NCBI GenBank assembly: GCA_034434835.1
Contig: DAOTXX010000104.1
Span: forward strand, 1-54,315
DNA: 54,315 nt
Reading direction: 5' to 3'
Origin: Thermoflexales bacterium
GTDB taxonomy: Bacteria > Chloroflexota > Anaerolineae > Fen-1058
How positions within the stretch are numbered: the stretch's first letter is position 1; every line of letters starts with the position of its first letter. A program made the position numbers and the translations under genes. The notes beneath the pieces were generated by a model, which was given only the letters and a program-made list of their open reading frames with translations, did not search any database and was not told where the DNA came from. Positions 1 through 54,315 of this stretch are shown here, piece by piece.

Positions 1-10029: not shown

Positions 10030-12750
10030 TTATCCTAATGCGCGGAGTTGTTCATCGAGCCTGGCCCGTTTTTGCACCAGGTCAACCAGCTTGTCGCGTT
10101 CTTTTTGCACGACAGGCGCAGGCGCTCGGGTCGCAAAATCGCTCGCCAACAATTTTTCGCTGCGTTCGATTTGCGCTTCCACTTGGTTCAACTCTTGGGT
10201 CAGTCGAGCCTTCTCCGCTTCCACATCCACCATCTGCGCGAACGGCAGATAGACCGTCACCGCGCCCAGCACGAGCGAGAGCGCCTTTTTGGGCGGCGCA
10301 GCGAGTTTATCGAGCACGACGATGCCGCGCTCGTCGAGCCGCGCCAGCATCGCCAGTTCGGCGCGATGGCTCTCGAACAGGTGCGCGTGTTCGCCCGCGA
10401 CGATGAGCGCGGCGGTTTTCTTTTCCGGCTTGACGTTGAACTCGGCGCGAGCATTGCGCACGGCGCGGATCGCGTCCATGAGCAGATTCATTTGCCGCTC
10501 GGCGGCTGGGTCCGTCGGGCCGGGCTGCGGCCACGGCGCGATGATGAGCGCTTCGGGCCATTCGGCCTGCTGCGGCTTGGTTGGCTTGTCGCCCAGTGCG
10601 GCCTGGCGCAGGTGCTGCCACACCTCTTCGGTCACGAACGGCATGTAGGGATGCAAGAGCCGCATCGCCTGGTCGAGCACGTAAATCAGTGTGCACTGCG
10701 CGCCGGCCCGGGCTTCCTCGTCGCCGCTGTTCAATGCGAGCTTGGACATCTCGATATACCAGTCGCAGAACTCGTTCCAGATGAACTCATAGATCAAGCG
10801 TCCGGCTTCGCCGAACTGGTATTCCTCGATCAGCCGGGTTGCATCGGCAATCGTCCGGTTGAGCCGCGACATGATCCAGCGCTGCGCGAGTTCACCGCCA
10901 TTGGCAGCGGGCGCTTCGGCTTCGGTTTCCATGCGCCAGCATGGGCCGCCCGCCCGCCATACGTCTGGTTTGACGTTCGACACTACAAATCGTGCCGCGT
11001 TCCAAATCTTGTTGGCAAAGTTGCGATTGGCCTCGATGCGCTTGACTTCGAGGTTCATGTCGTTGCCGGGCGTGGACCCCGTGAGCAGCGTGAAGCGCAA
11101 GGCGTCGGTGCCGTACTGGTTCATCACGTCCAGCGGGTCAATCGTATTCCCCAACGACTTGGACATCTTGCGACCTTCGGCGTCGCGGATCAGGCCGTGC
11201 AAATAGATGGTGGTGAACGGCGGCTTGCCGGTGAACTCGAGGCCGAACATGATCATCCGCGCTACCCAAAAGAACAGGATGTCATAGCCGGTTTCCATCA
11301 CCGTCGTCGGGTAAAACTCTTTCATGTCGGGAGTCTCGTCGGGCCAACCAAGCGTGGAGAACGGCCACAGCGCCGAACTGAACCACGTGTCGAGCACGTC
11401 TGGGTCTTGGACGATGTCGTGCCGCCCGCATTTTTCGCATGAGCTGGGGTCGAGCCGCGCGGCCCACTCGTGCCCGCAGTCCTTGCATGTCCACACCGGG
11501 ATGCGATGTCCCCACCACAACTGGCGGCTGATGCACCAATCGCGGATGTGTTCCGGGTCGAGCCAGTTGTAGTAAATCTTGGTGAACCGCTCCGGGATGA
11601 TCTTGATGTGGCCGTCTTGTACGGCGCGCATGGCCTTTTCGGCCAGCGGCCTGATTTTGATATACCACTGCGTCGAGACCATTGGTTCGATGATCTCGCC
11701 GCCGCGCTGCGAGCGCGGGATCTGCGTCGTGTACTTTTCGGTCTTGATCGTCAGCCCGGCCGCTTCCATGTCGGCCCACAGCTTTTCGCGGCACTCGAAG
11801 CGGTCCATGCCGGCGTATGGCCCGGCCGCCTCGCTCATCGTGCCATCGGGATTGAGCACGTTGACGATGGGCAGGCCGTGCCGCTGGCCGATCTCGTAAT
11901 CGGCCGGATCGTGACCGGGCGTGATCTTCAAAGCGCCGGTGCCAAATTCCATCGAGACGTAGGTATCGTGAATCACCGGGATGGGCCGGTTGAGGATCGG
12001 CACCAGGCACGTCTCGCCAATCAGATGGCGGTATCGCTCGTCGTCGGGATGCACCGCCACGGCGGTATCGCCCAAGATCGTCTCCGGGCGCACGGTCGCC
12101 ACGGGAATGTATTGCTCCGGCTTGCCCGCGATGGGGTACTTGAAATAGTACAGCGCGACTTGTTCTTCGCTGTATTCTACTTCGAGGTCGGACACGGCGG
12201 TCTTGAGGCCGGGCGACCAGTTCACCAGGTACGTGCCGCGATAGATGAGGCCCTTTTCGTACAGGCGTACGAACGCTTCGCGCACGGCGCGCGAAAGCCC
12301 CTCGTCCATCGTGAACCGCTCGCGCTCCCAGTCGCAGCTTGCGCCCAGCCGCCTGTGCTGCTGCGTGATGTACGAGCCGTACTTTTCTTTCCATTCCCAC
12401 GTGCGGCGCAAGAATTCTTCGCGCCCGATCTCCTCGCGGCTGGTGCCTTCGGCGTGCAGCATCCTTTCGACCTGCAACTGCGTGGCAATGCCGGCGTGAT
12501 CCGAGCCGGGCACCCACAGCGTCTTGTCTCCGCGCATTCGATGGTAACGGATCAGCATGTCTTCGATGGATGCGGTGATGGCGTGACCCATGTGCAGCCC
12601 GCCGGTCACGTTGGGCGGCGGCATCGAGATGACAAATCGTGCGGCGTGCTTGCCGCCGCGCGGCTTGAAGTAACCGCGCTTTTCCCACCAGGCGTAGAGA
12701 CGTTCTTCAGTGGATTGAAAGTCATAGGTTTTGGGCATGTCTTTGGTCAT
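10030..12750 (-). CDS. valS: valine--tRNA ligase
   Basis: 906 aa; PPPNVTGGLHMGHA (HIGH), KMSKSLGN, WCISRQLWWGHRIP, C-terminal coiled coil typical of ValS; RBS CAGGAGA. Confidence 0.9.
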   Translation of the reverse strand: MTKDMPKTYDFQSTEERLYAWWEKRGYFKPRGGKHAARFVISMPPPNVTGGLHMGHAITASIEDMLIRYHRMRGDKTLWVPGSDHAGIATQLQVERMLHAEGTSREEIGREEFLRRTWEWKEKYGSYITQQHRRLGASCDWERERFTMDEGLSRAVREAFVRLYEKGLIYRGTYLVNWSPGLKTAVSDLEVEYSEEQVALYYFKYPIAGKPEQYIPVATVRPETILGDTAVAVHPDDERYRHLIGETCLVPILNRPIPVIHDTYVSMEFGTGALKITPGHDPADYEIGQRHGLPIVNVLNPDGTMSEAAGPYAGMDRFECREKLWADMEAAGLTIKTEKYTTQIPRSQRGGEIIEPMVSTQWYIKIRPLAEKAMRAVQDGHIKIIPERFTKIYYNWLDPEHIRDWCISRQLWWGHRIPVWTCKDCGHEWAARLDPSSCEKCGRHDIVQDPDVLDTWFSSALWPFSTLGWPDETPDMKEFYPTTVMETGYDILFFWVARMIMFGLEFTGKPPFTTIYLHGLIRDAEGRKMSKSLGNTIDPLDVMNQYGTDALRFTLLTGSTPGNDMNLEVKRIEANRNFANKIWNAARFVVSNVKPDVWRAGGPCWRMETEAEAPAANGGELAQRWIMSRLNRTIADATRLIEEYQFGEAGRLIYEFIWNEFCDWYIEMSKLALNSGDEEARAGAQCTLIYVLDQAMRLLHPYMPFVTEEVWQHLRQAALGDKPTKPQQAEWPEALIIAPWPQPGPTDPAAERQMNLLMDAIRAVRNARAEFNVKPEKKTAALIVAGEHAHLFESHRAELAMLARLDERGIVVLDKLAAPPKKALSLVLGAVTVYLPFAQMVDVEAEKARLTQELNQVEAQIERSEKLLASDFATRAPAPVVQKERDKLVDLVQKRARLDEQLRALG

Positions 12751-12821
12751 GGATGGTCTCCTGAGTTTGCCAAATCATCATATTTCTGTTGGCGATTTCG
12801 ATGGAAGATGGTTCTGCTGCT

Positions 12822-12914
12822 GTCAACGAATATCAAACGAATAAACGAATGATGGTCACATCTCTCTGTTAGCGATTCGTTTATTCGTTGCGCCGAAGGC
12901 GATTCGTTGACAGA
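12822..12914. promoter_or_regulatory. ~90-bp palindromic element upstream of valS built from AACGAAT repeats
   Basis: CTGTCAACGAAT...AAACGAATAAACGAAT // ATTCGTTTATTCGTT...ATTCGTTGACAG; perfect 12-bp outer inverted repeat; no T-box sequence present. Confidence 0.4.
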
Positions 12915-12956
12915 TTCCCGCTGAACAGTTACACCCGCGCTCCGCTTCGCGTGAAT

Positions 12957-13267
12957 CCGGCTAGCCCCGTCACGGGGCGCTGCTGTGTAGCGCGGCGAAT
13001 TCATCGCCGCGCGATCACGCGCCTCAAAGAACACTTCCCACAGCTGTGGTTGCTCGTCAGTTGCGCTCGCGCGGGCTGCCCGCGCTACGATGCTGCGCCG
13101 GATAAATCCGGCTAGCCCCGTCACGGGGCGCTGCTCTGTAGCGCAGAATTCATCGCCGCGCGATCACGCGCCTCAAAGAACACTTCCCACAGCTATGGTT
13201 GCTCGTCGGTTGCGCTCGCGCGGGCATGAACTGCCCGCGCTACGATGCTGCGCCGGATAAATCCGGC
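12957..13267. repeat. REP-like array (two tandem ~150-bp units) flanking RAYT
   Basis: tandem duplication of unit containing hairpins CCCCGTCACGGGG, GCGCGGGCTGCCCGCGC, CCGGATAAATCCGG; third diverged copy at 13855-13997. Confidence 0.8.
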
Positions 13268-13762
13268 TTATGCGCTTATCGCATCCAACTCGCGCCGCCA
13301 TTCATCTTCCTCAAGCCAGTAACTTGCGCTCGATTCATGCGCGAACTTGACGCCGATGCCGTCTGTGCGCTCCAAAATGGAAATGGTCGTGCCTTGCGCG
13401 TGATGTTCTTTTTGATGTTCGACGTAAGCAACATAGTTGGGCAAACGCTTGCTGTCGAAAGAGAAGACGCCGTATTCTTCTTGCCAAAAGAAGGGAGCAT
13501 TGCCCTGCCCCAATTTATTGAACTTGGTGGACGCGACTGCTTTGATCTGCCCGATAAATTTGGCGACTGCGATGGTAGGCGCGATGGCGGCGACCATGTG
13601 AACGTGATCGGCCGTCCCATTCAATGCAAATATAGTTGCGCCAAGCCCAATGGCCTTGCTTCGCAGAAATCCATAGATAACGGATTCAACCTCTGGCGTG
13701 AGCAGGGGTAATCTGTCTTTAGTTGACCAGACGATGTGGTAAAAGAGTCGCCAGTAGGGCAT
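13268..13762 (-). CDS. tnpA: IS200-like / REP-associated tyrosine transposase (RAYT)
   Basis: 164 aa MPYWRLFYHIVWSTKDRLPLL..., HVHMV (HuH) motif; flanked both sides by REP-like hairpin repeats. Confidence 0.8.
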   Translation of the reverse strand: MPYWRLFYHIVWSTKDRLPLLTPEVESVIYGFLRSKAIGLGATIFALNGTADHVHMVAAIAPTIAVAKFIGQIKAVASTKFNKLGQGNAPFFWQEEYGVFSFDSKRLPNYVAYVEHQKEHHAQGTTISILERTDGIGVKFAHESSASYWLEEDEWRRELDAISA

Positions 13763-13854
13763 TGTTTAACCTTTCCGCGTAGATTGATTACTGTGTTGGA
13801 TCAATCCGATTGGTCAGGCCGCCCGCGCTGCCGATCCGCGCCAGATTGCAAAGC

Positions 13855-13997
13855 ATCCGGTTAGCCCCATTCATGGGGCGCTGCTCTGTAGCGCAGCGAA
13901 TTCATCGCCGCGCGATCCGGCATGTCCAAGAACGCTTCCCACGCCAGTGGCGACCCGGCAATCGTATCCGCGCGGGTATGAAATGCGCCCGATGCCC
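13855..13997. repeat. diverged REP-like unit on other side of RAYT
   Basis: ~75% identical to units at 12957-13267 (GGTTAGCCCCATTCATGGGGCGCTGCTCTGTAGCGCAGCGAATTCATCGCCGCGCGATC...). Confidence 0.7.
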
Positions 13998-14337
13998 ATC
14001 ACCGCTTCTCCGCTTCTTGGATCACCTTCCTCACCCGGCTCGCTTGCGAACTCGACAGGTCAGCCATGCGTTTCTCCAGTGCCTGGATGAACTTGGCTTT
14101 GTTCCTGGCGTTCACCGCTGCAAGCGTTGACGCGGCGTGCTGTGGGACATCACGTTGGGATTCTCATTCCAAAGGTTTTCGGCGATCTCTCGAATCCCTT
14201 TTCGATCCTTGGCGGCAGCCAGTTCCCTGGCAAGCTGCTGGTTCGGCGCCTCATCACGCCGATTCTGAAAGTGGGCAATTCGATTGAGAACGGACATGGC
14301 TGTGCTCCTTTGGTGTCGCGCGCGTTATGGCAATCCA

Positions 14338-15411
14338 TCATCTCGCCGGTTGCACGTCGCTGACGCCGCCCAGTGCATTGACCTTGAACGTCCACCGACT
14401 GCCTGGGGTGAATCGGGCAAACTCGGAGGCGGTGGACGGGGAAAAGGTGTACTGGGTGTCGTTGGCGATCAGAATCACTCGATATTTTTCTTCTCGCTCG
14501 CCTTCGCGCTGATTTGAACGGAGATTCGGTTCGGGCCAGCGGGGATTTGTATCGCTGCCATTGGCAATGGCCCGATTTACCACCTGCCACTCTGTGGCCG
14601 TGTACTTGCACCAATTATCGTAGACACGATACTGGCAATCCTGCACGACCTTGCCTTTGCCGGTGCCCTGGTCAATAACGTATGGCGTGCCGCATACTTT
14701 TTCTGCGCCGGGCGCGGGCTGATCCTGGGTCGAGCGGACCTTGCGTGTGCACATGCCTTTATCTGCGCCGGATGGAATCTGATTCTCCCAAGTCTCGCGT
14801 GTCACAGGCCGCTGTTCCATGATCTCGATGGTGCGTTCCCAGGCAATAGATTGAACGACGCCGGATACCTCTGTGGTGCGCATGGTCAACGCGGCAAAGA
14901 CGATGCCGCAGATGCACAATAGGATCAAAGCGACCGCGCCGATGACCATGGCGGCTCGATTCGGTTGAGCCGGCGCCGAAGGGCGTGGCGGCGCGGGAGC
15001 TGGCCGTTTGATCAAGTCGCCGCCGCACTTTTTGCAGCGTGGAGCATGGGGCAGATTCGGTTCACCGCAGTAAGGGCAGGGCTGTTCGGCGACCGGCCCG
15101 GTCTGCAAGCTGCCTAGAATCTGGCCGGCCGAACGCGCAGCGGCCCCGGCGAGCGCAGCGCCGCACTGCGAACAGGTGAGGGCGTCGGCCGGATTGCGCG
15201 TCCCGCAGAAGGGGCAATGCACGTCCGGGCCAGGCTGAGCAGCGACGTCGGCTGCCGCGATCAGTTCTTGTTGCTGTGGTAACTCGAATTGATCTTGCGC
15301 ATCCATCGCCGCGCCACACCCGGCGCAGGTTTTGTATGTCCCGGCGTTCTTGGTGCCACAGCGCTTGCACGTCCATTCCAATTCGACATAGCCCAGAGTT
15401 TCCCGAGTCAT
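14338..15411 (-). CDS. zinc-ribbon domain membrane protein
   Basis: ATG 15411 with AAGGAG RBS; three CxxC...CxxC zinc-ribbon units, one TM helix (MVIGAVALILLCICGIVFAAL), extracytoplasmic C-terminal domain. Confidence 0.5.
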   Translation of the reverse strand: MTRETLGYVELEWTCKRCGTKNAGTYKTCAGCGAAMDAQDQFELPQQQELIAAADVAAQPGPDVHCPFCGTRNPADALTCSQCGAALAGAAARSAGQILGSLQTGPVAEQPCPYCGEPNLPHAPRCKKCGGDLIKRPAPAPPRPSAPAQPNRAAMVIGAVALILLCICGIVFAALTMRTTEVSGVVQSIAWERTIEIMEQRPVTRETWENQIPSGADKGMCTRKVRSTQDQPAPGAEKVCGTPYVIDQGTGKGKVVQDCQYRVYDNWCKYTATEWQVVNRAIANGSDTNPRWPEPNLRSNQREGEREEKYRVILIANDTQYTFSPSTASEFARFTPGSRWTFKVNALGGVSDVQPAR

Positions 15412-15421
15412 CTTACTCCTT

Positions 15422-17944
15422 TCAGGTCTCGTCTGCTCGAGAGCCACTGGCGATTGCGCACTCGATTTGGATGACGAGCGAGCTTGCGTCGGCCTGCTCG
15501 CTAATCTCTACCTTGTCCGTGCGCGTGATGCTCATTATATCAAAGATGCTGGCTTTGAGCATTTGAGCTAACCTGGCGTCACGTGTGGCGATCTGCAATC
15601 GCTCGATCTTGGCGCTGAGCGCCAGACTGTGCTCGGTCTTGAAGCGGCGCACGGCTGTGGCGATCTCGATCAGCCGCTCGCCAACCGATTCGGCTCCATC
15701 GTCCTCCAGTGATTTGTCCGGCGTAGGCCAACGGGAAAGATGGATGGATTGAATGGTAGGGGCGACCCCCGCTGTTGCTCTGCTGTGGGCAGGCGCAAGG
15801 CCTGCCCCTACGGCAGGCGCGAACAGATGACGATAAATCTCCTCGGTCACGTGAGGCAGGATGGGTGCAAACAGTTTCAAGATGGTCAGGAATACGTGAT
15901 GCAACGCCCAGCGTGCGCCCTCTGATTCTTGTGGTGTACCTTCATACAGGCGCAGCTTTGCCATCTCCAGATAGTTGTCGGCCAGGTCTTTCCAAAAGAA
16001 TGTTTCCATCTCGCTCTTGGCGGTGGCGTACTCGTAATCGCGGAACAGGTTGGTCACGCGCCGAATGAGTCGCTGCGTCCGACTCAGAATCCAGCGGTCG
16101 GCAGGTGATAAATCTGGAATGCCGGCTTCAGCCGGCTTACCGGCTAAAGCCGGTGTTCCAGCTAGGAATCGCTGGCTGAACTGTGCCACGTTCCACAGCT
16201 TGGTCACGAGCTTGGCCCCGGCCTGCACCTTTTCTTCGCTGATGTAGGCATCTTTACCAAAGCCGGTGCTGGCGGCCCAATAGCGCACGGCATCCGCCGA
16301 ATATTTCTCAATCATCGCCATCGGGGCGATTGGCCCACCGCCTCGGCTCTTGCTGATTTTGCCTGCCCCTTCCGGCGCCAGCCCCCAACCCGAGATCGCC
16401 ACGTCTTTCCACGGCAATGCGTCAAAGTGGTGATGCGATTTGGCGATCGTGTAAAACGCCCACGTCCGAATGATCTCGTGCGCCTGAGGTCGAAGCGAGA
16501 ATGGAAACACTTGCTTGTACAACGCAGGATCATTGAGCCATTGTCCCACAATCTGCGGCGAAAGCGACGACGTGGCCCACGTGTCCATCACGTCCTGCTC
16601 AGGCGCAAATGACGTGCTTCCACATTTGCAAGGTTTGGCCGGCTTGTTCTCGAACGGGTCAACCGGCAGTTGCGCTTCGTCAGCCAGGTTGACCTCGCCG
16701 CAGGCCGTGCAATACCACACCGGAAACGCCACGCCAAAGTAACGCTGCCGCGAGATGCACCAGTCCCACTTGAGTCCCTCGATCCAATCTCGATAGCGCG
16801 CTTGCATATGAGGCGGGTGCCACGTCATCTGGTTCCCTGCTGCGAGCAGTTCGCGCTTGAAATCGAGCACGCGGATGAACCACTGCCGCGTGACAATGTG
16901 CTCGACCGGCGTGTCGCAACGCTCGTGCACGCGCACCGACTGTGGGGTAGGGCGCTGGGCAAGTAACAGACCGTGTTGATCCATCGCCTCGACAATCTGT
17001 TTCCGCGCCTCGGTCGTGGAGAGGCCAGCGAAATCCCCTGCGACTTGCGTCATGCGGCCTGTTTTGTCAATCGCTTCGACGAGCGGCAGGTGATGTGTGT
17101 ACCACCACTGCACGTCGGTCACGTCGCCGAATGTGCAGCACATCACCACGCCCGTACCTTTTTCCGGATCGGTGGCTCTGTCCTCCAGGATACTCACCTT
17201 TTGACCAAACAGCGGCACGATTATCTGCTGGCCCACGAGCGATTTGAAGCGCCGGTCGTCTGGATGCACAAACATGGCCACACACGCAGGCAGCAGTTCG
17301 GGGCGCGTCGTGGCGATGGGCACGGTCTCGCCACTTGCGAGTTTGAAGGCGAGCGTGTAGAACACTGTCTCGCGTTCCAGGTCGTTCAGTTCCGCTTCGG
17401 CAATCGCCGTGCGACATTCGGGGCACCAGATCGCCGGGGCCTTTTGGCGATAGGCCAACCTCTTGCGATATAGGTCAATGAACGACAGTTGCGCCGTGCG
17501 GCGCGAGAGCGCGTCAATCGTGCGATAGGTGTAGCACCAGTCAATCGAAAGCCCCAGCCGTTGCCAGAGTGCCTGGTAGTCCTTTTCCGCCTCGACGCTC
17601 ACCTCAAGGCATTTTTCGATGAACGCCTGCCGTCCCATGTCGGCCGCGCGGATGCCCAGCCGCTTTTCGATCAGTCGCTCGGTGGGCAGGCCGTTATCGT
17701 CATAGCCCATCGGATAAAACACGTTGTAGCCGTTCATCCGCCAAAAGCGCGCCATGAAATCTGTCTGGCTGTAGGAATAGACATGGCCCAAGTGCAGATG
17801 ACCCGAGACCGTCGGCGGCGGCGTGTCAATCGAATAGACCGGTCCATCGCGCTGCGGATCGAAATGATAAATGCCGACTTCTTGCCACAAGGTTTGAAGT
17901 TGCGGTTCGGCTGTGCCAGGTTGATAACATTTTGGCAAAGGCAT
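15422..17944 (-). CDS. class Ia aminoacyl-tRNA ligase, ValS-like paralog (T-box regulated)
   Basis: 840 aa; PPPTVSGHLHLGH (HIGH-like), KISKSRGG (KMSKS-like), WCISRQRYFG; N-terminus LPKxYxP like ValS but GYDDNGLPTE resembles Leu/IleS; lacks ValS C-terminal coiled coil; exact specificity unresolved. Confidence 0.7.
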   Translation of the reverse strand: MPLPKCYQPGTAEPQLQTLWQEVGIYHFDPQRDGPVYSIDTPPPTVSGHLHLGHVYSYSQTDFMARFWRMNGYNVFYPMGYDDNGLPTERLIEKRLGIRAADMGRQAFIEKCLEVSVEAEKDYQALWQRLGLSIDWCYTYRTIDALSRRTAQLSFIDLYRKRLAYRQKAPAIWCPECRTAIAEAELNDLERETVFYTLAFKLASGETVPIATTRPELLPACVAMFVHPDDRRFKSLVGQQIIVPLFGQKVSILEDRATDPEKGTGVVMCCTFGDVTDVQWWYTHHLPLVEAIDKTGRMTQVAGDFAGLSTTEARKQIVEAMDQHGLLLAQRPTPQSVRVHERCDTPVEHIVTRQWFIRVLDFKRELLAAGNQMTWHPPHMQARYRDWIEGLKWDWCISRQRYFGVAFPVWYCTACGEVNLADEAQLPVDPFENKPAKPCKCGSTSFAPEQDVMDTWATSSLSPQIVGQWLNDPALYKQVFPFSLRPQAHEIIRTWAFYTIAKSHHHFDALPWKDVAISGWGLAPEGAGKISKSRGGGPIAPMAMIEKYSADAVRYWAASTGFGKDAYISEEKVQAGAKLVTKLWNVAQFSQRFLAGTPALAGKPAEAGIPDLSPADRWILSRTQRLIRRVTNLFRDYEYATAKSEMETFFWKDLADNYLEMAKLRLYEGTPQESEGARWALHHVFLTILKLFAPILPHVTEEIYRHLFAPAVGAGLAPAHSRATAGVAPTIQSIHLSRWPTPDKSLEDDGAESVGERLIEIATAVRRFKTEHSLALSAKIERLQIATRDARLAQMLKASIFDIMSITRTDKVEISEQADASSLVIQIECAIASGSRADET

Positions 17945-18264
17945 ATCTTTTTCTCGTACTGCATATTGCGTACTGCGCGCTTACGGAACACGCAACACGC
18001 AATAGAAACAAAATCCCCTTCCGCTCAAGGGCGAAAGGGGAAACCTTCCGTGGTACCACCTTGTTTTGCTGTACATTACTGCGCCAGCACTCTCATCATC
18101 CCGACCATCATCAGGGTATGGCGATAACGGGCCAGCCCGGTTCCGGCTCCCAAGCGACCTTCAGCCGCACTTGCTGCGAGAGGCTTGCACCCGGTGGCCT
18201 CTCTTCGCTATCAGCAGGCTGCGGCCTACTCCTCTTGTTCACCGCCGTTTGCTTTGGCTTGTTG
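17945..18264 (-). ncRNA. T-box riboswitch leader
   Basis: minus strand has GUGA/AGAG/AGUA stem-I elements, T-box sequence GGUGGUACCACGG (consensus GGUGGNACCGCGG, UGGU can pair tRNA ACCA with A73), followed by terminator CCCCUUUCGC-loop-GCGGAAGGGG + AUUUUGUUU. Confidence 0.75.
18006..18040 (-). terminator. T-box intrinsic terminator hairpin
   Basis: 10-bp stem (one G-U) with U-rich tail on minus strand, immediately 3' of T-box sequence. Confidence 0.7.
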
Positions 18265-18270
18265 GTTACG

Positions 18271-18299
18271 ATTCTAGCACGAACCGTCATAAGCGGCAA
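18271..18299 (-). promoter_or_regulatory. sigma70-like promoter of T-box/aaRS transcript
   Basis: minus strand TTGCCG-17 nt-TAGAAT. Confidence 0.45.
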
Positions 18300-18316
18300 G
18301 CGCCACGGACAGCGTA

Positions 18317-19249
18317 TTACTCGATGCGGCCAAAGGCGCGCAGCATTGTCAGGGTGTCGAGCGTCAGGCTGCCACACCACTCGAGCCGGGCTTGCGCCCA
18401 AGCGTCGGGATACAGGTCGCCCCAACTCCACGTCGGCTCCCAAGTGCCTTCGGCGGTTTGATGCTCGATCTGATAGTCGAGGTTGAGCGACAAAACATCC
18501 TCAAGCAGATCTGCCACAAGTGAGCGAGGTGATGGCGCCAGCTTGAGCGGCGTGATGCAGTACGAACTCCACTTTTGCGGATCGCGGGCGACAACGTTGG
18601 GCGTCACCGAGCGAATTCGGGCAGTCAGGCGCGCCTTGAATCGTTCGGCCAGTTCTTCCGTCTCTGTCAGCTCAATGGCATAGTGTAGATCGTCTCCGCC
18701 GCCTGTTCCAAGTCTTTCGATGGTCTCTATGCAGGTGACTGTGCTTTCGGTGACATCAGCCAGCCATTGTGGGGGCACGAGTGCGGCATAGTGATGGAGC
18801 AGACCCACCAACTCGGCGCGTGGGATGATGAGGAAATTGTCAAAGGTCCGGGCCAAGCTGCCGTTTTCATCGTGCCACCAGGGCGCGTGCGGATACTTGT
18901 TCGTGTCGGCAGGGACCACGCGCCACACCTTATTGGATGCATCGAACGTCGCCAGCAAAAACTCGACGGCTCGCTTCACCATCGGATGATTGGCCGGACG
19001 GTCCAATTCCCTGAGCAACCGCAGCCCGATGCCGGTCGCCAGTGCAGACGATGTGGGCGTACGCATGTCCGGCTCGAGCGCATGGCCGAATCCGCCATCG
19101 TCGTCTTGAAAGTGAGCCAACTCGCGCAGCACACTTTCGGCAGGCGCTCCCTCAAAGCGATGCTCAAACAGCGCGCGGTCGAGTGGGCGTGCTTGCGTCC
19201 TCAGAAACTCGCGCGCTCGTTCGAACGATGCACGGCTCAGTTGTTTCAT
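18317..19249 (-). CDS. hypothetical protein (possible alpha/alpha-toroid, QDDDGGFG motif)
   Basis: ATG 19249 with GGGGGAG RBS, begins just after ClbS stop; ~310 aa; no confident family assignment. Confidence 0.4.
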   Translation of the reverse strand: MKQLSRASFERAREFLRTQARPLDRALFEHRFEGAPAESVLRELAHFQDDDGGFGHALEPDMRTPTSSALATGIGLRLLRELDRPANHPMVKRAVEFLLATFDASNKVWRVVPADTNKYPHAPWWHDENGSLARTFDNFLIIPRAELVGLLHHYAALVPPQWLADVTESTVTCIETIERLGTGGGDDLHYAIELTETEELAERFKARLTARIRSVTPNVVARDPQKWSSYCITPLKLAPSPRSLVADLLEDVLSLNLDYQIEHQTAEGTWEPTWSWGDLYPDAWAQARLEWCGSLTLDTLTMLRAFGRIE

Positions 19250-19265
19250 CGCTCCCCCTGCCATC

Positions 19266-19778
19266 CTAACTGTTCCTGGGTTGTTGGCGAGTTTTGATCC
19301 ACTTGCGAACTTTGGTCTTGGCCCACTGATCGTGACTGGCGAAGGCAGTAAGCCAGGAGTACATGGCAGCTTTTCCGATCCAGGCAAAGCGCCCTTTGGT
19401 GGTAATATCCTTTTTGGGTATGGCTTGCACCGTCGCCATGAACTGCTCGTGCGTCTTGCGGAATTCGGCCAGGATTTTGGATAAGGGGCGATTGTGGTGC
19501 TTTTTAAAAATCCGCTCGTTCAGAATGTCTAATTGCTTCCAGGTCAGGTCAGGGGCGGGGGGATGGGGCGTCTCGCCGCGCTGATCGGCGGCATACCAAT
19601 CGAGAAAGAGCTGCTCCCAGCTTGCCAGGTGCGCCAAGACATCTTTGACTGACCATTCACCCACGACGCCGGGCTGAAGCATATCCGCCTGGCTCAACTT
19701 GGCAAGGTTCTGTTCCAGCCGTCGACGTTCCGTTTCCAGTATTTCGATGGCTTGCGCTTTGCTGATCGGTTTTGGCAT
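19266..19778 (-). CDS. ClbS/DfsB-family four-helix-bundle protein
   Basis: ~170 aa from MPKPISKAQAIEIL...; WSVKDVLAHLASWEQ signature typical of ClbS/DfsB (DUF1706). Confidence 0.65.
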   Translation of the reverse strand: MPKPISKAQAIEILETERRRLEQNLAKLSQADMLQPGVVGEWSVKDVLAHLASWEQLFLDWYAADQRGETPHPPAPDLTWKQLDILNERIFKKHHNRPLSKILAEFRKTHEQFMATVQAIPKKDITTKGRFAWIGKAAMYSWLTAFASHDQWAKTKVRKWIKTRQQPRNS

Positions 19779-19788
19779 CGAGACCCTC

Positions 19789-20419
19789 CTATATCTTGTG
19801 CTTGATGCGCAACGCTTCATTCAGATGGACGAAATTGTGCCGGGTGGGTGGCATGAGCAACAGCCCGGCAATGGTGCGCCTGCCCCAGTAATCGGCTATG
19901 CCTCTGGCCGCCTCGACCAGCGCCCCTTGGGCCATCACTTGTTGCAGACGGGCCGGGTCAACCTTTTGCTTCAACGCCTCCGGCGTAAGCCGCTTGACGA
20001 TCTCGCGCGTCCTGCGACCAACGGCCAGGCGATAAGCCCTCAGCGCTTCAATATCAATCGCGGCGCTCAGGCGAGCCACACTTGCCTTATCCATGGCGTT
20101 GCCCGTATCACGAACGGAAATTCCCATCCGCTTGAGCCAGCCGTCTCGGAGCGCGAGTTGCGGGCTGCCGGCGACCAGCAGATTCATCGTGACATCCTCA
20201 ATGCGGGCAATGTGCCAGATGCACCAAGCGATGGAAGAACAATTCAATCGCCTTTTGATGATCGTCCGGGCGCGCGAGGGCGCGTTGTAGCGTTTGCTGC
20301 TGTTGGTTCCATAGCTTGCGATTGGGGTCCATTCGACTTACCTTCCTCTGCCAGTGGCCCAACACGCGGCCAACGGCCTGCTCCATGATTGCCCGGCGGC
20401 GCTGTGAAATCTGTGTCAT
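19789..20419 (-). pseudogene. DinB/DinB_2-like protein, apparent frameshift
   Basis: two overlapping frames (20198-20419: ...FFHRLVHLAH; 19789-20247: ..SIAWCIWHIARIED...) together resemble one DinB_2 protein; frameshift or sequencing error near 20198-20247. Confidence 0.35.
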
Positions 20420-20573
20420 ACTGTAACTACTCAGCCGTCATTGCGAGGAGGTCCGCGAAGCGGGCCGACGAAGCAATCTTAGCGATCGAAGCACAGAGAT
20501 TGCTTCGCCTGCCTTCGGCAGGCTCGCAATGACAGCCTGTGCGGTAGACTGGGCTGAGTAGTTACGTCATACT
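20415..20573. repeat. ~160-bp nested palindromic element
   Basis: outer inverted repeat CTGTAACTACTCAGCC/GGCTGAGTAGTTAC, inner GTCATTGCGAG/CTCGCAATGAC and GAAGCAATC/GATTGCTTC; related motifs (GTCATTGCGAGG, AGATTGCTTCGC) recur at 35255-35330. Confidence 0.7.
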
Positions 20574-21001
20574 ATAAAGGACACGTTAGACAGGGCGTGA
20601 TAGTAATTGCCCCACTGGGCCGTAAAGCGCAGAACAGAATAGTCGGGATCGGTCACGCCCAGCGGATAATACTTTTCGTACCCGGGCCGCCAGAGACGCT
20701 GCCTGGATTCGGCGTCTTGGAGCACCTCTATCGTCCCGACCAACATCAGCCCCTTCCACTGATTCATGTCAACGAAATATACGCACGTCTTGGGATCTCG
20801 CAGTACCTGTGCCACTCGCCTGGACGAAGTGTTGGTGCTGAACCAGATGGTCTTCAACTCTTCGTTTTCCATCTTGATCATCGCTTTGATATTGGGGTAG
20901 CCGTCGTCGCCATTGGTGCCAAGCATGGCGATGGTCGAGTGGTTGACCAGGTCGAGTGATTCCTGAATCGCTTGTTCGTTTTTCATGATGGTATCCTCCA
21001 T
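20567..21001 (-). CDS. pyridoxamine 5'-phosphate oxidase family protein
   Basis: 144 aa, fold-typical sequence (AMLGTNGDDGYPNIKAM...WFSTNTSSRR...VYFVD). Confidence 0.65.
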   Translation of the reverse strand: MEDTIMKNEQAIQESLDLVNHSTIAMLGTNGDDGYPNIKAMIKMENEELKTIWFSTNTSSRRVAQVLRDPKTCVYFVDMNQWKGLMLVGTIEVLQDAESRQRLWRPGYEKYYPLGVTDPDYSVLRFTAQWGNYYHALSNVSFIV

Positions 21002-21015
21002 TGTAGAGTGAGATG

Positions 21016-22233
21016 CTATTTCATCAGCCAGTCTATGCCAGACCGTTTGGCCGTCTTGCTTTCGATCTTTAGTTCATCGGCGCCGAGGTAGCCGAGGAAT
21101 CGTTTGAAGCAATCGCGCAGATCGGACTGCATCCTTTTCGAGGGCGTGACATCCGATTCCCACCACCACTTTTTGATTACAAGCGCGCCGCTCTGCCTGT
21201 CCCGCCCCGGCTCGAAGCGAGCGATGAACCGATCGCCATACAAGATGGGCAGCACATAGTAGCCATACTTGCGCTGTTCGGCCGGCTTGTAGACTTCCCA
21301 GACATACGAAAAGCCAAATAGCTCTTGGACCAATCGCCGGTCCCAGAGCAAATTGTCCAAAGGCGCTAGAATGACCGCGCGCGGCGATGGCGCTGGGGAG
21401 TGCAATACCTTGTTGAGGTGCGGCTTGTCCTCGCTCCTCATGTAGAACGGAGGCTCAATGCCCTCCACGTGTACCTCGATGACCTTGCCTTGTTCTATCA
21501 ATCGTTGGAGAGCCGCGCTGCGTTCCTGGCTCTTGACGCCCTGAATTCCCAGCCACGCTTCACCGGCACGATTCCAAACCAGCCCGATTCCGCCGATGCG
21601 CCTGAGGATATGCCAGTCCTGATATTGCTCGTCGGTCTCGTTCGGGTCAGAAACTGACAGCAGTTTCTGTGGAATGTGGCGGCTGGCGAGGTCATACACT
21701 TTGCGCGTATGAACTCGGTGATGGATGATCAACTCGCCGCAAAATTGCAGGCCCTCCAACGCCGCGCGCGCCAGCCGTGTTGGCCCCCACGGCCAATCCA
21801 CACGATGGTCCATGTCCAGGTCAATGGAAGACAGTGGCCCATGCTCTTGAATCACCTGGCGAACTTGCGGCAGGATGGCAGTGATTTGAGTTCGCTTGTC
21901 CAGGCTGCGTCGTTCCGCTTCGCGTTGTCGTCGAAAATACGGCCAGTCCTCGACGGGATAGATGGACATGACCTTGTCCCACCCGTCTACCAGTTTGCGA
22001 TCCTGGTAGAGCAGGTCTTGCAACATCCCGGGCGAAAAGTCCGCCACCCGGCCCTGGAGCACCAGTTCCGGGTTGTGACCCACAATGTCCAGCGGGTCGA
22101 ACTGGATGCAGCCCACGCGGCGAATATACTTGACGACGCCGCGCTTGCCCTCCAACTCATGCGGCGGCCAAAGGCCCTGATGCGCAAGGATGAAACGCTT
22201 GGCCTGCGGTTTGGTGAGCGAGGAGTTTATCAT
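21016..22233 (-). CDS. winged-helix YcaQ/AlkZ-like protein (DUF1006)
   Basis: 405 aa; N-terminal KPQAKRFILAHQGLW..., overall resemblance to YcaQ-family crosslink-repair glycosylases; recognised from translation only. Confidence 0.6.
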   Translation of the reverse strand: MINSSLTKPQAKRFILAHQGLWPPHELEGKRGVVKYIRRVGCIQFDPLDIVGHNPELVLQGRVADFSPGMLQDLLYQDRKLVDGWDKVMSIYPVEDWPYFRRQREAERRSLDKRTQITAILPQVRQVIQEHGPLSSIDLDMDHRVDWPWGPTRLARAALEGLQFCGELIIHHRVHTRKVYDLASRHIPQKLLSVSDPNETDEQYQDWHILRRIGGIGLVWNRAGEAWLGIQGVKSQERSAALQRLIEQGKVIEVHVEGIEPPFYMRSEDKPHLNKVLHSPAPSPRAVILAPLDNLLWDRRLVQELFGFSYVWEVYKPAEQRKYGYYVLPILYGDRFIARFEPGRDRQSGALVIKKWWWESDVTPSKRMQSDLRDCFKRFLGYLGADELKIESKTAKRSGIDWLMK

Positions 22234-22284
22234 TTTTTCAGAACCTTGCGAAGGCTTGAGGCCTTCGCAAGGTTCGTGGGAGTG

Positions 22285-22635
22285 TTACAGCGTCCGCCGG
22301 ATTTCGTCCAGCGTTGTCTTGGCGGCCGGTATCTGGGCGAGAAAGCCCGCCAGCTTTGCGCAGGTGGCGTAATCAGCGCAGTAAGCGCAGTTGGTCACCT
22401 TGCGTTCGACGCCGCACGCGCGGATGGGACACTGTGGGCAATAACCGCCCAGTCGCCCATTGAAGGCCAGGCAGCCGTCACAGGTCACCGATTCGAGGGT
22501 CATGTCCGGTGCATTGAACTCGACCTTCCACTTGGCGAGGAGGCGTTCCTGTGCAGCCCGGTCGTTGGCTTGAGTGGCGAGGTAGGCCTCGCAGGCGGAG
22601 CAATTCAAACCGCAAAAGGCAATGATGGGGTTCAT
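22285..22635 (-). CDS. DUF3795-like Cys-rich protein
   Basis: from MNPIIAFCGLNCSACEAY...; multiple CxxC pairs. Confidence 0.55.
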   Translation of the reverse strand: MNPIIAFCGLNCSACEAYLATQANDRAAQERLLAKWKVEFNAPDMTLESVTCDGCLAFNGRLGGYCPQCPIRACGVERKVTNCAYCADYATCAKLAGFLAQIPAAKTTLDEIRRTL

Positions 22636-22845
22636 CGAGTGACTCCTTGATGGTGTTGGGCCAGGTTGTCGAATCCTGGTCAGCGGAACCGTATGTCCTG
22701 ATTGTAGCACTGATGTTCTATTTATGCAAATTCAAGCGCAGATGTTTCTGAGGCTGTGGCCCTGAAGACATCCTTGGCTATCTTGGGCACAGGCCAGGGT
22801 GGTTGGGGGGAGGGGGATGAAGCGGTGCTCCTTTAGTATCGAATG

Positions 22846-24003
22846 TCACCGAGTCGCGTGCGCCCTCAATCGCTCGACAATGCCGGGTAACACCGCCAAC
22901 ACGTGGTCAATATCCTGCTCGGTGTTCGAATGTCCTAACGTCATCCGCACGCTGCCGATGGCCCATTCGCGCGGCAGGCCCATGGCTGTCAACACGAAAG
23001 ATGGCTCGGTCTCGCCCGTCGTGCAGGCCGAGCCAGTGCTTACGCAGATGCCCTCCAGGTCAAGCGCAAGCAAGATGCTTTCACCTTCCACGCCCTTGAA
23101 GGCAAAGCTCGCGCTGTTAGGGAGCCGCTCGGTGGGGTGGCCGGTGAGCCGTACGTCCGGCACGCGCTCGAGCACGCCCGCAATGAGTCTGTCGCGCAGC
23201 CGGCTGACGCGTGCGTTTTCGCTTTCACGGTTCTGTTGCGCCAGCTTGAGCGCAGTCGCCAGCCCTACAATCTCGGCAACATTGACAGTGCCCGGTCGGT
23301 GCCCGTGTTCATGACCGCCGCCCGTGAGCGCAGGGACGAGCGACGTCCCGCGCCGGATGTACAGTACCCCGACGCCTTTGGGACCATAAAACTTGTGCGC
23401 GCTCAGTGCAAGCAAATCCACGTTCAGGCGATCCACGTTCAGATCGAGCGCGCCGCCAGCCTGAACCGCGTCCGTATGGAACAGGATGCCTTTGGATTTG
23501 GCGATTTTGCCGATCTCGGCGATCGGCTGAATCGTTCCCACCTCGTTATTAGCATACATCACGCTGATGAGCAGGGTGTCCGGGCGAAGGGCACGCGCCA
23601 GGTCATCCGGATTTACTCGCCCATATTCGTCCACCGTCACCAGCGTCAATTCGTAGCCGAATTTTTCGTGCAATTGCTCAGCCGTTGTGCCGACCGCGTG
23701 ATGCTCGATGGGTGTAGTGATGATGTGGCCTTTGCCCGGCGATTGCCAGGCTGCGCCGCGCACCGCCAGATTATCGCTTTCCGTGCCGCTGCCGGTAAAT
23801 ACAATCTCAGTGGGATGACAGCCCAGAATCTCTGCCACTGTTTGCCGCGCTTCATCCAAGGCCTTGAGCGCCGCTCGACCGATAGAGTGGATGGATGAGG
23901 TGTTCCCATAAACCTGCGACCAATACGGCTGCATGGCTTCGATCACGCGCGGGTCAACCGGCGTTGTCGCCGCGTGATCTAGATAAATCACTCGCTGGTC
24001 CAT
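22846..24003 (-). CDS. cysteine desulfurase (IscS/NifS family)
   Basis: 385 aa from ATG 24003 (AGGAGG RBS); YLDHAATTPVDPRV..., SAHKFYGPKGVG PLP-lysine motif, SGSACTTG. Confidence 0.85.
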   Translation of the reverse strand: MDQRVIYLDHAATTPVDPRVIEAMQPYWSQVYGNTSSIHSIGRAALKALDEARQTVAEILGCHPTEIVFTGSGTESDNLAVRGAAWQSPGKGHIITTPIEHHAVGTTAEQLHEKFGYELTLVTVDEYGRVNPDDLARALRPDTLLISVMYANNEVGTIQPIAEIGKIAKSKGILFHTDAVQAGGALDLNVDRLNVDLLALSAHKFYGPKGVGVLYIRRGTSLVPALTGGGHEHGHRPGTVNVAEIVGLATALKLAQQNRESENARVSRLRDRLIAGVLERVPDVRLTGHPTERLPNSASFAFKGVEGESILLALDLEGICVSTGSACTTGETEPSFVLTAMGLPREWAIGSVRMTLGHSNTEQDIDHVLAVLPGIVERLRAHATR

Positions 24004-24350
24004 CTGGCCCTCCTGCGGTGGCGACATTGTAACAGACGTACTCGGTCGTGTCAATAGAATCTCAACTTGTCCCCTGCGTTTTTCCACTGCTTTCTCGCAA
24101 AGGCCAATCACAGGTTGCAACTTGCTTCTAGTGTGGTACACTTGACCAAGTTTTTTCACTGTAACCGTTCAGACGGTTGCCTTTTTCTCACCACGAAGAC
24201 ACAAAGCCAAGTTTTACTGACCTGTGGTTACCTTTGGTGGAAACAAGGTGCGAGCCACTGGCAACATTTCAAAAATTCTTTGTGCCTTCGTGCCTTGGTG
24301 GTAAAGATGGAACACCCACTGAACGGTTACCTTTCACTCAGGTATTAGCG

Positions 24351-24833
24351 ATGCTATCCCGCAAGCGATTGACACTCGAACAAATCGCCGTGCTTTTGCG
24401 CAGCAAAGAGATGGGGGCGTTCGCCGGGGTGGACCTGAGCGACATTGACCTGCGCATCTTGGACCTGGCGCACGCTAATCTCAGCGGGGCCGACTTGCGT
24501 GGCGTTGACCTTTCCGGCGTCACGCTGGTCATGACCAATCTAGCCGGCGCAGCGCTGGCCGAGGCCGATCTCTCTGCATCCAACCTGACGGATGCGACGC
24601 TCTGGATGGCCGACCTTACCAACGCCCGGCTGGCCTCGGCCAACCTGACCGGCGCTTATCTGGCCGGGGCCAAGCTTGCCGGGGCCGACCTTCGTAACGC
24701 GACTTTGCTTGACGCAAACCTCTGGAAGGCTGATCTGCATGGGGCTAACCTTGAGGGGGCCAATCTTGATGGCGCGACCTTGCGCCAGGCCATCCTCGAG
24801 GACGTCATCGGCCTGCCAGCCACTGACAAGTGA
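24351..24833 (+). CDS. pentapeptide-repeat protein
   Basis: A(D/N)LSGADLRGVDLSGV... repeats across ~120 aa; ATG 24351 in frame with track ORF. Confidence 0.8.
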   Translation: MLSRKRLTLEQIAVLLRSKEMGAFAGVDLSDIDLRILDLAHANLSGADLRGVDLSGVTLVMTNLAGAALAEADLSASNLTDATLWMADLTNARLASANLTGAYLAGAKLAGADLRNATLLDANLWKADLHGANLEGANLDGATLRQAILEDVIGLPATDK

Positions 24834-24955
24834 TGATTCCCCTCGATCTCTGAGGGCAATCTTGCCTATTCGTCCCCCGTCATTTTCTCCCTTGCCGCAG
24901 CCTTGTTCGCATGGTAACATTTTTCGCGTATTACCTATTTCGCTTTGCCAATATA

Positions 24956-25033
24956 CCCATCTGCCATCCGCCATCCGCCATCAGCTATATGCCATCAACT
25001 ATCAACCCTGATCCATTCACTATCCGCCATCGG
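24956..25033. repeat. tandem heptanucleotide array (CCATCNG x ~11)
   Basis: ccatctg ccatccg ccatccg ccatcag ctatatg ccatcaa ctatcaa ccctgat ccattca ctatccg ccatcgg; overlaps 5' end of following ORF. Confidence 0.85.
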
Positions 25034-25813
25034 CCGGCCTGGCTTCGTAAGCATTATGCCATCCCTGCCGAGCATGGCGCGTGGGCAATGCTGCTTGGCC
25101 CTTTTGCGGTCGGGCTGGGCCTGGCCTGGCGACTCGATTGGATGGTGCTGTGGACGCTCTTGGGGGTGTTGTTGCTCTTCCTCGCACGTCAGCCGCTACT
25201 TGTGCTCGTCAAAGCACAGAGTGGTCGTCGCTTGCGCGAAGATGCTGTGCCTGCGCTCATCTGGCTGCTCATCTACGGCACGCTCGCCTTGCTCCCTCTG
25301 CTTGTGCTGGTGGCCTCTGGTCGCACCGCGTTGTTCTGGCTGGCCGTGCCTGCGCTTCCACCGCTGGGCTGGCAACTGTGGTTGGTCACTCGCCGCGCTG
25401 AGCGTCGGATGGCGGTTGAGCTGGCGGGTTCAGGCGCGCTGGCGTTAGCTGCGCCCGCCGCCTATTTCGCGGCGACAGGCCGCTATGACGCGACCGCGCT
25501 TTCTGCCTGGCTGCTCTGTCTCCGCCTCGAACAGCGCCGGATGACAACTGTGCCGGAGCGACCTCAACAATGGGCGATGGGACAGCGCGCAGTGTTGTAT
25601 CACGCCTTCAATTTTGTCGCCAGTGTCGTGTTGACAGTTTTCAGCATCCTGCCTGTGCTGGTGCCCCTCGCATTTGCCGTCATGCTTGCCGAAGCTTTGC
25701 GCGGTACATTCCAGCCTGCCGTCGGTGTCAAGCCCCAGGTCCTGGGTGTCTTTCAGGTCGTAGTGACCGTTGTCTTTGTCATTCTCCTCGTATTGGCTTA
25801 CCGCTTATCATAG
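24989..25813 (+). CDS. YwiC-like multi-pass membrane protein
   Basis: EHGAWAMLLGPF near N-terminus, ~8 TM helices; start uncertain because heptamer array precedes/overlaps it. Confidence 0.5.
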   Translation: MPSTINPDPFTIRHRPAWLRKHYAIPAEHGAWAMLLGPFAVGLGLAWRLDWMVLWTLLGVLLLFLARQPLLVLVKAQSGRRLREDAVPALIWLLIYGTLALLPLLVLVASGRTALFWLAVPALPPLGWQLWLVTRRAERRMAVELAGSGALALAAPAAYFAATGRYDATALSAWLLCLRLEQRRMTTVPERPQQWAMGQRAVLYHAFNFVASVVLTVFSILPVLVPLAFAVMLAEALRGTFQPAVGVKPQVLGVFQVVVTVVFVILLVLAYRLS

Positions 25814-25896
25814 TGGCGGTCTCGATCATTATTTGCTTTTCCATCTAAAATCAATATATAATCCCGCCAACATCCCCCTGACTCGGAGGTTGACCC

Positions 25897-27882
25897 ATGA
25901 AGGTGGACACAATTCTGGCGCACGGCACGTTGGTGGCCATGGATAAAGATTTCCGTGTCATCCTCGATGGCGCGCTGGCGATGGCTGATGGAAACATTGT
26001 GGCGGTGGGGGCATCCACTCAAGTGCTGGACGGCTGTGAATCGGATACGGTGGTGGACTGCAACGGATGTGTGATTGCGCCTGGTCTGGTGAATGCACAC
26101 ACGCATGCGCCCATGACGCTCTTGCGCGGCCTGGCTGACGATCTGCGCCTGGACGTTTGGCTTCACGGCTTCATGATGCCGGTCGAGCGTGAATTCGTAA
26201 CCCCCGAGTTCGTTCGTTTGGGTACCTTGTTGGCCTGTGCAGAAATGATCCGCGGCGGCACCACATGCTTTGCGGATATGTACTACTATGAGGATGCTGT
26301 GGCTCAGGCGGTGGAGCAGGCTGGAATGCGCGCGGTGTGCGCCGAGACGATTTTGAAATTCCCCTCGCCCGATGCAAGCAATTATGAGGAGAGTCTCGAC
26401 TACTGCCGAACCTTTATCGAAAAATGGAAAGGCCATCGCCTGATTACCCCGTCCGTTGGTCCGCACGCTCCCTACACCTGTCCCCCCGAGATCCTCAAGG
26501 CCGCCACTGATTTGGCGGTCGAATATCACGTGCCGCTGCACATCCATCTTTCCGAGACGGCGCTGGAGGTCGAAGACAGTCGCAAGGTGCACGGCGCGCC
26601 GCCGGTCGCCTGGGTCAAAAAACAGGGCTTGTTTCGCGCCCAAGTGCTGGCCGCGCACTGCGTCCATGTGGATGCAGGCGAGATCCGCGATCTGCATCAG
26701 GCGGGCGCCGGCGTTGCGCACAACCCAAGCAGCAACCTCAAGCTTGCCAGCGGCATTGCACCGGTTCGCCAGATGCTTCAGCAGGGGCTGCACGTTGGCA
26801 TTGGCACGGATGGCACTGCCAGCAACAACGATCTGGACATGTTCGAAGAGATGCGCCTGGCGACGTTCATCGCCAAAGGCACAAGCGGCGATCCGGTGGC
26901 AGTGCCAGCGCGCGTAACTTTTGCGATGGCAACCATTGAAGGCGCGCGCGCTCTCTTCCTGGGCGATCGGACCGGCTCGCTCGAAGTTGGCAAGCGCGCG
27001 GATGTCATTGTCGTCAATCTTGATGAGCTGCACAATACCCCGCGGTTTGCTCGTGACCCGGATGCGGTCTATTCCGAGCTGGTTTATGCTTGCAAGAGCG
27101 CGGATGTGCGTCATGTTTGGGTGGATGGTCGCTGTCTGCTCTGGAACAGCGCCCTCCAGACGGTGGATGCGACGCGAGTGTGTGCTCAGGCTCAAGCGCT
27201 GGCCCGGCGGATTGATGCTTTTCTTGTGGCGCGCGAGGGCAACTTGCTCGACAAACTCGTGGCGATCGGCGGGCTGGAGCAAGAAGAAATGTTCGAGGTG
27301 CAAGTCAAGCTTCAAGTAGACGAGGTGGAATTGACGCGCCTGGAAGCTGTCCTCAAAGCTTCCGAGGGTATTCTGACGGTTCAGCGTTCTTCGGTGCGAC
27401 GACAGTTCGACACGTACCTGGTGTTTGCTGACCCGGCCGCCGGGCGCATCCGTTATCGCGAGGACGACATCTTGGGGCCGGCAGACGAGGTGGTAGAGAG
27501 TCGCTATCGTCTGACGTTGACCGGCCCCACCAAGGAGCGAGAATTTGCCAACTCGGTGCTCTTGTCTCGCTCGCGTTTTACTGCGCGAGCGGATCGCTCA
27601 TTACGCTTTTATCGTGAATACTTTCGCCCCTCCAGCGAGTTCGAGATTCACAAAGAGCGGCGGCGCTATCATATCCTGTACAAGGGGATTGATTTTGCGC
27701 TGAATCTGGATCACATCGTCCAGCCCCCCTTGGGTGACTTTTTGGAAATCAAGAGCCGCACCTGGTCGAGTCGGGACGCCGAGCGCAAGGCCGGGTTGAT
27801 TGGCGAGTTACTGGATTTGTTGAGCGTGCGCACGGAGCGATTGCTGCACGTCGAGTACGCTGACCTCGCAAAAGGCGTCTAG
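25897..27882 (+). CDS. MTA/SAH deaminase (MtaD-like amidohydrolase) fused to C-terminal CYTH domain
   Basis: N-terminal 430 aa amidohydrolase (VNAHTHAPMTLLRG..., HxH, D-rich site); C-terminal ~200 aa with CYTH signatures (FEVQVK ~ExExK, QFDTYLVF, RIR, KEREFANS, EIHKERRRY, FLEIK). Confidence 0.75.
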   Translation: MKVDTILAHGTLVAMDKDFRVILDGALAMADGNIVAVGASTQVLDGCESDTVVDCNGCVIAPGLVNAHTHAPMTLLRGLADDLRLDVWLHGFMMPVEREFVTPEFVRLGTLLACAEMIRGGTTCFADMYYYEDAVAQAVEQAGMRAVCAETILKFPSPDASNYEESLDYCRTFIEKWKGHRLITPSVGPHAPYTCPPEILKAATDLAVEYHVPLHIHLSETALEVEDSRKVHGAPPVAWVKKQGLFRAQVLAAHCVHVDAGEIRDLHQAGAGVAHNPSSNLKLASGIAPVRQMLQQGLHVGIGTDGTASNNDLDMFEEMRLATFIAKGTSGDPVAVPARVTFAMATIEGARALFLGDRTGSLEVGKRADVIVVNLDELHNTPRFARDPDAVYSELVYACKSADVRHVWVDGRCLLWNSALQTVDATRVCAQAQALARRIDAFLVAREGNLLDKLVAIGGLEQEEMFEVQVKLQVDEVELTRLEAVLKASEGILTVQRSSVRRQFDTYLVFADPAAGRIRYREDDILGPADEVVESRYRLTLTGPTKEREFANSVLLSRSRFTARADRSLRFYREYFRPSSEFEIHKERRRYHILYKGIDFALNLDHIVQPPLGDFLEIKSRTWSSRDAERKAGLIGELLDLLSVRTERLLHVEYADLAKGV

Positions 27883-27970
27883 TTTTCTTCGCATAGCCAA
27901 AGCGGGTGTGTAGTTGCCTATTTTTGTTTTTGATTTCCTTGAATAAGAGACTGGCTATGCGCAATGCAGG

Positions 27971-29296
27971 TTAGGGGGGTAATTTCGACTGCGCGGCGAC
28001 GGCAATTTGCCAGCCGCTCTCTGCGTCCCCATTTTCGAGCAGGACCACGATGGCCCAGCGCGGCGATTGAGCCGGCGCAAAGCCAACGAACCACATGAGC
28101 AGTTCCTCTCCACTGATGGCATATGCAACCTGCCCGGCCAGATCGTCGCGTGTTCGCAGCGCCGATCGAATCGCACTGGCGACTTGAGACGATACGATCG
28201 GCTGCCCAGAAGAAACCGGCTTGAAGGTTAGATGGGGTGGGGCGATCTCGTACCCGCCGTTGGCGAGCGTTCCGATCACAAACGCCATGCGCAGCGGCGA
28301 AACAGTGAGCGCGCCCTGTCCCAAGATCATCTCACGCACAGCCTGCGTCGTCGTCAGCATGTCAGTCCAAGAGCCTGGCGAATGATGGGGCAGCTCGAAC
28401 GAATCCACGGGGGCATCCAATTGCCAGCGACGAATGGCCTCGGCAACATCCTGAGCATCGAGTCGGCTGACAGACGCCGCAAACTCGGATGGGCAAGCTG
28501 CGGCAAACCAGGCGGCCAGCGTGTGATCCAAAGGACGCTCGACGCAGTCAAGCCGCTTACCGTCCACGACTGCCAATGGCGCAGTCTCTGAAGCCATGGT
28601 GTCCGTGAGATGTGCAATGCCTTTCGACAAAGCCTCGGCCAGAATGATGGATTGAAACGCAGCACCGGGTTGATACGCGCCCTGCGTCGCGCGATTCAAC
28701 AGCGGCGAAGAAGGCTCCGCGCGAAGTTGCTCCCAATCCTGATCCAGCCGCGCCGGATCGAACGTCGGGCGACTGGCCAGCGCGATCACCTCGCCTTCCG
28801 GCACTGAAAGCACTACCACCGCGCCAGTTCGATCGCCCAAGGCAGCGTCCGCCGCGCGTTGAACAGCCATGTCCAACGTCAGGCGCACCGAATGGCCCGG
28901 CGGCACACGATGCAACCATCGGTTAACCAGAGCATCGAGCCGCGTCTGGCCCATGACGCCCCGCAGCTCGTCGTCGAACGCGGCCTCCACGCCGCCCAGC
29001 CCATGACGCAAGCTGTAATAGCCCACGATCGGCGCAGCCGCCGGTTCAGGATAGTAGCGCTCATAGTTGCCCGACACGCGCTGGCTGACGGCAAGCGGCT
29101 GACCACTGCGATCCAAGATCGCGCCGCGCGGAACGCGGCGTTCGGCGATCACCAGGCGCGGGTTGTCTTCGCGCGCCGCCAGAGCCGAACCTTGCACCAC
29201 CTGCCAGTATCCCGTGACGATCGCCAGCACGCCAAGCATCACGCTCAGTACCAGGCCTGCCCGGCGGATCGTCAAAAGCATGGGCCCATCACTCAT
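27971..29296 (-). CDS. PBP2-like class B penicillin-binding protein, catalytic motifs apparently degenerate
   Basis: TM anchor + dimerisation + transpeptidase-fold; expected SxxK appears as QPGAAFQ, SxN as ACP, KTG as YAI while flanking conserved context (NRATQGAYQPG, MWFVGFAP) is retained. Confidence 0.7.
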   Translation of the reverse strand: MSDGPMLLTIRRAGLVLSVMLGVLAIVTGYWQVVQGSALAAREDNPRLVIAERRVPRGAILDRSGQPLAVSQRVSGNYERYYPEPAAAPIVGYYSLRHGLGGVEAAFDDELRGVMGQTRLDALVNRWLHRVPPGHSVRLTLDMAVQRAADAALGDRTGAVVVLSVPEGEVIALASRPTFDPARLDQDWEQLRAEPSSPLLNRATQGAYQPGAAFQSIILAEALSKGIAHLTDTMASETAPLAVVDGKRLDCVERPLDHTLAAWFAAACPSEFAASVSRLDAQDVAEAIRRWQLDAPVDSFELPHHSPGSWTDMLTTTQAVREMILGQGALTVSPLRMAFVIGTLANGGYEIAPPHLTFKPVSSGQPIVSSQVASAIRSALRTRDDLAGQVAYAISGEELLMWFVGFAPAQSPRWAIVVLLENGDAESGWQIAVAAQSKLPP

Positions 29297-30581
29297 CGCT
29301 GACTGCCTGCCCCGAAACCTGCAACAACAAACCAACTGCAATGAAACTGGTCAACAGCGAACTACCGCCATAGCTGAGGAACGGCAGCGTGACGCCCGTC
29401 AGCGGGATGAGCCGTGCATTGCCCGCCATGATGACCCATGCCTGCAAACCGATCAGCGTCGCAAGCCCCGCCCCTAACAATTGAGCAAAGGGGGCGCGCG
29501 CGCGCGTCGCCGCGCGAAAGCCGCGCATCGTCAAGACGCCAAACAAGATCACGACCGCTAACGTGCCCATCAGACCAAACTCTTCGCCGATCGCAGCATA
29601 AACAAAATCGCTGTGCACGACCGGGATGATTGTCGGCGCGCCCTGTCCCAGGCCTTGCCCGATGATCCCCCCTTCGCCTAGCGCGATGAGCGATTGGACG
29701 ATCTGAAACGCGCGCCCAGACGATTCAGCCCACGGGTTCCACCAAATATCCACACGGAGCGCAACACGGCTGATGAACTGATAGGCCACGCCCGCGCCAA
29801 TCAGGAACAAACCCAATCCCCCTAACACGTAGCCGGCCTGACCGCTTGCAATGTAGAGCATGACCAGGAATGTGAAAAAGAACAGCAGCGCCGCCCCGAT
29901 GTCTTGCTGCGAAGCCAGCAAGAGCATTGCCAATCCCCACATCACCAGGAGCGGCGCCAGGTAGGGTAGGGCAGGCAGATGGACCCAACCGATCCTGGTC
30001 CCGGCGGCAACGATCAACGTGCGCTTTTCGGCCAGGTACGATGAAAGGTAGGCCACGAACAACAGCTTGAGGATCTCGGATGGCTGCAAATACACTGGCC
30101 CCAGGCGCAGCCATAATCGCTCGACGCTCGCGCCAGACGGGTTGACGCCCAATACCAACGTAGCAGCCAACAGCGCCAGCCCGGCAAACAGCCACGTGTA
30201 ACGGTAACGCCTCAGCCAACGCAGATCGCGCGGAGCTGCGGTCACAGCCAGCAACGCGCCCACCGAGATCGGTAGCCATATCATCTGGCGATTGAGGAAG
30301 GGCGGCGCCAGCCGCGCGATCTCGATCAGCCCCCAGCCGGATAGCAGCGCCGTGACCGGCAGCAGGAGCGGGTCTCGCCCAGGCAGGCAGCGGTTGAGCC
30401 AGAGATGGGCGACTGTGAACGAGGCAGTCCAAACGATGAAGGATGAAGGATGAGGGATGAAGGATGAAGGGTGAAGGAGGGTGAGCAAGGCAAAGCCAAT
30501 CGCCACGAACAGCGCCGCCAGAATGAGCAACACGCGCTCGACCTTTGAATCTGTAATCTGCAACCTGCAATCCGCAATCAT
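29289..30581 (-). CDS. rodA: SEDS-family glycosyltransferase RodA/FtsW
   Basis: multi-TM; DFVYAAIGEEFGLMGTLAVVILFGVL..., GGSSLL; N-terminal loop contains HPSSFI repeats encoded by heptamer array. Confidence 0.85.
   Translation of the reverse strand: MIADCRLQITDSKVERVLLILAALFVAIGFALLTLLHPSSFIPHPSSFIVWTASFTVAHLWLNRCLPGRDPLLLPVTALLSGWGLIEIARLAPPFLNRQMIWLPISVGALLAVTAAPRDLRWLRRYRYTWLFAGLALLAATLVLGVNPSGASVERLWLRLGPVYLQPSEILKLLFVAYLSSYLAEKRTLIVAAGTRIGWVHLPALPYLAPLLVMWGLAMLLLASQQDIGAALLFFFTFLVMLYIASGQAGYVLGGLGLFLIGAGVAYQFISRVALRVDIWWNPWAESSGRAFQIVQSLIALGEGGIIGQGLGQGAPTIIPVVHSDFVYAAIGEEFGLMGTLAVVILFGVLTMRGFRAATRARAPFAQLLGAGLATLIGLQAWVIMAGNARLIPLTGVTLPFLSYGGSSLLTSFIAVGLLLQVSGQAVSDE
30436..30478. repeat. 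tandem heptanucleotide array (GATGAAG x6) inside rodA 5' region
   Basis: gatgaag gatgaag gatgagg gatgaag gatgaag ggtgaag; encodes HPSSFIPHPSSFI on minus strand. Confidence 0.85.
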
Positions 30582-30582
30582 C
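30548..30582. repeat. tandem heptanucleotide array (AATCTGC-type x5)
   Basis: aatctgt aatctgc aacctgc aatccgc aatcatc at rodA start / mtnP end. Confidence 0.8.
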
Positions 30583-31510
30583 TACGTCGCCCACGCCTGC
30601 GTGTGGATACGCTGGACTTGCGAGCAGGCAGATATTTACCGACAATCGGGGCCAGCTCGCGCTTGATGCTTTCCGGGATCAGGTCGCGCTGAGTGATGAG
30701 CGCGGTCGCCAGTGCGTCCTTACATTCGCACGTGCGCTCGACGCCGGCGACTGCGCTGACGAGATGCCCGACGGCCTGCTTGGTGAGCGCGGCGTTGGCG
30801 TTGAGGTTTTCGATCAGCATCGCCACGTTGACGGCCTCTTCGGTTTCGTGCCACACGTCGTAATCGGTGACGTGCGCCATGACCGCGTAGCACATTTCGG
30901 CTTCGCGCGCAAGCTGCGCCTCCGGGCAGGCCGTCATGCCGATGATGTCAAAGCCGAGCTTGCGATAGGTGGCGCTTTCGGCTTTGGTCGAAAAGCGCGG
31001 GCCTTCGATGGTGATGAACGTCCCGCCTTCGTGAACGGCCGGCGCGCCCGCCTGACGCGCGGCCTGAGCCACCTGGCAACTGAAATCCGGGCAAAATGGA
31101 TGCGCAAATGAAATGTGCCCTACCAGCCCGCGCCCAAAGAATGTGTGCTCCGAGCGCAGTTTGGTGTGATCGTAAAGCTGATCGGGCACGACAATATCGC
31201 GCGGCTTGAAATCTTCCCGCAAAGAGCCGCACGCGCTGATCGAAAGCACGCGCTCCACGCCCAGCGTCTTGAGCGCGTAAATGTTGGCGCGGCTGTTGAC
31301 TTCGCCGGGCAGGATGCGATGCCCGCGCCCGTGACGCGGCAGGAACGCGACGCGGATTCCATTGAGCGTCCCGACGATAATGGCGTCGGACGGATCGCCA
31401 AACGGGGTCTTGAGCCTGACCTCGGTTACATCGGTCAGGGCTTCCATGTGATAGATACCGCTTCCGCCGATGACGGCGAGGGTGACCAGTTGTGATGTTT
31501 TCTTTGCCAT
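30578..31510 (-). CDS. mtnP: S-methyl-5'-thioadenosine phosphorylase
   Basis: 310 aa from MAKKTSQLVTLAVIGGSGIY...; MTAP/PNP-family signature; RBS AGAGAGGAGAA. Confidence 0.85.
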   Translation of the reverse strand: MAKKTSQLVTLAVIGGSGIYHMEALTDVTEVRLKTPFGDPSDAIIVGTLNGIRVAFLPRHGRGHRILPGEVNSRANIYALKTLGVERVLSISACGSLREDFKPRDIVVPDQLYDHTKLRSEHTFFGRGLVGHISFAHPFCPDFSCQVAQAARQAGAPAVHEGGTFITIEGPRFSTKAESATYRKLGFDIIGMTACPEAQLAREAEMCYAVMAHVTDYDVWHETEEAVNVAMLIENLNANAALTKQAVGHLVSAVAGVERTCECKDALATALITQRDLIPESIKRELAPIVGKYLPARKSSVSTRRRGRRR

Positions 31511-31530
31511 ACAGGTTCTCCTCTCTTTTT

Positions 31531-31566
31531 TGACACGGTGACAAGGTGACAGGGTGACACGGTGAA
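31531..31566. repeat. tandem octamer array (TCACCNTG x4) upstream of mtnP
   Basis: minus strand tcaccgtg tcaccctg tcaccttg tcaccgtg. Confidence 0.8.
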
Positions 31567-31596
31567 ACATATCTCTGCCTCTGCCTTGTCTACTTT

Positions 31597-32034
31597 TCAC
31601 TTGTCTACTTGTTTACTCTGAATGTACCGCTCGATGGCTTCGAGGTAAGCTTCGAAATCGCCCAGGTTCTCGCGGGCGTAGGTCAGCACACGCGCGGGAT
31701 CAGTTTCCCAGTAGCGATGGACGATCAGGTTGCGAAAGCGCGCCATCTGGATCAGACGGTTGGCCAGGTCTGCGTCCACGATCTCCAACTCGCCCAGTCC
31801 TTCCATGCACTCGGCAAAACTGGCTGGCGATTTGGCCGCCGCACGCGCCAGGAGATGAGTGCAGATCCTGCCCACCGCCTCGATGCAAATGAGCAGCAGG
31901 TGAAGAACGGCCAGCAAATTGCGCTCGTCGGCAAAGAATTCCGCGTCCGGCAGCGCAGCGTAACGCCGGATTTTGGCGGCGTTTTGACGGATGTCTCTGG
32001 CCCGTTCTTTGATCAACTCGCGGTTGATTTTCAT
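31597..32034 (-). CDS. hepT: HepT-like toxin (DUF86)
   Basis: 145 aa; Rx4HxY motif (RNLIVHRY); overlaps upstream MNT gene by 4 nt. Confidence 0.8.
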   Translation of the reverse strand: MKINRELIKERARDIRQNAAKIRRYAALPDAEFFADERNLLAVLHLLLICIEAVGRICTHLLARAAAKSPASFAECMEGLGELEIVDADLANRLIQMARFRNLIVHRYWETDPARVLTYARENLGDFEAYLEAIERYIQSKQVDK

Positions 32035-32426
32035 GGCATCAATACCTCGCGTAAATAGATGCGCCCCAAGTGCTCAAAATCCATGTATTCGAGTGAGACG
32101 CGCTCGATATAGTCCGCGAGCATTTCTTCGTCTCGCACGAACAAAACCTTGCCCTGCAAAACAGAATGGCAAAAGCCGAGCGGCGCGCCGTTGAGCACGT
32201 GAACGTCCACCATCACGCGCAGCGCCTGCGTCAACTCGGTCGAAAGCGTCATCTCATAGTCGAACACATCGCCCGCCCATGACGGATCGAGATACACGGA
32301 CACGTCCACATCGTGATAAGGCAGGCCTTCCGCAAATGAGCCGTGCAGGTAGGCAAAGGCGATTTCAGGCCGCGCCTGTAGTCGCTCGCGTAGTTGATGC
32401 GTGATGCGTGATGCGTATTCCGTCAT
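32031..32426 (-). CDS. mntA: MNT nucleotidyltransferase antitoxin
   Basis: 131 aa; GSFAEGLPYHDVDVSV (GSx10DxD) minimal nucleotidyltransferase motif. Confidence 0.8.
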   Translation of the reverse strand: MTEYASRITHQLRERLQARPEIAFAYLHGSFAEGLPYHDVDVSVYLDPSWAGDVFDYEMTLSTELTQALRVMVDVHVLNGAPLGFCHSVLQGKVLFVRDEEMLADYIERVSLEYMDFEHLGRIYLREVLMP

Positions 32427-32439
32427 AGCCTATTCCAAT

Positions 32440-32539
32440 CCGTAGGAGCGCCCTCATGGGCGCGAGGGATGCCCTCATGGGCACGAATCGCGCCGAGGAC
32501 GGCGTTCCATGGTCGCGCCGAGGACGGCGCTCCTACGGG
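32440..32539. repeat. REP-like hairpin pair flanking RAYT2 (left)
   Basis: CCGTAGGAGCGCC...GGCGCTCCTACGG outer inverted repeat with internal GCGCCCTCATGGGCGC hairpins. Confidence 0.8.
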
Positions 32540-33033
32540 TATCCCAATGCTTCCCAATCAATATCACCGGCGCGGGAAGGGTGCGCAGTAGAGTACGGAT
32601 AGTCCTCGGGACGCTCGACGATTCCGCGCCGCACCGGGTTGTTGTGCATATACTCCAGGTGTTCCCAAAAATCAGGCTCATCACGGATGGCGTGATCCCA
32701 ATAGCCCTCTTGCCAGAATGTCCCTTTGCGCTTGAGCACGCGATTGATGCGCGTGGCTGTGTAGGTCTTGAAGCTATCCAAAACGCTCTTGAGCGCGTGT
32801 TCGCCGCGCAGGACGATCATAAAGTGAGAGTGATCGTCCATGATGACGTAACCGGCCAGCCACACGCGACCATTATCGCGCAACCATCGCAGTGAGTCAA
32901 TGCACAGTTCGGCCCCGTCCGGGAAGGGGATTCGCACACGCCGGTCATGTACATCAGTCGTGATGAAATAGCACACGCCCGGCAGCGAGACGCGCCCTTT
33001 GCGCAGGTTAGCCCCGTGCGGTCTTTCGGACAT
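32533..33033 (-). CDS. tnpA: IS200-like / REP-associated tyrosine transposase (RAYT), second copy
   Basis: 166 aa; GRVSLPGVCYFIT, HSHFMIV (HuH), YPYSTA; flanked by REP-like hairpins on both sides. Confidence 0.8.
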   Translation of the reverse strand: MSERPHGANLRKGRVSLPGVCYFITTDVHDRRVRIPFPDGAELCIDSLRWLRDNGRVWLAGYVIMDDHSHFMIVLRGEHALKSVLDSFKTYTATRINRVLKRKGTFWQEGYWDHAIRDEPDFWEHLEYMHNNPVRRGIVERPEDYPYSTAHPSRAGDIDWEALGYP

Positions 33034-33042
33034 TCACACCCT

Positions 33043-33134
33043 CCCGTAGGAGCGCCCTCATGGGCGCGAGGGATGCCCTCCTGGGCGCGAGGTTGGGTAT
33101 GCCGGGATAATCGCGCCCGGAGGGCGCTCCTACG
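33043..33134. repeat. REP-like hairpin pair flanking RAYT2 (right)
   Basis: GTAGGAGCGCCCTC...GAGGGCGCTCCTAC inverted repeat; same family as 32440-32539. Confidence 0.8.
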
Positions 33135-33137
33135 ATG

Positions 33138-35084
33138 TCATGTCATGTTTTCTTGGGCCCGGGCAATCCGCGGTTGGATAATTTGATCTACCAGGTCCGA
33201 TAGGCCAATATCTTGCCAGGCGGCAGCAGCTTTTCGATACAGGTCAATAGCTTCAGGCCAGTGCGATTGTTCGGCATGCCAGTCACCCTGACGGTAATAA
33301 ACACGAGCGCAACTGTAGCCATCGCCAACAGCCTGATAACCGGCCAGTGCATTTTGGTACATTTCCCAAGCCCGGTCAAATTGCCCTTGACCTCGCAACA
33401 GGTCGCCATGCGACAACGTCACGTTGGCTTCGCCCAGCCGGGCCCCGACGGCCTTGAACAGCGCAAGCGCCGCCTCGTACTTGGACAACGCCTCGTCCGT
33501 CCGTTTCAAAAAGTACAGCACGTCGCCCTGCGCCTGAAGCACGTTCGCCTCGCCCGAAACATTGTGGGCGGTTCGATAGAGCGGTAACGCGCGGTCGTAT
33601 TCTTCCAGCGCGTTGTGCCAGCCATCGTGATAATAGTACCAGCGTCCGCGCCGCAAAAAGACATCCGCCTGATGACCGAGCTTGAGGCGGCTGCGGATGG
33701 CCGGGACCTCCATCACTTCTAACAACTCGTTCCACCAGGCGTGGTCGAACTCAAAGTTAGCCTTGTCCACTATATCCCGCCAGGCTTCGAATTGCCCGGT
33801 CGGGTCAAGAAAGCACTGATGATATACCACGTCACGCCAGGCCTCTGGGTCGCGGCCGGACTCTACCTTTTGGCGGGCGTCCGCCAGGGCACGTGTGTGA
33901 ATGGCCCGGGCTTCCGGGTCATCCGCGCCGGTCAGGTAAGCGATCTGCACGCGGCGGACCACCTCGTGGAAAGTGTACCGACCGGGTTCAAGCGGTTTGA
34001 TAAAGGCGCGCGTGGTCAGCGTGCCAAAGTCAGCGTCGGTCAGGGTCTGGCTCAGCGCCGCGTTCAGGCTGGCGTGGTTGAAATGGCGCAAGAGCGGGCC
34101 ATACCGGGCCGCGTGATACAGCGGCTCGGGCAAATGCTTGAGGACCAGGCTGTACAGCCACTCGTCATACGAAACGGCCAGCGTCTTGGTGCGGATGATG
34201 TCGGCGGTCAATGGCTGCCTCGCCCGCCGGGCATCCTGATACACTTCGGCCAGCAGCCGGGTGCTGAGCGGGTGTCCCTTGAACCATTCGAACGCGGCGC
34301 GGCGCAGGGCCGCATCGTCCACTCCCATGTCAACCAGAAACCGCTCGCAATCTTCCGGGCTGAATTCGTCCAGTCGTTCCAGCCGGGTGGCGTGACGCAG
34401 AGGAGCATAGGGCAAATCCTGTCGCCCGCTCACAACGACGCGCAGATTGATCGCACGCTCGGCCGCCTGTTGGAGCAATTCCCACAGGCGCGCGATAACC
34501 TGGGGCGGGTTGGCTTCTGCAAAACGCTCGTAGGTATCCAAAAAGAGGATTGCACGGCGCGTACCCAACGCAGGCAGGACATCGAGCGCAGCGCGAGCCA
34601 GCTCTCGCTCCAATTGCTCCTGGTGCGGGGCGTACATGGCACGCAGTTCGTCGCTCAGGCGCACGTCTATCGTCGGCGGGCTGGCGGAAATCTGTCCGCC
34701 TGCGCTGGCGGTCTGTCGAAGGCTGAGGTGAAGCGGGGCCCCGACGCGCACACGGTTGATCTCTTCAACGATCGCGTTATAGCGTTCCCGGGCCTGGCGG
34801 GCCTGCTGCTCAAAGCGCGCCGCTGCCTCACGCCCGGCCATCCCGGCCAGCGCACACGGGACCGCTTCCAGCGGCTGGATGAGGTAAAAGTCCACCTTGC
34901 GCCAGGCCAGGTCGGCCAGCCGGCAGCGCGTCTCGATGAGCCATTCGATCAGCGTGGATTTGCCGTTGCCCGATTGGCCGGAATAGGCCAGTATCCAGCG
35001 CTCATCGCCGGGCCACAGCGCGTCGAACGCGCGAATCTGCTCTTCGCGGTCGGTGAAATGTTCAAGATGCGGCGGGAGTGGCAT
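33138..35084 (-). CDS. STAND-like P-loop NTPase with C-terminal TPR repeats
   Basis: 648 aa; HFTDREEQIRAF (FxGRxxE-like), GQSGNGKST Walker A, ILFLDTYE Walker B, helical middle, C-terminal TPR repeats; no N-terminal effector domain. Confidence 0.6.
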   Translation of the reverse strand: MPLPPHLEHFTDREEQIRAFDALWPGDERWILAYSGQSGNGKSTLIEWLIETRCRLADLAWRKVDFYLIQPLEAVPCALAGMAGREAAARFEQQARQARERYNAIVEEINRVRVGAPLHLSLRQTASAGGQISASPPTIDVRLSDELRAMYAPHQEQLERELARAALDVLPALGTRRAILFLDTYERFAEANPPQVIARLWELLQQAAERAINLRVVVSGRQDLPYAPLRHATRLERLDEFSPEDCERFLVDMGVDDAALRRAAFEWFKGHPLSTRLLAEVYQDARRARQPLTADIIRTKTLAVSYDEWLYSLVLKHLPEPLYHAARYGPLLRHFNHASLNAALSQTLTDADFGTLTTRAFIKPLEPGRYTFHEVVRRVQIAYLTGADDPEARAIHTRALADARQKVESGRDPEAWRDVVYHQCFLDPTGQFEAWRDIVDKANFEFDHAWWNELLEVMEVPAIRSRLKLGHQADVFLRRGRWYYYHDGWHNALEEYDRALPLYRTAHNVSGEANVLQAQGDVLYFLKRTDEALSKYEAALALFKAVGARLGEANVTLSHGDLLRGQGQFDRAWEMYQNALAGYQAVGDGYSCARVYYRQGDWHAEQSHWPEAIDLYRKAAAAWQDIGLSDLVDQIIQPRIARAQENMT

Positions 35085-35507
35085 TGGAAATTCTCCCTAT
35101 GATTTGCCCGAAGCTATACTGGTCGGAAATGATTTCAGTGCAATCGGAGTCAAGGCTTTAGCCGGAATTAGCCGCAAGAACCGGCTGAAGCCTCAATTCC
35201 AATGCACCCGTTTGATTTTTGCTCAGTATATACCCGGCGCGGCCCCCAAGTTTCATTTTGTCATTGCGAGGCCAAAGGCCGAAGTAATCTCCAGCGAGCC
35301 AAAGAGATTGCTTCGCGCCCTTTGGGCGCTGCTCAGAAACTTGCGCTTATCCTTCCGCAGGGACGACCGGCGATGAATCGCCGGTCTACACAGCGGCGCT
35401 GGCTGAAGCCAGCTACCCCCACCCTAACCCTCCCCCTGCGAAACGGGGGGAGTTGGAGGGGGGAGTGAAAGTTTACGACCGTTGACAGTATAGCCTCGCA
35501 TCGCACA
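35085..35507. repeat. repeat/hairpin-rich 420-bp intergenic region
   Basis: many short hairpins (GGCCAAAGGCC, GCGCCCTTTGGGCGC, CCGGCGATGAATCGCCGG, CCCCCTGCGAAACGGGGG) and GTCATTGCGAGG/AGATTGCTTCGC motifs shared with 20415-20573. Confidence 0.6.
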
Positions 35508-35834
35508 TCATGAGATTTTAGGCGCGCTGTCTTTGATGACACCGCCGCCGGACGCCTCTTGTTTGATCTCGCCCGCGCCGCCTTGAATCTCCGGGCCTGA
35601 ACCTTCGATACGCCCTTTGTCTGTGGCAGATTGCTCGATCTTGGGAACCGACGTTGCAGCCGGCGTCTCCGGCTCGGCGGCTTGCTTTTGCGCCTTGCCG
35701 CCCAGCTTGAACTTGACCGGCCCGATGCCGACTTCGGTCTTGCCCTCGATGATGGCGCTTTCCCGGTAAAGATACGCCAGGATCAGGATCACCACGACGG
35801 CAGAGATGATTCCGACGATTTGAACGATTTCCAT
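35508..35834 (-). CDS. small membrane protein
   Basis: ATG 35834 with GGGGGTG RBS; MEIVQIVGIISAVVVILILAYLY TM helix then Gly/Lys-rich tail; track N-terminal extension is read-through of heptamer array. Confidence 0.4.
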   Translation of the reverse strand: MEIVQIVGIISAVVVILILAYLYRESAIIEGKTEVGIGPVKFKLGGKAQKQAAEPETPAATSVPKIEQSATDKGRIEGSGPEIQGGAGEIKQEASGGGVIKDSAPKIS

Positions 35835-35846
35835 GTCACCCCCTTG

Positions 35847-35918
35847 GGATTGTAGATTGTAGATTGCTGATTGCAGATTGCGCAATCATCAATCAACTAT
35901 CTACAATCAGCAATCATC
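35847..35918. repeat. palindromic heptanucleotide array (GATTGNA x5 + CAATCNN x5)
   Basis: gattgta gattgta gattgct gattgca gattgcg | caatcat caatcaa ctatcta caatcag caatcat; forms ~35-bp hairpin. Confidence 0.85.
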
Positions 35919-36726
35919 AGAGCGAAGCTCGCAAAGAGCCACCATCAATTGGCAGTGTGACGCCGGTGATGTACGAGGCGGCTGGCGAGGCCAGGAACAC
36001 GGTCGCGTTGGCAAATTCCTCCGGCGTGCCCATGCGCCCCAGCGGGATACCGGCGATGATGCTGGCGGCTTCTTGTTCCGGCGTCGTGCCATTGGCCCGG
36101 GCGCGCGCAGCCAGCAGCTCGGTCACGCGCTCGGTCATCGTCCAGCCCGGCGCGACGGCGTTGACGCGGATGTGGCTTGGGGCCAGCTCGTTCGAAAGCG
36201 ATTTCATCAGGCCGATGACGGCCATGCGGATGCTGTTGGAAAGGATCAGGTTCGCCATCGGCTGCTTGACCGAAACCGAAGTCATAAAGACGATGCCGGG
36301 GCGGGCATCGGGATGCCCTTCTGCGAGTTTCTTCATGTGCGGGACGACGGCGTAGCACAATCGCACCGCGCTCATCAACGTCAGGTTGGTTGCCTGCTCC
36401 CACTGCTCCGGCTTCAAAGTCTCGAACGTCCCGGCCGGCGGGCCGCCGGCATTGACGATGAGCACGTCAATCCGCCCGAATCGCTCCAGCGTCCCGGCGA
36501 CCAGCGCGGTCACGTCGGTTGGTACCGTCACATCGGCCTTGAACCCCACCACCTCCGCGCCAGTTTCCTGCGCAATCCGCCCGGCCGTCTCTTGAGCGCG
36601 CGCCAGGTCTCGCGCGCACAGCGCCACCTTCGCGCCTTCCATGGCGAACCGATGCGCCACTGCCGCGCCCAATCCGCGCGAGGCGGCAGTGACAAGCGCA
36701 ACCTGACCCCCAAGCCCCAAATCCAT
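35917..36726 (-). CDS. SDR-family oxidoreductase
   Basis: ATG 36726 with GGGAGGTG RBS; [12 protein letters not shown] Rossmann motif, NAGG, catalytic S...YxxxK region. Confidence 0.8.
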
Positions 36727-36746
36727 CTCCACCTCCCTGGTCAAAT

Positions 36747-36804
36747 GACGAAAGACGAACGACGAAGGACGAAAGGCGTTCTCTTTCGTCTTTGGTCTTT
36801 CGTC
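36747..36804. repeat. palindromic heptanucleotide array (GACGAAN x4 + inverted)
   Basis: gacgaaa gacgaac gacgaag gacgaaa | ggcgttc tctttcg tctttgg tctttcg. Confidence 0.8.
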
Positions 36805-36808
36805 TACC

Positions 36809-37240
36809 TCACGCTTTGATCTCGACTTTGAACCTTACCTGCCCGATCCCAATCACATCGCCTGCGCCCAAGACCACAGGCGCAGTGACCGGCTCTTCGT
36901 TAAGCCGCGTGCCGTTGCGGCTGCCGAGGTCTTCCAGCCACCATTGCCCGCCGCGCCAGGAGATGAGCGCGTGCTCGGCAGAAGCAAAAGTATCTGGCAC
37001 GACGATCGTGTTCGACGCGCCGCGCCCCAGCGTCGTAAAGGGCTGAAGTGGGAACACCGCGCCCGGCTCCAGGCCATCGCAGCTCGAAATCAAGGCCAGC
37101 CACGCCTTGCGTTCCTGGACGGCAGTAGGCGTCTGGGCAGTCGAGCGCAGCTCGCGCCACAGCACGACAAACACGGCAGCCAGAAATGCATACAACAGAA
37201 CGGTCAAGAGTACGCGGATGATAAAGATGACAATATCCAT
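36809..37240 (-). CDS. FHA-domain membrane protein (FhaB-like)
   Basis: N-terminal TM helix, C-terminal FHA ([14 protein letters not shown]...SAEHALI...GSRNGTRLN). Confidence 0.7.
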
Positions 37241-37247
37241 CTATGTA

Positions 37248-38060
37248 TCATTCGTCGCGCGAAGCGGTCAGGCGGCCAAGCAGAGGCGGCGTATCCTGTC
37301 TATCGGGCGGCGAAGGCGGTGTGGGACTGTCTTCGCCATAGATGACCTGCACTCCCGCCAGGCTGATCACATCCCCCGGTTGAAGCAGACATTCGCTCAC
37401 GCGGTCGCCATTGACAAAGGTGCCGCCCGACGAGCCAAGATCATACACGACATAGCGCCCGGCGCGGCGGCGCAACTGCGCGTGACGACGGCTGACGCGC
37501 GGATCGTTCAGGATCACGTCATTGTCCAGGCTTCGGCCAATCGTCACGATGGAACGATCAAGGGGGACGGTGCGCCGTCCGTCGAGAATGAGGAAAGATG
37601 ACGCCGCTGGCGCGCGGTCCAGCTCGGCGCGCATCGCTGCCGAGGTTTGGGTATCCATCTCGGTTGTGTGCCCCGATTCGACGCTCTCTGGAGGAGCGTA
37701 ACGCGCTGCTACAGACACCTGATGGCGAGGGATGTCCGGCGAAGAGTGAACCTGGACCACCGGCGTCTGTGTGAGCACCAGTTGTGCCTGCGCAGCCAGC
37801 TCGATGACCGATTGCGTCAGGTCGTCTGGCAGCGTCGGCTGAGCCTGGCGCAGCGCCTCATAGTCGGCCGGGTTCAGGTAGACCCAATAGAGGTTGGGGG
37901 CCAGATGCTCGCCGCGCAGATTGAGCACCTGGCCGTCCTCCATCGCGCGCGCCAACTGGAGCGCGACTTCGATCGGATAAAGTCGCCCGGCGAACCATTT
38001 GCCGAACGCACCCTCGACAAGCCGTTCGGCCAGCTTTTCAAAGTGAGATAGAGGGTTCAA
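37248..38060 (-). CDS. FhaA-like protein (DUF3662 + FHA)
   Basis: N-terminal MNPLSHFEKLAERLVEGAFGKWF (DUF3662 signature), C-terminal FHA (TIGRSLDNDVILNDPRVSRRHAQL...GSSGGTFVNG). Confidence 0.75.
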   Translation of the reverse strand: MNPLSHFEKLAERLVEGAFGKWFAGRLYPIEVALQLARAMEDGQVLNLRGEHLAPNLYWVYLNPADYEALRQAQPTLPDDLTQSVIELAAQAQLVLTQTPVVQVHSSPDIPRHQVSVAARYAPPESVESGHTTEMDTQTSAAMRAELDRAPAASSFLILDGRRTVPLDRSIVTIGRSLDNDVILNDPRVSRRHAQLRRRAGRYVVYDLGSSGGTFVNGDRVSECLLQPGDVISLAGVQVIYGEDSPTPPSPPDRQDTPPLLGRLTASRDE

Positions 38061-38136
38061 TGAGCAAATCCCAATTTCAAGTTTTCAATTCTCAACTTTG
38101 AGGATTATAGCCTAACGGTAAGGAGACGGCAAGCGG

Positions 38137-38165
38137 TTGTCACGCAGCGATGGATGGGGTATACT
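38137..38165 (+). promoter_or_regulatory. candidate promoter for selD
   Basis: TTGTCA-17 nt-TATACT; MITE copy A lies in the resulting 5' UTR. Confidence 0.35.
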
Positions 38166-38194
38166 CACGAAAGCGTGACCGCCGACCGCACACC

Positions 38195-38286
38195 CATGCG
38201 TGTCAACTTGAGGTTGGAGTGCAGGCTTCAGCCTGCATAGAACGCGGCCTGAAGGCCGCACTCCGGGGCTAAAGTTTACACCAATG
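38195..38286 (+). mobile_element. 92-bp MITE copy A
   Basis: CATGCGTGTCAACTTGAGG...AAAGTTTACACCAATG; imperfect ~18-bp TIRs; 10-bp TSD ACCGCACACC at 38185-38194 and 38287-38296. Confidence 0.8.
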
Positions 38287-38363
38287 ACCGCACACCATAG
38301 ACCACGGTTCGATCCAGGCAAGGTGCAGTCAGGCAGACCACTATCGGCAGCCAAGAGGGTAAT

Positions 38364-39404
38364 ATGACCGCTGGCAAACAGATTCGATTGACCTCACTTG
38401 CCACCTGTGCAGGTTGAGCGAGCAAAATGGCCCCCGAGGCCCTGGCGCAGGTGCTGCGCCCCTTGCAAGAACGCTTCAAGCGTCAAGACTATCCCAATCT
38501 GCTCGTCGGGTTGGGCGAGCCAGACGACGCAGCGGTTTACCGCATCGGTCCAGACCGGGCCATCATCCAGACGACCGATTTCTTTCCGCCCGTTGTGGAC
38601 GACGCCTATTCGTTCGGCGCGATCGCCGCGGCGAACGCGATGAGCGATGTGTACGCGATGGGCGGCGAGGTCTTGTTCGCGCTCAACATCGCTGCGTTTC
38701 CAGAAGACCTGGACAGCGCCATCCTGGCCGAGATCATGCGCGGCAGCGCGGACAAGATCGCAGAAGCGGGAGGCGCGATTGCGGGTGGACATACTGTCCG
38801 TGATCGCGAGCCGAAATACGGACTGGCTGTGACGGGCATCGTCCACCCGGATCGCTTGCTGACCAAGGGAGGTGCAAGAGTGGGCGACGTGCTGTTCCTC
38901 ACCAAACCGCTGGGCACCGGCGTCATCACTACCGCGCTCAAGCGCGAGCAAGCCGATCCGGTCCACGTGCAGGCGGCGACAGATAGCATGACGCGGCTCA
39001 ATCGCGCCGCGTCGCGCGCGGCGTTGGCAGCCGGCGCGCGTGCTGCGACGGACATCACCGGCTATGGACTCTTGGGCCACGCGCTCGAGATGGCCGAACA
39101 GGCTGGGGTGTGCTTTCAGTTCCGTTCTGCCGACATCCCGTTTTTGCCCGGCGCGCAAGTCTATGCTGATGCCTGGACTTTTCCTGGCGGCGCGGAAAGC
39201 AACGAGGCGTTCTATCGTCCCCGCGTCCGGTTCATCGCCGAACTGACGCTGGCGCAGCAGTGGCTGTTGTTCGATCCGGAGACTTCGGGCGGGCTGCTCG
39301 TCGCCGTGCCGCCGGATGGGCTGGACACCTTTGTGCATCTGGCAGGGCAGGGGGCCTGGCAGGTCGGGCAGGCGGTTGAAGGCAGCGGGATCGAAGTCGT
39401 TTGA
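38364..39404 (+). CDS. selD: selenide, water dikinase (selenophosphate synthetase), Sec-containing
   Basis: ATG 38364 (AGAGGG RBS) in frame with track ORF 38427; N-terminal MTAGKQIRLTSLATCAG-U-ASK aligns to E. coli SelD IRLTQYSHGAGCGCK with TGA (38415-38417) at the catalytic Cys17 position; downstream hairpins (GGCC-CCCGA-GGCC; GCGCAG-GUG-CUGCGC) as SECIS candidates. Confidence 0.75.
38415..38417 (+). other. in-frame UGA selenocysteine codon of selD
   Basis: see selD; position homologous to active-site Cys/Sec of SelD. Confidence 0.65.
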
Positions 39405-39502
39405 CGGTTAGCTCTCAGCCCACCCTTGCGAAGGTTGCGCTCAACTCCGCAAGGGTGAGTTACTCAATCCCTTTGTAATCTTGCAAACGTGTGTATTGTC
39501 AC

Positions 39503-39531
39503 TTGACAAGCATTTGCCGTTCTGATATAGT
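39503..39531 (+). promoter_or_regulatory. sigma70-like promoter for ugp-like operon
   Basis: TTGACA-17 nt-TATAGT; MITE copy B lies between it and ugpB start. Confidence 0.5.
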
Positions 39532-39699
39532 TCTGTCGTTCCGCCGCGATGTCAGATTCACTCACAATGCCTCACTCTGAGGAAGCGGACGGATGTCAGA
39601 ATCCACCATTCTTCCCCAACCACTGTGGCCTGCTTCTTGCTTTGATTTCTACCGGTTCCCGGCGCAATCTCATGCCGAGTCCCGCAGAATACCGATCAG

Positions 39700-39791
39700 C
39701 ATGCGTGTCAACTTGAGGTTGGAGTGCAGGCTTCAGCCTGCATAAAACGCGGCCTGAAGGCCGCACTCCGGGGCTAAAGTTTACACCAATG
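39700..39791 (+). mobile_element. 92-bp MITE copy B
   Basis: identical family to copy A; 10-bp TSD TACCGATCAG at 39690-39699 and 39792-39801. Confidence 0.85.
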
Positions 39792-39886
39792 TACCGATCA
39801 GAAGGGAGGTGATGTCCAGGTCAGTAGAGCCTTTTGCATCTAATGCTCCAGTTCCCCTCAATCTTTAGACCACAGGAGAAGAGAAA

Positions 39887-41371
39887 ATGAAACGTGCGCT
39901 GTTTGTTGTGTTGACACTGGCCACTGTTGTGGCGATGCTGAGCGCATGCGCCGCACCAGCCGCCACGCCGACCGTCGAACCGACCAAAGCACCCGCGCAG
40001 CCGACGGTCGCGCCGACGAAACCGCCCGCCGCCGAGCCGACCAAACCCCCCGCGGCCGAGCCGACCAAAGCGCCTGCGCCCACAGCGACCGCCACTCCCA
40101 AGCCAACGCCCAAACCGGGGGCTGTTAAGATCGAATTTTGGTTTGGGCTGGGCAAGCCTCTGGGCGACGTTCTCGAAGCCATCGTGATGGACTTTAACAA
40201 ATCGCAAGACAAGTACTATGTAGACGCGATCTACAAAGGTGCATACGCTGATACCATGAACGCTGCGATCGCAGCATATCGCGCCGGCAAGGCCCCGCAC
40301 ATCGTCCAGATGTTCGAGGTGGGCACTGCCACCATGATGGCTGCCAAGGGCGCGATCAAGCCGGTCTATCAACTTGCGAAAGAAACCGGCTGGAATCTCG
40401 ATCCCAACATCTACATCGCGGCCGTGCGCGGCTATTACAGCGAAGGCGAGAATATGATCTCGATGCCGCTGAATAGCTCGACGCCCATGATGTACTATAA
40501 CAAGGATGCGTTCAAGAAGGCAGGGTTGGATCCGGACAAGCCGCCCAAGACCTGGGCCGAGGTTCGCGCTGCGGCCAAGAAGCTGGTGGACAGCGGAGCG
40601 ACCAAGTGCGGCTTGACGTTCGAGTGGCCCACCTGGACGCAGTTGGAGAACTTTTCTGCGATCCACAACGTCCCGCTTGCCACCAAGACAAACGGCATGA
40701 CAGGAATGGATGCGGAGCTCAAGTTCAACAGCGACTTGCACATCCGCCATCTGCAGACCTTGATTGACATGCAAAAGGAAGGATCGTTCAAGTACGGTGG
40801 ACGCGACGGGGCTGCAACGGTCTTGTTCCCCTCGGGCGAGTGCGGCATCATCCATGCCTCGTCGGCTGCCCGCGCGCGCATCAAGAGCGAATCCAAGTTC
40901 GAGTGGGGCGTGACCTTCCTGCCGTACTATGACGACGTGCCAGGCGTGCCGATCAACTCGATCATCGGCGGCGCGAGCCTGTGGGTGATGAACGCCCCAG
41001 GGCGCACCGTGGACGAGTACAAGGCCATCGCCGAATTCTTCAAGTATATCAGCCAGCCCGAAGTGGACGCCCGCTGGCATCAAGAGACCGGCTACCTGCC
41101 GATCACGCACGGCGGCTTTGAAAAGACCAAAGCTGATGGGTACTACCAAAAGAATCCGGGCGCTGACCTTCCCTACCAGCAGTTGACGCGCACCAAGCCC
41201 ACCGAGAACTCGCTCGGACTCCGGCTGGGCAATATGCCACAGATCCGCATTATCGTCTACGAGGAATGGGAAAAGGCGTTCCAGGGACAACAAACCGCCA
41301 AAGAAGCGATGGACAATGCCGTCAAGCGCGGCAACGAAGTCCTGCGCGAGTTTGAAAAGACGTACAAGTAG
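39887..41371 (+). CDS. ugpB: ABC transporter substrate-binding lipoprotein, UgpB-like (sn-glycerol-3-phosphate/sugar family)
   Basis: signal peptide with LSAC lipobox, Pro/Thr/Ala linker, family-1 SBP fold signatures; followed by two permeases and a GDPD. Confidence 0.75.
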   Translation: MKRALFVVLTLATVVAMLSACAAPAATPTVEPTKAPAQPTVAPTKPPAAEPTKPPAAEPTKAPAPTATATPKPTPKPGAVKIEFWFGLGKPLGDVLEAIVMDFNKSQDKYYVDAIYKGAYADTMNAAIAAYRAGKAPHIVQMFEVGTATMMAAKGAIKPVYQLAKETGWNLDPNIYIAAVRGYYSEGENMISMPLNSSTPMMYYNKDAFKKAGLDPDKPPKTWAEVRAAAKKLVDSGATKCGLTFEWPTWTQLENFSAIHNVPLATKTNGMTGMDAELKFNSDLHIRHLQTLIDMQKEGSFKYGGRDGAATVLFPSGECGIIHASSAARARIKSESKFEWGVTFLPYYDDVPGVPINSIIGGASLWVMNAPGRTVDEYKAIAEFFKYISQPEVDARWHQETGYLPITHGGFEKTKADGYYQKNPGADLPYQQLTRTKPTENSLGLRLGNMPQIRIIVYEEWEKAFQGQQTAKEAMDNAVKRGNEVLREFEKTYK

Positions 41372-41433
41372 CTGAACTGCTCTAGACCCGAAGGGTCGCC
41401 CAGGCCCTTCGGGTCGCCCATGCAAGGAGAACG

Positions 41434-42318
41434 ATGCAGCGCCGGGTCATTTTCAACAATCGCCTTCTGCCCTACGTTTTGCTCCTGCCACAACTCGTCA
41501 TCACGGCGGTGTTCTTCTTTTGGCCTGCCAGCCAGGCCATCTATCAGTCTTTGCTCAGCCAAGACCCCTTTGGATTACGCACGCAGTTTGTGTATCTCCA
41601 GAACTTTGAAACTGTGCTCAGCGATCCGTTGTACATCGAGGCGCTCCAGGTCACCGTAATCTTTTCCATCGCAGTCACGCTCTTTGTTATGACGTTAGCC
41701 TTGTTCTTTGCCGTCATGGCCGATCGGCAAATTCGTGGCGCACAGACGTACAAAACGCTCTTGCTGTGGCCCTATGCGCTCGCGCCTGCGGTGGCCGCCG
41801 TGCTGTGGGGATTCATTTTTCATCCATCCATCGGCATCGTGGGCAAAGCATTCAACAGTTGGGGGCTGCACTGGGACTATCAGCTCAACGGGACGCATGC
41901 GCTGGCGCTCGTCATCGTGGCTTCATCATGGAAGCAAATCGCGCACAACTTTTTGTTCTTTCTCGCTGGCCTGCAATCGGTTCCCCCCTCGATCGTCGAG
42001 GCAGCGATGATGGACGGCGCGGGCGCGTGGAAATTATTCCGCACGATTCTCTTCCCCTTGATCTCGCCGACGACCTTTTATCTCATGACCATCAATCTGG
42101 TTTTTGCGTTCTTTGACACCTTTGGGGTGATCCACGCGCTCACGCACGGCGGACCGGGCCGCTCCACGACCACGCTGATGTACAAGGTATACATGGATGG
42201 CTACGTCAATCTGAATCTAGGTCAATCCGCTGCGCAGTCGGTCATCCTGATGCTCATCGTGAGCGCGCTGGTCTGGCTCCAGTTTCGCTTTATGGAAGGC
42301 AAGGTGCATTACGCATGA
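41434..42318 (+). CDS. ugpA: ABC transporter permease (UgpA/MalF-like)
   Basis: 6 TM helices, EAAxxDGA motif (EAAMMDGAGAWKLFRTILFP). Confidence 0.85.
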   Translation: MQRRVIFNNRLLPYVLLLPQLVITAVFFFWPASQAIYQSLLSQDPFGLRTQFVYLQNFETVLSDPLYIEALQVTVIFSIAVTLFVMTLALFFAVMADRQIRGAQTYKTLLLWPYALAPAVAAVLWGFIFHPSIGIVGKAFNSWGLHWDYQLNGTHALALVIVASSWKQIAHNFLFFLAGLQSVPPSIVEAAMMDGAGAWKLFRTILFPLISPTTFYLMTINLVFAFFDTFGVIHALTHGGPGRSTTTLMYKVYMDGYVNLNLGQSAAQSVILMLIVSALVWLQFRFMEGKVHYA

Positions 42319-43163
42319 TCGCCAAACAACTCCGCAATCTCCCGGTGCATTTGGTTTTGATCGCCGCCGTGATCGTTTTTGCTTTCCCGGTGTACCTCGC
42401 GCTTATCGGCTCGACCTGGGACGCCGCTCGTATCGGGCGCGGGCAAATGCCCCTCACCCCCGGCCCGCACCTGATCGAAAACTATGTCAATGCCTTGACG
42501 AGTGCACGGGGCGGGCGCATCATCGGCAATCCGGTCCAGATTTTGCTCTGGAACAGTCTCAAGATGGCACTGGCGATCACCATCGGCAAAATCATCATCT
42601 CGATCCTATCGGCGTACGCGGTTGCTTTTTTCAGATTCCCTCTCCGCATGTTCTTTTTTGGGATGATCTTTCTCACGCTGATGCTGCCCATTGAGGTTCG
42701 CATTGCGCCTACCTACAAGGTGATGAGCGATCTGGGGCTGATCAATACCTTCGCCGGCTTGACGGTTCCCTTGATGGCGTCCGCGACCGGGACGCTCTTG
42801 TTTCGGCAGTTCTTTCTGACGATCCCAGACGAATATGTCGAAGCGGCGAAAATTGACGGCGCGGGACCACTGCGCTTTTTCTGGAGCATCGTCCTTCCGC
42901 TTTCGCGCACCAACATCGCCGCGCTCTTTGTCATCCTGTTCATCTATGGTTGGAATCAATATCTGTGGCCCTTGCTCGTTACCACCAGCCGAGATATGGA
43001 GACCATCGTCATCGGCATCGTCAAGATGATGGGCACCGGCGAGGCGCAAACGGACTGGAACCTGATCATGTCCAGCACCGTGCTGGCGTTACTGCCGCCC
43101 GTTTTGGTAGTTATCCTGATGCAGCAATGGTTCGTCAAGGGCCTGGTGCAAACGGAAAAGTAG
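42315..43163 (+). CDS. ugpE: ABC transporter permease (UgpE/MalG-like)
   Basis: 6 TM helices, EAAKIDGAGPLRFFWSIVLP motif; 4-nt overlap with upstream permease. Confidence 0.85.
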   Translation: MIAKQLRNLPVHLVLIAAVIVFAFPVYLALIGSTWDAARIGRGQMPLTPGPHLIENYVNALTSARGGRIIGNPVQILLWNSLKMALAITIGKIIISILSAYAVAFFRFPLRMFFFGMIFLTLMLPIEVRIAPTYKVMSDLGLINTFAGLTVPLMASATGTLLFRQFFLTIPDEYVEAAKIDGAGPLRFFWSIVLPLSRTNIAALFVILFIYGWNQYLWPLLVTTSRDMETIVIGIVKMMGTGEAQTDWNLIMSSTVLALLPPVLVVILMQQWFVKGLVQTEK

Positions 43164-43165
43164 CC

Positions 43166-43236
43166 GATGGTGGATGGCTGATAGCTGATGGCTGATGGCT
43201 GATAGTTGACCGCCGACTGCTGACCACCGATCGCAG
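43166..43236. repeat. tandem heptanucleotide array (GATGGCT-type x~10)
   Basis: gatggtg gatggct gatagct gatggct gatggct gatagtt gaccgcc gactgct gaccacc; reverse-complement family of CCATCNG array at 24956. Confidence 0.8.
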
Positions 43237-43267
43237 TTGGCGGTTGGTCTATCTATTGGGAGAAAAG

Positions 43268-44221
43268 ATGCTGCTGCGACTCGTATCTGTGGCTGCCCTG
43301 ATCTGGTTGGCAGCGTGCCAGGCTGCACCCGCTGCGACCTCCGCGCCCGTCGAGCCTTCCCGACTTGCCGAACCCAGGGCTGGGTCGGCCGTGCTGATCG
43401 TCGCGCATCGAGGCGGGGCGGCGCTTGCACCAGAGAATACGCTGGCTGCGTTCGAGAATGCGCTCCAGATCGGCGTGGACATGGTCGAATGTGACGTTCA
43501 CCTGAGCCGAGACGGAGAGTTGATCGTCATGCACGACCCCGATGTTTCTCGCACGACGGACGGCACGGGTCAGATCAACCAGATGACGCTGGCCGAGATC
43601 AAAAAGCTCAACGCGGCGGCCAGGTTCGGCCATGGCGCGTGGCCCGCTCAGCCGCCGCCGACGCTGGACGAATTGCTCGATCGGGTCAAGGGCAAGGCTG
43701 GCGTCCAGATCGAAATCAAGATGGCGCCCGGCAACACACGCTATCCAGGCATCGAGCGCAAGGTGGCTGACCTGCTCAATGCCAAGGGAATGACAGACCA
43801 GGCCATCGTCATCTCGTTTGACTTTCCGACGCTCAAGGACATCAAGGCGATTGACTCGCGCCTCCAGACGGGCGCGCTCGTCAACGCTCCATGGATGATG
43901 GCGCGCATGACCCGATCTCATGAGCAGATCGTGGACGAGGTCATCCAGGCGACAGGTGCGGACTATTTCATGCCAGCGGCCAGCTCGGTCAGTGAGGCGC
44001 TTGTCAAAGCTGTCCATGCGCAGGGACTCGAGATAGGCACATGGACGGTGAACGCCACGGGCGACATGCGCCGCCTGGCCGGCTGGGGCGTGGATGCGAT
44101 CACCAGCGACAGGCCCGATGAGTTGAAACGAACGCTGGGCAAGCATGCGTGTCAGCTTAAGGTTGGAGTGCAGGCTTCAGCCTGCATAAAACGCGGCCTG
44201 AAGGCCGCACTCCGGGGCTAA
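43268..44221 (+). CDS. ugpQ: glycerophosphodiester phosphodiesterase lipoprotein, C-terminus extended by MITE insertion
   Basis: ATG 43268 (GGGAGA RBS), LAAC lipobox, VAHRGG...ENT...VECDVHLSRDGELIVMHD GDPD motifs; last 26 codons (44144-44221) lie inside MITE copy C; ancestral TAG stop visible right after the TSD (CTGGGCAAG|TAG). Confidence 0.8.
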   Translation: MLLRLVSVAALIWLAACQAAPAATSAPVEPSRLAEPRAGSAVLIVAHRGGAALAPENTLAAFENALQIGVDMVECDVHLSRDGELIVMHDPDVSRTTDGTGQINQMTLAEIKKLNAAARFGHGAWPAQPPPTLDELLDRVKGKAGVQIEIKMAPGNTRYPGIERKVADLLNAKGMTDQAIVISFDFPTLKDIKAIDSRLQTGALVNAPWMMARMTRSHEQIVDEVIQATGADYFMPAASSVSEALVKAVHAQGLEIGTWTVNATGDMRRLAGWGVDAITSDRPDELKRTLGKHACQLKVGVQASACIKRGLKAALRG

Positions 44222-44235
44222 AGTTTACACCAATG
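44144..44235 (+). mobile_element. 92-bp MITE copy C
   Basis: same family; TSD GCTGGGCAAG / GTTGGGCAAG (9/10) at 44134-44143 and 44236-44245. Confidence 0.85.
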
Positions 44236-44275
44236 GTTGGGCAAGTAGCATGACGCCGATAACGGCTATGTCCCT

Positions 44276-44303
44276 TTGACATTTTTGACGGCAATGATAA
44301 TAT
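44276..44303 (+). promoter_or_regulatory. sigma70-like promoter for FHA-OmpR regulator gene (near-leaderless)
   Basis: TTGACA-16 nt-TAATAT ending 8 nt before ATG 44311. Confidence 0.45.
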
Positions 44304-44310
44304 AGATAGC

Positions 44311-44961
44311 ATGACAGAGGCAACACCAGGCGACGTAAACGTGCGACAGCGACCAGCCTGCCTGACCAGCCCGGATCATGAAATCCCGTTGGCGGGTCGA
44401 ACGATCACGCGCATCGGTCGCGCTCCAGACAACGAAGTGGTGCTGGACAATAAACGTGCCTCACGGTACCATGCCGAGATCCGTTGGGAAAAACATCATT
44501 ACGTCCTAAGCGATCTGGAAAGCACGAACGGCACTTTTGTCAATGGTGAACGGCTCGCCGCGCCGCACGTGCTCAAGGACGGCGACCAGATCGAGATTGC
44601 TGGAGTCCGGTACAGATTCTCCGATCCTGAAGCTACGTGGATTGAGGAGCGGCTTCCCACGCTGATGCTGGACGAAAAAGCAGGTATCGTGTGGGTGAAC
44701 CGACGGCCGCTCTTGCTTTCCCCCAAAGAATTTGCGCTGCTGGTACTGCTGCATCGTCACGCGGGCGCAATCTGCGACAAAGACAGCATTGCCTCAGCCG
44801 TCTGGCCCGAATGTCCTGACCAAGTGTATGACTACCAGATTGAGAACCTGGTCGGGCGCCTGCGCCAAAAGTTGGAAGCCGAGCCAGGCGCCGGCGCGCT
44901 GATCGAAACGGTGCGTGGACGCGGCTACCGGCTTATCCCCCCCGAAACCTCTCAATCGTAG
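44311..44961 (+). CDS. FHA domain + OmpR/PhoB-type winged-helix DNA-binding regulator
   Basis: N-terminal FHA (ITRIGRAPDNEVVLDNKRASRYHAEI...STNGTFVNG), C-terminal trans_reg_C-like (LSPKEFALLVLLHRHAGAICDKDSIASAVW...VGRLRQKLE...IETVRGRGYRL). Confidence 0.7.
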   Translation: MTEATPGDVNVRQRPACLTSPDHEIPLAGRTITRIGRAPDNEVVLDNKRASRYHAEIRWEKHHYVLSDLESTNGTFVNGERLAAPHVLKDGDQIEIAGVRYRFSDPEATWIEERLPTLMLDEKAGIVWVNRRPLLLSPKEFALLVLLHRHAGAICDKDSIASAVWPECPDQVYDYQIENLVGRLRQKLEAEPGAGALIETVRGRGYRLIPPETSQS

Positions 44962-45297
44962 CTCTCCACTTTTTTTCAGCGAACTGGTGGCTGGCCGATA
45001 GGTTTGTGCTGGCGAATGGCAGTACAATACAATCAATGGATAAAACCGTCTCATCAGCGGTTTGCTATAGTATTGTTTGCCTATAGCTCTGCGCTCCCCA
45101 AATGAGATATAATGATCGCGACCCTGCCGCCAGATGCCTGAAAGTGATCACAGGCCCCATGACACTGGAGGAAAAGATACATTCGTCGTTGATGGATCGG
45201 GCACCCAGCTTTTTCCACTCTCTTGTCTCGCCCCAGTTTCCCTACTGATCTAGACGTCCGCACAATAGATTGAATTGAGTTGAAAGAAGGAGAAATC

Positions 45298-47286
45298 ATG
45301 CGCGCACCATTGACCTGCCTGTTGACGATCCTTTTGGCGGGCATCGCCCTGATTCTGACATTGACCTGGTTGATCACGCCCGCCCCGGCACAAGCCAACC
45401 CCGATATACGCTACGTGGCGCCGCCGCCCACAGGCAACGATGTCGGCAACGACTGCACGAACCCGTCCAATCCCTGCGCAACGATCCAGCATGCTATCAA
45501 CGTCGCCAGCTTCGGTGACCTGGTCTCGGTGGCGGCTGGCACCTACGCCGAGCACATTACCATGCGCGACGGCGTCTCGGTGCACGGGCAGGGATGGGTC
45601 AGCACGACGATTGACGGCGGCCACACCGGCCCCACGCCAACTGTTTACATGTCAAGCGTGTGGGCCAGCACTGTCCTTTCGGGCGTGCAGGTCACGGGCG
45701 GCGGCACCGGGGTCACTGCTACGTCCACGCAGGATGGCGGCGGGATCGCCATCTGGTATGCCGCGCCGACCATCGTGAATACCTGGGTCAACGGCAACAC
45801 TGCCCGCAACGGCGGTGGCGTGTTCGCGCGCTACAGCTCGCCGACGCTCGACAATGTGCCTGCCTCACTCAATGCAGCAGCACAGCGCGGCGGCGGGTTC
45901 TACCTGGATGGTTCCGGTACGGTCACGGTGACGGATGCTTCGCTGTTCGCCGGCACTAACGGTATGGTGCTGTGGAACACGGCTGGCTGGGATGGCGGAG
46001 GATTTTACATTTCGGAAGTGACGGCCACCGTGGGGGGCTTGCGCATCTGGGGGAACAGCGCGAACGGCAACGGCGGCGGCGTGAGCATCGCCAACGCTCA
46101 CAACCCGGTGCTGTTTACGCTGAACCAGATCAATTGGAACTCGGCATCCAACGGCGGCGGGCTTGACACCTATCGGGCGACCCGACTTTCGATTGGCCTG
46201 AACATGATTGACGGGAACACAGCCAGGAATAGTGGCGGCGGCGCGCAGTTTTCCGATTCCGCCGGACTGCTGCAAGCCAACTGGCTCAGGACCAACGCCG
46301 CCGGTGCCTATGGAGGAGGCGCCGCGGTGGTCTATGGCTCGCCCGAGCTGCTGTTGCGCGGTAACTGGATCGAAGGGAACAGCGCCGGTTTCGGCGGCGG
46401 GGTTTATCTGCAGACCACAGCCAACCCGCTGGTAGACGGCAATGTGATCGTGACCAACACGGCGAACACAGGCGGCGGCATCGGCCTGTTTGAGGCCGGG
46501 GTGGCGACGGTCACCAACAACATCGTGGCGCGCAACGTCGCTTCGACCACTGCGCACTTGGGCGGCGGCATCCTGGTGGACTCGGCGCCTGCGCGCATTG
46601 TCAACAACACCATTGCCGACAACATCGGCGACGGCGTGCTGTTCCAGGAGGCCGAGGGTGTGGCGATCGTGAACAACATCGTCACGGGCAATCTGGGCGA
46701 CGGGATCGAGCATTACTCCGACACGCTATGGGTCAGTCCCACGCTGGTTTACACCGCCGATTACAATGACGTGTGGAACAACTCTGGCCACTATGTCGGC
46801 TTTTCCGGCGGCACACACGACTTGCACGTCAATCCACAGTTCGTGGCTTCCGGCGACATGTTCGCCTATTATCACATCCAGGCGACCTCACCCGTGAGCA
46901 CAACCGGCTCAACAGCCTGGGCGCCACAACTTGACATGGATGGAGACATACGGATCCTGGGCGGCAGCGTCTCGATGGGCGCGGACGAGTTCTTTTGGCC
47001 GGTTGCGCTCACGGGCGTCAGTATTGACGGCCCGGTAGAAGGCCGTGCCAACACGAGTTACGTTTTCACAGCGACCGTCGCGCCAGTCACGGCGACGCCG
47101 CCGATCACCTACACCTGGGTACCTACGCCATCTGGCGGGCAAGGCACACCCATGGCAATCTACACCTGGTCCACGGCCGGGACCAAGACGATCACCGTCA
47201 CGGCAGAGAACACTGGCGGCAGCGCAACAGATTCGCACCAGATCGGCATTGCCTATGAGGTTTACTTGCCGCTGGTGCTGCACTAG
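45298..47286 (+). CDS. secreted right-handed beta-helix repeat protein with PKD-like domain and C-terminal VYLPLVL motif
   Basis: ATG 45298 with AAGGAG RBS; signal peptide; NGGG-containing parallel beta-helix repeats; PKD/Ig-like segment; ends ...AYEVYLPLVLH*. Confidence 0.7.
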   Translation: MRAPLTCLLTILLAGIALILTLTWLITPAPAQANPDIRYVAPPPTGNDVGNDCTNPSNPCATIQHAINVASFGDLVSVAAGTYAEHITMRDGVSVHGQGWVSTTIDGGHTGPTPTVYMSSVWASTVLSGVQVTGGGTGVTATSTQDGGGIAIWYAAPTIVNTWVNGNTARNGGGVFARYSSPTLDNVPASLNAAAQRGGGFYLDGSGTVTVTDASLFAGTNGMVLWNTAGWDGGGFYISEVTATVGGLRIWGNSANGNGGGVSIANAHNPVLFTLNQINWNSASNGGGLDTYRATRLSIGLNMIDGNTARNSGGGAQFSDSAGLLQANWLRTNAAGAYGGGAAVVYGSPELLLRGNWIEGNSAGFGGGVYLQTTANPLVDGNVIVTNTANTGGGIGLFEAGVATVTNNIVARNVASTTAHLGGGILVDSAPARIVNNTIADNIGDGVLFQEAEGVAIVNNIVTGNLGDGIEHYSDTLWVSPTLVYTADYNDVWNNSGHYVGFSGGTHDLHVNPQFVASGDMFAYYHIQATSPVSTTGSTAWAPQLDMDGDIRILGGSVSMGADEFFWPVALTGVSIDGPVEGRANTSYVFTATVAPVTATPPITYTWVPTPSGGQGTPMAIYTWSTAGTKTITVTAENTGGSATDSHQIGIAYEVYLPLVLH

Positions 47287-47321
47287 TCCCCGTAAGGGGG
47301 CATCAGTTCCCGGAGGACAAG

Positions 47322-49130
47322 ATGAAATCCCAACGCTTGCTTTTTACTGCTGTGCTCAGCCTGGGGTTGACCCTCGCCTTGCTTGCTTGGTTGCACACAG
47401 TCCGCGCCTCGCCAACCGCTCACAGCCTGTTTGTCACCCCCACAGGCGGCGATACGGCCTGCACGCAGGCTGCCCCTTGCATCCTGGCGACCGCGCTGAG
47501 CCTGGCTGTAGACGGCGATACGATCTATGCGGCCAGCGGCGTCTACACCGGGACAGGCACAGAGGTCATTCATGTCACCGCCAGCATCACCCTCTACGGC
47601 GGCTGGGACGGCGCGACCAGCGGCCCGGTGGTGCGCGACCCTCAAGCCTATCCCACCATCCTGGATGGCGAAAACGCGCGGCGAGTGATGCTCATCTCTT
47701 TGCCAGTATCTCCCACCCTGGAGGGGCTGACGCTGCAGCGGGGCAACGCGGCGGGTCTGGACGGCGATCCCGCGATCCCCGACGCTGATGCTGGCGGCGG
47801 AGTTTATGCCAAAAATGCCAGCCCCACCATCAGCAACTGCCGTATCTTGAGCAGCACGGCTGGCTTTGGCGCAGGGCTGGCGCTCTACGGGGGCACACCG
47901 GCTGTCATCAACAGCGTGATCGCGGACAACGTCGCCATCCAGAGCATGAGCGGCATCACGAGAGGGGTCGGCGGCGGGATGTTCCTCTATCAGGGCGCGG
48001 GCGTCGTCGCCGGCAACCTCATCGCCAACAATATCGCCAGCGGCACACAGACATACGACGGCGGCGGCGGGCTGTACCTGGATAGCAGCACAACGCTCAT
48101 TCGCAATAACACTATCCAGGGCAACCGCGGCCCGCACAACGGCGGCGGAATGATGGTCTATGGAAGCGCGATCACTGTGCGGGGGAATGTTATCCTGGGC
48201 AATACGGGGGGCATTGGCGGCGGCGTGCTCCTGATGTCAAGCCCGGCCTACTTTGAGGCCAATACGATCCTGGGAAACGGGTCAACGGCGGGGGGTGGCG
48301 GATTGGTCATCTTTGATAGTGTCAGCTTTACGCTAACCAACAACGTCGTCGCGCAGAACCATGGCGCCTACCCGGCCGGGCTCCTTGCGACAGGGCTTTA
48401 CCCTGGCTCATACAGCCAGGGCGCGCTCATACACAACACCTTTGCAGACAACCACTCGTTCTTCAATCCCTGGATGATCGATCTGGGCAGCAGTTCTCTC
48501 GGATATGCAACGCTGGTCTTTACCAACAGTATCATCGGCCTGCCAGGAGGAGTATATGTGGCGGCAGGCAGCACGGCGGTGCTGGACACGACCTTGTGGG
48601 ACAGAATACCGATCGGCATGGAGACAGCCGGCCCCGGCACGATCATCAGCAGCGTCAATCTCTACGGCAACGCGAATTTTGTCGGCCAGTATCGCATCAG
48701 CCCCGGCTCATCGGCGATTGACCAGGGCGCGAACACCGGGATAGCGACCGACATTGATGGCGAAGCCCGCCCCAACGGCGCCAGGCCCGACATCGGCGCC
48801 GACGAGTTCTACTGCTACGCGCTGAGTGGCGTGACCATCGCCGGGCCGACGAGCGGCATCAGTGGCACGGCCATCGCCCTCACCGCCGTGGTCTCCCCAC
48901 TGACCAGCACGCTGCCGGTCACCTATACCTGGCAGGCAACCTCCCAAGCGCTGCTCAGCCGAACAGTCTATGCCCCGAGCGACACGGCGACCTTCACGTG
49001 GACAGTCACCGGCGTGCAAGCCATCACCGTCACTGCGGCCAACTGCGGCAGCAGTGTGACAGATACTCGCACGATCACCATTTACCATTCGCGCGTCTAC
49101 CTGCCGCTGGTGCTGCGGCAGTCCCCGTAA
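47322..49130 (+). CDS. secreted beta-helix repeat protein with PKD-like domain and C-terminal VYLPLVLRQSP
   Basis: signal peptide, beta-helix repeats, PKD-like segment, ends ...HSRVYLPLVLRQSP*. Confidence 0.7.
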   Translation: MKSQRLLFTAVLSLGLTLALLAWLHTVRASPTAHSLFVTPTGGDTACTQAAPCILATALSLAVDGDTIYAASGVYTGTGTEVIHVTASITLYGGWDGATSGPVVRDPQAYPTILDGENARRVMLISLPVSPTLEGLTLQRGNAAGLDGDPAIPDADAGGGVYAKNASPTISNCRILSSTAGFGAGLALYGGTPAVINSVIADNVAIQSMSGITRGVGGGMFLYQGAGVVAGNLIANNIASGTQTYDGGGGLYLDSSTTLIRNNTIQGNRGPHNGGGMMVYGSAITVRGNVILGNTGGIGGGVLLMSSPAYFEANTILGNGSTAGGGGLVIFDSVSFTLTNNVVAQNHGAYPAGLLATGLYPGSYSQGALIHNTFADNHSFFNPWMIDLGSSSLGYATLVFTNSIIGLPGGVYVAAGSTAVLDTTLWDRIPIGMETAGPGTIISSVNLYGNANFVGQYRISPGSSAIDQGANTGIATDIDGEARPNGARPDIGADEFYCYALSGVTIAGPTSGISGTAIALTAVVSPLTSTLPVTYTWQATSQALLSRTVYAPSDTATFTWTVTGVQAITVTAANCGSSVTDTRTITIYHSRVYLPLVLRQSP

Positions 49131-49201
49131 TGGGGCAGAATGATTGAGCGGGGAGCGCAGGTCTGCTCCCCAGTCCCTCATCACAGACAAAGGATGACAA
49201 T

Positions 49202-52114
49202 ATGCAAACCAAACGCCTCATTAGAATTATCGCTCTGGGCCTAGGGATGCTATTGACCCTGCTCGTCGGGTTGACGGCAGCCAGCGCCAAACCCGGTTCA
49301 CTGCCGGACATCGAGTTTCTGATCTCGCGCCGAGTCCACGAGATTCCGCGACAGTCGTTGTATGGGCAGCACCTCGCCAGCGTGCCAGAGCCTGCTCAGG
49401 CCGAGAAGACGACAGCCATTCAGCAGCAAGCTCAGGGCATCCAGGTGGTGGGCCAGCTCGGTGGCACGGTGCGTACCGTCACAGTGCAAGGCAGTCGGGC
49501 CTACATCGGCGTGGGGCCACGGCTGGTTGTTTTGGATATCACCGATCCGACTCGCCCAATAGTCAGCGGTCAATCCGCCGTGCTGCACGACATTGTCGAG
49601 CACGTGACCCTATCAGGCACCCTGGCCTATGTCGCTGATGGATACAGCGGCCTGTATATTTTCGACATCTCCAACCCTGCTGCTCCGGTCGAGGTAGGCT
49701 CCTACGACACATCCGGGCAGGCACACGAGGTGGTGGTGAGCGGAAGCCATGCCTACATCGCGGATGGCTCCGAGGGCCTGCGCATCCTCAATGTCTCTAG
49801 TCCAGCAGCTCCAAGCGAGGTTGGCTCTTTTGATACACCATCCGAGGCCTATGGCGTGGCCGTGACGGGCACGCACGCTTACGTCACGAGCTATTACGGC
49901 GGCCTGCACGTGATAGACGTGATCGCGCCGGCCTTTCCGGTGCAGGTCGGTTTCTACAATGGCCCGATGCTGGGTTACGCCTCGGGCGTGGCCGTAGCAG
50001 GGCATTACGCCTACGTCACCGATGGAAACCGTCTGCACGTCGTTGACATCCTCGACCCGGAGAACCCGTCCCAGGCATCCGCTTCTCGCGCGCCGGATGC
50101 ATGGGATGTGACCATCGCGGGCGACCGCGCCTACATCGCCTATGGGTACTATGAAGGCGGGCTACGCGTCGTTGACGTTCACAGCCCGACAGCTCCCACC
50201 GAGGTCGGCTTTTACGCCACGGGCAGTAAGGCGTATGACGTGGCTGTGGCTGGCGGGTATGCCTACCTCGCCAGCGGTGACGATGGGCTGCGGATCATCA
50301 ACGTAGCCAACCCGGCTCCGCCGCAAGAGGCCGGCTCTTTCGACACTACCGGAAGTCCTTATGACGTGGCCGTCTCGGGTAACTATGCTTACGTCGCCGA
50401 TGGGGCCAATGGTCTACGGGTGATTGACGTGTCTACGCCGACGCACCCGGTCGAGGTGGGAGGATACGACACGCCGGGGACCGCCTATGGCGTGGTGGCG
50501 AGCGGGCGCTACGCCTACGTCGCCGATGGAAGCGGCGGGCTGCGCATCATTGACGTGTTGACCCCAACCGCTCCATACCAGGTCGGCGTGTACACGCCGA
50601 CGTTGCCGATGGCGACTGCCTATGGCGTGACAGTGCGTGGCGATTATGCCTACGTTGCCCAAGGGGCTGCTGGCCTGGCGATTGTCAACATTCACACGCC
50701 TACCCTTCCCACCCAGGCCAGCGTTTACACCCAGACGCTGACGGGGCTGGCCTATGGTGTGGCCGTGTATGGAAACTATGCCTACATTGCCGATGGGGGT
50801 AGTGGCCTGCGCATCATCAACGTCCAGACTCCCACGCAGCCGAGCGAGGCCGGGTACTATACAGGGATTTTCGCCAGGAATGTGGCAGCAAGCTATTACG
50901 CCTACGTGGCAGATGTGAGCAATGGGTTATACGTCATTGACGTGCACAACCCGGCCAGTCCGACTCGGGTCAATACATCTGGCATTCCATCGGGTTCCAC
51001 TTACGACGTCGTCCTGGATTGGCCCTACGTCTATCTAGCCAGCGCAGTGAACGGCTTGCGCATCGTTGATGTCTCCAACGCAGTAACCCCGACCGTGGTC
51101 TATACCTGTGGAATACCGGCAGGAGGCTTCGCTTATGGCGTCGCGGTAGCAGGGAACTATGCCTACGTCGCCGATTCGAGCTATGGCCTGCGCGTCTTTA
51201 CGCTCACAGCCTTTAGCGAAGTTGGTCATTACGACACGCTGGCATCCGCGCAGAACGCAACCGTTTCCGGCACATATGCCTACGTCGCGGACGGCAACAA
51301 GGGGCTGCGCATCGTCAACATCTCTAACCCCTCCGCCGTGACCCTGGTTGGCCAGTACAAAACCCGTGGCGGGTATGCGACCAACGTGGCCGTGGCGGGA
51401 AACTATGCCTACGTCGCCGACCCGTATGGCCTGAGCATCATCAACGTGCAGAACCCAGCCGTACCGGCCGAGGTTAGCTACTATGACACAAAGCATAGCG
51501 TTCAAGACGTAGCGCTCGCCGGGCCTTATGCTTACCTCACCACTGACGCAAGCCTGCAAGTCGTCAATGTCTCCAACCCCCTGATGCCCACGCAAGCCGG
51601 CAGTTGCGCCTTGCCGGATTACGCCGTGGGGGTGGCAATATCTTGGCCCTACGCCTACGTCGCCAACTACCACAGCGGCCTGCGAGCCGTCAGGGTTAAC
51701 GTCTTGCCTCCAGTATCAGCAGGCTTTTACGATACCCCAGGCATCGCGTATGATGTAGTGGTGACTGGCAATTATGCCTATGTCGCGGACTGGACCGCTC
51801 TGCGTGTCATCAACATCAGCGACCCGGAACACCTGAGCCAAACTGGCGTTTACACCTTCTCATACCGCGTGATTTGGAGCGTTGCCGTCACGTGGCCGTA
51901 CGTCTACCTGGCCGACTCTGGGTATGGTCTGCATGTTCTGGACGTCTCGAACCCGGCAGAGCCACAGGAGGTGGGCTTTTACGAGACGCCCGGAGAGGCT
52001 GAAGGCGTGACGGCAGCCGGGAACTTGGTTTACGTTGCCGATGGAGAGGGAGGGCTGATCATGATCCGCCGACAACAGCGCGTCTACCTGCCGGTGGTGA
52101 TGCGAAATGGGTAG
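49202..52114 (+). CDS. secreted LVIVD-repeat (beta-propeller) protein with C-terminal VYLPVVMRNG
   Basis: signal peptide; >20 ~45-aa repeats of the form YAYVADGxxGLRIIDVSxPxxPxEVGxYDT; ends ...RRQQRVYLPVVMRNG*. Confidence 0.75.
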   Translation: MQTKRLIRIIALGLGMLLTLLVGLTAASAKPGSLPDIEFLISRRVHEIPRQSLYGQHLASVPEPAQAEKTTAIQQQAQGIQVVGQLGGTVRTVTVQGSRAYIGVGPRLVVLDITDPTRPIVSGQSAVLHDIVEHVTLSGTLAYVADGYSGLYIFDISNPAAPVEVGSYDTSGQAHEVVVSGSHAYIADGSEGLRILNVSSPAAPSEVGSFDTPSEAYGVAVTGTHAYVTSYYGGLHVIDVIAPAFPVQVGFYNGPMLGYASGVAVAGHYAYVTDGNRLHVVDILDPENPSQASASRAPDAWDVTIAGDRAYIAYGYYEGGLRVVDVHSPTAPTEVGFYATGSKAYDVAVAGGYAYLASGDDGLRIINVANPAPPQEAGSFDTTGSPYDVAVSGNYAYVADGANGLRVIDVSTPTHPVEVGGYDTPGTAYGVVASGRYAYVADGSGGLRIIDVLTPTAPYQVGVYTPTLPMATAYGVTVRGDYAYVAQGAAGLAIVNIHTPTLPTQASVYTQTLTGLAYGVAVYGNYAYIADGGSGLRIINVQTPTQPSEAGYYTGIFARNVAASYYAYVADVSNGLYVIDVHNPASPTRVNTSGIPSGSTYDVVLDWPYVYLASAVNGLRIVDVSNAVTPTVVYTCGIPAGGFAYGVAVAGNYAYVADSSYGLRVFTLTAFSEVGHYDTLASAQNATVSGTYAYVADGNKGLRIVNISNPSAVTLVGQYKTRGGYATNVAVAGNYAYVADPYGLSIINVQNPAVPAEVSYYDTKHSVQDVALAGPYAYLTTDASLQVVNVSNPLMPTQAGSCALPDYAVGVAISWPYAYVANYHSGLRAVRVNVLPPVSAGFYDTPGIAYDVVVTGNYAYVADWTALRVINISDPEHLSQTGVYTFSYRVIWSVAVTWPYVYLADSGYGLHVLDVSNPAEPQEVGFYETPGEAEGVTAAGNLVYVADGEGGLIMIRRQQRVYLPVVMRNG

Positions 52115-52202
52115 GACGGAGTGAACCTCCGCCCGCCTCCGGTCCGGCCCCCGGGCAGAACGTCAACCGGCGGGGAGAGGCCGGACTCCACGCCACAGCA
52201 CT

Positions 52203-54095
52203 GTGTGGAGGTGTGCGATGAAAGACAAACAGTGGTTGAATATTGGTTGGGCATCGGGGGCCGCGACCATTCTGATGATGGCACTCCTGGCGCTACTCAA
52301 GCCCTCTACCGTGTCGGCGAGCGGTGAGACGTTCCTCGTGAACTCATCCTCCGATCATCCCGACAGCAACATCGGCAATTGCGTCTGCCAGGGCGCCGGG
52401 GGCTGTACCCTGCGCGCGGCCATCCAGGAGGCCAACGCATGCCCTGGCCCGCAGACGATTCGGTTCAGCGCCGCTTATACAATCACGCCCGCCACCGTGC
52501 TGCCGGTGATCACCGACAACGGCACGGTGATTGACGGCAGTGATCAATGGTTCACAGGCACCTATAAGACCCCTGGCGTGGTAATCTACGGCGATTTCCG
52601 CGCCTTCAGCGGCGTGGTGATCACGGCGTCCAATTGCGCCGTTTATGGCATCGCGATCTCCAGCTTTGGCCAGCACGGCATCCATCTATACGGCGGCGCG
52701 CAGAACAACACCATCGGCGGGCAGGGTCATCAGCGTAACGTCATCTCGCATAATGGATGGAATGGTGTACTGATCGAGGGCACAACAACGACGGGCAACG
52801 ACGTGACCAACAACTACGTCGGCACCGACTCGACCGGCCGTTACGGCGCGGGCAACGGCTGGCACGGTATCAGCGTCTGGGATGGCGGGGGCAACCAAGT
52901 TATGCTCAACCTAGTTGCCGACAATGGCTGGAGTGGCATAACGATGGACGCCGCCAGCAGCGGCACGATCGCGCACAACCGTATCGGGATGAACGTCGCT
53001 GGCCAGCCGCTGAGCAACGGCTTCTACGGGGTCCACATCGGCCACGGCGCAACCCCTTGGGTCTCCCACAACACCATCGCCTTCAACCGCCGCGGCATAC
53101 ACATCGAGGGCGGTAGCGCTCCGTGGATCTACTACAACACCATTTACGGCAACAACGCCAGCAGTGTAGCTGCAAATCCAAAACGAGGGGGCGGCATCTA
53201 CTGCGACGATGCCCGGCCCACCATTGTCAGCAACGTCATCACGAACAACGTCGCCTATACGGCCGCTGACGCCCTCGGCTTCGGCGGCGGTCTCTACCTC
53301 CTCACCTGCGACGGCGTGATCAGCGGCAACACAGTGGTCAGCAACACAGCCAACACCGCCGGCGAGGGATGGGGAGGCGGCATCTACCTCTGGGGGGGCG
53401 ATGTCGTCGTCAGCAGCAACACCATTATGAGCAATACTGCCGGCGCCGATGTCAACAGCCGGGGTGGCGGCCTGATGCTCAGTTATAACAGCAACGCCAC
53501 GGTGGACGGCAACGTCATCGCCGGCAATAGCGCTTCCTTTGGCGGGGGCCTGCAAACCGAGAACAGCGCTTTCTTCACCGTGACCAACAACATCATTGCC
53601 CGGAACTCTGCCTTGTGGGACGGAGGCGGAGTGCGGGCCTGGGCCAGCATCCCTTCCCGTGGGCTGCTGGTCAACAACACCATCGCTCAGAACGGCGGAT
53701 GGCCTCCTACGGGGGTGTATCTGTCCCAATACTGCTTTCTCACCCTTACCAACAACATCGTCGTCAGCCACTATATCGGCATCCACGCCTCGCCGGGCCT
53801 CACGAACAGCGTCGCTGCGGATTACACGCTGTTTTACGGAAACATCAAGGACACCGATGGCAGCCTCATCACCAGCACACACGCGATCACCGGCCGCGAT
53901 CCGCTCTTTCTGGACCCGGCCGGGGGGAACTATCACCTGCGCGCCGGGTCGCCGGCGGTTGACGCCGGCATCACTGTTCCCTGGCTGACCACCGATATTG
54001 ATGGTGATCCCCGCCCTCTGGGCGCGAGGTATGACATCGGCGCGGATGAAGTGCGCTTCATCTACCTGCCGCTGGTACTGCGTCAGTCCCCGTAA
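52203..54095 (+). CDS. secreted beta-helix repeat protein with C-terminal IYLPLVLRQSP
   Basis: signal peptide, NNxI/V beta-helix repeats, ends ...GADEVRFIYLPLVLRQSP*. Confidence 0.7.
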   Translation: MWRCAMKDKQWLNIGWASGAATILMMALLALLKPSTVSASGETFLVNSSSDHPDSNIGNCVCQGAGGCTLRAAIQEANACPGPQTIRFSAAYTITPATVLPVITDNGTVIDGSDQWFTGTYKTPGVVIYGDFRAFSGVVITASNCAVYGIAISSFGQHGIHLYGGAQNNTIGGQGHQRNVISHNGWNGVLIEGTTTTGNDVTNNYVGTDSTGRYGAGNGWHGISVWDGGGNQVMLNLVADNGWSGITMDAASSGTIAHNRIGMNVAGQPLSNGFYGVHIGHGATPWVSHNTIAFNRRGIHIEGGSAPWIYYNTIYGNNASSVAANPKRGGGIYCDDARPTIVSNVITNNVAYTAADALGFGGGLYLLTCDGVISGNTVVSNTANTAGEGWGGGIYLWGGDVVVSSNTIMSNTAGADVNSRGGGLMLSYNSNATVDGNVIAGNSASFGGGLQTENSAFFTVTNNIIARNSALWDGGGVRAWASIPSRGLLVNNTIAQNGGWPPTGVYLSQYCFLTLTNNIVVSHYIGIHASPGLTNSVAADYTLFYGNIKDTDGSLITSTHAITGRDPLFLDPAGGNYHLRAGSPAVDAGITVPWLTTDIDGDPRPLGARYDIGADEVRFIYLPLVLRQSP

Positions 54096-54315
54096 GGGGG
54101 CAGAATTGCTGAGCGACGAAGAGCAGAGGGGCGAGCAAGACATGTACTCTTCCTTGTCCCTCTGCTCCTCATCACAAACACAAGACATGCGGTAAAAAGT
54201 CAATAGGCACATTGACAATCGAATAGGCGACCGTGGGCCACTTGGCCTGCTGCAAGCCGCATCCGTGTATACCAACAGAACTTGCACTTTTCTGCGGTCG
54301 AGCTACCTGGACGCG

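Follow-up and report, generated by a model that had tools for sequence, protein, structure and literature searches.

T-box leaders precede valS and other class Ia aminoacyl-tRNA synthetase genes in Firmicutes, Chloroflexi, and Deinococcus-Thermus (PMC2494555; TBDB, bioRxiv 10.1101/2020.06.17.157016). The leader described here was found in a window of 54,315 nucleotides, the whole stretch of Thermoflexales DNA that we analyzed, and shares with the surveyed T-boxes a Stem I specifier followed by a purine, the AG bulge, distal loop, and F-box, UGGN in the antiterminator, a competing terminator with U-tract, and a location upstream of the cognate synthetase gene. It differs from them in that the clade of the window is without Stem II, and in that the gene behind the leader alternates across the phylum between an archaeal-type and a bacterial-type valyl-tRNA synthetase (ValRS), an enzyme otherwise held to be among the most stably single-copy synthetases (PMC5388404).

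Two divergent synthetases for one amino acid have been described as the IleRS1/IleRS2 pair of Bacillaceae (bioRxiv 10.1101/2022.02.09.479832; PMC4861432) and the P-type/E-type ProRS pair of Bacillus thuringiensis (PMC11229370). As in these pairs, one genome holds a bacterial-like and an archaeal/eukaryote-like version at ∼30% identity, T-box elements are involved, and either type is the sole enzyme in other lineages. Unlike them, the ValRS pair concerns valine, has its genes linked in fixed order behind a single T-box, is without known inhibitor or resistance phenotype, and spans many Anaerolineae lineages, not one family. Bacillus subtilis also has duplicate T-box synthetases, tyrS/tyrZ and thrS/thrZ, in which a failure of charging by one copy induces the other. 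Duplication and T-box control are common to those pairs and ours, whereas the B. subtilis genes are unlinked, have their own T-box each, and are bacterial-type in both copies, from which the ValRS pair differs on each point.

The concept of xenologous gene displacement in situ reportedly stems from Omelchenko and colleagues in 2003; the term is used in PMC1274311. As in such a displacement, a distant homologue from another lineage replaces the valS gene while flanks and regulator remain; unlike in the classical case, the presumed intermediate with both xenologs persists across clades (ValRS-B ∼50–63% identical), both being kept by purifying selection. Overall, we consider it quite probable that a valine T-box heads valS-A, that the window represents the state with both genes, that valS-B is expressed separately, and that the two genes are an old xenologous pair.

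The T-box leader and its specifier

The leader upstream of the 840-aa gene matched the Rfam T-box family RF00230 at 18251-18024 (-) with 80.2 bits and 219 of 219 model positions spanned (E = 1.2e-17 in an 801-nt search and 8e-16 in the whole window), and no other T-box reached E ≤ 0.1 anywhere in the window. This match was obtained in E-value mode; a search of the window at the RF00230 gathering score of 93 bits returned no T-box. The leader falls 13 bits short of that score because ∼24 model positions corresponding to Stem II are deleted, as they also are in the two closest relatives (loci L083 and L085). The Rfam check suggested with the original prediction therefore came out in favor of a T-box by E-value and model span, but not by gathering score. 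The elements of the leader, read in the direction of transcription, are as follows.

18299-18271 (-): promoter-like site TTGCCG-17-TAGAAT with TG before the -10 (9/12 matches)
18251-18004 (-): Val T-box leader, a predicted transcriptional attenuator (RF00230, covariation, homologous leaders)
∼18246-18145 (-): Stem I, part of the T-box leader
18230-18227 (-): S-turn AGUA of Stem I
18209-18205 (-): AG bulge AGCGA of Stem I
18158-18156 (-): specifier codon GUC (Val), then purine G at 18155 (model register GAA-N-GUC-G)
18140-18125 (-): Stem IIA/F-box CCGGGCUGGCCCGUUA, then Stem III, antiterminator, and terminator
18060-18048 (-): T-box sequence GGUGGUACCACGG, invariant across 18 leaders
18058-18055 (-): UGGU bulge, which would pair with the 3'-ACCA of uncharged tRNA
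18041-18014 (-): intrinsic terminator with an 11-bp stem, 7 G-C (folding, covariation)
18013-18004 (-): U-tract UUUUGUUU after the terminator

The distal loop of Stem I contains GGGUGCAAG. Every canonical T-box element is present except Stem II, which normally contributes to tRNA binding. The promoter and all T-box elements named in the original prediction (terminator, U-tract, stem-I-like elements) were thus recovered in place on the minus strand, and L083, L085, and L084 keep the -10 region, which reads either TACAAT or TAGAAT. The antiterminator overlaps through its 3' arm with the 5' arm of the terminator, and the two structures are mutually exclusive; folding gave -26.2 kcal/mol with the terminator included and -11.6 for the antiterminator-only segment, and the whole leader has an MFE z-score of -1.8. 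Matches to mir-2574, mir-4875, and mir-34 were spurious and caused by palindromes.

Alignment of 18 homologous leaders showed that 92.4% of cells pair, with compensatory changes in 19 of 33 pairs. This structure exceeds chance, given that none of 500 shuffles reached the observed values; slid controls remained at or below 51% paired. In the antiterminator, the two helices pair at 100% and 95% and contain compensatory changes, the Stem I helices have four to six compensatory pairs each, and the terminator also shows covariation. Searching with an nhmmer profile of the 372-column alignment rather than a covariance model, we found exactly one valS T-box per locus and never one between the two valS genes. 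Five of seven Chloroflexota valS loci searched with Rfam gave nothing at the gathering threshold, yet the leader profile detects them, while the orthologous leaders of L088 and L089 reach 96.6 and 94.4 bits, above the cut-off. The Rfam gathering score thus misses many Chloroflexota T-boxes. By model match, covariation, and homology, the leader is a real valine T-box riboswitch with putative transcription-terminating activity; as a riboswitch it is ordinary and adds little by itself.

The specifier loop reads GAA-G-GUC-G at 18162-18155 (-). The pattern GAA-[N or nothing]-GUC-G is kept in more than 25 leaders, and given that the base preceding GUC varies (G, U, A, or C) or is absent, the overlapping GGU (Gly) reading is excluded. 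Leaders of Ktedonobacteraceae have GUG-A/G in place of GUC-G. GUC had been put forward as a candidate valine specifier and marked uncertain; model and relatives uphold this register, and valine is also what the synthetase encoded downstream attaches. It had also been argued that UGGU suits a tRNA with A73 and not tRNA-Gly, and the motif indeed stands in the antiterminator. On the tRNA side this draws on general knowledge: the U of UGGU would pair with discriminator A73, as expected for tRNA-Val, and does not suit the U73 of bacterial tRNA-Gly. Scans of the window and of 28 loci turned up no tRNA-Val gene.

Two valyl-tRNA synthetases of different type

Both valS genes and the features between them lie on the following coordinates.

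17944-15422 (-): valS-A, archaeal-type valyl-tRNA synthetase, 840 aa (NF009687, 1041 bits vs. cut-off 738)
15411-14338 (-): double-zinc-ribbon (DZR) membrane protein gene (gene calls in L082 and L083; Pfam DZR, Zn_Ribbon_1)
13817-13894: third, diverged REP-like copy, beyond the transposase (70–73% identical)
13762-13268 (-): IS200-like Y1 transposase (RAYT-like) gene (PF01797, 80.3 bits, E 1.7e-22)
12954-13268 (.): two tandem REP-like units of ∼150 nt each (families D1–D4, 88–98% identity)
12820-12913 (.): AACGAAT-repeat palindrome upstream of valS-B (hairpin -41.4 kcal/mol, z -3.8)
12750-10030 (-): valS-B, bacterial-type valyl-tRNA synthetase, 906 aa (NF004349, 1188 bits vs. cut-off 704)

The 840-aa protein, predicted to be a ValS-like class I synthetase, conforms to the archaeal-type family (NCBIfam NF009687/PRK13208) in score, HIGH/KMSKS motifs, and CP1 editing motifs. 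Its motifs HLGH, KISKS, ATTRPELLPACV, and GTGVVMCCTFGDVTD agree with the consensus of the archaeal type, and HLGH, KISKS, ATTRPELLPACV, and GTGxVMCCTFGDxTD are identical to those of archaeal ValRS from 10 archaeal loci. IleS models gave 360 bits and LeuS models 187 or less, both under their own cut-offs, which disposes of the fallback of the original prediction, a divergent LeuS or IleS. By family score and motifs, valS-A is a genuine archaeal-type ValRS.

The 906-aa gene is, on the same kind of evidence, a genuine bacterial-type ValRS. It conforms to NF004349/TIGR00422 in score, in its C-terminal coiled-coil tRNA arm (PF10458 present), and in the editing residues K270, T272, D276, and D279 (T. 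thermophilus numbering), aligns end to end with T. thermophilus ValRS 1GAX (796 bits), and has its motifs HMGH, KMSKS, RPET, and GTGALKITPGHDPAD intact. The proposed comparison of active sites and editing domains therefore showed catalytic and editing motifs kept in each enzyme. Between the window and L083, valS-B is 87% identical in amino acids with dS of 0.60, and valS-A 78% with dS of 1.12; the proteins of L083 and L085 are 72–78% identical to that of the window. Values of dN/dS (0.128 for valS-A vs. L083, 0.135 for valS-B) indicate that both genes are under purifying selection. The effective number of codons (ENC) of valS-B was lower than that of valS-A in 9 of 10 genomes with both genes, that is, valS-B has the stronger codon bias, and its ENC is the lowest in the window apart from RNase PH.

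The gap between the two genes in the window is 2.67 kb. It starts with the DZR gene, which begins 11 nt past the valS-A stop and probably shares a transcript with valS-A; outside the clade of the window this gene was not seen. The following ∼1.6 kb is absent from the closest relative: the region 14347-12762 around the transposase has no homology to L083, and its Y1 transposase with ∼150-nt repeat units on either side has the arrangement of a RAYT/REP element. The AACGAAT palindrome reported ahead of the 906-aa gene is present. It is not a T-box, and we rejected it as a terminator, since no U-tract follows, and as a regulatory leader of valS-B, since it is not conserved: L083 has an unrelated hairpin in its place, and the short spacers between the valS genes of L016 and L018 are without it. 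A third half-copy lies at 8461-8492. Upstream of valS-B we found no convincing promoter, and no strong terminator was found between the two valS genes. Other neighbors in the window, besides the DZR and transposase genes, encode Band_7, WD40, radical SAM, TPR, and RNase PH proteins.

States of the valS locus across Chloroflexota

The order T-box, valS-A, valS-B on one strand, without exception where both genes occur, was found in at least 13 loci (the window, L083, L085, L001, L002, L004, L007, L009, L013, L016, L017, L018, and L022), with the spacing between the genes ranging from an overlap of 4 nt up to 3.3 kb. In some of these relatives the genes overlap by 4 nt or stand 80–186 nt apart, so that both would be under the T-box, and in L009, L016, and L018 one T-box stands ahead of both. 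At least nine loci have valS-A alone after the T-box (L008, L011, L014, L019, L020, L023, L024, L027, and L031; 5–10 kb of downstream flank). In L087–L093 and L171, where valS-A is missing at the locus, the T-box stands directly on valS-B and scores 98–166 bits to the leader profile, compared with 41 bits for an unrelated T-box of the same phylum. Given that L172 has valS-B without a T-box, starting 10 nt after a VTT_dom gene, the locus states number more than three. These states describe this locus and not whole genomes; L094–L170 are mostly generic bacterial valS and uninformative.

Shared surroundings tie the states together. Genes for Glycos_transf_4, UDPG dehydrogenase, Pro_isomerase, and VTT_dom lie upstream both in L083, with two valS genes, and in L088 and L089, with valS-B only. 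L009 (T-box-DUF498-A-B) and L090 (T-box-DUF498-B) are likewise collinear and differ by exactly valS-A, inserted or lost. Shared flanks and regulator with alternative homologues in one slot, in both comparisons, are the pattern of xenologous displacement in situ. A neighbor-joining tree of the T-boxes intermixes leaders of all three arrangements, the nearest to the window clade being those of L091 and L087, with valS-B only. A Mantel test of valS-A against valS-B distance matrices gave no significant correlation (r 0.18, p 0.16) and speaks neither for nor against co-inheritance.

On this comparative evidence, one orthologous T-box heads a valS locus that exists with valS-A, with both genes, or with valS-B, and the two genes are a conserved tandem in many Anaerolineae. 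By the same comparison, valS-A is the common ValRS of Chloroflexota, with the same T-box on it in 28 of 32 loci among the matches listed. The original prediction had set a conditional second paralog against a canonical valS; two ValRS genes are indeed present, but the T-box gene is this common ValRS in a conserved tandem, and not a one-off duplication. Likewise, the canonical valS was said to be without a T-box, and in the window neither the Rfam whole-window search nor the leader profile found one on valS-B; judged from its relatives, however, this absence reflects where the gene stands in the locus and does not characterize the gene as such, given the orthologous Val T-box where the bacterial-type gene comes first or alone. 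We infer that xenologous gene acquisition at one locus produced the pair long ago and that selection has maintained it, while different lineages would have resolved it by losing either valS-A or valS-B.

Regulation and maintenance of the pair

By analogy with known T-boxes, uncharged tRNA-Val(GAC) would pair with GUC and, via its free ACCA end, with UGGU. This pairing would stabilize the antiterminator and let RNA polymerase read into valS-A and the adjoining DZR gene, while charged tRNA-Val would be unable to do so and the terminator would form. Such readthrough on uncharged tRNA presumably applies to the valS-A leader as well, making valS-A the feedback-controlled copy, rising as tRNA-Val charging drops. 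In the window, valS-B would have separate expression, probably constitutive and stronger than that of valS-A. The proposed division into a T-box copy that is induced and another that is constitutive follows from the architecture in the window genome; the stronger codon bias of valS-B, a proxy for expression, lends it weak support, and the T-box transcript may also read through into valS-B.

A different division of roles would make the 906-aa enzyme the sole housekeeping ValRS and the T-box gene a backup for starvation or antibiotic resistance, on the model of IleRS2 in Bacillaceae, an analogous pair being documented (bioRxiv 10.1101/2022.02.09.479832). The higher conservation of valS-B against L083 (87% vs. 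78% of amino acids; dS 0.60 vs. 1.12), its codon bias in 9 of 10 genomes, the loci with valS-B only, and the T-box standing only before valS-A in the window all agree with this. Nonetheless we consider it unlikely, given that valS-A is widespread in Chloroflexota and stands alone after the T-box in at least nine loci, that a T-box is normal on a sole housekeeping valS and is present on valS-B itself where that gene comes first, and that L009, L016, and L018 place both genes after one T-box. In L085 the truncated gene is valS-B, but the sister assembly L086 differs there, and as a possible rearrangement or misassembly this case was not counted as evidence. Nor does valS-A look like a resistance-type duplicate of the MupA/IleRS2 kind: its active-site motifs are family-typical, its scores with the MupA and MupB models lie far under the respective cut-offs, and no antibiotic or inhibitor gene cluster was recognized among the neighbors of the valS genes. 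We are also aware of no natural inhibitor of ValRS for which a resistant paralog exists.

Doubts about the leader or the enzyme itself carry far less weight. A decayed, non-functional T-box, with valS-A constitutively terminated or read through, would fit the 80.2 bits below the gathering score of 93, the missing Stem II, and the modest whole-leader z-score of only -1.8. However, the layout without Stem II is kept in L083 and L085, with proteins 72–78% identical to that of the window, functional motifs are invariant and helices show compensatory changes, terminator and antiterminator are still mutually exclusive, and most Chloroflexota valS T-boxes checked with Rfam (5 of 7 loci) also fall below 93. 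Natural T-boxes without Stem II, such as that of glyQS, are functional, and we judge decay very improbable. Even less credible, to the point of being negligible, is that valS-A encodes a divergent LeuRS or IleRS, or that the T-box reads another amino acid (GGU for Gly, or an AGG/GUC frame ambiguity). The window sequence alone allows GGU, and class Ia synthetases are mutually homologous, hence the IleS and LeuS matches; yet the ValRS model scores above its cut-off (1041 bits) and IleS (360) and LeuS (at most 187) far below theirs, the G before GUC is not conserved, and UGGU implies A73, which is ill-suited to tRNA-Gly with U73.

We thus favor the reading of an old xenologous pair behind a valine T-box. 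Our literature search turned up no account of two ValRS types together in Chloroflexi, and the recurrent pairing of two unrelated ValRS types in Anaerolineae appears to be undescribed; this long-lived pair, and not the riboswitch, is the moderately novel part. A tentative explanation, to which we give somewhat less than even chances, is that the pair is kept because the enzymes are non-redundant, a candidate division being a fast, codon-optimized bacterial-type workhorse alongside a feedback-induced archaeal-type enzyme that may have different editing (threonine, aminobutyrate, norvaline), tRNA-Val isoacceptor preference, or inhibitor or stress tolerance. If true, no such division of labor would have been described for ValRS before.

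An essential, normally single-copy synthetase is thus present in a bacterial lineage as linked archaeal and bacterial versions. Sister genomes with valS-A only, both genes, or valS-B only at this locus form a natural series of a foreign homologue displacing an essential gene with its regulation retained, in which one can ask whether the archaeal-type and bacterial-type enzymes work at different speeds, edit differently, or choose different tRNAs. Finally, "valS" in Chloroflexota is more than one orthologous group, which bears on marker-gene phylogenies and genome annotation.

A valine T-box ahead of the archaeal-type valS gene

The original prediction placed a T-box riboswitch on a second ValRS-like gene, next to a canonical valS without one, and this observation was confirmed. 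The sole T-box found in the 54-kb window by Rfam in E-value mode is a full-length match to RF00230 in the leader of the 840-aa gene (valS-A); at the Rfam gathering threshold (93 bits), no T-box is reported for this leader.

Features of the two valS genes and of the valS-A leader
18299-18271, minus strand: promoter-like TTGCCG-17-TAGAAT in the leader of the 840-aa gene
18251-18024, minus strand: full-length T-box match (RF00230, 80.2 bits, E 1.2e-17)
18041-18014, minus strand: 11-bp terminator, followed by UUUUGUUU
17944-15422, minus strand: valS-A ORF, 840 aa (gene call)
12750-10030, minus strand: valS-B ORF, 906 aa (gene call)

Alignment to the RF00230 model recovered Stem I, the Stem IIA/F-box element (CCGGGCUGGCCCGUUA), Stem III, and the antiterminator, while about 24 consensus positions, corresponding to Stem II, were missing, which accounts for the low Rfam score. 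Decay of the leader was rejected, given that loci L083 and L085, the nearest relatives with long flanking sequence among the matches listed, have leaders matching the Stem II-less version of the window motif for motif; this form is therefore a conserved variant of the clade. Apart from lacking Stem II, the predicted window T-box is unremarkable within its family.

Covariation also supported the T-box. RNAalifold, run on an 18-sequence leader alignment, returned a structure with Stem I, Stem IIA, and the terminator, in which 20 of 35 pairs had compensatory changes. When the structure was written in the antiterminator conformation, with 500 shuffles as control, 92.4% of cells were paired versus 82.8% in shuffles, and double changes occurred at 19 pairs, a count reached by none of the 500 shuffles; sliding the 3' partners by 1–3 columns lowered pairing to 36–51%. 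The two antiterminator helices were 100% and 95% paired, including G-C to A-U switches. Antiterminator and terminator share one arm (3' in the former, 5' in the latter), making the two folds mutually exclusive, and the much greater stability of the terminator fold, based on folding energies, is as expected of a switch in which tRNA must hold the antiterminator.

The specifier loop of the window leader reads GAA-G-GUC-G in model register, which gives GUC (Val) with a purine behind it; the window sequence alone also permits GGU (Gly). For comparison, we retrieved 80 loci with genes for relatives of the 840-aa protein, among the matches listed, and several more via exact protein look-up. Across more than 25 Chloroflexota leaders, GUC-G follows GAA either directly or after a single base (G, U, A, or C), with GUG-A/G in the specifier position of two Ktedonobacteraceae leaders. 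Given that GUC/GUG alone is conserved, the codon is Val, as originally proposed, and GGU was rejected because the base preceding GUC varies or is missing. The acceptor-pairing bulge, UGGU, invariant among the leaders compared, fits the predicted A73 discriminator. No tRNA-Val gene was found in the window or in 28 related loci.

Two types of ValRS in tandem

The valS-A protein scored 1041 bits against NCBIfam NF009687 (valine--tRNA ligase, ~800-aa archaeal-type model; cut-off 738), while the IleS and LeuS models fell far below their own cut-offs, so the suggestion that it might be a divergent LeuRS or IleRS was rejected. The valS-B protein scored 1188 bits against the bacterial model NF004349, has a C-terminal Val_tRNA-synt_C coiled coil, and shares 28% identity with ValRS-A. 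It aligns end to end with Thermus thermophilus ValRS 1GAX (796 bits), whereas valS-A aligns over residues 1–708 only (328 bits); no solved structure closer to valS-A than 1GAX was found. The catalytic and editing motifs of both synthetases are typical of their families: valS-A has HLGH and KISKS, as well as the editing-domain motifs ATTRPELLPACV and GTGVVMCCTFGDVTD, which recur unchanged in the ValRS of ten archaeal loci and of other bacteria carrying this type, and valS-B retains HMGH, KMSKS, RPET, and GTGALKITPGHDPAD. With these motifs intact, both products look like complete, editing-competent ValRS.

T-boxes on valS are well known, Chloroflexi included (PMC2494555; TBDB, bioRxiv 10.1101/2020.06.17.157016). 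Homologues of valS-A are abundant at 64–80% identity, the named ones being from Chloroflexota (Anaerolineae, Ktedonobacteria, and Ardenticatenaceae). Among the matches listed, the GGUGGUACC motif lies upstream of valS-A in 26 of 32 Chloroflexota loci (L001–L032) and a profile built from the leaders detects a T-box in 28 of them, with exactly one valS T-box per positive locus, always ahead of valS-A; the motif also accompanies several Clostridia with archaeal-type ValRS. A T-box followed by an archaeal-type valS is therefore a standard layout in Chloroflexota rather than a peculiarity of the window genome. The neighbouring valS does lack a T-box, as the original prediction held, but its picture of a second copy beside the canonical gene stood only in part, given this standard arrangement.

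We searched all loci with both ValRS proteins (tblastn). In L001, L002, L004, L007, L009, L013, L016, L017, L018, and L022, valS-A is followed on its own strand by a bacterial-type gene, and L083 and L085 have the same order and orientation, so that, with the window, the A+B tandem occurs in at least 13 loci. At least nine other loci with 5–10 kb of downstream flank have T-box and valS-A without valS-B. Catalytic and editing motifs are retained in all copies of both genes, and dN/dS between the window and L083 is 0.128 for valS-A and 0.135 for valS-B. Identity of ValRS-B between A+B clades is only ~50–63%, which shows the pairing to be old. The genes overlap by 4 nt in L009 and are separated by 80 nt in L016, 186 nt in L018, and 0.8–3.3 kb in other loci. 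The short spacers are unstructured, and both genes of these three genomes are most likely under the control of a single T-box. The L016 spacer (12458-12537) is made of CCCTAA/CCCTGA-like short repeats. In L085 (13606-14808), valS-B ends at about residue 396 but runs on in the 96.8%-identical sister assembly L086, a discrepancy that reflects rearrangement at strain level or else misassembly.

One riboswitch lineage at a locus of varying content

Loci L087–L093 and L171, fetched via valS-B homologues, have no valS-A; a Val T-box lies directly ahead of valS-B, whose product is 57–75% identical to that of the window. These B-only leaders scored 98–166 bits against the valS-A-leader profile, compared to 41 bits for an unrelated T-box from the same phylum, and two exceed the Rfam gathering threshold. 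Two synteny anchors place the A+B and B-only arrangements at one locus. First, Glycos_transf_4, UDPG dehydrogenase, Pro_isomerase, and VTT_dom genes lie upstream of the T-box and both valS genes in L083 and upstream of T-box and valS-B in L088 and L089. Second, L009 (T-box-DUF498-A-B) and L090 (T-box-DUF498-B) are collinear, the difference being exactly the valS-A ORF. In a neighbor-joining tree, leaders of A, A+B, and B loci are intermixed, and the window clade has B-only L091 and L087 as its closest outgroups. Together, synteny and tree indicate that a single predicted riboswitch lineage heads a valS locus of varying coding content, staying with it whichever gene follows.

In two lineages, a small DUF498/Mth938-like ORF (L009, 332-690; L090, 7495-7857) separates the Val T-box from whichever valS gene comes first, making it a conserved passenger of the predicted T-box transcript. 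In an Ardenticatenia MAG (L172, 7352-8001), valS-B starts 10 nt past the VTT_dom gene without any T-box, a further state of the locus.

Features between and around the valS genes of the window
14338-15411, minus strand: double-zinc-ribbon (DZR) protein gene, 357 aa, predicted membrane segment, starting 11 nt past the valS-A stop
13817-13894: diverged REP-like unit on the opposite side of the transposase
13762-13268, minus strand: IS200-like Y1 transposase (PF01797)
12954-13268: two tandem REP-like units of ~150 nt, flanking the transposase
12820-12913: AACGAAT-repeat palindrome upstream of valS-B (hairpin -41.4 kcal/mol, z -3.8)
8461-8492: third half-copy of the palindrome (GTCAACGAATgTCAAACGAATAAACGAcT), 4.3 kb from it

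At the nucleotide level, the window is homologous to L083 from the T-box through valS-A to the DZR gene (18249-14347) and again at valS-B (12762-10035); the 1.6 kb between the DZR gene and valS-B has no such homology. The DZR protein occurs in the window clade only (68% identity in L083), and its gene, given its start so close to the valS-A stop, is probably co-regulated by the T-box. The transposase and REP-like units look like a RAYT/REP-type element, which is missing from L083, the closest relative among the matches listed. In the window lineage, valS-B appears to have been pushed away from the T-box by non-conserved, partly mobile DNA. The palindrome, already pointed out in the original prediction, was rejected as a conserved valS-B leader, because L083 has a different long hairpin at this position and the half-copy recurs at 8461-8492; its direct copies, on either side of a Band_7 gene and valS-B, may mark the limits of a mobile or recombined stretch.

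Between valS-B and RNase PH (2335-9930), ~7.7 kb encoding Band_7/MVP-shoulder, WD40, radical SAM, and two TPR proteins has no counterpart at the L083 position; the markedly low GC3 of the TPR genes (0.52–0.53 versus a mean of 0.70) suggests recent acquisition. At 35847-35916, between genes, GATTG/CAATC-type repeats form an imperfect palindrome that matched mir-34 spuriously, on both strands and below gathering (34 and 31 bits).

Division of labor and known systems

The T-box gene had been interpreted as an inducible paralog, an interpretation only partly supported. With valS-A alone behind the T-box, its expression would rise when uncharged tRNA-Val accumulates, while valS-B would be expressed regardless of tRNA-Val charging. 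We found neither a clear valS-B promoter upstream nor a strong terminator between the valS genes of the window, and independent expression of valS-B is accordingly a prediction. Among 29 window ORFs, valS-B has the highest GC3 (0.80) and second-lowest ENC (39.0), while valS-A has an average ENC (45.8); ENC is lower in B than in A in 9 of 10 A+B genomes, and dS of valS-B relative to L083 is about half that of valS-A, weakly suggesting that valS-B is the more highly expressed enzyme. The window genome is thus compatible with an inducible copy beside a constitutive one, but this idea cannot be extended to the A type in general, because other lineages have valS-A as the only valS gene behind the T-box. 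A role in antibiotic resistance was not supported, with no biosynthetic cluster near the valS genes and active sites typical of their families.

ValRS has been ranked with the most stably single-copy synthetases (PMC5388404), and our literature search found no description of dual ValRS in Chloroflexi. Bacterial-like and eukaryote/archaeal-like forms coexist for IleRS in Bacillaceae, with T-box elements on both copies (bioRxiv 10.1101/2022.02.09.479832), and for ProRS in Bacillus thuringiensis (PMC11229370), pairs that resemble the valS locus in having two coexisting synthetase types. The locus pattern also fits xenologous gene displacement in situ, differing in its long-lived two-gene stage. 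The conserved A+B ValRS module with its locus-bound riboswitch is a new instance of known phenomena. The 93-bit Rfam gathering score misses most Chloroflexota valS T-boxes backed by lineage profile and covariation (L009, L016, L018, L087, L090, and the window), and T-boxes in Chloroflexota will be under-called by annotation pipelines.

What the first reader, a model, noticed from the sequence alone, without database searches (positions are those of the whole stretch)
44311..54095. Four tandem secreted repeat proteins share an extreme C-terminal [V/I]YLP[L/V]V[L/M]R motif: candidate novel sorting/anchoring tag
Seen in sequence: four consecutive + strand genes are preceded by an FHA+OmpR-type regulator gene. 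Three encode beta-helix+PKD proteins and one an LVIVD beta-propeller protein. All have N-terminal Sec signal peptides and end with ...VYLPLVLH, ...RVYLPLVLRQSP, ...RVYLPVVMRNG and ...FIYLPLVLRQSP respectively. The LVIVD protein shares the motif only at protein level (different codons), which argues for selection on the peptide. Established knowledge: known C-terminal sorting signals (LPXTG, PEP-CTERM, GlyGly-CTERM, PGF-CTERM and others) consist of a motif, a TM helix and a basic tail. This motif is only ~8 residues, hydrophobic, and lies 0-4 residues from the end, so it does not match those families. Inference: a shared C-terminal tag for cell-surface attachment, secretion-associated processing or partner binding (beta-strand augmentation) in a monoderm-like envelope.
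Basis: partly seen in the sequence, partly recalled or inferred. Interest (0 to 1): 0.7.

Follow-up and report, generated by a model that had tools for sequence, protein, structure and literature searches.

The report
Known Chloroflexota YLP-box sorting tail
Four neighbouring secreted surface-protein genes of an Anaerolineae-type bacterium all end in the same roughly 12-residue "YLP-box"; the tag is real and widespread in Chloroflexota, but NCBI curators already model it as a putative protein-sorting motif and its mechanism is still unknown.

Summary
Four tandem + strand genes (45280-54095) encode signal-peptide proteins that end in [VI]YLP[LV]V[LM][RH] plus 0-3 residues. The motif occurs nowhere else in the window.

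It is not novel. The isolated tails match two curated NCBIfam models, NF050076 "sort_motif_YLP" and NF053834 "ultrashort_CTERM". Both are described as "YLP-box putative sorting motif-containing protein". Whole-protein scans miss them because of the length penalty.

The tag is not a local paralogue quirk.
- About 120 of 240 homologues carry it.
- A family-independent DNA scan found it at the end of long ORFs only in Chloroflexota: 31 of 44 matches there, against about 1 of 73 elsewhere.
- 78 tail-bearing ORFs fall into 29 sequence clusters.
- It is associated with N-terminal signal peptides.
- Third codon positions vary freely, so selection acts on the peptide.
- AlphaFold2 leaves the tail unstructured.

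Homologues from other phyla carry a T9SS C-terminal domain or a transmembrane anchor at the same position. That supports a surface sorting or retention role.

No processing enzyme or conserved neighbour was found, and no paper mentions the motif.

The parts
44311..44961 (+). Regulator gene: N-terminal FHA domain plus C-terminal OmpR/PhoB-type winged-helix domain (Trans_reg_C), 216 aa. It lies 319 bp upstream of the four tail genes.
   Evidence: Pfam FHA 81.3 bits and Trans_reg_C 68.8 bits. A sigma-70-like site lies at 44276-44303, matching 10 of 12 positions. A regulatory link to the four genes is inferred from position only.
45280..47286 (+). Gene 1: secreted right-handed beta-helix + PKD protein, 668 aa from the TTG start. 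The likelier start is the ATG at 45298. The signal peptide probably ends at ...PAQA (about 45396).
   Evidence: Pfam Beta_helix 72 bits, NosD, PKD 31.6 bits; weak choice_anch_Q. The signal peptide was read by eye.
47257..47283 (+). Gene 1 YLP-box tail, EVYLPLVLH. It was shortened by a CAG-to-TAG change: the old ...SP-TAA remnant still follows the stop.
   Evidence: The isolated tail scores NF053834 13.3 bits (cut-off 10) and NF050076 14.7 bits (cut-off 15). The orthologue on L001 ends ...IYLPLVVH*.
47322..49130 (+). Gene 2: secreted beta-helix (Pel9A / tailspike-like) + Ig/PKD-like domain protein, 602 aa. The signal peptide is about 47322-47408 (...VRA).
   Evidence: Pfam Beta_helix and NosD; choice_anch_Q 40.5 bits against a cut-off of 25. 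AlphaFold2 mean pLDDT 90.6. Foldseek matches Pel9A (1ru4) and ColG PKD domains.
49089..49127 (+). Gene 2 YLP-box tail, SRVYLPLVLRQSP.
   Evidence: NF050076 16.1 bits (cut-off 15) and NF053834 14.0 bits (cut-off 10) on the isolated tail; 11.4 bits on the whole protein. Residues 590-602 have pLDDT falling from 52 to 43 and no secondary structure.
49202..52114 (+). Gene 3: secreted LVIVD-repeat beta-propeller protein, 970 aa, 19 repeats. The signal peptide is about 49202-49288 (...ASA).
   Evidence: Pfam LVIVD 562.8 bits in 19 stretches; NCBIfam choice_anch_B 101.5 bits against a cut-off of 100.
52076..52111 (+). Gene 3 YLP-box tail, QRVYLPVVMRNG.
   Evidence: NF050076 16.8 bits and NF053834 14.7 bits on the isolated tail; 12.5 bits on the whole protein.
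52203..54095 (+). Gene 4: secreted CSLREA-N-terminal + beta-helix + choice-of-anchor Q protein, 630 aa, no PKD domain. The signal peptide is about 52203-52319 (...VSA).
   Evidence: Pfam Beta_helix 104 bits; NCBIfam choice_anch_Q 38.9 bits, CSLREA_Nterm 27.4 bits, para_beta_helix 32.4 bits.
54054..54092 (+). Gene 4 YLP-box tail, RFIYLPLVLRQSP.
   Evidence: NF053834 12.7 bits (cut-off 10) and NF050076 12.1 bits (below 15) on the isolated tail.
49119..49142 (+). 3' DNA shared by genes 1, 2 and 4 that runs past the stop codon (CAGTCCCCGTAA[T/G]GGGGCAGAAT). It marks recent exchange of 3' ends between the local paralogues. The same stretch is at 47281-47304 and 54084-54107.
   Evidence: DNA alignment. 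No such downstream similarity exists between tails from other genomes.

Best explanation
The four genes encode Sec-exported surface or extracellular proteins of an Anaerolineae-class Chloroflexota bacterium. Three are pectate-lyase-fold beta-helix proteins and one is an LVIVD beta-propeller. All belong to 'choice-of-anchor' families. Each ends in the YLP-box, a Chloroflexota-specific linear tag with consensus [W/R/Y][R/K][I/V][Y/F]-L-P-[L/V]-V-[L/M/V]-[R/K] followed by 0-3 residues (often N-x-P). NCBIfam already models it (NF050076, NF053834) as a putative sorting motif. Shown here: the tag is modular, under peptide-level selection, unstructured, coupled to signal peptides and confined to one phylum. 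It also replaces T9SS C-terminal domains or transmembrane anchors found in homologues elsewhere. Inferred: after Sec export and signal-peptide cleavage, the exposed tail is recognised by a trans-encoded, lineage-specific protein, either a sorting enzyme or a surface receptor, which keeps the protein on the cell surface of this monoderm. The invariant Pro, the near-invariant Leu before it and the Tyr/Phe suggest recognition by a protein rather than simple lipid partitioning. Because the tail cannot span a membrane, recognition must happen outside the membrane or as the chain leaves the translocon. Whether the tail is cleaved (transpeptidation with a 1-4-residue leaving group) or kept as a docking peptide is not known. 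I lean slightly towards recognition with processing.
For: The isolated tails match the curated YLP-box models. 94 of the 120 best homologues of gene 2 (33-93% identity) and 28 of 120 LVIVD homologues by the scan's regex (a few further variant endings such as YLPSVMR fall outside it) end in the box. It follows PKD, DIGADE/choice-of-anchor Q, DUF11, peptidase C13, lipase and CarboxypepD_reg modules. Other LVIVD homologues end in T9SS C-terminal domains (...KKMILLK) or transmembrane+basic anchors. NCBIfam labels the bodies choice_anch_Q and choice_anch_B. In an unanchored DNA scan of GTDB species genomes, 43-46 of 119 stretches are Chloroflexota. There, 31 of 44 matches lie within 5 codons of a stop at the end of a long ORF, against 1 of 73 elsewhere (a 1.9-kb contig that is probably misbinned); Fisher p = 7e-17. 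With a general regex, long-ORF hits are 35 C-terminal versus 13 internal in Chloroflexota, and 0 versus 26 in other phyla. 26 of 30 complete tail ORFs have an N-terminal hydrophobic signal, against 61 of 206 other ORFs (p = 3e-9). Tail-bearing families include Peptidase_C25, M28, SBBP, SdrD_B and beta-helix. 78 tail ORFs fall into 29 clusters. There are 34 distinct 21-nt codings among 46 tails, and the downstream DNA is unrelated. Pro is invariant in 128 of 128 tails, and tail length is constrained. In the AlphaFold2 model the tail is disordered while the body has pLDDT above 90.
Against: No partner was found. In 105 Chloroflexota and metagenome loci (682 kb, 583 ORFs) no non-tail family recurs next to tail genes in general, and neighbouring polytopic membrane proteins are unrelated singletons. 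No sortase, exosortase, rhomboid or CPBP gene is in the window. About 14% of tails end exactly at the R/K, so there is no leaving group after it. A minority of canonical boxes are internal, including N-proximal ones and one inside a cupredoxin-like domain, which fits poorly with a strict C-terminal cleavage-and-attachment signal. There are no experimental data and no paper on the motif in the searched library. On whole proteins the NF050076 scores (11.4 and 12.5 bits) are below the 15-bit cut-off.
Confidence: 0.6

Rival explanations
1. Partner-free interfacial anchor. The short cationic, aromatic and hydrophobic peptide (W-R-I-Y-LPLVL-R-N-Y-P) dips directly into the outer leaflet of the cytoplasmic membrane, or into an anionic wall polymer or sheath. 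It holds the protein at the surface without any enzyme or receptor.
For: The hydrophobic core is flanked on both sides by basic and aromatic residues. The tail is free and unstructured. No partner gene was found. Boxes that are internal or extended by 5-30 residues are tolerated.
Against: Seven hydrophobic residues give only weak partitioning energy for proteins of 60-250 kDa (my estimate from Wimley-White scales). The strict invariance of Pro (128 of 128), of Leu at +1 (93%) and of Tyr/Phe is more typical of recognition by a protein. A lipoprotein-type N-terminus (L111) also carries the tail, although it is already anchored.
Confidence: 0.15
2. Maturation or processing site rather than an anchor. 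The box marks where an extracellular protease trims the protein, for example removing C-terminal pro-domains or separating modules. The usual 0-4-residue remainder is simply what is left when no pro-domain is present.
For: In P0164 and P0239 the box is followed by a roughly 120-aa PPC-like domain, of a kind that is cleaved off in other secreted peptidases. In L038, L050 and L022 it lies at module junctions. A conserved R/K would suit an Arg/Lys-specific protease, and some carriers are themselves C25 or C13 peptidases.
Against: More than 85% of boxes have nothing meaningful to remove. The PPC and MAM matches are below their cut-offs. This reading does not explain why the box substitutes for T9SS C-terminal domains and transmembrane anchors in homologues.
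Confidence: 0.1
3. Local artefact: the tail is a relic of recent paralogue duplication, or of a repeated DNA element at gene 3' ends, and has no function as a peptide.
For: Genes 1, 2 and 4 share DNA through and beyond the stop codon, and gene 3 uses the same codons.
Against: The box is found in hundreds of proteins from many genera, in at least 29 unrelated clusters. Synonymous variation occurs at every codon, flanking DNA is unrelated, and the reading frame and distance to the stop are strictly kept.
Confidence: 0.02
4. Intramolecular structural element: a final beta-strand or cap that completes the last domain.
For: The tail follows the last folded domain closely.
Against: The preceding domains differ (PKD, propeller, DIGADE region, DUF11, PT-rich linkers). 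AlphaFold2 gives the tail low confidence and no secondary structure, while the adjacent Ig-like domain has pLDDT around 90.
Confidence: 0.03
5. Translation-termination or arrest peptide: the last residues act inside the ribosome tunnel at the stop codon (many tails end in Pro-stop).
For: The distance to the stop codon is tightly constrained, and the terminal residue is frequently Pro (38 of 59 tails with three residues after the R/K).
Against: Tail ends vary (R, RN, RNS, RNYP). Boxes also occur internally. There is no rationale for restriction to exported proteins.
Confidence: 0.03

Closest known systems
NCBIfam NF050076 'sort_motif_YLP' and NF053834 'ultrashort_CTERM' (YLP-box putative sorting motif)
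   Same: Same motif, same extreme C-terminal position, same lineage. The isolated tails of all four proteins reach the NF053834 cut-off, and genes 2 and 3 reach the NF050076 cut-off.
   Different: Nothing substantive. On whole proteins of 600-970 aa the 10-11-position models fall below cut-off, so automatic annotation names these proteins after their other domains. The models call the motif only 'putative'. No partner or mechanism is attached, and I found no publication.
LPXTG / sortase cell-wall sorting signal
   Same: A C-terminal tag on Sec-exported surface proteins of monoderms. It has a Pro-containing signature (L-P) and a basic residue after the hydrophobic part. It is modular across many families.
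   Different: No T-G, no roughly 20-residue transmembrane helix, and no long basic tail. The whole signal is about 12 residues and cannot hold the substrate in the membrane.
PEP-CTERM/exosortase, PGF-CTERM/archaeosortase, GlyGly-CTERM/rhombosortase, MYXO-CTERM/myxosortase
   Same: Lineage-restricted C-terminal tags with a short signature motif, carried by 'choice-of-anchor' protein families.
   Different: All are tripartite (motif + transmembrane helix + basic cluster) and are cut by polytopic intramembrane enzymes. The YLP-box has no transmembrane segment.
Type IX secretion C-terminal domain (T9SS CTD, PF18962)
   Same: It sits at the same place in LVIVD homologues from Bacteroidota, KSB1 and related phyla. 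It marks surface and secreted proteins and is removed by PorU, a C25-family sortase.
   Different: The T9SS C-terminal domain is a folded beta-sandwich of 70-100 aa that works across an outer membrane. The YLP-box is a 12-residue linear peptide in a phylum regarded as monoderm.
Ultrashort C-terminal signals of eukaryotes (PTS1 -SKL, KDEL, CAAX box; the butelase/asparaginyl-endopeptidase N-H-V tail)
   Same: They work like this tag in one respect: a few residues at or near the free C-terminus are read by a soluble or peripheral receptor or enzyme, without a transmembrane segment.
   Different: They are unrelated in sequence, compartment and lineage. The comparison is an analogy only.

Membership tests
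YLP-box (NCBIfam NF050076 / NF053834) | HMM match at or above the curated cut-off | tested here: inconclusive
   Isolated tails (last 33-36 aa): NF053834 scores 13.3, 14.0, 14.7 and 12.7 bits, all above the cut-off of 10. NF050076 scores 14.7, 16.1, 16.8 and 12.1 bits against a cut-off of 15, so genes 2 and 3 pass. Whole proteins: NF050076 scores 11.4 bits (gene 2) and 12.5 bits (gene 3), below cut-off, and the other proteins and NF053834 are not reported. This is the length penalty on a 10-11-position model.
YLP-box (NCBIfam NF050076 / NF053834) | Motif lies at the extreme C-terminus ('ultrashort CTERM') | tested here: met
   The stop codon follows 1, 4, 3 and 4 codons after YLPxVx.
YLP-box (NCBIfam NF050076 / NF053834) | Carrier is an exported protein with an N-terminal signal peptide | tested here: met
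   All four have n/h/c regions with AxA-type sites. By hydrophobicity, 26 of 30 complete tail ORFs have such a signal, against 61 of 206 controls. No dedicated signal-peptide predictor was available.
YLP-box (NCBIfam NF050076 / NF053834) | Chloroflexota lineage | tested here: met
   The closest named homologues are Anaerolineae MAGs and Ca. Thermoflexus. C-terminal YLPLVLR occurs only in Chloroflexota genomes in the scan. The lineage of the window itself is inferred from its homologues.
LPXTG / sortase signal | LPXTG (or LAXTG/NPQTN) motif, then a transmembrane helix, then a basic tail | tested here: not met
   The tails read LPLVLR(QSP). There is no T-G, and only 0-4 residues follow the R. 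No sortase-signal model matched.
PEP-CTERM / PGF-CTERM / GlyGly-CTERM / MYXO-CTERM | Signature motif plus a roughly 20-residue transmembrane helix and an Arg/Lys cluster | tested here: not met
   There is no hydrophobic stretch longer than 7 residues at the C-terminus. No NCBIfam CTERM model other than the YLP-box models matched at E<=10.
T9SS C-terminal sorting domain | Folded C-terminal domain of 70-100 aa (PF18962 / TIGR04183) | tested here: not met
   There is no Pfam or NCBIfam hit in the four proteins, although homologues of gene 3 have one.
Choice-of-anchor families (NCBIfam choice_anch_Q NF041518, choice_anch_B TIGR04312) | HMM above cut-off; a family whose members carry differing C-terminal anchors | tested here: met
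   choice_anch_Q scores 40.5 bits (gene 2) and 38.9 bits (gene 4) against a cut-off of 25; gene 1 scores 13.5 bits, below it. choice_anch_B scores 101.5 bits (gene 3) against a cut-off of 100. Varied anchors among homologues were seen directly.

The most novel reading that the evidence does not exclude
The YLP-box is read by a sorting enzyme or receptor that has not yet been discovered and that needs no membrane-spanning segment in its substrate. That would be a new class of prokaryotic surface-sorting pathway, specific to filamentous Chloroflexota. The box may also work at internal linker positions and through small YLP-tagged adaptor proteins (the conserved 'fibre + roughly 100-aa YLP protein' gene pair).
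Probability: 0.35. Interest if true: 0.7.

Novelty: already known. Interest (0 to 1): 0.35.

Why it matters
Chloroflexota are abundant in sludge, sediments, hot springs and sponges, yet how they display adhesins and hydrolases on their unusual envelope is essentially unknown. The YLP-box marks that surface proteome. Every other well-described prokaryotic C-terminal sorting signal has a transmembrane helix, and this one does not, so its reader should be a different kind of machine. For this window the practical value is limited to annotation. The four genes form a regulated cluster of YLP-box surface proteins, and such tails are missed by whole-protein HMM scans. Scanning only the last 30 or so residues recovers them.

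Tried and rejected
(1) A whole-protein NCBIfam scan at E<=0.1 showed no tail model. Only scanning the isolated tails at E<=10 revealed the YLP-box models.

I replaced it with DNA pattern scans.

(3) Literature searches for the motif strings, 'YLP-box', the model accessions, and Chloroflexota plus sorting signal found nothing relevant. Haft's myxosortase preprint does not mention the motif.

(4) An exact look-up of gene 4's product found nothing on record.

(5) The search for an adjacent sorting enzyme was negative. I ran all-vs-all clustering of 330 and then 583 ORFs from 49 and then 105 loci, and compared polytopic membrane neighbours. The only recurrent tail-less neighbour is a fibre-like secreted protein paired specifically with one small YLP family. 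It has no catalytic signature and no Pfam match.

(6) The DNA-repeat or paralogue-relic explanation was rejected by codon analysis.

(7) The structural-cap explanation was rejected by the AlphaFold2 model.

(8) A sequence search of PDB chains with genes 2 and 3 found no informative relatives.

(9) The third homologue search, the representative-library search and the second structure job were not used, because no remaining question justified their cost.
Full report
**Observation**

The region 44311-54095 holds an FHA + Trans_reg_C regulator gene (44311-44961) and four + strand ORFs of 668, 602, 970 and 630 aa, separated by 36-89 bp. Their C-termini read ...EVYLPLVLH...RVYLPLVLRQSP...RVYLPVVMRNG and ...FIYLPLVLRQSP.

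A six-frame scan for [YFW][LIVM]P[LIVM]{3} finds five hits in the 54-kb window. Four are these tails, each 1-4 codons from the stop. Markov simulations of the window give 0.08 hits on average. All four N-termini look like cleavable Sec signal peptides.

- Gene 4 has no PKD domain. It is CSLREA-Nterm + beta-helix + choice-of-anchor Q.
- The LVIVD gene does not use different codons. Its tail is GTC TAC CTG CCG GTG GTG ATG CGA, identical to gene 2 wherever the residue is shared.

Genes 1, 2 and 4 share DNA beyond the stop codon (CAGTCCCCGTAAGGGGGCAGAAT). Gene 1's shorter tail results from a CAG-to-TAG change within that shared sequence. Within the window alone, recent paralogue exchange could therefore not be excluded.

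**What it is**

Whole-protein scans against Pfam and NCBIfam label the protein bodies but show nothing for the tail. The body labels are:
- Beta_helix/NosD and PKD;
- LVIVD, 19 repeats;
- choice_anch_Q at 40.5 and 38.9 bits;
- choice_anch_B at 101.5 bits;
- CSLREA_Nterm.

Scanning only the last 33-36 residues at a permissive threshold hits two curated NCBIfam models: NF050076.1 'sort_motif_YLP' (11 positions, cut-off 15 bits) and NF053834.1 'ultrashort_CTERM' (10 positions, cut-off 10 bits). Both are described as 'YLP-box putative sorting motif-containing protein'.

All four tails pass the NF053834 cut-off, and genes 2 and 3 pass NF050076. On the whole proteins the same alignments score 11.4 and 12.5 bits, below cut-off, because of the length correction. 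This explains why close homologues in GenBank are named after other domains.

The 'candidate novel tag' is therefore already a curated family, though only as a putative motif. I found no paper that mentions it.

**Breadth**

Of the 120 best homologues of gene 2 (33-93% identity; Anaerolineae MAGs and Ca. Thermoflexus), 94 end in the box. In these it follows a PKD domain, the DIGADE end of choice-of-anchor Q, or DUF11.

Of the 120 best homologues of the LVIVD protein, 28 end in the box by the scan's regex, and a few more have variant endings such as YLPSVMR. They carry it after peptidase C13, lipase, CarboxypepD_reg, PKD or PT-rich linkers. The others end in T9SS C-terminal domains (...KKMILLK), archaeal transmembrane+basic anchors, or other endings. 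This is the 'choice-of-anchor' pattern.

From 128 distinct tails the consensus is [W/R/Y][R/K/Y][I/V][Y/F]LP[L/V]V[L/M/V][R/K][N/D/S/G][Y/S/H]P. Pro is invariant and Leu is 93% conserved. The protein ends 0-3 residues after the basic residue, rarely more.

**Family-independent test**

I scanned one genome per GTDB species for DNA encoding YLPLVLR, with no stop codon in the pattern.
- 43-46 of the stretches are Chloroflexota (Anaerolineae, Thermoflexia/Thermoflexales, Chloroflexia and unclassified).
- In Chloroflexota, 31 of 44 matches are followed by a stop within 5 codons and close a long ORF.
- In other phyla the few near-stop matches lie in tiny out-of-frame ORFs. The exception is one 1.9-kb contig that is probably misbinned (Fisher p = 7e-17).

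With a general regex, long-ORF hits are 35 C-terminal versus 13 internal in Chloroflexota loci, and 0 versus 26 elsewhere.

A stop-anchored pattern found 57 more instances in JGI metagenomes. Of these, 56 close a real ORF.

Pooled, 78 tail ORFs of 79-2466 aa fall into 29 blastp clusters. Those scanned include Peptidase_C25, Peptidase_M28, SBBP, SdrD_B/CarboxypepD_reg, beta-helix and unknown families.

Among complete tail ORFs, 26 of 30 have an N-terminal hydrophobic signal, against 61 of 206 other ORFs in the same loci (p = 3e-9). Two of the four exceptions are start-codon artefacts.

Across genomes the seven core codons show synonymous variation at every third position, with 34 distinct 21-mers among 46 tails. 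The DNA after the stop is unrelated.

**Structure**

The AlphaFold2 model of gene 2, built with 55 homologues, is confident (mean pLDDT 90.6). It shows a Pel9A/tailspike-like beta-helix followed by an Ig/PKD-like domain. Residues 590-602, the tail, drop to pLDDT 52-43 and have no secondary structure. The tag is a free linear peptide and not part of a fold.

**Mechanism**

Shown: the tag is an exported-protein-specific, lineage-specific, modular, C-terminal linear motif that substitutes for known surface-sorting signals.

Inferred: it is read by a trans-acting Chloroflexota protein, either a sorting enzyme or a receptor, that retains the cargo at the cell surface. The invariant Pro, the conserved Leu and the Tyr/Phe argue for recognition by a protein. 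With only about 7 hydrophobic residues the tail cannot hold the substrate in the membrane. Recognition must therefore be extracytoplasmic or coupled to exit from the translocon.

- The window has no candidate. Its other genes are housekeeping: RNase PH, two class-I aminoacyl-tRNA synthetases, PBP/RodA, a ugp-like ABC transporter and others.
- Clustering 583 ORFs from 105 loci shows no general tail-less neighbour.
- There is no shared membrane protein among the neighbours.

**Points that cut against a simple cleave-and-attach model**
- About 14% of tails end exactly at the R/K.
- Some boxes carry 5-30 extra residues.
- A minority are truly internal. Some lie at module junctions (L038, L050, L022). 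Some precede a sub-threshold PPC-like domain (P0164, P0239). One is N-proximal, ahead of a GHL10 domain (L037). One lies inside a cupredoxin-like domain (L013).

These cases keep the partner-free interfacial anchor and the processing-site readings alive.

**Comparison and verdict**

The motif is the NCBIfam YLP-box.

It works like LPXTG, PEP-CTERM or the T9SS C-terminal domain in being a C-terminal address label on surface proteins. It fails their defining features, having no transmembrane helix and no folded domain.

The finding is real and biologically interesting, but already catalogued. The window adds four more members. Its clear cluster context (an FHA/OmpR-type regulator followed by four tagged genes) differs from the orthologous contig L001. 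There, a fibre-like gene plus a 94-aa YLP protein replace the LVIVD gene.

Noticed in passing
L001:3737-5658; also L076:5764-7646, L127:3914-6374, L129:413-1696, L138:1038-2489, L179:9896-11513, L121:13849-15592: A conserved two-gene cassette. A 370-700-aa secreted, tail-less protein is followed about 10 bp later by an 87-137-aa secreted protein that ends in the YLP-box. The large protein has a shared N-domain of about 110 aa (FTYQG.L.D..G.PV..TCDF...GDARWL...LSPRQ.L..APYA) and then Gly-rich GVYG repeats; it has no Pfam match. The small protein reads SP-Y.L.W.T.DGGG..GG.Y.L.GT.GQPDAG..GG.Y.L.GGFWGG. In L001 the pair sits directly after the 93%-identical orthologue of window gene 2. The small protein may be a YLP-tagged adaptor for a fibre.
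   Followed up: partly
L013:1893-8000(+), L037:5549-6988(-), L038:4541-7999(-), L050:3438-7544(-), L022:3128-5323(-), L113:4121-6883(-); P0164, P0239: Canonical YLP-boxes with the typical flanks occur internally. L038 and L050 have them at module junctions. In P0164 and P0239 the box precedes a roughly 120-aa PPC-like domain (sub-threshold). In L037 it is N-proximal, before a GHL10 domain. In L013 it lies inside a cupredoxin-like domain, ahead of more than 1900 aa. This is unexplained: the boxes could be fusion relics, processing sites, or a sign that the function tolerates different positions.
   Followed up: partly
window:47257-47304: Gene 1's tail is a truncated copy of the ...LRQSP* tail. 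CGG CAG became CAC TAG, giving ...LH*, and the old TCC CCG TAA and the shared downstream GGGGGCA remain after the new stop. The orthologue on L001 also ends ...VVH*, so the His-ended form is conserved.
   Followed up: yes
P0129, P0139, P0157, P0227; P0138, P0144, P0151, P0193, P0202, P0234 (LVIVD homologues): Two other recurrent C-terminal endings occur among LVIVD proteins from other lineages...SDPTTVLPQ* and ...LL(A/E)WVRR*. They could be further short C-terminal signals or simply conserved domain ends.
   Followed up: no
L006:2072-2605(+): In an Anaerolineae MAG, a 177-aa protein with a classical C-terminal hydrophobic helix and an RRRRR tail lies next to a Peptidase_C25 protein that carries the YLP-box. 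Both anchor types therefore coexist in the same organism.
   Followed up: no
L111:2114-3625(+): A YLP-box beta-helix protein has a lipoprotein-like N-terminus (…LVLVWSC…). The tail is therefore not limited to proteins that would otherwise be released.
   Followed up: no
window:10030-12750(-) and 15422-17944(-): Two class-I aminoacyl-tRNA synthetase genes of the Val/Ile/Leu type (906 and 840 aa) lie within 5 kb of each other on the minus strand. Only the first has the ValRS C-terminal arm. A zinc-ribbon protein gene (14338-15447) lies between them.
   Followed up: no
window:2335-9930(-): A run of minus-strand genes encodes two TPR proteins, a radical SAM protein, a 560-aa WD40 propeller protein and a 476-aa SPFH/Band-7 protein with an MVP-shoulder-like domain. 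The 495-aa ORF at 63-1550 has no Pfam match.
   Followed up: no
L121:5200-8112(-) versus window:44311-44961(+): YLP-box gene clusters sit next to winged-helix regulators of different architectures. In the window the regulator is FHA + Trans_reg_C. In L121 it is Trans_reg_C + BTAD + AAA + TPR (SARP/AfsR-like). This hints at control of these surface-protein clusters through Ser/Thr-kinase-linked regulators.
   Followed up: no
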